From Kofleriaceae bacterium (GTDB lineage Bacteria > Myxococcota_A > Polyangia > Haliangiales > Haliangiaceae), in NCBI GenBank assembly GCA_046597055.1, contig JBKJLC010000098.1:1-47364 (forward strand): 47,364 bases of DNA. Reading direction: 5' to 3'. The notes under the pieces are model-generated. The model was not told the origin of the DNA, did not search any database, and was given only the letters and a program-made list of their open reading frames with translations. This document shows, piece after piece, positions 1-47,364 of the stretch. The first letter of the stretch is position 1, and the number at the start of each line of letters is the position of its first letter. A program made the position numbers and the translations under genes.

Positions 1-253
1 GATCACGTGCGGCACCTTGGCGCTCTGCCCTTCGACACGGCGCCTGCGGCGCCGGCTCAGGGCCACCGGGAAAGGTGAGCGCTTCCGATCACATGAAGAC
101 TTGGGATCGATCCCGAGGCCTGCCCTGCGACTTCGCGCTGCGCTCAGGCACACCGGGAAAAGGGAGCGCTTTCGATCACATGGCGAGATGTGGTCAATCG
201 CGAGCGGCACCCTTCGACGCCGCCCGTCGCTGCGCGCTGGGCTGCGCGCAGGG
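1..253. repeat. Degenerate ~86-87 bp tandem repeat (REP/BIME-like), about 3 units, probably continuing beyond the window edge
   Basis: GATCAC(A/G)TG recurs at 1, 87 and 174. CCCT(T/G)CGAC recurs at 28, 123 and 210. CACCGGGAAA-GAGCGCTT-CGATCACATG recurs at 64-95 and 151-182. Confidence 0.7.
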
Positions 254-436
254 CGGACGGGATGGGCTCCGGGCGAACCGGTGTTCGGGTCCAGTACCGA
301 GAACGGTCCGAGGCGAGTCCGGCATGCGGGCGGGGGTGTCCGTGGTTGCGGGCAGGGTGCCGCGGGCAACCAACGCTCGCGACATCGGCGGCGACGGCGA
401 GCCCGTCGCCGCTCGAGCTGTTGTACGCTGGGCGTG

Positions 437-844
437 ATGCAGCGAGCGGTTCGGTCGGCTGCCGCGATCGCGATCGTGGCCCTCGCCAGCTGCGATCAGG
501 CCGGCGACCGCACGAGCGACTGGGGCTACGTGCACACGGCCATCCTGCGGCCGAGCTGCGCGACCTCGGGTTGCCACGCGGCGCTGTCGGCCCTCGGTGG
601 GGTCGATCTCTCGACGCCCGACCGCGCGTACACGCAGCTCACGGGTCGCAGCTGCGGCGAGCCGCCGACGTCTGACCAGCCCACGAGCGACTTCGTCCGG
701 CCCGGGCATCCCGAGACCTCGCAGCTCGTGTACATGCTGCGCGGCGACGGCACCGACCTGGTCATGCCGCCCGACCTGCCGCTGCCCGAGGTCGAGATCG
801 CGATCGTCGAGCGCTGGATCCTCGAGGGCGCGACATGCGAGTGA
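437..844 (+). CDS. Small lipoprotein, putative c-type cytochrome (CX4CH, planctomycete cytochrome c-like)
   Basis: Lipobox ALASC; RPSCATSGCH; VRPGHPETS..MPP..LP..EIAIVERWILEGA pattern; overlaps the next gene. TACGCT -10 box at 424-429. Confidence 0.7.
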   Translation: MQRAVRSAAAIAIVALASCDQAGDRTSDWGYVHTAILRPSCATSGCHAALSALGGVDLSTPDRAYTQLTGRSCGEPPTSDQPTSDFVRPGHPETSQLVYMLRGDGTDLVMPPDLPLPEVEIAIVERWILEGATCE

Positions 845-1971
845 CGATCTTCGGATCGATCCTCGCGCTGGCGCTGGTGCTCACCGGCGGCGACGCCATC
901 GCCTATCCGCAGTTCCAGCTCGCGGCCGGGGCCGAGCGCTGTCAGCTCTGCCACCTGTCGCCCGCCGGCGGTGGCCTGTTGAGCGACTACGGGCGCTCCG
1001 AGACCGGCGACACGATCAGTGGCCGCGGCGATGGCAGCCTGCTCCACGGGGCGTGGACGCCGCCCGACTGGCTCGCGCTCGGTGGCGATGCGCGCGGGGT
1101 CGTGCTCGTGAAGCAGCTCGACGGCGAGGCGGTCGACCTGCTGGCCTTCCCGATGCAGCTCGACCTGTACGCGCGCGCGGTCGGCGGGCCCGTCTCGCTG
1201 AACGTCACGGTCGGCCTGCGCGGCGCGGCCCGTGATCGGCCCGCGGCGTCGGCGGTGACCGACTGGCTCGCGTCTCGCGAGCACTACCTGATGTACCAGC
1301 GCGCCGATGACGGCCCGTACCTGCGCGCGGGCCGGTTCTTCCCCGTGTTCGGCCTCCGCACCCAGGATCACACCGCCTATCCGCGCCGCTATCTCGGTCA
1401 GCACACGCTCGAGGAGCCGTACGCGGTCGGGGCCGGCACCACCGGCACTGGCTGGGAGGCCCACACCTCGGCGTTCGTTCCCAATCCAGTGGCCAACACC
1501 GGCGCGGGGCCGCGCGCGACCGGCGCGACCGCCTACTACGAGCGGCGGCTGGCCGCCGACACCCGGGCGATCGCCGCGCAGGCCAAGGTCGCCGTGACCG
1601 GCGACGATCGCCGCTACACCGTCGGCGCGGTCGGCAAGTGGTGGCTGGAAGGGCCGGCGCTGATGGTGCTGTCGGAGCTCGATGCCCAGGTGCAGACCTT
1701 CGCCGGTGACGGCGCCGCCCGCTTGCAGCTGATCGGCTACCTCGGGGTCACCCGGATGATGCTGCCGGGCTGGATGATCGGCGGCGCCGTGCAGCGGTTC
1801 GCGCCGGACCTGATGCTGCGCGGCAGCACCCGCACCGCGGTCGAGCTCGATCTCCAGGCGTTCCCGTGGGCCCACGTCGAGGTGCACCTGCTGATGCGGG
1901 CCGAGGCCACCGGCGGCGACACCTTGACGCCCAACCTGCTGTCCCTGCTCCAGCTGCACTACTTCCTGTAG
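835..1971 (+). CDS. Cyc2-like fused monoheme cytochrome c / outer-membrane beta-barrel
   Basis: Signal peptide, then YPQFQLAAGAERCQLCHLSPAGGGLLSDYGR, then alternating beta-strand sequence ending LQLHYFL. Confidence 0.7.
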   Translation: MRVTIFGSILALALVLTGGDAIAYPQFQLAAGAERCQLCHLSPAGGGLLSDYGRSETGDTISGRGDGSLLHGAWTPPDWLALGGDARGVVLVKQLDGEAVDLLAFPMQLDLYARAVGGPVSLNVTVGLRGAARDRPAASAVTDWLASREHYLMYQRADDGPYLRAGRFFPVFGLRTQDHTAYPRRYLGQHTLEEPYAVGAGTTGTGWEAHTSAFVPNPVANTGAGPRATGATAYYERRLAADTRAIAAQAKVAVTGDDRRYTVGAVGKWWLEGPALMVLSELDAQVQTFAGDGAARLQLIGYLGVTRMMLPGWMIGGAVQRFAPDLMLRGSTRTAVELDLQAFPWAHVEVHLLMRAEATGGDTLTPNLLSLLQLHYFL

Positions 1972-1977
1972 CCACCC

Positions 1978-2697
1978 ATGCGCGCTCCTCGATCCCTTGT
2001 CCTCTTGATCGCCACCGGTTGCGCGGTGGACGCGGCGCCCGAGGACCCGAGCTGGCAGGTCGACGTCATGCCGGTCCTCGCTGCCAGCTGCGTGCGCTGC
2101 CACGGCTACCCGCAGGCCAACGGTGCGCCGACCGACTTCCGCCTCGACGCGTTCGGGACCACCACGCTCGCGGCCGGGATCGACGTCAGCGGTGCATCCA
2201 AGCAGCACCTCCTCGTCTCGCGCGTCACCGGTCCGGTGGTGCCGTTCGGCAAGCTTCCGATGCCGCCGCGCGGCCCGCTCGGCGAGCGCGAGTACGCCGT
2301 GCTCCGCAACTGGTCGGCGCTGGCGCGCTCGGAGACCAGCGCGACCCGCGGGCCGGGCCGGCCCGACAACCAGGCGCCGTCGGTGACGGTCACCGAGGTC
2401 GGGCGCGACGGCATGCTGATCAGGTTCAGCTACGAGGTCCGCGATGCCGATCGCGACCTGGTGGTCGGCAGCGTGCTCGGGCCGCGCCTCAACCGCGACG
2501 GTCAGCTCGGCGTGGGCGTAGTTGGCGACCTCACGTCGGGCCGGGGCACCTTTACCTGGGACACCACCGGCGTCGCGGCCGGCCGCCACCCGCTGACCGC
2601 CCAGCTCGACGACGGCGCCGACGTCGATGGCCCCGAGGGCGACGTGGACTTCGTCGAGGTGCCGGCGGTCACCGTCGAGCTCGCACCGCGGCCGTGA
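1978..2697 (+). CDS. Lipoprotein with monoheme cytochrome c domain and C-terminal Ig-like beta domain
   Basis: Lipobox IATGC; PSWQVDVMPVLAASCVRCH; distal MPP; NQAPSVTV...FTWDTTGV beta-sandwich. Confidence 0.75.
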   Translation: MRAPRSLVLLIATGCAVDAAPEDPSWQVDVMPVLAASCVRCHGYPQANGAPTDFRLDAFGTTTLAAGIDVSGASKQHLLVSRVTGPVVPFGKLPMPPRGPLGEREYAVLRNWSALARSETSATRGPGRPDNQAPSVTVTEVGRDGMLIRFSYEVRDADRDLVVGSVLGPRLNRDGQLGVGVVGDLTSGRGTFTWDTTGVAAGRHPLTAQLDDGADVDGPEGDVDFVEVPAVTVELAPRP

Positions 2698-2721
2698 GCG
2701 AGCGAAGCGAGGCGGCGCTGG

Positions 2722-2803
2722 TTCCGTCCCGATCGGGCGCGGCCTCCGGGCCGCGGCCGACCGATCGAAAGGGCGGGTGGGATTCGAGGGAATCACAGCC
2801 TCT
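2722..2803 (+). repeat. Dispersed intergenic repeat, copy A
   Basis: 2753-2803 matches the reverse complement of 26691-26741 at 48 of 51 positions, and similarity extends upstream. Confidence 0.85.
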
Positions 2804-2829
2804 GGGTCGAGCCGGCCGCCGGCTGGCGG

Positions 2830-4149
2830 TCACGCCCGCAGGATGCCGGGCAGCGGCGCGGTGCCGTCGTCGCCGAAGGTGGTCGCCGCGACGCCGAGGC
2901 CGTTCTGCATCGCGATGAACAGGTTCGCCAGCGGCGTCTCGCTCGGGTACCGGCGATGGGTCCCGGTCGACAGCCGGCCGCCGCCGCCACCGGCGATCAC
3001 GACCGGCAGGTTGATGTGGCGATGGGCGTCGCCGTCCTCGATCTCGCTCGAGAAGAACACCATCGAGTTGTCGAGCACCGAGACCCCGGGCGCGTCCTCG
3101 ATCGCGTCGAGTCGGTCGAGCAGGTAGGCGAGCTGCGCGACTTCCCAGGTGTCGATCGTGGTCAGCTTCGCGAGGTTGCTGGCGTTCATCATGTGATGCG
3201 ACAGCTGGTGGTGCCCCTCGGTCACCCCGACGTGGGGGTGGCTGTTGCCCGATCCGGCGTTGCCCAGCATGAACGTCACGACCCGGGTCAGATCGCACTG
3301 GAAGGCGATCACCATGAGGTCCGTCATCGCGCGGGCCCGCGCCGCGAAGCCCAGGTTGGCCTCCGGCCGATCGCCGGGCCGGCACACGTTGGTGGGGCCG
3401 CCGACCCGGGACTCGAGCTCGCGCACCGAGGTCAGGTACTCGTCGAGCTTGGCCTGGTCACCGCGGCCGAGCTTGCCGCGCAGCGAGCTCGCGTCGGCGA
3501 CCGCGTGGTCGAGCACGCTGGTGCGGTAGAGCTGGCGCCGGGCGATGTCCGCCGCCGAGGCATCGGGGTCGTAGCCGGCGAACAGGCGGTCGAACAGCGT
3601 GCGCGGGCTGGTCTGCTTGGGCAGCGGGGTATCCGCGTCCGCCCACGAGATGGTCCGGGCGTAGGCGCAGCTGTAGCCGGTGTCGCAGTCCCCGACGGTG
3701 GCGCCGTCGTCGGTGCCCAGCTCGAGAGATGGGAACGCGAGCCCCGCGCTCAGCACCGGCGCCAGCACCTGGTCGAGCGAGATGCCGTTGAGCACGTCGG
3801 ATCCGGCGGTCTTGCGGACGTGCTTGCAGGTGAGGAACGAGCCGGTGCCGGCCGCGTGATCGCCGCCGCCTTCGGAGCGGCCTGGGCGGTTGTCGAGGCC
3901 CGACAGGACCGACACCTTGGCCCGGTGCGGCACCAGCGGGGCCAGGATCGGCGTCGCCGCCCACGCCGCACCCTCGGCGCTCGGGGTCCAGTTGTTCATC
4001 ACGATGCCGCACGGGATGTAGTATCCGAGGAACCGCTTCGGGATCACCGGGTCGGCGCCGCGCGCGCGCCGGGGGCGGAACGACTCGAGGAACGGCAGCG
4101 CGATCGCCGCGCCGGCGCCCCCCAGAAACAGACGTCGGCTGAGCTTCAT
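2830..4149 (-). CDS. DUF1552 family protein with Tat signal
   Basis: MKLSRRLFLGGAGAAIALPFLES; KLDEYLTSVRELE; AFQCDLTRV; HHQLSHH; SVLDNSMVFFSSE...H...NLP. ATGA overlap with the upstream gene. Confidence 0.9.
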   Translation of the reverse strand: MKLSRRLFLGGAGAAIALPFLESFRPRRARGADPVIPKRFLGYYIPCGIVMNNWTPSAEGAAWAATPILAPLVPHRAKVSVLSGLDNRPGRSEGGGDHAAGTGSFLTCKHVRKTAGSDVLNGISLDQVLAPVLSAGLAFPSLELGTDDGATVGDCDTGYSCAYARTISWADADTPLPKQTSPRTLFDRLFAGYDPDASAADIARRQLYRTSVLDHAVADASSLRGKLGRGDQAKLDEYLTSVRELESRVGGPTNVCRPGDRPEANLGFAARARAMTDLMVIAFQCDLTRVVTFMLGNAGSGNSHPHVGVTEGHHQLSHHMMNASNLAKLTTIDTWEVAQLAYLLDRLDAIEDAPGVSVLDNSMVFFSSEIEDGDAHRHINLPVVIAGGGGGRLSTGTHRRYPSETPLANLFIAMQNGLGVAATTFGDDGTAPLPGILRA

Positions 4150-6128
4150 GGGGCACCTCGCCGCGACACGAACAGGTCGTCGGTCACGATGTCGACGATC
4201 AGATCGCCGAGGATGTAGCCGTTCGCGGCGAAGTCGGCGGTGAGCGCGTCGATGTGCTCGCTCGCCTCGATGCGGAACGGCGACCGGCCGAGATAGGTGT
4301 AGAGCTTCTCGACCAGGCAACGGTAGACCGCCGGCTCCTTGGCCAGCAGCTGGGTCATCTCGATGGCGCCGTCGAACGTGGTGGCGCCGGCGAACACGCC
4401 GGTCGCGTCGATGGGGAAGCCGCCGTCCTCGGTCCGATACCGGCCGATCGCGTCGAAGTGATCGAGGCCGAAGCCGAGCGGGTCCATCACGGTGTGGCAG
4501 CTCGCGCAGATCGGGTTGGCCTGGTGCTCCTCGAGTCGATCGCGGACCGACCCGGTGGTGGTCATGCCGTCGGGGAGCCCCTCGACGCCCGGCGGCGGTG
4601 GGCGCGGTGGCGAGCACAGCAGGTTGTCGAGCACCCACTTGCCGCGCAGCACCGGCGAGGTGCGCTTGGGGTGTGAGGTCACGCGCAGGAAGCTGCCCTG
4701 GGTCAAGAAGCCGCGCCGCTCGGTCCCGGCGAGCGAGATCCGGACCAGCTCGTCCGAGCCGACCGCGGGCAGGTCGTAGTGGGCGGCCAGCCGGTCGTTC
4801 ACGTACGTGAAGTCCGCGACCAGGAACTGATCCATCGGGATGTCTTCCTGGAGGAAGGCCTGGAAGTAGCGCCGGGTCTCGGCCCGCATCGCCGCCTCGA
4901 GCGCCTCGTCGTAGTCGGGGAACAGATCGTAGTCGGGGTCCTGGTCGCCGAGCGCGCGGGTGAACAGCCACTGGCCCGCGAAGTTGTCGGTGAGCGCGAG
5001 CGCCTTGGGATCGGCGAGCATGCGGCGGGCCTGCGCGGCGAGCTCGGCGGGATCGTGGAGCGTGCCGGCCTCGGCGGCCGCGAACAGCGCCGGGTCGGGC
5101 ATGCTGCTCCACAGGAAGTACGACAACCGGGTCGCCAGCTCCCAGCCCGTCAACGGGTGTGGCGTCTTCGAGTCGGGGTCGGGATCGACCTCGACGCGAT
5201 AGATGAAGTGCGGCGACATCAGCACCGCCTGCAGGGCGAGGCGCAGCCCGGCTTCGACGTCGTCGCCCTGGGTGCCGGCCAGGTCGACCAGCGCGAGCAG
5301 GCTGGCGAGCTCGGCGTCGGTCGCGGGCCGGCGCCAGGCTCGACCTGCGAAGCCGGCCAGGATGGACGACTGGCAGCCGCGGTCGGTCAGCTCGGCGCAC
5401 ACCAGGACGCGCTGCCGGCGGCTCTCGTCGACCGGCGCGGCGTCGAGCGGTCCCTGCACCGCGACGTGATCGACCCACAGGTTGCGGTCACTCATGGTCG
5501 CGTCGTCGTCGAAGTCGTTGGCGAAGCCGACGATCACCTGGGCGGTGCCGGCCGGCAGGGTGAAGGTGGCGCGGTACACGCCGGGCGCCGCCTGGACCGC
5601 CGGGACGTCGCGAAACTGCACCGGTTGACCCGAGACCTCGATCGACAGCCGCGCGGGCGCCGGGCCGGCCTGCTGGCCGTAGGCGCGCACCGCGAGCTCG
5701 TACCGCCCGGTGGTCGCGATCGGCACGGCGAGACTGGCCGTCGCATTGCTGAAGAACAGCCAGCCGGTGCCCGACGCGGTGCCGGTGGTGGTCGAGCCGG
5801 TCACCTCGAACATGCGCGTCGTCGAGGCGACGTTGGTCCGCAGCGCGTCGGCGATCAGCGTCGCGGCGGCGGCCTCGTACTGCTCGACCAGCAGCGGCGA
5901 CAGGCGCAGGACGTCGGCGACGTTGTCGAAGCCGTAGCCGCGATCGTCGGCCGGAAAGTCGTCGCCGGGGCGCAGCTCGGTCCCGAGCAGATCGCGGACC
6001 GTGTTGTTGTACTCGGCATTGTTGAGGCGGTGCAGGGTGACCCGTCCCGGATCCTGTTCACCGCCGCTCCCACCGCACGCGACCGCGTACACGAGGGCGG
6101 ACACGCTCAGCAGTCTCGTCGCGACCAT
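4146..6128 (-). CDS. DUF1587/DUF1595/DUF1592/DUF1588/DUF1585 lipoprotein with a CBM60-like insert
   Basis: Lipobox AVAC; HRLNNAEYNNTVRDLLG; LATRLSYFLWSSMPD; TSPVLRGKWV; CASCH; insert GFANDF...DRNLWVD. Confidence 0.9.
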   Translation of the reverse strand: MVATRLLSVSALVYAVACGGSGGEQDPGRVTLHRLNNAEYNNTVRDLLGTELRPGDDFPADDRGYGFDNVADVLRLSPLLVEQYEAAAATLIADALRTNVASTTRMFEVTGSTTTGTASGTGWLFFSNATASLAVPIATTGRYELAVRAYGQQAGPAPARLSIEVSGQPVQFRDVPAVQAAPGVYRATFTLPAGTAQVIVGFANDFDDDATMSDRNLWVDHVAVQGPLDAAPVDESRRQRVLVCAELTDRGCQSSILAGFAGRAWRRPATDAELASLLALVDLAGTQGDDVEAGLRLALQAVLMSPHFIYRVEVDPDPDSKTPHPLTGWELATRLSYFLWSSMPDPALFAAAEAGTLHDPAELAAQARRMLADPKALALTDNFAGQWLFTRALGDQDPDYDLFPDYDEALEAAMRAETRRYFQAFLQEDIPMDQFLVADFTYVNDRLAAHYDLPAVGSDELVRISLAGTERRGFLTQGSFLRVTSHPKRTSPVLRGKWVLDNLLCSPPRPPPPGVEGLPDGMTTTGSVRDRLEEHQANPICASCHTVMDPLGFGLDHFDAIGRYRTEDGGFPIDATGVFAGATTFDGAIEMTQLLAKEPAVYRCLVEKLYTYLGRSPFRIEASEHIDALTADFAANGYILGDLIVDIVTDDLFVSRRGAP

Positions 6129-6286
6129 GCCCGGAGCGTAGGCGTTCGGGCGCTGACAGCAGCGAGGTTCTTCCTGACAAGTCCGGCCTGACCGATTGCC
6201 GGTCGATTGTAGGTGCTCATACGACCGCCGGATCGAACGAAGGCTGTGTCGTTCTTCGTGCTGGTGACATCGAAGGTTCACGACCG

Positions 6287-6538
6287 ATGACGACCACGCC
6301 CAAGCCCCCACCATGGAAGCGGAAGCGCCCCACCCCGCGCGCCGCGCGCACCAAGCTGACCGAGGCGCAGCGAACCAAAGCGCGGGCCCGTGCGGCGGCC
6401 GCGGGCCGACGCTACCCGAACCTGGTCGACAACATGTGGGCGGCGCGGGCGCTGGCGGCGGGCCCGACCCCGGCGCCGGCGGGCCCGACCCCGGCGCCGG
6501 CCCCGACCCGGGCGCCCAGGCCGCGGCGGTCGCGGTGA
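6287..6538 (+). CDS. Small basic conserved hypothetical protein
   Basis: W-K-x...KLT..Q...ARARAAAAGRRYPNLVDNMWAAR matches a small uncharacterised family as I recall it; the tail is a Pro-Ala repeat. Confidence 0.6.
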   Translation: MTTTPKPPPWKRKRPTPRAARTKLTEAQRTKARARAAAAGRRYPNLVDNMWAARALAAGPTPAPAGPTPAPAPTRAPRPRRSR

Positions 6539-6584
6539 CCGCCGGTACCTGACGGCAGGGCCTGGACCAGCGTACCATCTATGT

Positions 6585-8786
6585 ATGGCGAGGTCAGTCA
6601 CGGGGGTGACGCTGATGGTCGCGCTCCTTACAACGCGCGCGGCGGCAGACCACGCCGGTTCGTCGCCGACGGAGGAGCTCGCCGACCTGAGCCTCGACGA
6701 GCTGCTGAACGTCGAGGTCTCGACCGCGTCGTACGTGCTGGCCGACGCCGACGAGCAGCCGGTCTCGATGACGACGATCACGCGTGAGGAGATCGAACAG
6801 AGCGGCGCGCGCACGGTGGCCGAGGTGCTCGGGCTGCTGGTGCCTGGCTACTTCCTGGTCGAGGATCAGGACGACGTCATCGCCGCGTTTCGCGGGTTCG
6901 CGCCCGACAACAACTCCAAGGTGCAACTCCTGATCGACGGCCGCAGCGTGAACACCGAGTGGTTCTGGGGACCGTCCGACGCGCTCCTCAACGGGATCGA
7001 TCTGGCCTGGATCGAACGGATCGAGGTGATCCGTGGCCCCGGCTCGGTCACCCTCGGCCAGGGCGCGCTGCTCGGGGTGATCAACGTGATCACCGCGCGG
7101 CCGATCGACCGGACCCACGCGCACGTCGCCGCGACCGTCGGCACCGGCCGGCTCGCAAGCGGCCGGCTCGCCGGTGGCTTCGTCGACGGCGACGTCCGCG
7201 CCACCTTCTACCTGTCGCGCACCGACTTCGCCGGTCAGCCGGTGCGCGACGAGGGTTGGGCGCGCAGCCAGGAGAATCCGATCGGCGTGTCGGTCCACGA
7301 CCGCGGTCATCACCTCAAGGCGGCCGACCAGCAGCTCGCGCTGGCGCAGGTGACCGTCGGCGCCCTGACCGTGCAGGCGCTGCAGGTCGAGCAGACCCGC
7401 GACAACTACAACTTCTATCGCGATCGCGAGGCGATCACGCAGCGGCTCCTGGCGCTCACCGCGTCGTGGCGCCACGCGCTGGGCCCGGACCTCGAGCTCG
7501 ACCTCCGGATCGGCTACGACCACGACGAGATCGGCCAGATGTCGCTCGAGGGCCTGGCGATGGCCGGCACCCGCGAGGACCGCGTGAACGGGCTCGCCGT
7601 CGTGACCGCGTCGGAGCTGCTCGCCGATGATCGGCTCGCGGTCGGCGTCGAGGTCGAGCACGTCGAGATGGGCTTGCCCGATCGCCACCACCAGAACTTG
7701 ATCGTCAACGAGCAGGACGAGCGCCCTGGCGCGACCAACACCTCCCACACCTACGTCGAGCGCGGGCGCACCAGCGGCGGCGCGCTGCTCGCCGAGTACG
7801 CGTATCGCACCGCGCGGCTGACCGCGCATGCCGGCCTGCGGCTCGACTTCCACCGGTACTGGGGCACCGCCTGGAGCCCGCGGGCCGGCGCGATCGTGCG
7901 GGCCAGCCCGACCGTGACCATGCGGACCGGGATCCAGACCGGTTTTCGCGGCGCACCCGGGGTGCACTACGCCGGCGGCTTCCGTCGCGACGGGCTGCTC
8001 GCCGAGCGAAACTTCGGCGCGATCGACGACAACCCCGCGTTGACCGCGCTCGGCTTCGCCAACCTGGCCGTGACCGAGCCGGAACGGATGACCTCGTTCG
8101 AGCTCGGCGCGCGCTACCGGCGCGGCGACCAGATCACGGTCGACGCGGTCGGCTTCCTGGCGCGGATGACCCGAGTGATCGACGTCGGCGTGATCTTCGT
8201 CGGCGACCAGCTCGACGCTGCGCCACCCGGCCAGCGCGTGATCGGCAGCGACCAGGTCGGTGACTGGGGCGGCTGGTTCTTCTTCAAGAACAACCCGGGC
8301 GCGATCACCAGCGGCGGCCTCGAGGTCGACGCCCGCTGGCACCGGGACTGGCTCACGCTACGCGCCAGCGTCGCCCTGGTCGCGATCCTCGACCTCGACC
8401 GCGCCGCCGACCAGGTCGGCAGCATGTACGTCACCGGCACCGAGGATGACCCGCACTTCCGGGCCTATCCCGAGCAGGTCGCGCGCCTCGGCGCGCGGGT
8501 GCGTCCGTGTGCGGCCTGCTGGGTGAACGCGACCGCGGTCGGGTTCGGCCGCTGGTACTCGCCGGCCGGCACCGGCGCTGCCGATGGCGAGCCCGGGGCC
8601 TGGCTGGACGTGGCGGCCGGGTACCGCTTGCCGCGCGGCTTCACCGTCGCCGCGACGGTGAAGAACGTGACCGGGTTCGGCGGGCTCTGGCCGATGAACA
8701 GCAACGCAGGCGATCCCAGCGTCTCGGCGGGCTCGCCGGCGCTCGAGGGGCGCGCCGGGTGGATGACGCTGACCTACCAACGTTGA
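6585..8786 (+). CDS. TonB-dependent outer membrane receptor
   Basis: LADLSLDELLNVEVSTAS; plug motif IERIEVIRGPGSVTLGQGALLGVINVIT; barrel C-terminus VKNVT...GR.GWMTLTYQR. Confidence 0.93.
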   Translation: MARSVTGVTLMVALLTTRAAADHAGSSPTEELADLSLDELLNVEVSTASYVLADADEQPVSMTTITREEIEQSGARTVAEVLGLLVPGYFLVEDQDDVIAAFRGFAPDNNSKVQLLIDGRSVNTEWFWGPSDALLNGIDLAWIERIEVIRGPGSVTLGQGALLGVINVITARPIDRTHAHVAATVGTGRLASGRLAGGFVDGDVRATFYLSRTDFAGQPVRDEGWARSQENPIGVSVHDRGHHLKAADQQLALAQVTVGALTVQALQVEQTRDNYNFYRDREAITQRLLALTASWRHALGPDLELDLRIGYDHDEIGQMSLEGLAMAGTREDRVNGLAVVTASELLADDRLAVGVEVEHVEMGLPDRHHQNLIVNEQDERPGATNTSHTYVERGRTSGGALLAEYAYRTARLTAHAGLRLDFHRYWGTAWSPRAGAIVRASPTVTMRTGIQTGFRGAPGVHYAGGFRRDGLLAERNFGAIDDNPALTALGFANLAVTEPERMTSFELGARYRRGDQITVDAVGFLARMTRVIDVGVIFVGDQLDAAPPGQRVIGSDQVGDWGGWFFFKNNPGAITSGGLEVDARWHRDWLTLRASVALVAILDLDRAADQVGSMYVTGTEDDPHFRAYPEQVARLGARVRPCAACWVNATAVGFGRWYSPAGTGAADGEPGAWLDVAAGYRLPRGFTVAATVKNVTGFGGLWPMNSNAGDPSVSAGSPALEGRAGWMTLTYQR

Positions 8787-8805
8787 CCACCGCGGCGCCG
8801 CCCGG

Positions 8806-9741
8806 TCACGCCGGCGCCGCGAGGCCGGCCTGATCGACCAGCAGCCGCCACAGCGCGGCGCGCTCGCTCGCCGAGGCGCGGAGGCCGGGCACGCGGTGGG
8901 CCGGACGGTGGCGGCGGTCGAGGTACACGCCGCCCGCGGCCAGCTGCGCGCGCGGCGCGCCCGCCAGCCACGCGATCGTGTCGGCGCCTTGCTCGGGCGT
9001 GCGCAGGATCGGACGGGTGAGGCGGTAGAAGCGGGGCAGGGCGTCGCGCACGGCGGCGGTGTCGGCCCAGCCGGGGTGCATCGCGACGAACCCGACGTCG
9101 CCGATGCGGGCGTCGAGCGCGGTGACCAGCTCGACCTGGGCCCGCTTGGCCGCGGCATAGGCGCGAACCCCGTCGAAGCGGCCGGGCGCGCGCCAGGCGT
9201 CGAGGTCGAGGCGGGCCAGGTACATGCCACCCGACGACACGAACACCACCCGCGGCGACGACGCCGCGCGCAGCCGCGGCAGCAGGCGCGCGGTCAGCGC
9301 GAACGGGCCGAGCACGTGGGTGGCCCAGGTCTGCTCGACGCCGTCCTCGGTGAGCTCGCGCGTCTGGGCCAGGGCGCCGGCGCCATGGACCAGCAGGTCG
9401 ATCTGCGCCGGCAGCCGTGTGGCCAGCGCCGCGACGTCGGCGAGGCGCCCGACATCGCAGCGCTCGAACCGACCGTGGCCGCCGGCGGCGTCGACCTCGG
9501 CGGCCGCCGCGGCGCCGCGAGCGTGGTCGCGGCCGACCACGATGACGTCGGCCCCCGCGGTGCCCAGCAGGCGCGCGGCGGCCCGGCCGATGCCCGAGGT
9601 GCCGCCGGTGATCACGCAGGTGCGGCCGGCCAGCGACGGCAGCGGCCCGAAGCCGGCGCGGCGGAGCGCCAGGCCGGCCCGGCCGTAGGAAAGCGGCGGG
9701 ACCCAGTCGAGGGCGCGATCGAGAAGTGTGGGCAGGCGCAT
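8806..9741 (-). CDS. Short-chain dehydrogenase/reductase (DHRS12-like)
   Basis: ITGGTSGIG; VSSGGMY; YAAAK; MHPGWADT. Confidence 0.92.
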   Translation of the reverse strand: MRLPTLLDRALDWVPPLSYGRAGLALRRAGFGPLPSLAGRTCVITGGTSGIGRAAARLLGTAGADVIVVGRDHARGAAAAAEVDAAGGHGRFERCDVGRLADVAALATRLPAQIDLLVHGAGALAQTRELTEDGVEQTWATHVLGPFALTARLLPRLRAASSPRVVFVSSGGMYLARLDLDAWRAPGRFDGVRAYAAAKRAQVELVTALDARIGDVGFVAMHPGWADTAAVRDALPRFYRLTRPILRTPEQGADTIAWLAGAPRAQLAAGGVYLDRRHRPAHRVPGLRASASERAALWRLLVDQAGLAAPA

Positions 9742-9752
9742 GTGATTCAGCG

Positions 9753-9851
9753 CGACAGCGCGATGACGCTGTCGAATATCACGACAAGGGACGCCGGCGC
9801 CGGCTTAAAGGTTACCGGCACCCCGGCCGTAACTTCGCGAGCAAAGGTAAC
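9753..9851. promoter_or_regulatory. Divergent promoter region with operator-like inverted repeats
   Basis: CGACAGCG-N6-CGCTGTCG (9753-9774); TGTCG-N7-CGACA (9770-9786); GTTAC...GTAAC (9811-9833). Confidence 0.35.
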
Positions 9852-9869
9852 GTCGGACCTGGGGCGCCC

Positions 9870-11174
9870 ATGGAACGAATCGCGATCATCGGGACCGGCA
9901 TTGCTGGGCTGTCCACCGCGCACCGGCTCCACCACGCCGGCCAGCACGATCTGACCTTGTTCGAGGCCGGGGCCCATGTGGGTGGCCACACCGCGACGGT
10001 CGACGTGCGCGTCGGCGGGCGCGACCACGCGATCGACACCGGCTTCATCGTCTACAACGAGCTGACGTACCCGCGGTTCACCCGGCTCCTGGCCGAGCTC
10101 GGGGTGGCGACCCAGGCGACCGACATGAGCTTCGGCGTCCGTGACGACGCGACCGGCCTCGAGTACTCCGCGGCCAGCGTGTCGAGCCTGTTCGCGCAGC
10201 GCCGCACGCTGGTCAGCCCGCGTCACTGGAAGATGCTGGCCGAGCTGGTGCGGTTCAATCGGATCGGCCGCGAGCTGCTCGGCACCGACGACGACGCCAC
10301 CACGCTCGATGCCTACCTGACCCGCCGCGGCTTCTCGCAGGCCTTCCGCGACCGCTTCATCATCCCGATGGGCGCCGCGATCTGGTCGGCGCCGCCCGGC
10401 GAGATGGGCCAGTTCCCGGCCCGCTACTTCGTCGAGTTCTTCACCAACCACCGCTTCCTCGACGTGTTCGGGCGACCGGTGTGGCGCGTGATCACCGGCG
10501 GATCGCGCCAGTACGTGGCACCGATGATCCGGCCGTTCGCGGACCGGATCCGGCTGCGGACGCCGGTCGAGCGGATCTGGCGGCGCGCTGGCGGGATCGA
10601 GCTGGCCACCGCGGGTGGCGTCGAGCGCTTCGACCGGGTCGTGCTCGCCTGCCACAGCGATCAGGCCCTCCGGCTGCTCGGTGACCCGACCGCGGCCGAG
10701 CGCGACGTGCTCGGCGCGATCGGGTACCAGCCCAACGACGTGGTGCTCCACACCGACACCTCGCTGCTGCCGCGCAACCGGCGGGCGTGGGCGGCGTGGA
10801 ACTACCACGTCGGCCGCGAGCGCGAAAAGGCCGCGACGGTCACCTACGACATGAGCGCGCTGCAGGGGCTCCGGGCGCCGGTGACCTTCTGCCTGACGCT
10901 CAACGAGACCGCCGCGATCGATCCGGCGACGATCCTGGGCCAGTACACCTACGATCATCCGGTCTACACCGCCCGGGCCCGCGCGGCCCAGCAGCGGTGG
11001 CGTGAGGTGTGCCCCGGCGATGGCCGCACGCTGTTCGCGGGCGCGTACTGGTTCTACGGCTTCCACGAGGACGGCGTGCGCAGCGGGTACCGGGCCGCCG
11101 ACGCGGTGCTTGCCGCGGCGCGGGCGCCCGGCACCGCGGTCGGCCCCGACCCGGCGGTCGCGGCGGTCGCATGA
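9870..11174 (+). CDS. FAD-dependent oxidoreductase, COG2907 (UfaD-like fatty acid desaturase)
   Basis: IAIIGTGIAG; VGGHTATV; IDTGFIVYNELTYP; AWAAWNY; GAYWFYGFHEDG. Confidence 0.9.
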   Translation: MERIAIIGTGIAGLSTAHRLHHAGQHDLTLFEAGAHVGGHTATVDVRVGGRDHAIDTGFIVYNELTYPRFTRLLAELGVATQATDMSFGVRDDATGLEYSAASVSSLFAQRRTLVSPRHWKMLAELVRFNRIGRELLGTDDDATTLDAYLTRRGFSQAFRDRFIIPMGAAIWSAPPGEMGQFPARYFVEFFTNHRFLDVFGRPVWRVITGGSRQYVAPMIRPFADRIRLRTPVERIWRRAGGIELATAGGVERFDRVVLACHSDQALRLLGDPTAAERDVLGAIGYQPNDVVLHTDTSLLPRNRRAWAAWNYHVGREREKAATVTYDMSALQGLRAPVTFCLTLNETAAIDPATILGQYTYDHPVYTARARAAQQRWREVCPGDGRTLFAGAYWFYGFHEDGVRSGYRAADAVLAAARAPGTAVGPDPAVAAVA

Positions 11175-11977
11175 CCGGGCTGGTCCGCAGCGCGCTGTAC
11201 GTCGGCGAGGTGCGCCACCGCCGGTTCTCGCCGGTGACCAACGCCTTCACCTACCCGCTGTACATGACCTACCTCGATCTGGACGAGCTGGGCGCGTGCG
11301 ACGACGCGCTGTGGCCGCTGTTCGGCGTCCACCGCCCGGCGATCGCGCGGCTGCACCGCACCGATCACCTGGCCGGGCTCGGCCGCCGCGACCAGCCGCT
11401 GGCCGAGGTCGTGCGCGACGCGGTCGCCGAGGCCGGGGCGCCGCGCCCGCGCGGTCCGATCGGGCTGCTCACCCACGCCCGCCACCTCGGCTACGCGATG
11501 AACCCGGTGAGCTTCTTCTACTGCTGGGATCCGGCCGGCACCGCCCTCGAGGCGATCGTCGCCGAGGTCTCGAACACCCCCTGGGGCGAGCGGCACATCT
11601 ACGTGTTGCCGTCGGACGCCGCCGACGGAAAGCCCGGCGGCAAGCGCCGGCACCGGTTCGCCAAGGCGTTTCACGTGTCGCCGTTCCTGCCGCTCGAGCT
11701 CGGCTACGACTGGCGCTTCACGCCGCCCGGCGAGCGCCTGGTCGTGCACATGGAGTGCCTCGACCCGCGCGCGGCCGACGGGGTCGTGCTCGACGCGACC
11801 CTGACCCTCGCGCGGCGACCGCTCGATCGTCGCCACCTTGCCGGGGTGCTCGCCCGGTTCCCGGTCATGACCGGCGAGGTCGTCACCCGGATCTACTGGC
11901 AGGCGCTGCGGCTGTGGCTGAAGCGCGCCCCGATCTTCGACCACCCCCGGAACCGACCGAACGGAGCCCCGTCGTGA
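11171..11977 (+). CDS. DUF1365 family protein (UfaO-like)
   Basis: LYVGEVRHRR; MNPVSFFYC; AEVSNTPWGERH; KAFHVSPF; IYWQALRLWLK. ATGA overlap. Confidence 0.92.
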   Translation: MTGLVRSALYVGEVRHRRFSPVTNAFTYPLYMTYLDLDELGACDDALWPLFGVHRPAIARLHRTDHLAGLGRRDQPLAEVVRDAVAEAGAPRPRGPIGLLTHARHLGYAMNPVSFFYCWDPAGTALEAIVAEVSNTPWGERHIYVLPSDAADGKPGGKRRHRFAKAFHVSPFLPLELGYDWRFTPPGERLVVHMECLDPRAADGVVLDATLTLARRPLDRRHLAGVLARFPVMTGEVVTRIYWQALRLWLKRAPIFDHPRNRPNGAPS

Positions 11978-13257
11978 CCGCATCCTCGTCCCAACCGACC
12001 GTCACGTCGCGAGCTCTCTCGCGCGCGCTGCAGCGCACCGTCGCCACCCCGTTCGCGACCCGGCTCGCGCGCCGGGTCCTGTTCGCCAGCCTGGACGGCC
12101 TGGCCGAGGGCGTGCTGCGCATCGTCGACGCCGACGGGGTCACCACGTTCGGGCAGCCGACCCCGGGTTGCCAGCTCGACGTCACGGTCGAGGTGCACGA
12201 TCCGCGGCTCTACCTCGCGGCGCTGCTCGGCGGGACGCTCGCGATCGGTGAGCAGTACATGACCGGGGGCTGGCGCTCGAACGACCTGACCGGCCTGATC
12301 CGGCTGCTCGCGCGCAACCGCGGCGTCATGCAGGGGCTCGAGCGCGGGCTGACCGTGGCCAGCGCGCCGCTGCGCCGGGTCCACGCGCTGCTCACGCGCA
12401 ACACCCGCGCCGGCAGCCGTCGCAACATCGCCGCACACTACGACCTCGGCGACGAGTTCTTCCGGCTGTTCCTCGACGAGTCGATGACCTACTCGGCGGC
12501 GCTCTACCAGCGCGCCGATCAGTCGTTGTTCGACGCGCAGCTGGCAAAGTACGACCGCATCTGCCAGCAGCTCCGCCTGGTGCCGGCCGACCACCTCGTC
12601 GAGATCGGGACCGGCTGGGGCGGGTTCGCGATCCACGCCGCGTCGCAGTACGGGTGCCGGGTCACCACCACGACGATCTCGCGGCGCCAGCACGCCGAGG
12701 CCACCCGGCGCATCGCCGCGCGCGGGCTGACCGACCGGATCGAGGTCCGGCTCGACGACTACCGCGATCTGCGCGGCCGCTACGACAAGCTGGTCTCGAT
12801 CGAGATGATCGAGGCGGTCGGGCGCGAGCACTTCGGGAGTTACTTCGGCGCGATCGAGCGCCTGCTCCGGCCCGAGGGCGAGGCCCTGATCCAGGCGATC
12901 GTGATCAGCGACCAGGACTTCGAGCAGGCCGCGGCCGAGATCGACTTCCTCAAGCGCTACATCTTCCCGGGCAGCTGCATCCCGTCGGTCACCGCGCTGC
13001 TCGACGCCGCGACCGCGCACAGCGATCTCCGGCTGCGCCAGCTTGACGACCTGACCCCGCACTACGCGACCACGCTCGCCGAGTGGCGGCGCCGCCTGCT
13101 GGCCAGCACCGAGCAAGCGCGCGGGCTCGGCTTCGACGACCTCACCCTGCGCGCGTGGGACTACTACCTCGCGTACTGCGAGGGTGGCTTTCGCGAGCGC
13201 TACATCGGCGTGCACCACATGCATCTGGTGCGCCCGGGCTGGCGAGATCCGGCGTGA
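11974..13257 (+). CDS. cfa: Cyclopropane-fatty-acyl-phospholipid synthase family methyltransferase
   Basis: NIAAHYDLG; MTYS; EIGTGWGG; SIEMIEAVG; RYIFPG; YYLAYCEGGF. GGAG before GTG; GTGA overlap. Confidence 0.9.
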   Translation: MTASSSQPTVTSRALSRALQRTVATPFATRLARRVLFASLDGLAEGVLRIVDADGVTTFGQPTPGCQLDVTVEVHDPRLYLAALLGGTLAIGEQYMTGGWRSNDLTGLIRLLARNRGVMQGLERGLTVASAPLRRVHALLTRNTRAGSRRNIAAHYDLGDEFFRLFLDESMTYSAALYQRADQSLFDAQLAKYDRICQQLRLVPADHLVEIGTGWGGFAIHAASQYGCRVTTTTISRRQHAEATRRIAARGLTDRIEVRLDDYRDLRGRYDKLVSIEMIEAVGREHFGSYFGAIERLLRPEGEALIQAIVISDQDFEQAAAEIDFLKRYIFPGSCIPSVTALLDAATAHSDLRLRQLDDLTPHYATTLAEWRRRLLASTEQARGLGFDDLTLRAWDYYLAYCEGGFRERYIGVHHMHLVRPGWRDPA

Positions 13258-14048
13258 TCGGCCTGGTGCTGGTCGGCTGGGCCCTGGTCGCGGTCGCGCA
13301 GCTCGGGCTGTGGTGGGAGCAGCGGCGCAGCGGCGACGCTAGCCTGGTCGACGTCGGCTGGAGCGCGGCGCTGGTCGTGCTGGCTGGCCTCTACGCGCTC
13401 GCCGGCGATGGGCTCGCCAGCCGGCGCGGCCTGGTCGGCGCGATGGCGATGATCTGGGGCGGCCGGCTGGCGTGGCACCTGCTCCGCCGGATCCTCGGCG
13501 GTGGACCGCGTCACGAGGATGGCCGCTACCGCGAGCTGCGCGCGCGCTGGGGCGCCCACGCGGGGCGGAACTTCCTGATCTTCTTCCAGATCCAGGCCAG
13601 CTGGTCGGTGCTGTTCTCGATCCCGATCCTGATCGCGATGGGCGCCGACCGGCCGCTCGGCTGGCAGGACGGCCTCGGCGCGACGATCTGGGCGATCGGC
13701 GTGGTCGGCGAGACCGTCGCCGACCGGCAGCTCGCGCGGTTCCGCGCCCAGCCAGCCAACCGGGGTCGCACCTGCCGCGACGGCCTGTGGCGCACGTCGC
13801 GCCACCCCAACTACTTCTTCGAGTGGATCACCTGGTGGTCCTACGTCGTGATCGCCTGGGGCGCGCCGTACGGCTGGGTCGCCCTGATGGGCCCGGTGCT
13901 GATGTTGCTGTTCCTCTACAAGGTCACCGGCATTCCGTACACCGAGGCCCAGGCGCTGCGCAGCCGCGGTGACGACTACCGCGCCTACCAGCGAACCACG
14001 AGCGCGTTCGTGCCCTGGTTCCCGACCCCCGATCCGAAGGAGGCCTGA
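13254..14048 (+). CDS. DUF1295 family membrane protein (steroid 5-alpha-reductase-like)
   Basis: [46 protein letters not shown]. Confidence 0.92.
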
Positions 14049-14049
14049 C

Positions 14050-15087
14050 ATGCTCGCGACAACGATCGAAGCCGCCGAGCGCGGCTGGTTGCCCGACCCG
14101 GTGGTCCGCACCGGCATCCAGTGGCTCCTGCGCACGCGGATCGCCGGCGAGCGACGGAGCGCTGACCAGCTGCGCCGCGCCCAGCAGCAGTTCGTCGAGG
14201 AGCTGCGCGCGAGCCCGATCGCGCTCGCGGTCGAGGCAGCCAACCAGCAGCACTACGAGGTCCCCGCCGACTTCTTCGGGCTGGTGCTGGGCGCGCACCG
14301 CAAGTACTCGAGCTGCTGGTTCCCGCCCGGCGTGACCCGCCTCGACGCCGCCGAGGCCGCGATGCTGGCGCTGACCGTCGAGCGGGCCGGGCTCGAGGAC
14401 GGGATGGCGATCCTCGAGCTCGGCTGCGGCTGGGGCTCGTTGACCCTGTACATGGCGGCGCGATTCCCGCGCGCGCGGATCACCGCGGTGTCGAATTCGG
14501 CGTCGCAGCGCGCGTACATCGAGGCCGCGTGCCAGCAGCGCGGGCTCGGCAACGTCACCGTCATCACCGCCGACATGAACCAGTTCGTGCCGCCGGCCGC
14601 GGGCAGCTACGACCGGGTGGTGTCGGTGGAGATGTTCGAGCACATGCGCAACTACGACGCGCTGCTGGCGCGGATCGCGGGCTGGCTGGCGCCGGCCGGC
14701 AAGCTGTTCGTCCACATCTTCTGCCACCGCAGCGCGGCCTATCCGTTCGTCGCCGACGACGCGCCCGACAACTGGATGGGCCGGTGGTTCTTCACCGGCG
14801 GGATCATGCCGTCCGACGACCTGCTGCTCTACTTCCAGCGCGACCTGCGGGTCGAGGAGCACTGGCGGGTGAGCGGCGTCCACTACGCGCGCACCGCGCG
14901 GGGATGGCTCGACAACCTCGATGCCCGGCGCGAGCCGGTGCGCGTGGTGCTGGCCCGGACCTACGGCGCGCGCGATGCCGACCGCTGGCTCCACCGCTGG
15001 CGCATCTTCTTCATGTCGTGCGAGGAGCTGTTCGGCTGGCGCGATGGCCAGGAGTGGTGGGTGTCGCACTACCTGTTCGGTCGCTGA
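14050..15087 (+). CDS. SAM-dependent methyltransferase, Cfa/coclaurine N-methyltransferase-like
   Basis: [55 protein letters not shown]. Confidence 0.92.
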
Positions 15088-15248
15088 CAGAACTTCGCCG
15101 ACCGACGCGTGCGACGGCGCGTCGGTGATGGCGACGTAACCAAACCGCCCACGGGAGTGGATCGAGTCCAATTCCGCTCCCGCCAACGAGGTCGTCAGTC
15201 GATGCGGCAACGACGCTGACACAGGGGCCTGCGGTATCATGGTGCTCC

Positions 15249-16385
15249 ATGGGCGCACTTGACCTGTTCATCCGGGACCGCACGGTGCCGTTGCTGCTCC
15301 CCGGTGAGCAGATCATAGGTTGCGCGCACCTTCGCCAACCCATCAAGTTCAATGCGTTCGGCGTCCCCCAGAGGTACCTGCACTGGTTGGCCGCAGCAAC
15401 CAGCACACGCCTGATCCTCATGCGGACCGAAGCCGGCGGGATTTTCGGCCAGAAGCCACAGGCCCAGGCCGGCGACCTCGTGATCTGGGAGTACGACGAG
15501 ATCCAGGGCGTCACGACCGGGCTCATCGAAGGTCTGGCTGTGCACTCGGGCGGGCAGGGCCACTGGTTCGCTGTGACCGCGTGGCCCAAGGCTGGACCAG
15601 GCAACGGCGGGTCGCCGGTCCGCTACGACGTCTATCCGGAAGCGCAGGAGCTCTCCGAACAGTCGACTTTCATGATCAATTATCCGCGCTGGCTGGCAGC
15701 GCAGGTCACCGCTGGTGCGTACCCGATGCCGCCGGAAAAGCGGTCGCGGTTCGCCGCCGCCTTGGCCGTCGACGCAGCCCAGGCCGCGCGCGCGCAGCAA
15801 GCGCACGACGCCTTCATGCAAAAGGCGATGCCGGTGGTAGTTCGCGTGGTCGTGGCATGCACGATCCTGGGACTCGCTGTCTTGAGCGGCCAGATCGCAC
15901 GCCGCCAGTTCACGCTTTCCGATGACGGAGGTGAGGCCACACCACCACAATACAAGCGCGAGCCGGTCGAGCGCGCCCAACGCAAGCTCGCGTCGGTTAC
16001 TGCCGGCAACGCGCCCCTTGACGACTGCAGCGGTGAGGAGAGAAACCGCGGCGCGTGCGGGCTTTGCAAGATGCACACCGGCACCTACGACACCGTCGTG
16101 CCGCCCACCCCGCCGGGCACCGTCATCTACCATGTGGCAGGCGACAACCCGAACATCACGTACGCGTGTGCGCCGGTGGCTACCTACGAAGCGGAACTCC
16201 GTGCTGCCGAGGCAGCCTTCAACGACGCCAAGGCGGAGAACGTGGTCTCCCGTAAACATCATGTCCGCGTCGGCATCGCCTCAGCCGTTGGCGCCGTGCT
16301 GCTCGTCGGGCTTGGGTTTTGGCTCCTGCGATGGGACCGCCGTCGCAGCCGCCGCGCCCGGTCCGCCCAACCAAGCGATGGGTAG
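15249..16385 (+). CDS. Hypothetical membrane protein (possible N-terminal bacterial PH-like domain, two TM segments)
   Basis: 378-aa ORF with TATCAT -10 box 8 nt upstream; LPGEQI...AATSTRLIL...YDEI pattern; two hydrophobic stretches round a Cys-containing loop; more A/T at third codon positions. Confidence 0.65.
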   Translation: MGALDLFIRDRTVPLLLPGEQIIGCAHLRQPIKFNAFGVPQRYLHWLAAATSTRLILMRTEAGGIFGQKPQAQAGDLVIWEYDEIQGVTTGLIEGLAVHSGGQGHWFAVTAWPKAGPGNGGSPVRYDVYPEAQELSEQSTFMINYPRWLAAQVTAGAYPMPPEKRSRFAAALAVDAAQAARAQQAHDAFMQKAMPVVVRVVVACTILGLAVLSGQIARRQFTLSDDGGEATPPQYKREPVERAQRKLASVTAGNAPLDDCSGEERNRGACGLCKMHTGTYDTVVPPTPPGTVIYHVAGDNPNITYACAPVATYEAELRAAEAAFNDAKAENVVSRKHHVRVGIASAVGAVLLVGLGFWLLRWDRRRSRRARSAQPSDG

Positions 16386-16548
16386 GTCGTGAGCAGATCG
16401 CGCAGCGGGCCTGCCCCCGGTAACTACCTCGGGATCCGCACCGAGCTTGCCGGACCGCCCGGTCCGTCGTGGTCGCAACCTCCGAGTACCCCGACCAAGC
16501 GCACGCGTCTCTCTCGGTTCGATCGGAGGGGCATGCCAGGTCTGGCGC

Positions 16549-18694
<2,146 letters not shown>

Positions 18695-18714
<20 letters not shown>

Positions 18715-19300
18715 CGCGCTCCGCCGCCTTGCGCAGGCGCTCCTTGATTCGCTCGTACCGCTTGCGCAAGGCGGCGAGGTCGGCGGCCGCGTCGCCGGCG
18801 CCCATCACCTGGGCGACCTCGCTCCACGCCATGCCGCGATCGAGGCGCAGCGTCAGCAGCGACTGATCGGCCGGCGCGAGCCCGGCCCGCATGCGCTCGA
18901 GCCACTGCAGCGAGCCGGTCTTGCGGTAGGCCGCGGTCGACAGCCGGACCTCGGCGACCAGCTGGCCCGCCAGGCTCGACCGCAGCGCGGTCGCGCGCCG
19001 CCGACCCGGATGGTTGCGCAGGCGCATCGCGGTGCGCCACGCGATCCGGTACGTCCACGTCTTCACCAGGCTGTCGCCCCGGAACCGGTGCAGGCCGGTC
19101 AGCAGGTGGACCGCGACGTCCGCGAGCACGTCGCGCGCGGCGTCTTCGTCGCGCAGGACCACCGCCAGGTAGCCGCACAGGCCAGGCCCGAGCACGTCCA
19201 GGATCGCCGCGGCCGCCGCCCCGACGTCCCCGCGCGCGCACAGCGCCGCGACCTGCTCGTCGAGCGACGCCTCGCGCGGCCGGGGCTGGGGCGCGTTCAC
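18695..19300 (-). CDS. ECF RNA polymerase sigma factor (myxobacterial type)
   Basis: Region 2: GYLAVVLRDEDAARDV...FRGDSLVKTWTYRIA. Region 4: LLTLRLDRGMAWSEVAQVM. TAGAAT 6 nt upstream of GTG. Confidence 0.88.
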
Positions 19301-19390
19301 GGCTGCATTCTATGCGCCCACGCGCGGGTCATCGGCGTCACATTCCGCCGCGAGCTGCACTGTGTTCACGACTCATCGCCGGGAGAACCC

Positions 19391-20377
19391 ATGCTGCTCA
19401 AGACTTCTGTATGCAACCCCACGCTTCGCGGCTCGCGACTGCGCGCGTGCGCGCGCCTCGTCGTCGTGGTCCTCGCGGCCGGCTGTGCCGGCAGCGACGG
19501 GACCTCGTCCCCGGGCGACCCGCCCGACGCCCGCGCCGGGATCGGCCCGCCGGTCGACGCGCCCGATGACGCCACCAGCGCCGTCGACGCTGGGCTCGAC
19601 GCGCCCGCGTGCGCGGCTGCGACCTGGGCCCCCGGCACCCACGAGGTCGTCGCGCTCGCCCACGACGGACGCGACCGCTCGTACGTGCTCCACGTCGGCA
19701 CCGGGGTCGACCCCGACCAGCCGGTGCCGCTCCTGCTGAACTTCCACGGCTACACCAACAACCCCGACCTCCAGGCCAGCTTCTCGCGCATGAACGCGCT
19801 CGCCGACAGCGAGGGCTTCGTCGTCGTCTATCCGCGCGGCGTCGACTCGTCGTTCAACGCGGGGAGCTGCTGCGGCACCGCGTCGAGAGAGAACGTCGAC
19901 GATGTCGGCTTCACCCGCGCGATCGTCGCCGACGTGGCCGCGCACCTGTGCCTCGACCGCGGGCGCGTCTACGCCACCGGCTTCTCCAACGGCGGCTTCA
20001 TGTCGCACCGGCTCGCGTGCGAGGCCTCGGATCTGGTCGCCGCGATCGCGCCGGTCGCGGCCGCCAACGTCACCGCGAGCTGCACACCGTCGCGGCCGGT
20101 CCCGGTGATCGCCTTCCACGGCGATGGCGACACCGTGGTCTCGCTCGCCGATGGCACCGCCGCGGTCGCGGCCTGGGTCACGCGCAACCGCTGCACCGGC
20201 GGGCCGACCCGCACACCCCATGGCGCGTCACGCTGCGAGCGCTGGGCGACCTGCGCCGGCGGTGCCGCCGTCGAGCTGTGCACGATCGCGGGCGGCCGTC
20301 ACCTCTGGCCCGGTGCCACCGCCGACTACCCGGCGAGCCCGGCGATCTGGGCGTTCCTGCGCGGCTATCGGCTCTGA
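19391..20377 (+). CDS. PHB depolymerase family esterase (LpqC/LpqP-like) lipoprotein
   Basis: GGAG RBS; LAAGC lipobox; RSYVLH; LNFHG; FNAGSCCG; DDVGF; TGFSNGG; FHGDGD; GGRHLWP. Confidence 0.9.
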   Translation: MLLKTSVCNPTLRGSRLRACARLVVVVLAAGCAGSDGTSSPGDPPDARAGIGPPVDAPDDATSAVDAGLDAPACAAATWAPGTHEVVALAHDGRDRSYVLHVGTGVDPDQPVPLLLNFHGYTNNPDLQASFSRMNALADSEGFVVVYPRGVDSSFNAGSCCGTASRENVDDVGFTRAIVADVAAHLCLDRGRVYATGFSNGGFMSHRLACEASDLVAAIAPVAAANVTASCTPSRPVPVIAFHGDGDTVVSLADGTAAVAAWVTRNRCTGGPTRTPHGASRCERWATCAGGAAVELCTIAGGRHLWPGATADYPASPAIWAFLRGYRL

Positions 20378-20390
20378 TCCACGGCGCGCG

Positions 20391-21230
20391 TCAGCGCGGG
20401 CGGGACGGGGCCAGCCGGGCCTCGAGCCGGTCGGTGATGCGGCGCGCCCGGGTGACCAGGACGCGGAGGCCGGTGATCATGAGCCGGTCGAGGCCGGTGC
20501 GCAGCGCCGGCGTGGCTGGCGCCGCCGCCGCCGGTGGCGCCGGGCGCTCGATCGGCCGCTCGGGCGCCCGCTCCGTGGGCCGCTCGCCGGGTCGCTCGCC
20601 CCGACGCTCGGTGCGGCGCAAATCGGCCACGTGGCCGACGTGGAACGGCTCGGTGCGGGCGCGGCGCGTGACCCGGCGGGCTGGCACCGGGAGCTCGAGG
20701 GTGCCGGCCAGGACGCGAAACTTTCCGCCCGGGAAGCGCAGCAGCGCGCCGATGTGGTCGGGATCGCGGTCGCCGTTGAGGTCGACCTCCTCGAGGTCGC
20801 CGTCGCGGTAGGTGATGGTCCCGCGATCCCACTCGTGCACGACGGTGACGGTGACGGTCAGCGCGTGAGACTCGATGTGGCGCATGATCTGGATGAGCGG
20901 GGTCCGGGTCAGGTCGCCCTGGAACTCGGCGGCCGAGCCGAGGCTGCCCTCGAGGCCGGGGAGGCGCTGCACGACCTCGAAGGTGCCCTCGGTGAGTGAG
21001 GCCAGCGCGGCCAGCGCGTCGTCGCCGGTGAGCCCGTCGAGCTCGGCGCGCTCGACACTGCCGGTGTGCAGCTCGATCCGCGCGATGCGATCGCCGGCGT
21101 GGAAGACGACCTCGCCGGTGACGCGGCGGGCGCGGCAGCCGTCGAGCACGTCGGCGGGGGTGGTGGAGCCGAGGTCGCCCCGCACGCGGTTGGAGCTCAG
21201 GTGCGAGGAGGACACGACGTCTCGAGCCAT
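20391..21230 (-). CDS. Protein with tandem DUF4388-like domains
   Basis: Two repeats of (F/V)xGDL..T...L......TG/TV..V......G.I....G......GTFEV/GKFRV, then a low-complexity ERP-repeat tail. Confidence 0.75.
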   Translation of the reverse strand: MARDVVSSSHLSSNRVRGDLGSTTPADVLDGCRARRVTGEVVFHAGDRIARIELHTGSVERAELDGLTGDDALAALASLTEGTFEVVQRLPGLEGSLGSAAEFQGDLTRTPLIQIMRHIESHALTVTVTVVHEWDRGTITYRDGDLEEVDLNGDRDPDHIGALLRFPGGKFRVLAGTLELPVPARRVTRRARTEPFHVGHVADLRRTERRGERPGERPTERAPERPIERPAPPAAAAPATPALRTGLDRLMITGLRVLVTRARRITDRLEARLAPSRPR

Positions 21231-21242
21231 GCGCTCACGACG

Positions 21243-21258
21243 AGCACGTGGCGTGCCG
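21243..21258 (-). promoter_or_regulatory. Putative sigma54 promoter of the DUF4388 gene
   Basis: CGGCACG-CCAC-GTGCT, GG-N10-GC, with the ATG 13 nt after the GC. Confidence 0.55.
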
Positions 21259-21473
21259 AAGGCAACTGCGCGATGTCGCGCGCGCGGTCTGGGGACCCGT
21301 CTCCTGATTCCGGAGAGCGGCCCCCGGATTTCGACGAAGCCGCAACCCGGGTGCGCCAGTCTGCGGGCTTGCGGGGCTCGGCAGGGGCTGGCGTCCTGGC
21401 GAGCGTGGTGCGCGGGGGGAGGGTAGCGGGAGAGGGAGCGGGAGAGGGAGAGGCGTGGCGACTCGCGACGGTG

Positions 21474-21597
21474 GTTGCTTTCGGCAACGACGGATCCCGC
21501 GCGCGCCAGTGCAACCCGGCGCGCGGTGGCGAGCGCCCCACCACCGTGCGGAACGCTGGCTGCAATCTCTGGCGGCGGTGACGTCAGGGGTCGCGGC
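21474..21597 (+). repeat. Degenerate duplicate of the 22349-22504 promoter and 5' gene region
   Basis: Shared blocks in the same order: GTTGC-N5-GCAACGACGGATCC, GTGCAACC-GGCGCGC, GGAACGCTGG(C/T)TGCAATCTC, GCGGCGGTGAC..CAGGGGTCGCGGC. Confidence 0.8.
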
Positions 21598-21651
21598 TCG
21601 TGGCGCCGGCGATCCGGCCGGCGCTACGCCTCAGCGCCGCGGCGTGCTGGA

Positions 21652-22327
21652 TCAGTCGTTATCGGTGTTGGTCAGCCAGACGCGGTCGGTGCCGGCCGTC
21701 CAGTTCACGTCTTCGCTGACGAACGGCCCGAAATCGAGCGAGTAGTTCTGGCCGCGATCGACGACGTTGTCGTCCTGGCCAGTGACGATCACCGCCTGCG
21801 CCACGTTCCAGGTCCCGGGTTCGAAGGTCAGCGTATCCACGCTGGCCAGGCCTTCGCCGGGGTCGGAGCTGCTCACCCGCATCGTGACCGTGGAGGTCGG
21901 TCGCCCGGCGAGGTGAACCTGCAGCGTCGCGGCGCCTCCAGACTCGGTGGTCGTCGCCGCCCCGACGACCCGCACACCAGCGCGCTCATTGTCGACGTTC
22001 GTGAACTCGAGGCGCTGCGCTGCGGCGGCGTCGTACAGCGGGTCGCTGCTGCGCGCCTGCGCGATGATGTCGTGGCGCTGGTCGTGATCGATCACGTCGT
22101 CGTCGACGCCACAGACGGAGACCGTGCGGACGCTGTTCGGGCTCCACCGATCGAATGATACCGACGCCGGCGACACCCCCCCCCTCACCCGGAATGCTGG
22201 ATGTGAGCGCGACGGTGACGTTCGCCGTCGGCTGGGATGCGAGCTGAACGGTCACCTCGACGCACCTGCTCGAGCCCGCCGATTCTTGAGTCCTGCGGTT
22301 CCAGGAGGGCGCATCGAGGCGGGCCAT
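21652..22327 (-). pseudogene. Frameshifted fragment encoding two Calx-beta/cadherin-like repeats
   Basis: VQLASQPTANVTVALTSSIPGEG in one frame joins GVSPASVSF...GVDDDVID in another across a 9-C run (22176-22184). The second repeat, LAGRPTSTVT...SSSDPGEG...TGQDDNVVD, is intact. No signal peptide. Confidence 0.7.
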
Positions 22328-22347
22328 GCGGGGCGAGTTGCCCCGCG

Positions 22348-22440
22348 CGTTGCTTTTGGCAACGACGGATCCGGTGGCGGCGGTGCAACCTGGCGCGCAT
22401 GCTCGCGCTCGCCGCGTGGGCGTGAGGAACGCTGGTTGCA
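22348..22440 (+). promoter_or_regulatory. Putative sigma54 promoter with upstream palindromic activator site
   Basis: CGTTGC-TTTTG-GCAACG at 22348-22364; GG(22426-7)-N10-GC(22438-9) in AGGAACGCTGGTTGCA; ATG at 22454. Confidence 0.65.
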
Positions 22441-22453
22441 ATCTCCTGTGGGC

Positions 22454-24652
22454 ATGCAGCACGCGCGGCTGATGATCGCGGCGGTGACCGCAGGGGTCGC
22501 GGCCTGTGGAGGCGGCGACCCGGCCGGAGGCTACGACTACGCGCAGAGCCCCGGCGCGGCCCGGTACGCCGAGCTCTGTCAGGTCTGCCATGGTGAAGCC
22601 GGCGAGGGCGGGCTCGGTCCGGCGCTGGTCGATACCGAGCGCGGCGAGGACGAGCTGCGCGAGACGATCGCCGCGCGCATGCCGGCCAACGACCCCGGCC
22701 GCTGCACCGGTGCGTGCGCGAGCGAGGTCGCACGCTTCATCAAGGAGGGTCTGACCTCGGCCGCGCTGCGCTGCGACGCGGTGCCGCCGTCGGGGCGGCG
22801 CCTGCGCCTGCTCACCCGCCGCGAGTATCGCGCGACCGTGCGCGATCTGTTCGGCGCGGCCGCGCCGGCGATGACCTGCGCGCGCGCGACCGACTGCGCC
22901 TACCGCGACACGTGCGCTGCCGGCCAGTGCGAGGCGAGCCCCTGCGATCGCCACACGTTCGTGTTTGACCCGGGCGGGCGCACGCTGCGGTCGGTGCACG
23001 TCGCCGGCGGGTTCAACGGCTGGGCGGCCACGCCGGCGGCCGGTGGCTGGGCGCTGACCTACGCCGCGGCGACCGGGCTGTGGACCGGCACGTTCACGGT
23101 GCCGGCCGGCGACAGCGCGTACAAGCTGGTGCTCGACGAGCGCGACTGGATCGAGGACCCGCGGGCGCCGGCCGCGGTCGACGACAGCTACGGTGGGCGC
23201 AACTCGTTGCTACGGACGAGCTGCGCCGACGATGGGGGCGGCGCCGACCCGACCGCTGGCTTCCCGCTCGAGCCGCGGCCGGCCGGGTTCCCGTTCGACG
23301 ACCACGCGGCCTCGCAGGTGGTGACCGCGACCCACGTCGATGCGTTCCTGATGGCGGCCGAGGCGCTGGCTGACGACGCCGCCGATCGCGCGGCGACCCT
23401 GCACCCGTGCGATTGGGGTGGCGACCGGGCCGGCTGCACGCGCGGGCTGCTCGAGGCGCTCGGGCGCCGCGCCTTCCGCCGGCCGCTGACCGGCGACGAG
23501 CTCGCGCGCTACGCCGCGCTCGCGGTGGGCGCCGATCCCGACGAGGCGCTGGCGACCGCGATCCACGCGCTGCTGGTGTCGCCCAGCTTCCTGTACCGCT
23601 CCGAGCTCGGCGAGCGGCAGCCGGACGGCCGCTACCGGCTGACCGGCTGGGAGCTGGCCACGGCCATGTCGTACACGCTGGTCGGGACCACCCCCGACGC
23701 GGCGCTGCTGGCCGCCGCCGCCACCGGCGAGCTCGACCAGCCGGCCGGGCTCGAGCGCGAGGCGCGGCGCCTGCTGGCGTCGCCGCGGGCCCGCGAGCAG
23801 GTCGGCGAGCTGACGCTGCAGTGGCTCGGCGCCGAGGCGGTGCTCACCGCCGACAAGCGCCCCGACCTGTTCCCCGATCTCGACGCCAGCGTGCGGGCCG
23901 CGCTCGCCCGGGAGACCCGCGCGTTCGCCGCGCACGTCGTGTTCGACGGCAGCCACACCTTCGAGGAGCTGCTGACCGCCGACTACACGATCCTCGACCC
24001 GGCGGCCGCGCGCTTCTATGGCGTGCCGGTGCCCGGGCCCGACGGCATCGCGCCGTACGAGGGCCGCCGCGCCGGCGTCCTCGGTCACGCCAGCGTGCTC
24101 GCCAGCCACGCCCACAGCGATCAGACCTCGCCGATCCGCCGGGGCCTGTTCGTGCGGCGCAACCTGCTGTGTCACGAGCTGCCACCGCCGCCGCCGTTCG
24201 CCGGTGGCGTGCCCGACGTCGATCCGGCGGCGACCACCCGCGAGCGGTTCGCGGCCCACACCGCCAACCCGCGCTGCGCGAGCTGTCACCGCTACATCGA
24301 CGGGCTCGGCTTCGGCTTCGAGCAGCTCGACCCGGTCGGCCGCTGGCGCGAGACCGAGAACGGTCATCCGATCGACTCCACCGGTGCGCTGACCGACGTC
24401 GAGCGGCTGGGGACCACGACCTCGGCCGACTACGCGACCCTGCCCGAGCTCGGCCGCCTGCTGGCCGACAGCCGGGCCGCGCCGGCGTGCTTCGCGCGCC
24501 AGTACTACCGGTTCGCGCGCGGGGTGCGCGAGACCCTGGCCGAGCGGTGCGCGCGGCTTGCCATCGAGCAGCGCTTCGCCGACAGCGGCTTCGACCTGCG
24601 CGAGCTGATGATCGCCAACCTGCTATCCCCCGACTTCGCGGTGCGCCGATGA
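22454..24652 (+). CDS. DUF1592-family lipoprotein with N-terminal cytochrome c and a CBM48/glycogen-binding-like insert
   Basis: GVAAC lipobox; CQVCH..MP; RLLTRREYRATVRDLFG; insert SVHVAGGFNGW...YKLVLD..WIEDP...GGRNS; SPSFLYRSE; TSPIRRG; CASCH. Confidence 0.9.
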   Translation: MQHARLMIAAVTAGVAACGGGDPAGGYDYAQSPGAARYAELCQVCHGEAGEGGLGPALVDTERGEDELRETIAARMPANDPGRCTGACASEVARFIKEGLTSAALRCDAVPPSGRRLRLLTRREYRATVRDLFGAAAPAMTCARATDCAYRDTCAAGQCEASPCDRHTFVFDPGGRTLRSVHVAGGFNGWAATPAAGGWALTYAAATGLWTGTFTVPAGDSAYKLVLDERDWIEDPRAPAAVDDSYGGRNSLLRTSCADDGGGADPTAGFPLEPRPAGFPFDDHAASQVVTATHVDAFLMAAEALADDAADRAATLHPCDWGGDRAGCTRGLLEALGRRAFRRPLTGDELARYAALAVGADPDEALATAIHALLVSPSFLYRSELGERQPDGRYRLTGWELATAMSYTLVGTTPDAALLAAAATGELDQPAGLEREARRLLASPRAREQVGELTLQWLGAEAVLTADKRPDLFPDLDASVRAALARETRAFAAHVVFDGSHTFEELLTADYTILDPAAARFYGVPVPGPDGIAPYEGRRAGVLGHASVLASHAHSDQTSPIRRGLFVRRNLLCHELPPPPPFAGGVPDVDPAATTRERFAAHTANPRCASCHRYIDGLGFGFEQLDPVGRWRETENGHPIDSTGALTDVERLGTTTSADYATLPELGRLLADSRAAPACFARQYYRFARGVRETLAERCARLAIEQRFADSGFDLRELMIANLLSPDFAVRR

Positions 24653-25995
24653 CCCTGACCCGACGACGCCTGCTCCAGCTCGGCGGCGCCGCCGCGATCG
24701 CCGCGCCGTTCCTCCAGCCGCGGCCCGGCCAGGCCCACGCCGGCGGGGTCGCGCGCCGGCTGATCGTCTTCTACTTCCCGGATGGGGTGGTCGGTCCCTC
24801 GCAGGACGGCGACCCGAGCCGGTGGCACCCGACCGGCAACGAGACCGGGTTCACCCTGCCGGCGACGCTGGCGCCGCTCGAGCGTCACCGCGCCCGCTGC
24901 GTCTTCTTCCGGGGGCTGTCGATGGGCCCGGCCGATCAGGGCAGCCACCCGGGCGGCGCGAAGAAGCTCCTGACCGCGGTCGACGGCGGCAACGGGACCT
25001 CGATCGATCAGCGGCTGGCGGCGACGGTCGGCGCCGGCCTGCCGTTTCGCCACCTCTACCTCGGGGCCCAGGCCACCCAGAACGGCGCGTCGGGCGACAA
25101 GCACATCTCGTACGTCGCGCCCGGGATCACGACCTCGCCCGAGGACGACCCGGTCGCGGCGTTCGCGCGGCTGTTCCCCGGCGGCGGCGGTGGTGGCGGT
25201 GGCGGTGGCGACCCGCGCGCCGCCCGGCGCCTGAGCGTGATCGATAGCGCCCGGCAGGAGCTCGACACCCTGCGCGGCCGGCTCGGCACCACCGAGCAGA
25301 CCCGGCTCGACCTGCACCTGGAGGCCCTGCGCGAGGTGGAGGCGCGCATCGGCGCCACCGGTGGCGGCGGCGGTGGCACCGGCACCTGCAGCGATCCGGT
25401 GGTCGACACCACCGGGCTTAGGCCGTCGACCATCCACGCTCCCGATCGATTCCCCCAGGTCCTGCGCGCCCAGACCGATCTGATGGTGCAGGCGATGGCG
25501 TGCGGGCTGACCCGGGTCGGCGTGCTCCAGGGCTCGCACCACACCAGCGAGCTGATCATGAGCCGGTTCGCGGCCACGCCGCTGTACGACCCCGGCTTCG
25601 ACATGCGCAGCCACCAGGCCTCGCACTACGGCGCGCGCCATGATCTCGCGCGCCGCGAGTACCGCGACTTCCTCGCCCAGCGCCTGTGGTGGGTCGAGCA
25701 GTTCGCCTACCTGCTCGACCAGCTGGCCGCGCGGCCCGAAGACGGCGGCACGATGCTCGACCACTCGCTGGTGCTCCTGTGCAGCGAGGTCTGCGACGGC
25801 AACACCCACAGCCACGACGACATGCCGTTCGTGCTCGCCGGCGGTGGCTCCGGATCGATCCGCACCGGCCGGCTGCTCCGGTTCGACTACCGCCGTCACG
25901 CCGATCTGCTGCTCGCGATCGCGCGGGCGATGGGCGACGACCTCGCCAGCTTCGGCGACGCCTCGAGCGGCCCCCTGCCGGGCCTGCTGACCTGA
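24649..25995 (+). CDS. DUF1552 family protein with Tat signal
   Basis: MTLTRRRLLQLGG; FYFPDG; RLDLHLEALREVE; AMACGLTRV; HQASH; TMLDHSLVLLCSE...H..DDMP. ATGA overlap. Confidence 0.9.
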   Translation: MTLTRRRLLQLGGAAAIAAPFLQPRPGQAHAGGVARRLIVFYFPDGVVGPSQDGDPSRWHPTGNETGFTLPATLAPLERHRARCVFFRGLSMGPADQGSHPGGAKKLLTAVDGGNGTSIDQRLAATVGAGLPFRHLYLGAQATQNGASGDKHISYVAPGITTSPEDDPVAAFARLFPGGGGGGGGGGDPRAARRLSVIDSARQELDTLRGRLGTTEQTRLDLHLEALREVEARIGATGGGGGGTGTCSDPVVDTTGLRPSTIHAPDRFPQVLRAQTDLMVQAMACGLTRVGVLQGSHHTSELIMSRFAATPLYDPGFDMRSHQASHYGARHDLARREYRDFLAQRLWWVEQFAYLLDQLAARPEDGGTMLDHSLVLLCSEVCDGNTHSHDDMPFVLAGGGSGSIRTGRLLRFDYRRHADLLLAIARAMGDDLASFGDASSGPLPGLLT

Positions 25996-26607
25996 TCAGT
26001 CGGCGGCGCGGGTGATCTGCACGACCGAGCTGTGCTGGCCGTCGAGCTGACCGGTGCCCTCGAGGGACGCGCCGAACGCGAGCCCGTGTGCGCGCGCCGG
26101 GGTGACGAAGCTGACGCCGGTGACGACGAAGGTGATGCCGTCCTGCTCGTGCGTCGTCGTGCCGGCCTGGCGGGTGGTGGCACCGGTCGGGTCCCAGCTC
26201 ACCGCCAGCCTGCCGGTCGCCGGCTGGTTCGAGACCTCGCTGCAGAAGCCCTCGAGATCGCAGTCGAGCACGATCACCGTCGCGTCGATCTGCGCCGCGG
26301 TCACCGACAGCCACGCGCGCCGGAACAACCCGATGAAGCTCTGGTTGGGCACCTGGCCGAAGCCGTTCACCAGCTCGACCCGGTAGCCGTCGTCGCGCTG
26401 CTCGAGCACCTGGGCGCGGTCGTAGGCGACGAACGTCGTGCGCGCGCCGCCGCTCGCGCGCGATCGCACGACCGTCACGTGCTCCGACGTCGAGTCGTCG
26501 CCGACCCGCGCCACGTAGTCGGTGGAGCCGTAGTGAACGACGTCGGCCGCGGCCGGCACCGCGAGGGCACAGACCGAGGCAACCAGCGCGCAGGCTTCGA
26601 TTCGCAT
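25996..26607 (-). CDS. Hypothetical secreted protein
   Basis: Signal peptide ending AVPAAA-D; beta-rich mature region; codon style typical of the window. Confidence 0.6.
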   Translation of the reverse strand: MRIEACALVASVCALAVPAAADVVHYGSTDYVARVGDDSTSEHVTVVRSRASGGARTTFVAYDRAQVLEQRDDGYRVELVNGFGQVPNQSFIGLFRRAWLSVTAAQIDATVIVLDCDLEGFCSEVSNQPATGRLAVSWDPTGATTRQAGTTTHEQDGITFVVTGVSFVTPARAHGLAFGASLEGTGQLDGQHSSVVQITRAAD

Positions 26608-26690
26608 GGCCGCGAGGGTGGCTCGGAGTGCCGTGAAATGGCGGTGCGGTCGCTTACGAACGCGCGTGCGATCCGCCGATCCCGCCGGTG

Positions 26691-26810
26691 AGAGGCTGTG
26701 ATTCGTTCGAATCCCACCCTCCCTTTCGATCGGTCGGCCGCCGCCCGGAGATCCCACCCTCCCTTTCGATCGGTCGGCCGCGGTCCGGACGCCGCGCGAT
26801 CTGGACGGAA
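26691..26810 (-). repeat. Dispersed intergenic repeat, copy B, with an internal 40-bp tandem duplication
   Basis: Reverse complement of 2722-2803. Units 26711-26750 and 26751-26790 match at 37 of 40 positions. Confidence 0.85.
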
Positions 26811-26831
26811 TGCGCGCCGGCTCGCGCCGGC

Positions 26832-27230
26832 TCAGCGGCGGCCGCGCAGCCGCGCGCGCCGGCGGGCGTGGGAGTTGCTGGGCCGTGGGCCGACCGGCGC
26901 GGTCCAGCCGGGCGCGGAGAACGGGGGCGGCGTCCCGTCCGAGGCGGTCCAGGTGATCGGCACCTCGCCGCGCGCGAGGGCGGCCTGGCAGTCGGGACAG
27001 TCGTGGATGATCTGCTCGAACCGCTGACGGATGCCGTGCGGCGCCAGCGCGGCGCCGTCCGCGTCGACGCCATGATCGACCGCGCGCAGGGTGGCGGCCG
27101 CGGCCGCATCGCCGCGGCGCGCGGCCCGGTCGGCGGCTTCGACCTCCTCGAGGCGGTAGCGACGGCCATCGGTGCCCACGGCGACGACGGCGCCGGTGGC
27201 AAGATCGAGATCCAGGCTCAGGTTGCGCAT
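26832..27230 (-). CDS. Hypothetical protein with HDCPDC (CxxC) motif
   Basis: Coherent ORF with a sigma54-like promoter 13 nt upstream; IHDCPDCQAAL. Confidence 0.6.
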   Translation of the reverse strand: MRNLSLDLDLATGAVVAVGTDGRRYRLEEVEAADRAARRGDAAAAATLRAVDHGVDADGAALAPHGIRQRFEQIIHDCPDCQAALARGEVPITWTASDGTPPPFSAPGWTAPVGPRPSNSHARRRARLRGRR

Positions 27231-27242
27231 GGCGAACCCGAT

Positions 27243-27258
27243 TGCAGGCGATGTGCCG
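27243..27258 (-). promoter_or_regulatory. Putative sigma54 promoter
   Basis: CGGCACA-TCGC-CTGCA, GG-N10-GC, with the ATG 13 nt after the GC. Confidence 0.55.
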
Positions 27259-27342
27259 CCGGTAACCACGCGACGCGCCGTGCGCGCCTGGCCGGCCGCC
27301 GGACAGCTGTCCGGTTCCCGGACGCGTCGGTCCGGGCCCCGG

Positions 27343-29925
27343 TCAGTCCGGGGCGGCCTGGCCGTCGAGCGACAGCGGGACCAGGTCGGCCCAGGTCGGG
27401 CCGGCCTCGAGTCCGACCACCAGCGGCACCTCGAGGATGAACGCGCGGCGCATGGCGTCGGCGGCGATCCGCGCCGCCGCGGCGAGCTCGTGGGTCGGCA
27501 CCTCGAACAGGACGTCGTCGACGACCTGGGCCAGCGGCTGGGCCTGCAGGCCGGCCCGGCGCAGGGCGCGGTCGGCCTCGAGCAGGCCGCGCCGCGCGAC
27601 GTCGGCGACCGAGCCCTCGTGGGTGGCGCGTCGGGCCAGGCGCTCGGCGTACGCGCGATCGTGCGGGTCGAGCGACGCGAGGCCGCCGATCGGCCAGTGT
27701 CTACCGGCCAGCGTCGTTACATACCCGCGCTCGCGGGCCAGGCGCAGCTGCTCGTCCTGGAACGCGCGCACCTGCGCATAGCGGAGGTCGAAGCGCGCGA
27801 TCAGCTGCTTGGCCGCGGCGGCCGAGATGTTGAGCTGCAGCGCCAGCGCGCTGGGACCCTGGCCGGCGAAGGTCGCGAAGTTGACGACCTTGCCGAGCTG
27901 GCGCTCCTCGTCGGTGATCGCCGCGGGCGGCTTCTCGAGCACCGCCGACGCGGTCAGCCGGTGCAGGTCGGCGCGCGCGCGGAGCGGCTCGACCAGCGCC
28001 GGGTCGCGGGTCAGGTGCGCCAGGACGTGAAGCCCGAGCTGGTTGTAGTCGATCGACAGGAGCACGTGGGCGGGGCGCGCGACGAACGCGCGGCGGATGC
28101 GCGCCATCTCCGGCGTGCGGCCGGGCACCCGGCCCAGATCCGGGTTGGTGTTGACCAGGTCGCCCGAGAATGACCGGGCCGGGTGGAACCGCGCGTGGAC
28201 CCGGCCGTCGCTGGCGATCCGGCTGCGCAGGCCGTGCAGCCAGCTGTCGCGCATCCGGCGCAGGAGCCGCCAGCGGAGCACCAGCGCGACGATCGGGTGG
28301 GCGTGCTCGATCCGCTCGAGCGCCTCGATCGAGGTGCTCCAGCCGGTCTTGGTATGGCTGACGATCGGGAGCTTCAGCTCCTCGAACAGCACCGCGCCCA
28401 GCTGCCTGGACGAGTTGATGTTGAACGGATGGCCGGCCAGCCCCGTGATCTCTCGCTCGAGCTCGGCCTCGATCACGGCGAAGTCGTGCTCGGCGCGGGT
28501 CAGCTCATCGGCGTCGACCGCCAGCCCGGTCAGCTCCATGCGCACCAGCGTGTCGGACAGCGCCAGGTACTCGGCGAGCCGCGCGGGTTCGACCGCGGGC
28601 GCCAGCGCATGCCAGATCGCGGCCGCGGCGTCGGCGTGCTGGCCGGCCAGGTCGCCGACCCGATCGACCGAGAGCGCCGCCCACGGCTTGCGGCCGGCAC
28701 CGACGCCGCGCACGGCATCCTCGCCGGGCAGGGCGCGGCCGAGCGCGTGCTTGGCGACCGTCGACAGGTCGTGCGGCGCCCAGTTGCTGGGCTGGGTCAG
28801 GTGCGAGGCGGCGGCCGTGTCGCCGATCATGCCGGCGAGACGCAGGCCGGCGTGGGTGAGCGCGACCACCAGGCCCTCGCGCATGTGGGCCAGCTTGGGC
28901 TGGCCGGGATTCTCGAGCCACCCGGCCAGCACGTGCGGACCCGGCAGCACCGGACCCTTGCCGGCGAACGCCGCGTACACCGCGTGACCGTCGCCGGGCG
29001 CGAACGCGAGGCCGACCAGCCGGCCGTCGTCCTCGATCACCGGCTGCACCGCGACCGGCCGGTCGCGCCACGCCGCCAGCTGCGCGTGCAGGGCCTCGGC
29101 GGTGTCGCACACCGACACCGTGGTCGCGGCGGCGTCGTGGGTCAGCAGCTCGACGAAGCCGAGCTGCTCGTGCAACGCGTTCTCGACCGCGCCCGGCGCG
29201 GGCTGGTAGCCGCATGCGTCGAGCGGTACCGGCAGCGGCCGGTGCTGGTCGAGGTGGGCCCGCGCCAGCTCGGTGCGCACCACCTCCGGATCGGCGCTCA
29301 GCGCCTTGCCGAGCCGCGGGATCACGGTGTCGAGCGCGGCCAGCGCCTGTTCGACCGAACCGTGGATCGCGAGCAGCCCGGTGGCGCCCTTGGCGCCGAT
29401 GCCCTTCACGCCCGGCAGCACGTCCGGTTCGCCGACCAGGGCCAGCCAGTCGGCGACCTGGGCCACGCCCACGCCGAACCGCTTGTGCACCATCTCCGGC
29501 GTGTAGCGGGCGTCCTTGTTGGCGTCGTACCACCACAGCCGATCGCCGACGAGCTGGGCGAAGCGCTTGTCGACCCCGACCACCACCACGTCGTCGCCGG
29601 CCTCGAGCGCGGCCCGTGCGTACGACGCGACCACGTGCAGCTCGTCGGCCGACTCGACCACGTGCAGGCCCAGCGTGCGCACCAGCTCGGCCAGCCGCGG
29701 CAGCTGCGCGCGTAGCTGCTCGGGCCACGCCGGCGGCGGGGTTGGATCGATCACGGCGACCGCGCGGGCCGGGGTCTTGAACGCGACGCCGCGGCGGATG
29801 CCACGCGCCACCGCGAACAGCCCGTTGACCGGCTCGCCGTCGCGCGCGCGGCGATCGGTCGGCACCACCTGGAATCCGCGGGCCAGCAGGTTGGTCGCGG
29901 ACACCACCAGGGTTCGGTCGCTCAT
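27343..29925 (-). CDS. polA: DNA polymerase I (family A) paralog, full three-domain length but with divergent active-site motifs
   Basis: PGVKGIGAKGA HhH; FNINSSRQLGAVLFEELKLP; motif A DYNQLGLHVLAHL; motif B RQLGKVVNF; GYVTTLAGR; motif C QVVDDVLFEV; LEVPLVV..G.TW. Confidence 0.9.
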   Translation of the reverse strand: MSDRTLVVSATNLLARGFQVVPTDRRARDGEPVNGLFAVARGIRRGVAFKTPARAVAVIDPTPPPAWPEQLRAQLPRLAELVRTLGLHVVESADELHVVASYARAALEAGDDVVVVGVDKRFAQLVGDRLWWYDANKDARYTPEMVHKRFGVGVAQVADWLALVGEPDVLPGVKGIGAKGATGLLAIHGSVEQALAALDTVIPRLGKALSADPEVVRTELARAHLDQHRPLPVPLDACGYQPAPGAVENALHEQLGFVELLTHDAAATTVSVCDTAEALHAQLAAWRDRPVAVQPVIEDDGRLVGLAFAPGDGHAVYAAFAGKGPVLPGPHVLAGWLENPGQPKLAHMREGLVVALTHAGLRLAGMIGDTAAASHLTQPSNWAPHDLSTVAKHALGRALPGEDAVRGVGAGRKPWAALSVDRVGDLAGQHADAAAAIWHALAPAVEPARLAEYLALSDTLVRMELTGLAVDADELTRAEHDFAVIEAELEREITGLAGHPFNINSSRQLGAVLFEELKLPIVSHTKTGWSTSIEALERIEHAHPIVALVLRWRLLRRMRDSWLHGLRSRIASDGRVHARFHPARSFSGDLVNTNPDLGRVPGRTPEMARIRRAFVARPAHVLLSIDYNQLGLHVLAHLTRDPALVEPLRARADLHRLTASAVLEKPPAAITDEERQLGKVVNFATFAGQGPSALALQLNISAAAAKQLIARFDLRYAQVRAFQDEQLRLARERGYVTTLAGRHWPIGGLASLDPHDRAYAERLARRATHEGSVADVARRGLLEADRALRRAGLQAQPLAQVVDDVLFEVPTHELAAAARIAADAMRRAFILEVPLVVGLEAGPTWADLVPLSLDGQAAPD

Positions 29926-30007
29926 GCCGGGGCCATCCTATCGCGCGTGACGACTCGCCGGCCCGCACCTCGCCCACCGCGACCGGGCCGGAGTAGAATG
30001 GCCCCGC

Positions 30008-31369
30008 GTGGAGCTGTCCGCCGCCATCCGAGGAGTCCGCTACCGGTTCGAGTCGGTGAAGGACGTGCTCGCCAAGGCCAACCCGCCCAAGAGCGGCGAC
30101 GACCTGGCCGGGGTCGCGGCGCGCGACGCGGTCGAGCGGGTGGCGGCGCGCGCGGTGCTGGCCGACCTGACCCTGGCCGAGCTGCGCGCGAGCCCGGTGG
30201 TGCCGTACGAGGACGACGAGGTGACCCGGCTGGTCGAGGACGACCTCGACGAGGGCGCCTACCGCGCGGTCGCGCACCTGAGCGTCGGCCAGTTCCGCGA
30301 GTGGCTGCTCGAATCGTCGACCAGCGGCGCGACCCTGCGCGCGGTCGCGCCCGGGCTCACGCCCGAGATGGCGGCCGCGGTGTGCAAGCTGATGTCGAAC
30401 CTGGACCTCATGACGGTGGGCGCGCGCTGCGAGGTGGTGGTGCGCGCCAACAACACGCTCGGCCTGCCGGGCCGGCTGTCGTCGCGGGTCCAGCCCAACC
30501 ATCCGTCCGACGACGTGCAGGGCATCCTGGCGTCGGCGCGCGAGGGCCTGGCCTACGGATGCGGCGACGCGGTGATCGGGATCAACCCGGCGACCGACAC
30601 GCCGGCGTCGACCGCCGCGATCCTGACCGTGATCGACGAGCTGCTGAAGGCCAACGAGTGCCCGACCCAGCACTGCGTGCTGTCGCACCTGACCGTCCAG
30701 CTCAAGGCGCTCGAGCTCGGCTGTCCGATGGACCTCATGTTCCAGTCGCTGGCCGGCACCGAGGCCGCCAACCGCGCCTTCGGCATCGACGTCGCGCTGC
30801 TCGACGAGGCGTGGGCGACGATGAAGGAGCGCGGCACCACCCGCGGCCCCAACGTCATGTACTTCGAGACCGGGCAGGGCTCGGCGCTGTCGTCGGCCAC
30901 CCACCACGGCGCCGATCAGGTCACGGTCGAGGCGCGCGCGTATGGCCTGGCCCGCCGCTATCGGCCGTTCCTGGTCAACACCGTGGTCGGCTTCATCGGG
31001 CCCGAGTACCTCGAGGACGGGCCCCAGATCACCCGGGCCGCGCTCGAGGATCACTTCATGGGCAAGCTGCTCGGGCTGCCGATGGGCTGCGACGCCTGCT
31101 TCACCTATCACGCGCGCATGAGCCAGGATGAGCTCGAGAGCCTCAAGGTCCTGCTCGGCGCCGCCGGCTGCACCTACCTCATGAGCCTGCCGGTTGGCGA
31201 CGACATCATGCTCAACTACCAGTCGACCAGCTTCCACGACATCCCGTCGGTGCGCCGGCTGCTCGGCAAGCGGCCGACGCCCGAGTTCGACGCCTGGCTC
31301 GAGGCGCGCGGCATCACGCGGGACGGCCTGCCCGGGCCCCGGTTCGGCGACGTCGAGGTGCTGCGGTGA
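30008..31369 (+). CDS. eutB: Ethanolamine ammonia-lyase large subunit
   Basis: KSGDDLAG; RVQPNHPSDD; GDAVIGINP; MYFETGQGSALS; VNTVVGFIGPEYL; LEDHFMGKLLGLPMGCD; DDIMLNYQSTSFHD. Confidence 0.97.
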   Translation: MELSAAIRGVRYRFESVKDVLAKANPPKSGDDLAGVAARDAVERVAARAVLADLTLAELRASPVVPYEDDEVTRLVEDDLDEGAYRAVAHLSVGQFREWLLESSTSGATLRAVAPGLTPEMAAAVCKLMSNLDLMTVGARCEVVVRANNTLGLPGRLSSRVQPNHPSDDVQGILASAREGLAYGCGDAVIGINPATDTPASTAAILTVIDELLKANECPTQHCVLSHLTVQLKALELGCPMDLMFQSLAGTEAANRAFGIDVALLDEAWATMKERGTTRGPNVMYFETGQGSALSSATHHGADQVTVEARAYGLARRYRPFLVNTVVGFIGPEYLEDGPQITRAALEDHFMGKLLGLPMGCDACFTYHARMSQDELESLKVLLGAAGCTYLMSLPVGDDIMLNYQSTSFHDIPSVRRLLGKRPTPEFDAWLEARGITRDGLPGPRFGDVEVLR

Positions 31370-32283
31370 GCGCGACCCGCACCCTGGTCGCCGCGCTGCG
31401 CGCCGAGCTCGGCGCCAGCGATCCGATGCCGCCGCGGGTGGCGCTGCCGCCGGTGGTGGCCCCGCCGGTGCGGGTCTACGCGCCGCGCCGCGAGGCGAGC
31501 CGGTCGGCGCGCGAGGCGGCCCGCCATACCACCGCGCTGGTCGGCATCGGCCACGTCGGCACCCGCTACGCGACCGACGTGGTCCTGCAATTCCAGGCCG
31601 AGCTGGCGGTCGCGCACGAGGCGGTCGCGGCCGAGCTGCCCGAGGGCTGGGCCGCCGAGCGCGGCTTCCTGCCGCTGCGGTCGCGGGTGACCGATCATCG
31701 CGAGTTCTTGCTTCGTCCGGATCTCGGACGACGCCTCGACGGCCGGTCGCTCGAGCGCCTGCGTAGCGACGCCGACCGCAAGGTCGACGTCCAGATCATC
31801 CTGGCCGACGGCCTGTCGGCGGTCGCCTGCATGGGCAGCGGGCCGACGCTGGCGTCGACCCTGCGGGTCGCGTGCGAGCGGCGCGGGCTGCGGGTCGGTT
31901 CGCCGGTGTGCGCCAAGTTCGCGCGGGTGTGGCTCGAGGACGAGATCGGCCAGGAGGTCGAGGCGCGGGTGGCGGTGATCCTGCTCGGCGAGCGGCCCGG
32001 GCTCGGCACCGGCGATGGCCTGTCGGCCTACCTGGTCTACCAGCCGCGGATCGGCAAGACCGATGGCGACCGCAACATGATGAGCAACATCCATCCGCGC
32101 GGCACGCCGGTCGAGCCGGCCGCCGAGCGGCTGGCCTCGCTGGCGGCGTCGATGATCGAGCAGCAGACCAGCGGGGTCGCGCTCGATCTCGCGCGCGTGC
32201 CCGGCTGCAGCGACGAGGGTCGCGGTTACCGCGCGCCCCAGGTGCGCCAGCGCCTGGTCGAGCGGCCGCGAGGCGGACGCTAG
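31366..32283 (+). CDS. eutC: Ethanolamine ammonia-lyase small subunit
   Basis: FLLRPDLGRRL; ILADGLS; ILLGERPGL; LSAYLVY; RNMMSNIH. GTGA overlap with eutB. Confidence 0.95.
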   Translation: MSATRTLVAALRAELGASDPMPPRVALPPVVAPPVRVYAPRREASRSAREAARHTTALVGIGHVGTRYATDVVLQFQAELAVAHEAVAAELPEGWAAERGFLPLRSRVTDHREFLLRPDLGRRLDGRSLERLRSDADRKVDVQIILADGLSAVACMGSGPTLASTLRVACERRGLRVGSPVCAKFARVWLEDEIGQEVEARVAVILLGERPGLGTGDGLSAYLVYQPRIGKTDGDRNMMSNIHPRGTPVEPAAERLASLAASMIEQQTSGVALDLARVPGCSDEGRGYRAPQVRQRLVERPRGGR

Positions 32284-32948
32284 TGTTGCTCGAGCCGATC
32301 GTGCCGACCGTGCTGTCGGTCCGCCGCATCCCCAACGCCGACCCGGCGCTGCTGCGCGCGTACGGCGCCGATCCGGCCCGCCACGCCTCGCTCGGGCTCG
32401 TCACCTGCGACCAGGACGACGCGCTGTACGTCGCGCTCGACGAGGCGACCAAGCACGCGTCGGTCGACGTGGTGTTCGCGCGCAGCTTCTACGCCGGCAG
32501 CGCCCACGCGTCGGGGCGGCTCTCGGGCGAGATCCTCGGCGTGCTGGCCGCGGCCGAGCCGCAGGCGATCGAGGACGCGCTGGTCGCGCTCGAGCGCTGC
32601 CTCCGGCACGACGCCTGCTTCTATGATGCCGACGGCAAGCGCGGCATCACGGTGTTCCCGCACGTGATCGGCTCGCTCGGCCACTACCTGTCGCGCGAGG
32701 CCGGGCTCGCGGTCGGCGAGCCGATGGCGTACCTGGTCGCGCCGCCGCTCGAGGCGACCCTCGGGTTCGACGCCGCGCTCAAGGCGGCCGCGGTGCGCGC
32801 GGTCAAGATCACGCCGCCGCCGACCGAGACCAACTTCGCGTGCGCCTGGCTGACCGGCATCACGCCCGGCGACCTCGCGGCCTGCGCGGCGGCGGCGGCG
32901 GCGTTCGCGGCCGCGGTGGTCGAGGTCGCGGCGCGTCCACGCGGCTGA
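32283..32948 (+). CDS. eutL: EutL-type tandem-domain bacterial microcompartment shell protein (BMC-T)
   Basis: SLGLVTCDQDD; ALDEATK; ARSFYAGSAHASGRLSGE; YLVAPPLE; DAALKAA; PPPTETNF. Confidence 0.9.
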   Translation: MLLEPIVPTVLSVRRIPNADPALLRAYGADPARHASLGLVTCDQDDALYVALDEATKHASVDVVFARSFYAGSAHASGRLSGEILGVLAAAEPQAIEDALVALERCLRHDACFYDADGKRGITVFPHVIGSLGHYLSREAGLAVGEPMAYLVAPPLEATLGFDAALKAAAVRAVKITPPPTETNFACAWLTGITPGDLAACAAAAAAFAAAVVEVAARPRG

Positions 32949-33084
32949 CGGCGCGTGGGTCAGAAGCTACCGCTGCAACTGACGTTCTCGCGGTGACGGG
33001 GCCGCCGCCGTTGCCCGGATGCCCCCTCCGGCAGCCGCTTCACGAGCTGATCGTGCGGAATCGCCGCACATCCCGGCACGCCGG

Positions 33085-33101
33085 CGTTGCCAAAGGCAAC
33101 G
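33085..33101. promoter_or_regulatory. Palindromic operator-like site upstream of the alkaline phosphatase gene
   Basis: CGTTGC-CAAAG-GCAACG; its reverse complement matches 22348-22364 at 16 of 17 positions. Confidence 0.55.
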
Positions 33102-33145
33102 TGCCATTGCTTGCCGACCGGGGTGCCGGCCGGAATACTTGTCGG

Positions 33146-35065
33146 ATGTGTGCGCTTCGCGCCCTGGCTCTCTTCGTCGCGGCGGTGGTCGCCGTGGCGT
33201 GCGGCGACAACCTCGCCAGCGGGCGCGGCGTCGACGACGGGCCGGCGACGCCCGGCACCGAGCGCGCGCCGGCGGTCGTGGTGCTGATCGGCGACGGGAT
33301 GGGCCAGGGCCAGCTCGACGTCGCGTCGCTGTACCGGCACGGCGCGACCGACCGGCTGTTCCTGCAGGGCCTGCCGGCGCGGGGCGAGCTGCACACCGGC
33401 GGGCCCTCGGGCCTCACCGACTCGGCGGCGGCGGCGACCGTGATGGCGACCGGCGTCTACACCTACAACGGCGCGGTCGGGGTCGATCGTCAGCGCGCGC
33501 CGGTCGAGACCTTGGTCGAGCGCGCGGCGGCCCGCGGCTGGGCCACCGGCGTGGTGACCACCACCGCGCTGCCACACGCGACCCCGGCCGGGTTCACCGC
33601 GCACGTCGCCTCGCGCAGCGAGCTGACGGCGATCGCCGACCAGCAGGTCCGGATCACGCGCCCGACCGTCATGCTTGGCGGTGGCAGCCAGTACTTCCGG
33701 GCCGCCGGCCCGGGCTCGGTCCGCGCCGACGGCGGGCTCGAGGGCGAGCTCGACGCTGCCGGCTACACCCGGGTCGCGAATGCGGACAGCCTCGCCGCCG
33801 CGGTCGCCGCCGGGGCGCCCCGGCTGTTCGGCGCGTTCACGCCCGAACACATGACGTTCGCGCGCGCGCGCGGGCCCGACAGCCCCGAGCCGACCCTCGC
33901 GGCCATGGCGGAGGCCGCGCTCGCCACGCTCGACCGCGATCCCGATGGCTTCTTCCTCATGATCGAGGGCGGCCGGATCGATCATGCCGGACACGCCAAC
34001 GACCTCGCCAACACGGTCGGCGACACCCTCGCGTTCGACGACACCGTCGCCGCGGTGACCGCATGGGCCCGCGCCCGCGGCAACGTCACGGTGGTGGTGT
34101 CCGCCGATCACGAGACCGGCGGGCTCGAGGTGGTGGCGCCGCAGCCGGCCGGCATCCTTCCCGAGGTGCGCTGGCGCTGGGGGCAGCACACCAACGCGCG
34201 GGTGCTGATCACCGGCGACGGCCCCGGCAGCGAGGTCGTCGATGGCGCGCTCGTCGATCACCGCTGGATGTACCAGCTCGCGCGTGCGCGCATCGATGGC
34301 GCGCCGTTCGCCACCCCAGCACGCGAGCCCATCCCCGACGGCGAGCTCGGCGATCTGCGCCATCGTGCGGCGACCCAGATCCATCCCTCGAGCTACGGCG
34401 CCGGCTTCAACCAGCTCGATGCGCTGTGGCTCGACGCCAGCCCCGATGGCCTCCACGTCGGCGTCGAGGGCGTCTTCGAGTGGGACGCCAACGCCGTGGA
34501 GGTGTGGATCGATGTCGATCCCGGCGCCGACACCGGCGTCCGCGCGGCGACGGCGCTCGCCGATACCAGCGCCGGCGCCGACCAGGTGCTGTCGGCGGCC
34601 GGCTTCACCTTGCCGGCCGGGTTCGGCGCCGACCTGGCGCTGGTGGCGGTCGGCGGCGCCGAGACCCACATCGAGGAGCTGCTCGCGCTCGGTGGCCTGC
34701 GCGGGCTGGCGCCGCCGTACGGCGAGGTCACCGACCTCGCCTGGCATCACACCGCGATCAACTACGGCGACGTGCGGACCCGGACCACACCGCTGACGGC
34801 GCGGCCGGGGCAGGGGCTCGAAGCGGTGGTGCCGTGGTCCGAGCTGTACCCGGGCGGCGTCCCGGTCGGCGCCACGGTCGCGCTGGTCGTCGTGCTGGTG
34901 AACTCGGACGGCGGGCACACCTCCAACCAGGTGCTGCCGCCGCTGCCGCCGGGCGCGGCCGTCCCCGGCCGTGAGCCGCTCCAGCTGTCCACCTCGATCC
35001 GGTACACCGTGGCCGATGAAGCCGGGCTGATCGACGGGGCGGCGGCCCCGACCGTGGTCCCGTAG
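33146..35065 (+). CDS. Alkaline phosphatase (PhoA family) lipoprotein with extra C-terminal CBM9/DOMON-like domain
   Basis: AVAC lipobox; IGDGMG; TDSAAAAT; HATPA; EGGRIDHAGH; ADHETGG; QHT; about 250-aa beta-rich tail (LEAVVPWSEL). Confidence 0.9.
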   Translation: MCALRALALFVAAVVAVACGDNLASGRGVDDGPATPGTERAPAVVVLIGDGMGQGQLDVASLYRHGATDRLFLQGLPARGELHTGGPSGLTDSAAAATVMATGVYTYNGAVGVDRQRAPVETLVERAAARGWATGVVTTTALPHATPAGFTAHVASRSELTAIADQQVRITRPTVMLGGGSQYFRAAGPGSVRADGGLEGELDAAGYTRVANADSLAAAVAAGAPRLFGAFTPEHMTFARARGPDSPEPTLAAMAEAALATLDRDPDGFFLMIEGGRIDHAGHANDLANTVGDTLAFDDTVAAVTAWARARGNVTVVVSADHETGGLEVVAPQPAGILPEVRWRWGQHTNARVLITGDGPGSEVVDGALVDHRWMYQLARARIDGAPFATPAREPIPDGELGDLRHRAATQIHPSSYGAGFNQLDALWLDASPDGLHVGVEGVFEWDANAVEVWIDVDPGADTGVRAATALADTSAGADQVLSAAGFTLPAGFGADLALVAVGGAETHIEELLALGGLRGLAPPYGEVTDLAWHHTAINYGDVRTRTTPLTARPGQGLEAVVPWSELYPGGVPVGATVALVVVLVNSDGGHTSNQVLPPLPPGAAVPGREPLQLSTSIRYTVADEAGLIDGAAAPTVVP

Positions 35066-35090
35066 CCGCCGGCGCGGGGTTCGCGCAGGG

Positions 35091-35843
35091 TCAGCGCAGG
35101 ATCACGGCGGTGACCATGCCGACCATCGCCACGATCACGACCGCCTTGGTCACCGCCAGGCCGCGCGAGGTCATCGCGACCCGGGCCGCGGCCCACGCGC
35201 CGATGATCGCGCCGGCCGCCATCGCCAGCGCGGGCTGCCAGTGGATCTTGTCGGCGACCGCGAACACGACCACGGTCACCGCGATGTAGATCATCATCAC
35301 GAGCGCCTTGAGCGCGTTGGCGCGCACGAGGTCGTAGCGGAGCCCGCCGGCGAGGATCGCGAGGAACACCAGGCCGGCGCCGGCCTGCAGCAGCCCGCCA
35401 TAGAGGCCGGCGACGAACAGCCCGAGCATCGCCGGCACGCCGCGGGCGGCGCGCGGCGCGGCCTCGGGCGGCGGCGCGAACCGCGCCGGGCTGATCAGCA
35501 GCGTGATCGCCATCAGCACCAGCGTGCCGAGCAGCATCGGCTCGAACACCCGGTTGGGCAGCTGGGTCGCCATCCAGGCGCCGGCGGCGGCCCCGACCAC
35601 GGTCGGCGGGACGATCGCCCACGCCGCGTGGACCGGCAGCCGGCCGCCCCGCGCGAAGGTCGCGGCGCCGGTCAGGCACTGGCCGAAGATGGCCACCCGC
35701 GACGACGCGTTGGCCGCGTCGGCGGGCAGCCCGACCAGCATCAGGGCCGGCACCAGGAGCAGCGATCCGCCGCCGGCCAGCGTGTTCAGGGCCCCGGCGG
35801 CGAGCCCGGCGCCGGCGAGGGCGACAGCCTCGAGCGGGTCCAA
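35091..35843 (-). CDS. Sulfite exporter TauE/SafE family membrane protein
   Basis: AGALNTLAGGG; ANASSR; GLYGGLLQAGAG; ANALK. Confidence 0.9.
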   Translation of the reverse strand: MDPLEAVALAGAGLAAGALNTLAGGGSLLLVPALMLVGLPADAANASSRVAIFGQCLTGAATFARGGRLPVHAAWAIVPPTVVGAAAGAWMATQLPNRVFEPMLLGTLVLMAITLLISPARFAPPPEAAPRAARGVPAMLGLFVAGLYGGLLQAGAGLVFLAILAGGLRYDLVRANALKALVMMIYIAVTVVVFAVADKIHWQPALAMAAGAIIGAWAAARVAMTSRGLAVTKAVVIVAMVGMVTAVILR

Positions 35844-35890
35844 GCCCCGACTCTAGCGCAGTCGCCGGGTCGACACCCGGCGAGGCGACG

Positions 35891-38800
35891 TCACGGGATG
35901 ACGAGCGTGGGCGTCACCCGGAGCCGGCCCCAGAAGCCATCGCGCGCCTCGACCACCGGGTGGTAGGTGCCGGCCGGCATGTTCATGTCGATGATGGTCG
36001 AGTAGCCGCCGGCGCCGTCCTGGCCGAGCCAGTTCCAGTCGGTGTCGAACGAGCCATCGGCGTCCCAGTCGACCCGCGCCATCACGCTCGGGTCCCAGGG
36101 CTGGCCGCGGTCGGGGTCGGTGACCTCGATCTTCAGCAGCGCGGGGCCGCCTGCCGCCCAGCCCGGGATGATGGTCGCCCGCACCGCGTCGGGCGCATGG
36201 TCGTAGGGGATGACGTGGACCGTGCGCGAGGCCCGGGTCACCGTGCCGGCCGGGTCGCGGGCCTCGACCGTGATCCGGTAGATGCGCGACAGGATGTGCT
36301 CGGCCTCGCCCAGGGTCGCGATCTTCGCGATGTTCGAAAAATCGAACATCACGACCTCGGGCAGCCGCAGCGGCACCAGCCGGTTGGTGGTCGACCGCGG
36401 GTAGTCGCGGAGCACGGCGAGCTGGGCCGGGTTGCTGACGTCGAGCTCCTGGACGTGGCCGCTGCCGATCGTCCACACCTTCTGGTCGTCGCCGACCGCG
36501 GCGCGATCCAGGCGCAAGGCCGAGGTGCCCAGCTTCCAGCTCAGGTTGCGCGCGAACCGCGCGGCGTCGCCGACGATCGTGATCGGGTCGGGGTTGCAGC
36601 CCTCGGTCTCGCAGGTCGGGAACAGCTGCACGTACAGCCGCGAACCGACCTGGGCGTGCTCGAAGGTCTCGCCGCCGAGCGCGGTGTCGCAGCGCACCAC
36701 CTGGGGCGCGCGCCCGTTGTCGACGTTGATGGCGCACAGGCCGCGCAGCCGGGGTGGGACCGGGTCCTTGGTCTGCAGGTGCGAGGTGATGACCATGGTG
36801 TTGCCGACCAGGGTCGCGTGCTGGGTGCCGGTCCCGGTCAGCCGCGACAGCGACCGGATGAGCTGCGGCACCGCGACGTTCAGGACCTCGATGCCGTGGC
36901 CGGCGATCGCCAGGTGCCCGCTCGAGGTGACGCCCGCGATCTCGACGGCGCCGTCGAGCACCCGGGCGGCCCTGGCGCTGGTGTCGAACTGGACCCGCGA
37001 CGCGACCAGCTGACCGGCCTGCCCGTTGGCCTGATCGTCGATGATCTCGACCCGCCAGCCGCCCTCCGGGAACACGCCGACGAGCGTGCGCAGCGCCGGG
37101 GTCGTGGCGGCGGTGAAGGTCCACGTGCGCAGGCCGCCGGGGCCAGCGCCGTGATCCCACAGGACCACCGGTGCCAGCCGCAGGTCTTTGGCCGCCACCA
37201 GCTGGATCTTCAGGTCGGCGGGCCGCGGGTGTTCGACGGTCACGGTCACGCGGGTCGCGGTGACCTTGGCGCCGTGGTTGAAGTACAGGTCGTGGCTCTG
37301 GGGCGCAGCGCTGCCGTCGGGCACCGCGACCGGCTCGGTGACCTCGGCGGCGGGCTGGGCGGTGGCCGTCAGCACTTGCTTGAGCTCGCGCGGCGCGTCG
37401 AGGTCGCTCAGATCGACCACCGTCAGGTAGGTGCCGAGCACGTAGAGACGGTTGCCGGCCCGGTAGAGCCGGTTGGCGGTGGTCTCGAGCGCGAGCTGCG
37501 ACCTCACGCGCGGCGCCGCCCGGTCGGTGATGTCGACGACCCAGAGGCCGCGGGGGCCGGCCGCGACCACGAGATGGTTGGCGTCGAGCGCGACCAGATC
37601 GCGGATCCAGCCGTTCCACAGCGTCGGGTCACCGGCGGTCAGATCGAGCAGGCGGGTCCGCAGCGAGGCCGGGGTCGGCAGCGCGACCGTGAGCCGGCCA
37701 TCGGCGCTGATCGGGCCCTTCTGGCGGTAGGGCGCGTCGGTGGTGAGCAGCTCGGTGATCACGTTCAGCGGGATGGTCTGGCCCTCGGGGTCGGTCGCGG
37801 TGGCGGTCAGGGCGACCTCACCGGTGGCGACGCCGTGGATCAGGCTGGGCACGTCGGTGAGCGCGAGGAACGGCGCGGCGTCGCCGCGGACCACCGGCAG
37901 CTCGGCCGTGGTGATGCGGGTTGCGCCCCGGGCGTCGCGGGCCTGGGCCCGGACGGTGACGACGCCGGCGGCCGGCGTGAACGGGTAGGCGCCCGGCGCC
38001 CGATAGCCGGTATCCCAGCTGCCATTGCCGTCGAGGTCGTAGCGGACCTGGACCGCGTCGCCGTCGAGGTCGAGCGCGGTGGTGGTCACCGTGACGGGCG
38101 CGGCGGTGCCGGCGCGGGCCGGCGTGTCGAGGCGGAGGTGGGGCGCCGTGTTGGTCGCGCCGGTGGTGGTCACCGTGAGCGCGAGCGGGCGGGCCTCGAC
38201 GTTGCCGACCGAGTTGAGGCCGCGCACGAACAGCGGCCGGGTGCCGGCGCGGACGCCGGTGAGCTCGAGGTCGACCGCCTGGCGGCCGCGGGTGGTGCCC
38301 GGCAACCCGACCCGGAACCAGGGCCCGGTGGCGGCGAAGCCGTACTCGAGCGCGACGATCCGGTTGGCGCTGAGGCGGGTGCCCCAGAACTGGCGGCTGT
38401 CGCCGCGATCCACGATCTGACCGGTGAGCCGGACCCGCTGGCCGGTGACGGCCGCGATCAGCTCGCTGCGGGGCAGGGTGTCGCGGACCTCGATGATCCC
38501 GTCACCGTCGGTGTCGAGCCAGCCCCAGGCCCCCCGGGTGTAGCCGTTGATGGCGTCCGGGTTGTTGGCCTCCATCAGCGAGCTGACCGACTCGCCGCGG
38601 CCCTTGTCGATGCCGCCGCCGGACTCGTTGGAGAAGGCGTTGGCGTTGATCATGCCCAGGTAGCCACCGAGCAGGGTCGGCGGCGTGCACGCGTCGGGGC
38701 AGTACTCGTCGAACGCGCCGAAGATGTGCCCGAACTCGTGCATGAACGTGTCGGTGTGGTTGTAGGTTTCGAGCACCGTCCAGGGGCCGTTGAAGTTGGC

Positions 38801-39811
38801 GTGCGCGCGCAGGCCGGCGGTGCCGTTGCTGTTGGCGGCGACCATCACGAAGAACGCGGCGTCGGCGTCGTACTGGCGCTTCAGCTTCGCGGTGTACTCG
38901 AGCGACCCGCTCCACACGTCCTGCTCGAGGACCTCGTGGCCGAGGATGCGGGTGAGCAGGTCCGCGATGGCGCCGGGCTCGGTCGCCGACGCCCACTGGG
39001 CGCGCTGGCCGAACTCGAGGCCGGTGTCGACCGTGCCGGGCAGGCCACCTGCCGCCGGCGCCGACTCGTAGTGGAGGATGAAGCGGAGGTCGGCGTTGGG
39101 CTCGGCGGCGGCGATCTTGTCGAGCGCGGCCTGGACCTTGAGGTAGGTCTCGCGGACGAGGTCCTCGTTCCAGTCCTCGGTCGACGGATCGATCGTGCCG
39201 TTGGACTCGGGCAGCACCACCGAGACCACGACCGTGCCGGACGCGAACGGCACCGACATCAGGTCTTCGGGATCGATCTCGGCCGCGAGCGCGGCCTCGC
39301 GGGCGGCCTGCGGCATCGCCTGGGGCGGCCCCTCCATCGCGCCGGGCGGGCGACGCACGAACCTGGGCGCGAGGCGCTCGCGGGGTGGGACTTCGCTCGG
39401 GTACCAGCGAGCCGCGTGCACCGCGAGGAAGCGCTCCTCGGGCAGGGTCGCGGCCGCGAGGTCGGCGGCGGTGACCGCACGGTCGAGCTGGCCGACCACG
39501 CCGAGCGCGGCGAGGGCGGCCTCGGCCCCGGTCGGGACCTGGGCGATGACGAGCCGGGGCGGCAGGGTCTCGAGCACGCTGCCGCCGAGGCGGACCAGGG
39601 TCTGCTCGAGACGACGGCGCTGGGCCGAGGTCGCCCCGGGTGAAAGCACGAGCAGGCTCGCCGGCCGCTCGGCGAGCCCGATGACGTCGAGCTCGGACGT
39701 CGTCGAGGAAGTGGGCGTGGCAGCGGAGCCGCCGTCGTCGGACCCGCAGGATGCGGTTCCGGCGACGACGATCGCGAGGCAGAGGCGGTGGGAGCGGCTG
39801 AGGAGAGTCAT
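35891..39811 (-). CDS. Large lipoprotein zinc metalloprotease with Ig/PKD-like, LVIVD-like and proprotein convertase P domains
   Basis: GTASC lipobox; HEFGHIFGAFDEY plus SLM Met-turn; YDLDGNGSWDT and WDADGSFDT; GLWVVDITDRAAP; VTVEHPRPADLKIQL...GGWRVEIIDD..G..GQL. Confidence 0.85.
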   Translation of the reverse strand: MTLLSRSHRLCLAIVVAGTASCGSDDGGSAATPTSSTTSELDVIGLAERPASLLVLSPGATSAQRRRLEQTLVRLGGSVLETLPPRLVIAQVPTGAEAALAALGVVGQLDRAVTAADLAAATLPEERFLAVHAARWYPSEVPPRERLAPRFVRRPPGAMEGPPQAMPQAAREAALAAEIDPEDLMSVPFASGTVVVSVVLPESNGTIDPSTEDWNEDLVRETYLKVQAALDKIAAAEPNADLRFILHYESAPAAGGLPGTVDTGLEFGQRAQWASATEPGAIADLLTRILGHEVLEQDVWSGSLEYTAKLKRQYDADAAFFVMVAANSNGTAGLRAHANFNGPWTVLETYNHTDTFMHEFGHIFGAFDEYCPDACTPPTLLGGYLGMINANAFSNESGGGIDKGRGESVSSLMEANNPDAINGYTRGAWGWLDTDGDGIIEVRDTLPRSELIAAVTGQRVRLTGQIVDRGDSRQFWGTRLSANRIVALEYGFAATGPWFRVGLPGTTRGRQAVDLELTGVRAGTRPLFVRGLNSVGNVEARPLALTVTTTGATNTAPHLRLDTPARAGTAAPVTVTTTALDLDGDAVQVRYDLDGNGSWDTGYRAPGAYPFTPAAGVVTVRAQARDARGATRITTAELPVVRGDAAPFLALTDVPSLIHGVATGEVALTATATDPEGQTIPLNVITELLTTDAPYRQKGPISADGRLTVALPTPASLRTRLLDLTAGDPTLWNGWIRDLVALDANHLVVAAGPRGLWVVDITDRAAPRVRSQLALETTANRLYRAGNRLYVLGTYLTVVDLSDLDAPRELKQVLTATAQPAAEVTEPVAVPDGSAAPQSHDLYFNHGAKVTATRVTVTVEHPRPADLKIQLVAAKDLRLAPVVLWDHGAGPGGLRTWTFTAATTPALRTLVGVFPEGGWRVEIIDDQANGQAGQLVASRVQFDTSARAARVLDGAVEIAGVTSSGHLAIAGHGIEVLNVAVPQLIRSLSRLTGTGTQHATLVGNTMVITSHLQTKDPVPPRLRGLCAINVDNGRAPQVVRCDTALGGETFEHAQVGSRLYVQLFPTCETEGCNPDPITIVGDAARFARNLSWKLGTSALRLDRAAVGDDQKVWTIGSGHVQELDVSNPAQLAVLRDYPRSTTNRLVPLRLPEVVMFDFSNIAKIATLGEAEHILSRIYRITVEARDPAGTVTRASRTVHVIPYDHAPDAVRATIIPGWAAGGPALLKIEVTDPDRGQPWDPSVMARVDWDADGSFDTDWNWLGQDGAGGYSTIIDMNMPAGTYHPVVEARDGFWGRLRVTPTLVIP

Positions 39812-40221
39812 GTGGCGAGGCGCTTCTAGCAACCCGCTTGCGGCGGGTGAAGGCGCCGTTTGTCACGATCTCGGCTGGCTACTGGAGTCGCCGCCGCCGG
39901 GGTGCGCTTGTTGTGCAGGTGCGACCCTGCGACCCTTGTCGGCGCGCACACCGAATGGGCACCCAAGCGACCGGCGCTTGGTGCCACGTGGGACGAGGTC
40001 GGTGCCCGTCTGGCCAGTGCGGTGGCCGTGCGGTGAAGCGTCGCAGCGATCGCGCACTTGCATTCCCGACGGGGCAGGGCGCGAGCATTGGTCATTCATT
40101 CGTGGGCCCGAACTTGCCTACGTGTGGGTTATTACAAAGAAAAGTTTCTCGTTACATCTTGACGATACCTGCTACGCGGTCGACCCTGAACGGCAGAACT
40201 CAACTGGAGGGAGATAGAGAT

Positions 40222-40554
40222 ATGCAGCGCAGGTCCGTGGCCATGGTCGTCGTCCTCAGCCTCATCACGTTCGGCATCTACGCGATCGTGTGGATGGTGA
40301 AAACCAAGAACGAGATGAACAACCAGGGGGCAAACATCCCCACCGCGTGGCTCATGATCGTTCCGGTGGTGAGCATTTACTGGATGTGGAAGTACTCGGC
40401 TGGCGTGGAGCACGTGACCCGTGGCAAGCAGTCCCAGGTCATCGCGTTCATCCTGATGTTCGTGCTCGGCGTGATCGGCATGGCGATCATCCAGGACGCG
40501 TTCAACAAGGTGGCCGACCAGGGCCAGCTCCCCAACGCGCGCGCGATGGGCTGA
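40222..40554 (+). CDS. DUF4234 family small membrane protein
   Basis: GGAGG RBS; LSLITFGIYAIVW...EMN; IYWMWK; IIQDAFNK. Confidence 0.85.
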   Translation: MQRRSVAMVVVLSLITFGIYAIVWMVKTKNEMNNQGANIPTAWLMIVPVVSIYWMWKYSAGVEHVTRGKQSQVIAFILMFVLGVIGMAIIQDAFNKVADQGQLPNARAMG

Positions 40555-40587
40555 AGCCCGACCGCGCAGCGGTTCGCTGCGACGATG

Positions 40588-40623
40588 AACGGGTGGCCGG
40601 GGGGCCGCCCGTTTTTTCGTTTC
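40588..40623 (+). terminator. Rho-independent terminator
   Basis: AACGGGTGGCC-GGGG-GGCCGCCCGTT stem-loop followed by a T run, downstream of the DUF4234 gene. Confidence 0.8.
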
Positions 40624-40652
40624 GGGTCGGGTTTCCGCCGGCCGGGCCGCGA

Positions 40653-41933
40653 TCAGGTCTCGGCGACCGCGATCGCGGTGACCGGAGCCGGCACCGGGGA
40701 CGGGCGGGCCCGGACATGGCGCTCGATGCGCCACAGCAGGACCGGGAGGGCGGCCCCGCAGCCGACCGACAGGAACACCAGCACGTCCATGTGCAGGAGT
40801 CGGCCGCCGGGCCCGGTGGCGAGGATCTGCGACGCGCCGATCGCGCCGACCGACGACGCCAGGTGCTGGACCGCGGACTGGAGCGACATGTACTGGGCGC
40901 GCTCGTGGGGCGCGGGTAGGCGGGAGGTCAGGGTCGACACCGGGAGCCCGCGCAGAGACGCCGTACACATGAAGGTGGTGAACACCACCACCACCGGCAC
41001 GATCGGCTGATCGGGCAGGAACCCGACCACCAGGCACAGCGACACCAGCACGGTGCCCAGGATCGCCACCGGGGTCGCGCCGAACCGGTCGACCGCGACA
41101 CCGCTCGCCCGCACCACCCCGAAGCTGGCGATGCCGCCCGCCAGGTACAGGTACTTGATCGACGTCGACGGGAAGCCGTGGTTGTTCTCGAGGAACGTGC
41201 GCACGTACGGCACGACCATGAAGATCGAGATCGTCATCGCCGCGACGGCGGCGAGCGCCATCAGGATCTCGGGGCGGCGCAGGAATGCGGTCAGCCGGGT
41301 CCGCGGGCTGCGCGGGCCCTCGAGGTGGAGGCGCAACGGCGGCAGCGCGCCGGCCGCGTACACGGTGACCCCGAGCCCGAGCACCGCCAGCGCGAAGAAC
41401 GGCGTGCGCCACGAGCCGGCCTCGGCGGCGGCGATGCCGGCCGGGATCCCGATCACGGAGGCGACCGAGAACGCGGCCATCACGACGCCCATGGCGCGAC
41501 CGCGGCGCTCGCCGGGCACCACGTCGGCGACGATCGCCATCGACAGCGAGGTCGCCGGGCCGCCGAACGCGCCGGCGACGATCCGGGCCGCCATCATCGA
41601 GTCGAGGCCCTGGGCCAGGCCGCCGGCGGCGGTGGCCACCACCAGGCCGAGCATCGCGACCGTCAGCGCCCGCCGGCGGTCGAACCGGTCGAGGAAGCGC
41701 GAGCTGATGAGGCCGGACACCGCGGCGGCCAGCGTGTAGCTGCCGCCGACCAGGCCGAGCCGGGCCTCGGGGATGTCGAGCGCGTCGGCGAACATCTGGC
41801 CGAGCGGCATCACCATCACGAAGTCGAGGACGTTGACGAGCTGGACCAGCGCGACCAGCAGGACCACCCGGCGCTCGAGCGGGCTCGGCAGCGCGGCGGG
41901 TGGTGACGACAACGACGGCGACCGCGACGACAA
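40653..41933 (-). CDS. MFS transporter
   Basis: NVLDFVMVMPLG; LDRFDRRR; ARIVAGAFGG; ERRGRAMG; about 12 TM segments. The exact start is uncertain. Confidence 0.9.
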   Translation of the reverse strand: MSSRSPSLSSPPAALPSPLERRVVLLVALVQLVNVLDFVMVMPLGQMFADALDIPEARLGLVGGSYTLAAAVSGLISSRFLDRFDRRRALTVAMLGLVVATAAGGLAQGLDSMMAARIVAGAFGGPATSLSMAIVADVVPGERRGRAMGVVMAAFSVASVIGIPAGIAAAEAGSWRTPFFALAVLGLGVTVYAAGALPPLRLHLEGPRSPRTRLTAFLRRPEILMALAAVAAMTISIFMVVPYVRTFLENNHGFPSTSIKYLYLAGGIASFGVVRASGVAVDRFGATPVAILGTVLVSLCLVVGFLPDQPIVPVVVVFTTFMCTASLRGLPVSTLTSRLPAPHERAQYMSLQSAVQHLASSVGAIGASQILATGPGGRLLHMDVLVFLSVGCGAALPVLLWRIERHVRARPSPVPAPVTAIAVAET

Positions 41934-42095
41934 GCCCCCATGCTGGCCGAGGTCGCCGGCGCCGCCTAGCCCCTCCGCACAGACGGTGCGTTGCGCCAGC
42001 GCGATCGATCGGGCGGTCCCCGGTCCCTCGGCCGGGGGCTCGTGACCCCGCCACGGCGTCGAGGTGCCCCAGGCGCGAGGCGCGGGGGCGAAGGG

Positions 42096-42326
42096 CTACT
42101 GCCTGTTGCGGACGAGGCGCGCGGTGATCGACTCGACATCGGCATCGGTGGGCGGCGGCAGCGGGTGGAACGTGACCGTGCCGTCGGGATGGTGCTGCCA
42201 CACGCCGTCGGGGATCAGGGTGTGGAAGTGGACGTTGGCGTTGAGGAACGAGCCGAAGCGTTGCACCGCGGTCACCGCGCCGGCGTGGCCGCCCGGGACG
42301 CCGAGGTCCCGCGCGCGGCGACGGTG
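42096..42326 (-). mobile_element. IS91-family (Y2/HUH) transposase fragment
   Basis: GAVTAVQRFGSFLNANVHFHTLIPDGV..F.PLPPPT, truncated on both sides. Confidence 0.8.
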
Positions 42327-42329
42327 GCA

Positions 42330-42827
42330 GGGCATCACGCGCTACCGCGTGCGCCGCGCCGACGGCGAGTTGGTCAAGCACGGCATCATCGCTCTGCGCG
42401 GCGACACCGGCGCCGCGCCCATCGTCAAGACCCCGTCGCACAACGCGATCGATCTCGATGGTCGCAAGTTTACGATCGGTGGCTCGATCGATCTCCCGGC
42501 CGGCGCGGTTCCCGACGGGGGCTACCCGGTGTGGATGACAGCGGCAGCAAGAGCTCGCCCCGAACCACCCTGCACGTCGCGCTCGACAACGCCGCGCCGG
42601 CCGCGCAGATCACGTCGCCGCCACCACGGGCGGCGTGGAGCGACAACATCGACGTCGCCGGAGCGACCGTCGAAGGCTGGACCGTCGCGAACGACGACGT
42701 GGACATCGCCAGGGACACCGCCGGCCGCTTCCACAGTGACGTCGACGTCGGCGGCAAGGATACGTTCGCGATCCGACTCGCGCACCCGCAGCGCGGCGGC
42801 CACTACTACGTGCGGCGCCGCAAGTGA
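42330..42827 (+). pseudogene. 5'-truncated, frameshifted remnant of a beta-rich protein (resembles the C-terminus of myxobacterial FecR-like proteins)
   Basis: DTGAAPIVKTPSHNAIDLDGRKFTI in one frame and TTLHVALDNAAPAAQITSP...LAHPQRGGHYYVRR in another; no start; abuts the IS91 fragment. Confidence 0.4.
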
Positions 42828-42854
42828 CGCGCGGGAAGTTCAGCGGCTGCCCTG

Positions 42855-43481
42855 TCAGCTCTCGAGATCAGTCAGATGGTGGCGTATCGCGTACTTGACC
42901 AGTCCGGCCACGCTGCGAATGCCGAGCTTGTCCATGATCGCGGCGCGATGGCCCTCGACGGTCTTGGCAGCGAGGCCGAGGGACCCGGCGATCTGCTTGC
43001 TCGAGAGGCCCTCGCTGAGCAGCCGCAGGACGTCCTGCTCGCGCGGCGTGAGATGGACCGCCGGGTCCGGCGACGCCGGCTTGACCATCGACGCGCCGAT
43101 TTGCGGGCTGATGTAGCTCTCGCCGCGCGCGGTGGCGCGGATCGCCAGGACGAGGTCGTGGACGGCATCCTCCTTGAGGATGTAGCCGACCGCGCCCGCG
43201 CTCATCGCCGCTTCGACCAGAGATGCATCGTTGTGCATCGAGAGGACCAGAACCGAGGTGTGGGAATCCTCATCGTTCAGCTGGCGCGCGATCTCGATGC
43301 CGCTCAGCGCGGGCATCTGGACGTCGAGCACTGCAACGTCGGGTCGGAGCGCGCGGATGGCCGCGAGCGCGCGCGCGCCGTCCACCTCTTCCCCGACGAT
43401 CTCGATGTCCGATTCCGCGGCCAGGAGCGTGCGCAGGCCCGTACGGATGAGGGCATGATCGTCGGCGAGAAAGATGCGCAT
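42855..43481 (-). CDS. NarL/LuxR family DNA-binding response regulator
   Basis: IFLADDH; VLDVQMP; LSMH; GYILK; LTPREQDVL...KTVEGHRAAIMDKL. Confidence 0.95.
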   Translation of the reverse strand: MRIFLADDHALIRTGLRTLLAAESDIEIVGEEVDGARALAAIRALRPDVAVLDVQMPALSGIEIARQLNDEDSHTSVLVLSMHNDASLVEAAMSAGAVGYILKEDAVHDLVLAIRATARGESYISPQIGASMVKPASPDPAVHLTPREQDVLRLLSEGLSSKQIAGSLGLAAKTVEGHRAAIMDKLGIRSVAGLVKYAIRHHLTDLES

Positions 43482-43493
43482 CGGAAGTACGCT

Positions 43494-43509
43494 AGCAGGA
43501 GCCGGTCCA
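43494..43509 (-). promoter_or_regulatory. Putative sigma54 promoter of the response regulator
   Basis: TGGACCG-GCTC-CTGCT, GG-N10-GC, with the ATG 13 nt after the GC. Confidence 0.5.
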
Positions 43510-43565
43510 TCGCGCGGGCGAACTGCCGCGGCAAGCCCCGTGACGCGAACGTGGCGCCGTGACGC

Positions 43566-46445
43566 GTGACGGGTGACGCGATGCCGACCGCTCCAGAGCT
43601 CCACGAGCACGCCTTCCGCGCCGCGACCGACGCGCTCTTGCCGTACCGTGTTCGCGTCGCGGCGCTGACCTGTCTGGCGGCGAACGGCGCCTTCGCCGCG
43701 GTCGACGCCCTCTCGCTCCCGGCCGAGGACATCCCCTTTCGCACCGCGGTTCGCCTGGGCTTCACGCCGTTGTACTTTGCCGGGATGCTGCTCGCCGCGC
43801 GCCGGCCCGGGCAGCGCTTTCCCCAGGCGCTCGTGCTCATGCTCGGAGCGGTGCAGGCGCTCGAGCTGGGCCTGCTGGGAACGCAGCTCCCCGTCTCCGA
43901 TGGCGCCGGGGTCGGCGTCTTCCCCGCCTTGAGCTGGACGGCGGCCCTGCTGTTCTTCGCCGCGTTCCTCCCGCTGCCGCTGTGGCGGACCGGGATTCTC
44001 TCGTCGTTCTTCGTCATCGCCTTCGCGGCCCTGCACCTGTGGCTCGGACAGTCGTCGGTCGGCGCGGTGCTCAAGCACGCGGGTAACATCGCGGTGGCCG
44101 GGGCCGCCGCGATGGTCGCCGCCCTGATGGTGGAGAAGCTCCGGCGCAGCGAGTTCTTCACCGGGCGACGGCTCGCGGCCGCCAACCTGCGGATGGAAGA
44201 GCTGGTCCGCGCCAAGGACCAATTCTTCACCGACGTCTCCCACGAGCTGCGCACGCCGCTGACCGCCGCCCTCCTCGCGATCCAGGCGGACGGCGAACCA
44301 CGCCCGCGGCCGCACGCCGCCCTTCGGCCGCTGCGCCGGCTGCAGAAGCTCGTGGACGAGATGCTCGAGCTGAGCCGCGTCGACGCGGGATTTGCCCGGG
44401 CGAGTGGGGAGGTGATCGACCTGGTCGCCGCGGTGCGCCGCATCGTCGAGGAGTTCGCGAGCAGCTTTGCCGCCAAGGGCCTCGAGTTGCGCCTCGATGT
44501 GCTCGAAGAAATCGCCTTCGTGCGAGTCGGCGCGGACGCGTTCGAGAAGATCGCCGTGAACCTCCTCGGCAATGCGCTCAAGTACACGTCGCCGGGCGGG
44601 ACGGTGCTGGTGCACGCGCTGAACCGGGCGGGCACCGTCGCACTCGAGGTGCAGGACGACGGCCCCGGTATCGCCGCCGCCGACATCCCGCGCATCTTCG
44701 ATCGCTTCATCCGTGTCGGGCGGCCCGGCGCGGCACCCGGAAGCGGCATCGGGCTCGCCCTGGCGAAGGAGTTGACCGAGCTGCACGGTGGCCGCCTCGT
44801 GTGCGAGAGCGAGGAAGGTCGGGGGAGCACGTTTCGCGCCAGCTGGCCCGCAGCGGAGCCGGCGGCCGGCCCGCCGGCGGAGCCGCCGCCCGGGCTGGTG
44901 CTCGGCGCCATCGCCAGCGCGCTCGACGGAGACCTGGCCTCGACCAGCGCCCCACGCGAGGGGCCGACCGATGGGCCGCTCGTGCTCGTGATCGAGGACC
45001 ACCGGGATCTCGCGGCGCGGATCGCGGCCTCGCTCGGCCCGAGCGTGCGAACCCGGCTCGTGCACGACGGGACGGAGGGCCTCCTGCTCGCCTGCAGCAT
45101 CGTCCCGGATCTCATCATCTGCGACGAGCTTCTCCCGGGCCTGGGTGGACACGAGCTCGTGCGTCGGCTGCGCGAGGACCCGGCGATGCGGCTCACGCCC
45201 GTCCTGATGCTGAGCGCGCTCGCCGAGCGCGAGTACGTGCTCACGGCGCTCGCGGCCGGTGCCGACGACGCCATGGCCAAGCCGTTCGATGCCGCCATGC
45301 TGCGCGCGCGCGTCGATGCGCTCTTGCGGCTGCGGAGACGGCGCGAGAATCCGGACCAGTCCGCGCACTTGCTGAAGCCCCTCTTCCGCGGCTTTGCCCT
45401 GGCGCTCGGCTACGATTCCGTCCTGCTCCTCGTGGGCGAGGCCGATGGCAGGTTCCGGAACGCGGCATGGGGAGGCGCGCTCGCGCCGCCAGAGGACGGC
45501 TGGGAGCGGGCGGATGCCCCGTGGGCCGCGACGTCCGCGGCCCGAGCGCTCGTCTCGGCGCGCGTGCCCTGCGGCCCGGTCCCCGCCGCGGTCGTCGGCC
45601 TGGGCACCGCGGTGGCGGCGCCGATCGTGCGGGGCGGGCGGTCGGCCCTTCTGGTCGGGATCGCGCGCGCCGCGCGGACCGTCACGCCGCTGGAGGTGGA
45701 CAGCCTCGCGGCGGCGTCGCTCGGAGTCGCCGGATTGCTCGATCGCGAGCGCACCGTGAGCGCGCTCGCGCAGAGCGCGGACGAGCAGCATCGGCTGTCC
45801 ATCGCGACCCTGAGCGCGCAGGACTCCGAGCGGCGCCGCCTGGCCGTCGAGCTGCACGACGGGACGGGGCAGGTCCTCACCGCTGCCCTGATCCACCTCG
45901 ACCTCGCGCGGCGGGCGCGAGCCTCCGACGATGGCTTCGCCACCGCCGCCTCGCTGGTGCGGCAAGCCCTCGCCGAGCTGCGCGCTCTCGCCCGCGATCT
46001 GCACCCGCCGATGCTCTCGCAGCAGGGTCTGCACGAGGCGCTGCGCTCGCTCGCTGCCTCCCTGTCGAGCCCGGCGATGACGGTGGAAGCCGAGATCGCG
46101 GCCGACACGCCGACGGAGCTGGGTGCCCGGACCTCGCTCGCGCTGTTTCGCATCGCGCAGGCCGCGCTCGCCAACGTCGCCGCCCATTCAGGGGCACGGC
46201 GAGCGGTAGTGCGGCTGCGGGCGGAAGCCGGTGCGGTCCTGCTCGAGGTGGAGGATGACGGGCTCGGCTTCGTGCCCAACCCGAGCCTGTACGGCGTCGG
46301 GCTGCACGGAATGCGCGAACGCGCGACCAGCCTGGCGGGCTCGATGTCGATCGAGAGTCAGCTCGGCCGAGGCACCCTCGTGCGCGCGACCGCGCCGCTC
46401 GAGCCGGTCGACCCAGTGCCTCTCGTGCGCGCGCCGCTACCCTAG
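43566..46445 (+). CDS. Membrane hybrid sensor kinase with two kinase cores (HisKA-HATPase-REC-GAF-like-HisKA_3-HATPase)
   Basis: SHELRTPL, NLLGNALKY, DDGPGI, GSGIGL; VIEDH, IICD, KPF; ERRRLAVELHDGTGQ, ALANVAAHS, EDDGLGF, GLHGMRER. Start at 43566 or 43581. Confidence 0.92.
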   Translation: MTGDAMPTAPELHEHAFRAATDALLPYRVRVAALTCLAANGAFAAVDALSLPAEDIPFRTAVRLGFTPLYFAGMLLAARRPGQRFPQALVLMLGAVQALELGLLGTQLPVSDGAGVGVFPALSWTAALLFFAAFLPLPLWRTGILSSFFVIAFAALHLWLGQSSVGAVLKHAGNIAVAGAAAMVAALMVEKLRRSEFFTGRRLAAANLRMEELVRAKDQFFTDVSHELRTPLTAALLAIQADGEPRPRPHAALRPLRRLQKLVDEMLELSRVDAGFARASGEVIDLVAAVRRIVEEFASSFAAKGLELRLDVLEEIAFVRVGADAFEKIAVNLLGNALKYTSPGGTVLVHALNRAGTVALEVQDDGPGIAAADIPRIFDRFIRVGRPGAAPGSGIGLALAKELTELHGGRLVCESEEGRGSTFRASWPAAEPAAGPPAEPPPGLVLGAIASALDGDLASTSAPREGPTDGPLVLVIEDHRDLAARIAASLGPSVRTRLVHDGTEGLLLACSIVPDLIICDELLPGLGGHELVRRLREDPAMRLTPVLMLSALAEREYVLTALAAGADDAMAKPFDAAMLRARVDALLRLRRRRENPDQSAHLLKPLFRGFALALGYDSVLLLVGEADGRFRNAAWGGALAPPEDGWERADAPWAATSAARALVSARVPCGPVPAAVVGLGTAVAAPIVRGGRSALLVGIARAARTVTPLEVDSLAAASLGVAGLLDRERTVSALAQSADEQHRLSIATLSAQDSERRRLAVELHDGTGQVLTAALIHLDLARRARASDDGFATAASLVRQALAELRALARDLHPPMLSQQGLHEALRSLAASLSSPAMTVEAEIAADTPTELGARTSLALFRIAQAALANVAAHSGARRAVVRLRAEAGAVLLEVEDDGLGFVPNPSLYGVGLHGMRERATSLAGSMSIESQLGRGTLVRATAPLEPVDPVPLVRAPLP

Positions 46446-46448
46446 CTA

Positions 46449-47364
46449 CAGCTTGCCCGGTAATTCAGGCCGCTGAAACTGGCCGCCGCCCTGGCCAGTC
46501 TCGCGTCAGCGTCCTGGTGCCGCTGTGCCCTCGATGCTGGCGCCGGCCCCGGCGGGGCCGGCCTCGCTCTACCCGAGCAGCACCATCTCCTTCCGCTCCG
46601 CCAACCCGCGCACCATCTTGTTGAGGTTGAACCCCAGCACTGCGCGCTGACCGCACATACCCATAGTGTCCGCCGACTTCGCGGCGGGTCGGTTGAAGCC
46701 GTACTTTCCGCTCTTTATCGTCCCGATTCCTCCTTCGACTAGTGCCCGCTCCGCAACCAGCTTCTCCTTCACCTTCCCCGACACCGCCCAGGCGGCCTTG
46801 CCTTGGGGGGCCAAGCCCACATCGCGGACGCCAAGCTTCTTGAGCGTCTCGACGTTCTCTTGGCTCCAGCCACCGCGGTCGTAGGCGTATGCCTTCGGTG
46901 GTTTCCCGAACAGCGTCACGTGATTCGTCACCGCGCGCACGGCGAACCTCGAGTCGTGGACGTCGTTCTTGTTCTTCGCCACCGTCGCCAGGAGGAACCC
47001 GCCACGGAGTCTCGTGATCCCCCAGCTCAGGCCGAACTCCACCGTCTTGCCGACTTTGCCGCGGACGATCGAGTACAGCTCCGGCACCTGAAGGCTGATG
47101 ATCTTGTTTGCCGCCACGTACCCGGTCCTCAGCCAGTACCGGATCTGGGGCAGCAGCTTGGCCATCGTCTGATGGACGTGTTGGATCTTTGTCCACGCAA
47201 GCTTGCGGTGCTTCCGCAGCCTGTCCCTCGCGGCTCCCGCGTGGTGAAGCGCTGGCGCCAGCTGCTTCTGCACCGCCTCCACGACCGTCGCCATCTGCGC
47301 GACCATCCGATCCTTGGCGGCCTTGCTCTTGTCCTTGGCGAACAGCCGGTACTCCCGGACCTTG
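46449..47364 (-). mobile_element. IS5-family insertion sequence (partial)
   Basis: Transposase ORF plus about 120 bp downstream. Candidate end CAGCTTGCCCGGTAA lies just after the kinase stop; the other end is not in the window. Confidence 0.65.
46569..47363 (-). CDS. IS5-family DDE transposase, 5' end beyond the window
   Basis: KIISL...IVRGK.GKTVEFG; AYDRG; ERALVEGGIGTIK; frame open to the window edge. Confidence 0.85.
   Translation of the reverse strand, partial: KVREYRLFAKDKSKAAKDRMVAQMATVVEAVQKQLAPALHHAGAARDRLRKHRKLAWTKIQHVHQTMAKLLPQIRYWLRTGYVAANKIISLQVPELYSIVRGKVGKTVEFGLSWGITRLRGGFLLATVAKNKNDVHDSRFAVRAVTNHVTLFGKPPKAYAYDRGGWSQENVETLKKLGVRDVGLAPQGKAAWAVSGKVKEKLVAERALVEGGIGTIKSGKYGFNRPAAKSADTMGMCGQRAVLGFNLNKMVRGLAERKEMVLLG

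Follow-up and report, generated by a model that had tools for sequence, protein, structure and literature searches.

A gene in a 47,364-nt stretch of Kofleriaceae DNA (hereafter, the window) encodes a paralog of DNA polymerase I that we read, with a probability of about 0.55, as an active family A polymerase that has lost its nucleases, opened its sugar gate and rebuilt its minor-groove surface, and whose residues would predict tolerance of ribonucleotides or of RNA duplexes. The paralog is a member of a monophyletic, Myxococcota-restricted and apparently undescribed subfamily of family A, here called the G family. Judging from its residues, the enzyme probably makes or handles an unusual nucleic acid, because the catalytic core is kept, the nucleases are lost, and the residues that reject RNA and proofread the groove are replaced. 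To our knowledge, the steric-gate Glu is taken to be a universal feature of the family A DNA polymerases. A review states that a steric gate is used by all DNA polymerases (PMC4215692).

Gene, domain layout and genomic context

The coding sequence of the paralog (P0001) occupies positions 27343..29925 of the minus strand, on which all features described below also lie. The strand was absent from the sequence-only reading that preceded this analysis, which had called the ORF intact; it indeed runs from ATG to stop over 860 amino acids, its N-terminus can be aligned with orthologs from residue 1, and its codon-position GC of 0.80/0.49/0.95 gives a clear coding signal in a window of 73% GC. A −10-like box, TAGGAT, ends 9 nt upstream of the ATG (29935..29940), which points to an mRNA with no leader or a very short one, and a TAnnnT box stood upstream of 15 of the 22 orthologs compared to 3 of 132 control windows. 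Scans with σ70 and terminator consensus sequences returned no sites, and no SOS-like box was conspicuous by eye in 22 upstream regions.

The protein showed the domain order of Pol I. Residues 451–860 (27346..28575) make up the family A polymerase domain with thumb, palm and fingers, in which DNA_pol_A (PF00476) matched residues 474–847 with 311.4 bits against a gathering cut-off of 34.3, placing the protein within the family A profile. In contrast, the NCBIfam Pol I equivalog models scored it below their cut-offs (504 vs 720 and 428.7 vs 600; NF004397 and TIGR00593). Modelling of the structure, which had been proposed earlier as a check, returned a confident Pol I fold (AlphaFold, pLDDT 94.8, pTM 0.89) that superimposed on the Bst large fragment with a TM score of 0.88.

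Residues 1–262 (29140..29925) form a FEN-like 5′-nuclease domain with weak Pfam matches to the N and C domains of 5′-3′ exonucleases (E ~1e-10). The H3TH motif PGVxGIGAK is kept and the metal site is dismantled, with D13S, loss of the acidic cluster E113/D115/D116, D140R, deletion of D185, and a ~15-aa deletion. Across the family, D13 was replaced by Ser in 101 of 111 sequences and D140 by Arg in all 111. Residues 263–450 (28576..29139) represent a vestigial 3′-5′ exonuclease-like domain, with a faint match to PF22619 and a family-conserved SHLTQPSNWAPHDL stretch, where no DEDDy motif was recognisable in the alignment to E. coli Pol I. As judged from these alignments, the active sites of both the 5′-nuclease and the 3′-5′ exonuclease are lost in the paralog family. 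The destroyed 5′-nuclease site lay beyond the list of changes made by the sequence-only reading, as did three substitutions in the polymerase domain, E883 to D804, I844R and I848H.

A second, canonical polA, sought because the earlier reading had named it as a check, was present in the same genome (contig C188; 504 bits to PF00476), so the paralog is not the sole polA. This gene carries the TGRISS, NLQN, DYSQIE, YG, QG and HDE motifs and an intact FEN N-terminus; a canonical polA always accompanied the G family gene. The flanks of 20 loci (neighbours called in 16, 64 ORFs compared to Pfam) revealed no conserved gene partner and no DNA-repair neighbourhood, and a scan of the window's own neighbours gave no pathway pointer. 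One pair of neighbours, a zinc-ADH and a dienelactone hydrolase, recurred at 4 loci only. No homolog of the two small ORFs downstream in the window was found, whether at the remaining loci or in the rest of the genome. Membership in a defence system was considered and rejected, the PADLOC match to RTasPolA being merely generic at 21 bits.

Substitutions in the polymerase domain

For residue comparison, the paralog was aligned to M. smegmatis Pol1 and E. coli Pol I (from NC_000913), and positions are given in E. coli numbering. All of the substitutions listed previously were present in this alignment. Motif A, DYNQLG (28033..28050), keeps the catalytic D626 (= D705) and has the steric gate E710 changed to G631 at codon 28033–28035, where the change had been correctly placed. 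In motif 2, SGDLVNTNPDLGRVP (28123..28167), R668 became D589 in addition to S670V, S671N, N675D, Q677G and N678R, the last three of which convert NLQN to DLGR. Motif B on the O helix, RQLGKVVNFATFAG (27862..27903), retains R754, K758 and F762 of the pattern Rx3Kx3Fx3YG and has Ala in place of its Tyr (Y766 to A687, codon 27865–27867). The helix Q motif, RLARRATHEG (27613..27642), keeps R841 and carries I844R, N845R (R766), P847T, I848H and Q849E (E770), and motif C, QVVDD (27514..27528), keeps the catalytic D803 (= D882) with H881 changed to V802 and E883 to D804. With H734 also kept, the catalytic Asp pair and all four triphosphate binders (H734, R754, K758 and F762) are in place, as had been claimed.

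Eight of these switches were family-wide, each in at least 124 of 126 sequences, which, drawn largely from a single bacterial family, are not independent of one another: G710 (126), A766 (125), R844 (126), R845 (126), H848 (124), E849 (126), D675 (125) and R678 (126). This pattern agreed with the earlier view that the changes are selective. At the positions of the minor-groove readers, motif 2 (DLxR) and helix Q (RRATHEG) together present a new charged set. The kept residues were equally constant: D705, D882, H734, R754 and R841 were found in 126/126 sequences, K758 and F762 each in 125/126 with an alignment gap as the sole exception, and Q708 and R682 were invariant or nearly so. The conservation of catalytic and triphosphate-binding residues persisted down to 47% identity and in out-of-class members. 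Motif A ended in QLG in all 126 sequences and read D[YF]xQLGL at 80 of 80 independent, species-level genome loci, which had been chosen on other motifs. Among 123 canonical sequences the gate position held Glu in 119 and Asp in 4, as opposed to Gly in 126/126 of the paralog family.

Other substitutions in the window protein are not shared in this way. The R668 position held R in 73, H in 49, D in 3 and Q in 1 of the 126 sequences, with E as a further variant in the family, the H881 position was occupied by L (73), V (29) or H (20), and E883 was kept in 125/126 sequences, with E883D in the window copy alone. R668D, H881V and E883D are variable or copy-specific, and are not traits of the paralog family. 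Of the swaps listed earlier, E710G, Y766A, N845R, Q849E and NLQN to DLxR hold as family traits, and R668D and H881V do not; of the three motifs whose conservation had been put forward as a check, the DYNQLG gate and RRATHEG were conserved and QVVDD was not, owing to the variable H881 and to an E883D found in 1/126. The window protein could be less active than its relatives, because it combines Asp at R668 with E883D. The claim that the template and minor-groove residues are all swapped was right for the residues named but too broad in its "all": of 121 columns conserved in canonical polymerase domains, 75 were kept, among them R841, R836, R682, R631, T609 and S608, 28 had a different conserved residue instead, and 18 were relaxed.

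Origin, distribution and selection

In a tree built by a quick search, with long branches close to the junction of the two lineages, the G family formed a single clade (SH-aLRT 100) whose stem measured 0.79 substitutions per column and led into short branches; the clade lay inside a second Pol I lineage sharing DLxR and NFAT..GQG. This lineage of Myxococcota, the I clade (P0130, P0127; L021-L023, L041-L043), is the sister or parent of the G family, with an SH-aLRT of 99 for the two combined. Both carry N675D, N678R, S670I/V and NFAT..GQG; unlike the G family, the I clade retains E710, Y766, N845, Q849 and H881, and its FEN site is intact. As judged from these sequences, the G family originated by duplication from the second Pol I lineage. 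Its relatives are named as Myxococcota, and it is found in soil myxobacteria, with a patchy occurrence: among 101 genomes of the order at least 53 carry it, as do 3 of the 12 from the window's genus. One ortholog is carried by a cultured strain, Labilithrix luteola DSM 27648.

The three least-diverged pairs of G family genes showed dN/dS of 0.15, 0.14 and 0.12, compared to 0.17 and 0.21 for close pairs of canonical polA. Purifying selection, which the earlier reading had set as a check, acts on the paralog gene at a strength similar to that on the housekeeping polA. Values of 0.3–0.6 obtained for distant pairs were discarded as inflated, because pS saturates (pS ~0.3–0.6 at GC3 ~0.95). Inside a single genus (66 genome pairs), mean identity of the polymerase domain was 76.4% for the G family and 81.0% for canonical polA, and the G family was the more conserved of the two in 8/66 pairs for the polymerase domain and in 0/66 for the FEN domain; it evolves somewhat faster than canonical polA there. 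The window paralog was closer than the canonical polA of the same genome to its counterparts in 13/13 other genomes. Stronger constraint on the paralog, which this similarity had suggested, was dropped in view of the reverse pattern in the one genus, and lateral acquisition explains the 13/13 result better because the within-genus pattern is opposite. The sequence-only reading had proposed a repurposed enzyme, to be abandoned if the changes were random with dN/dS near 1 or if this were the only polA; since the changes are shared, dN/dS is 0.12–0.15 and a canonical polA is present, that proposal stands.

Expected activity and alternative explanations

Compared to bacterial Pol I (PolA1; E. coli, Taq, Bst and M. 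smegmatis Pol1), the paralog is alike in domain order and fold at ~30–35% identity, and has in common with it the catalytic Asp pair, the O-helix R/K/F and most thumb and template contacts. It differs by the destroyed FEN metal site, the Gly gate, Ala at Y766 and the replaced minor-groove readers, falls below the equivalog cut-offs, and coexists with a true polA. The same Glu-to-Gly gate change was made by engineering in Taq Stoffel SFR3 and AA40 (E615G) and in human Pol theta E2335G (PMC4215692, PMC6158600). In the reported experiments, Taq Stoffel E615G with four other changes raised rNTP use 10^3–10^4 fold, engineered steric-gate mutants alone made only short RNA products (PMC4215692), and Pol theta E2335G gained efficient NTP incorporation (PMC6158600). 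By analogy with these mutants, rNTP use by the paralog is plausible. The mutants are laboratory-made and have canonical minor-groove residues and a Tyr at the Y766 position; in contrast, the Gly of the G family is natural, clade-wide and combined with Y766A and with the rebuilding of motif 2 and helix Q. In Klenow, Y766A/S lowers fidelity, and R668 has a role in substrate binding or catalysis; R668, N845 and Q849 recognise the correct pair via the minor groove, and the backbone is contacted by N675, N678 and K635 (PMC10520511).

On our preferred reading, the paralog would be a catalytically active, template-dependent nucleotidyltransferase whose pocket would no longer exclude the 2′-OH and which would no longer read the B-form minor groove; for these two reasons, it might incorporate ribonucleotides, or act on A-form primer-templates that contain RNA, and its base fidelity would be low. 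The dead FEN domain, through its H3TH motif, may still bind nicked or gapped DNA, and gap filling or repair under dNTP scarcity would be our guess at the setting.

Part of the active site resembles that of T7 RNA polymerase, which has Gly in the same register (D537+5 = G542), a His at N781+3 (H784) that parallels H769 of the paralog (R766+3), and the same R..K spacing in motif B. T7 RNA polymerase uses Tyr639 to select rNTPs, and keeps this Tyr where the G family has Ala, so the paralog site is not simply RNA-polymerase-like. Beyond these motifs no overall sequence relationship between the two was detectable, and the paralog possesses Pol I FEN-like and exonuclease-like domains in place of the promoter-recognition N-terminal domain of T7-type enzymes. 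A bolder reading would have a Pol I descendant turned ribonucleotide-using or RNA-duplex-specialised, in which the Gly gate, Ala766 and RRATHEG/DLxR form a coherent redesign, partly convergent with T7 RNA polymerase (Gly542, His784), and the dead FEN domain is retained for binding nicks or gaps; we offer it tentatively and would not expect it to hold in full. A precedent exists in the mycobacterial DinB2, of the unrelated Y family, a natural bacterial repair polymerase that has no aromatic steric gate and uses rNTPs.

Among accessory family A polymerases, APEX/PolA2 of Actinobacteria similarly stands beside Pol I, with an inactivated 3′-5′ exonuclease and suspected low fidelity (PMC10201439, PMC12926913). 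PolA2, which occurs in Actinobacteria alone, has no FEN domain (PMC12926913), whereas the paralog has a FEN-like domain and Myxococcota relatives; PRK14975-type NCBIfam models (NF0115xx) gave it scores of 50–140 against cut-offs of 600–1139. Steric-gate loss is not reported for PolA2 in the available portions of PMC10201439 and PMC12926913. In the literature surveyed, which for the supplement of PMC12926913 means the sheets other than the A-family one, neither a Pol I paralog from myxobacteria nor a naturally occurring Gly at the steric gate was mentioned.

A DNA-only low-fidelity or translesion polymerase, whose changes admit damaged or mispaired DNA with dNTPs and for which the use of ribonucleotides is a side effect or of no importance in vivo, would account for the same active site, since R668, E710, N845 and Y766 (A/S) are the sites at which mutation lowers Klenow fidelity (PMC10520511), both nucleases including any proofreading are gone, and the gene is accessory and patchy. 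We consider this explanation unlikely, as known family A lesion-bypass enzymes retain the gate Glu, for example E2335 of wild-type Pol theta (PMC6158600), and the gene context showed no sign of SOS-type or repair genes. Moreover, R844, R845, H848, E849, D675 and R678 are fixed in at least 124/126 sequences rather than merely relaxed, and this fixation to new charged residues suggests a new specific set of contacts.

The sequence-only reading had also left room for a pseudo-polymerase, a catalytically silent scaffold or sensor that binds DNA or nucleotides. The two dead nuclease sites, the variability of R668, the pairing of R668D with E883D in the window copy, and the alteration of the substrate-positioning E710, Y766, Q849 and N845 would all suit such a protein. 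Pseudoenzymes typically lose catalytic and substrate-binding residues, and this did happen in the FEN domain of the same proteins; yet in the polymerase domain both catalytic Asp residues, E883 (125/126), R754, K758, H734, F762, Q708 and R682 remained invariant or nearly so. We disfavour a silent protein because every catalytic or triphosphate-binding residue is invariant, and regard it as improbable.

Still less probable is a template-independent terminal (ribo)nucleotidyl transferase acting like Pol theta E2335G in Mn2+, the other activity suggested earlier. Although Pol theta E2335G adds NTPs to single-stranded primers in an untemplated manner (PMC6158600), and the paralog has Ala for the Tyr (Y766) that stacks at the templating position, we disfavour this activity because the template, thumb and duplex contacts (R841, R836, S608/T609, R631 and R682) are retained, as is the duplex-binding H3TH motif of the FEN domain, and Pol theta-like inserts were not seen in the alignment. 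Finally, a decaying duplicate or annotation artefact with chance substitutions, for which nothing speaks except the atypical motifs and the NCBIfam scores under the Pol I cut-offs, is refuted by identical substitutions in 126 homologs and 80 genome loci and by dN/dS of 0.12–0.15, in addition to the intact ORF with GC3 of 0.95 and a fold predicted with confidence (pLDDT 94.8).

A natural clade with a fixed Gly gate, no Tyr766 stack and no minor-groove fidelity checks, in which the chemistry is conserved, would show how evolution re-tunes sugar and duplex specificity, and would provide a scaffold for the synthesis of RNA, XNA or modified nucleotides. If the ribonucleotide reading is true, the G family would be the natural counterpart to the laboratory-evolved Taq and Pol theta mutants that synthesise RNA. 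As Labilithrix luteola DSM 27648 is a cultured carrier, the question is directly testable. For the myxobacteria themselves, the G family would make a third Pol I-type enzyme in DNA and RNA metabolism.

An additional Pol I copy and its relatives

The interval 27343..29925 given by the sequence-only reading is exactly one open reading frame, which lies on the minus strand and has an ATG start and 860 encoded amino acids; its GC content by codon position (0.80/0.49/0.95, in a window of 73% G+C) indicated a real gene. Pfam detected a full DNA_pol_A domain at residues 474-847 (311 bits), more weakly the N and C domains of the 5′-3′ exonuclease (E about 1e-10) and, faintly, an exo-like domain of Pol I in the middle, and the protein, P0001, matched the NCBIfam Pol I equivalogs under their cut-offs (504 vs 720 and 428.7 vs 600). 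The nearest solved structures were full-length M. smegmatis Pol1, Bst and Taq. An AlphaFold2 model built on a 106-sequence alignment (pLDDT 94.8, pTM 0.89, no disordered segment) matched the Bst large fragment in Foldseek with a target-length-normalised TM of 0.88 and rmsd of about 3.1-3.4 Å, and also matched full-length Taq and M. smegmatis Pol1.

The genome holding the window (8.4 Mb, 303 contigs, 94% complete) carries a second, canonical polA on contig C188 (PF00476, 504 bits), with an intact FEN N-terminus (MERLHLIDGH...) and the motifs TGRISS, NLQN, DYSQIE, YG, QG and HDE. The window gene is thus an extra copy, the paralog that the sequence-only reading had suspected. Its homologs form a family with shared motifs rather than a chance assortment, here called the G family. 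In a 90%-identity protein database, over 120 clusters matched with 76-84% identity across the polymerase domain, the named ones being Kofleriaceae, Myxococcales or Deltaproteobacteria MAGs, and a 50%-identity library added members at 46-55% identity (P0121, P0122, P0124, P0125). At least 53 of 101 genomes of the same order carried the family (at least 51 of 99 without the unpublished G059 and G067); among the matches listed, so did 3 of the 12 genomes of the window's own genus, one with a fragment. Among 301 sampled genomes of the phylum, some from other classes (G182, G114, G132, G299) encoded members at 51-53% identity with the same motifs, and G107 held fragments. Scanning 185,579 species genomes with motif seeds yielded 199 encoding stretches, of which 80 were kept; all 80 were myxobacterial by title, and all were MAGs except the cultured Labilithrix luteola DSM 27648 (63% identity). 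Each of the 50 same-order genomes with a full-length or split G-family copy also had one or more other Pol A matches, a tally that excludes three fragment-only genomes.

Residues kept, replaced and lost

Residues were numbered by E. coli Pol I (from NC_000913), aligned with P0001 and 269 retrieved homologs; we take these numbers, by standard equivalences, to denote the sites that the sequence-only reading had named in Taq numbering. Every substitution it listed was present in P0001: the steric gate E710 is G631 (codon 28033-28035), and R668 is D, NLQN is DLGR, Y766 is A, N845 is R, Q849 is E and H881 is V, with D705, D882, H734, R754, K758 and F762 retained. It had overlooked E883 to D, I844 to R and I848 to H. 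Most of these changes proved to be signatures of the family. Across 126 G-family sequences, G710, R844, R845, E849, R678 and L709 were invariant, and A766 (125), D675 (125) and H848 (124) nearly so. The R668 position varied (R 73, H 49, D 3, Q 1), as did H881 (L 73, V 29, H 20, I 3, A 1), and E883 was present in 125 of 126, so that R668D, H881V and the VDD ending are copy-specific or relaxed and not family signatures. Q677 (G, S or A) and R712 (H or Y) were also variable. Canonical D705, D882, H734, R754, R682, R841 and Q708 were present in all 126 sequences, and K758 and F762 in 125 each, the sole exception being an alignment gap. Among 121 polymerase columns with a conservation of 85% or more across 123 canonical domains, 75 were identical in the G family, 28 had switched to an equally conserved residue and 18 were variable. 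Motif A read D[YF]xQLGL in all 80 genome loci chosen on other motifs, and 72 of them yielded the helix-Q motif [RK]R[AG]THE[GA], the search pattern matching elsewhere or failing in the remaining 8. As judged from these alignments, the G family has kept the chemistry set of residues and replaced the checking set.

The nuclease site was lost. In 111 G-family sequences with an N-terminus, D13 was Ser in 101, D140 was Arg in all, the E113/D115/D116 cluster was replaced and D185 was deleted in 97. The TFR..YK..R region was shorter by about 15 residues, and the H3TH motif PGVxGIGAK was retained. Alignment with E. coli Pol I and homologs revealed no recognisable DEDDy exonuclease motifs in the G family, nor in the genome's canonical polA. 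Within this vestigial exonuclease-like domain, the stretch SHLTQPSNWAPHDL (P0001 residues 374-388, window about 28762-28806, minus strand) is strongly conserved across the family, has no counterpart in canonical Pol I and could be a new interaction surface.

Purifying selection, which the sequence-only reading had proposed to examine by dN/dS, was evident in the three least-diverged G-family pairs (whole-gene dN/dS 0.15, 0.14 and 0.12); close canonical polA pairs gave 0.17 and 0.21, and ratios for distant pairs are inflated because synonymous differences saturate at a GC3 of about 0.95. Across 66 pairs from 12 genomes of a single genus, polymerase-domain identity averaged 76.4% for the paralog vs 81.0% for canonical polA, the paralog being more conserved in 8 pairs. 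The dead FEN domain evolved clearly faster than its canonical counterpart (65% vs 80% identity, more conserved in 0 of 66 pairs). The corresponding pN/pS values were 0.37 vs 0.33 for the polymerase and 0.49 vs 0.36 for the FEN domain.

Descent and genomic setting

A quick-search maximum-likelihood tree of polymerase domains (78 rows, LG+C20), in which branches around the junction were long, showed the G family as a single clade (SH-aLRT 100) with a long stem (0.79) and short terminal branches. It nested (I+G support 99) within the I clade, a second full-length myxococcotal Pol I lineage separate from canonical polA (loci L021-L023, L041-L043; proteins P0127, P0130, P0131, P0135, P0137, P0139, P0140, P0142, P0145). 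Both groups share N675D, N678R, S670I/V and NFAT..GQG, which at the sequence level is support for the nesting independent of the tree. The I clade keeps E710, Y766, N845, Q849 and H881, and its FEN site looks active; it reads DLQR for NLQN and DWSQIE for DYSQIE, with a canonical gate. Genomes G056, G114 and G182 held copies of both, G056 with a canonical copy besides; the window's genome had no I-clade copy. Canonical polA accompanied the I clade in the genomes checked (G056, G004, G018). One sequence, P0133, branched as sister to the G family (support 94) and combined a degenerate FEN site with a canonical polymerase site (E710, Y766, N845, Q849, H881), hinting that nuclease loss preceded the polymerase changes; it is possibly a transitional form.

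The window's paralog was more similar than canonical polA to its counterparts in other genomes in 13 of 13 comparisons, and, set beside G034 and genomes of genus g2, paralogs of its genus nested among another genus's sequences. Together with the presence in 3 of 12 congeners, this points to lateral acquisition, and the paralog likely moved laterally within the bacterial family. Extra constraint is the less favoured explanation of the 13 of 13 comparisons, the nesting and the congener count favouring transfer.

Neighbours in the window include an alkaline phosphatase and TauE. The ethanolamine ammonia-lyase genes eutB and eutC (30008-32283, plus strand) diverge from the polymerase gene, with start codons about 80 bp apart. 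At 22124-25995 (plus strand) lies a PSCyt/PSD multi-domain protein (DUF1592, 1588, 1595, 1587, 1585, cytochrome c domain) and, after it, a DUF1552 (HXXSHH) protein, a pair typical of Planctomycetes and Myxococcota. Downstream and co-directional are two coding-like minus-strand frames, 26832-27269 and 25996-26757 (GC3 0.88 and 0.89); neither belonged to a Pfam or PADLOC family, and homologs were absent from the other loci with a paralog and from the rest of the genome. By eye, a hydrophobic stretch near the N-terminus of the latter could be a signal peptide. Across 16 other paralog loci scanned there was no conserved neighbourhood and no repair gene. A zinc-type alcohol dehydrogenase and a dienelactone hydrolase, with no obvious functional link, adjoined the paralog in four (L008, L009, L011, L019). 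No defence-system signal was seen. In 15 of 22 orthologs vs 3 of 132 control windows, a TAnnnT −10-like box lay 13-22 nt upstream of the start codon (TAGGAT, 29935-29940, minus strand, for P0001; also orthologs in L004-L019), and a sigma-70 consensus scan found no site. The box suggests that the transcripts are leaderless or near-leaderless.

Predicted activity of the G family

Residues of Pol I in substrate binding or catalysis include D705, E710, Y766, R841, N845, Q849, R668, D882 and E883; N675, N678 and K635 contact the backbone, and R668 and N845 recognise matched pairs (PMC10520511). In the Taq and Pol theta variants that were made to synthesise RNA in the laboratory, the key substitution is E to G at the gate (PMC4215692, PMC6158600). 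This precedent, with the chemistry set kept and the checking set replaced, favours an active templated polymerase with an open gate. T7 RNA polymerase likewise has Gly in the gate register, and a His matches H769 of P0001; unlike the G family, it keeps Tyr where the family has Ala. Y766A/S lowers Pol I fidelity (PMC10520511). An error-prone polymerase confined to DNA is a less likely alternative. A pseudo-polymerase would fit the dead nuclease domain but is unlikely, since the same proteins that lost the nuclease ligands retained every polymerase ligand. An untemplated transferase, also raised by the sequence-only reading, is highly improbable. In their term-matched passages, two recent surveys covering family A and bacterial polymerases (PMC12926913, PMC10201439) mention neither the G family nor a natural Gly gate, and literature searches found nothing closer. 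With a probability of roughly 0.55, P0001 would be an active polymerase that depends on a template, leaves the sugar gate open and has had its surface rebuilt to suit a different geometry of the duplex.
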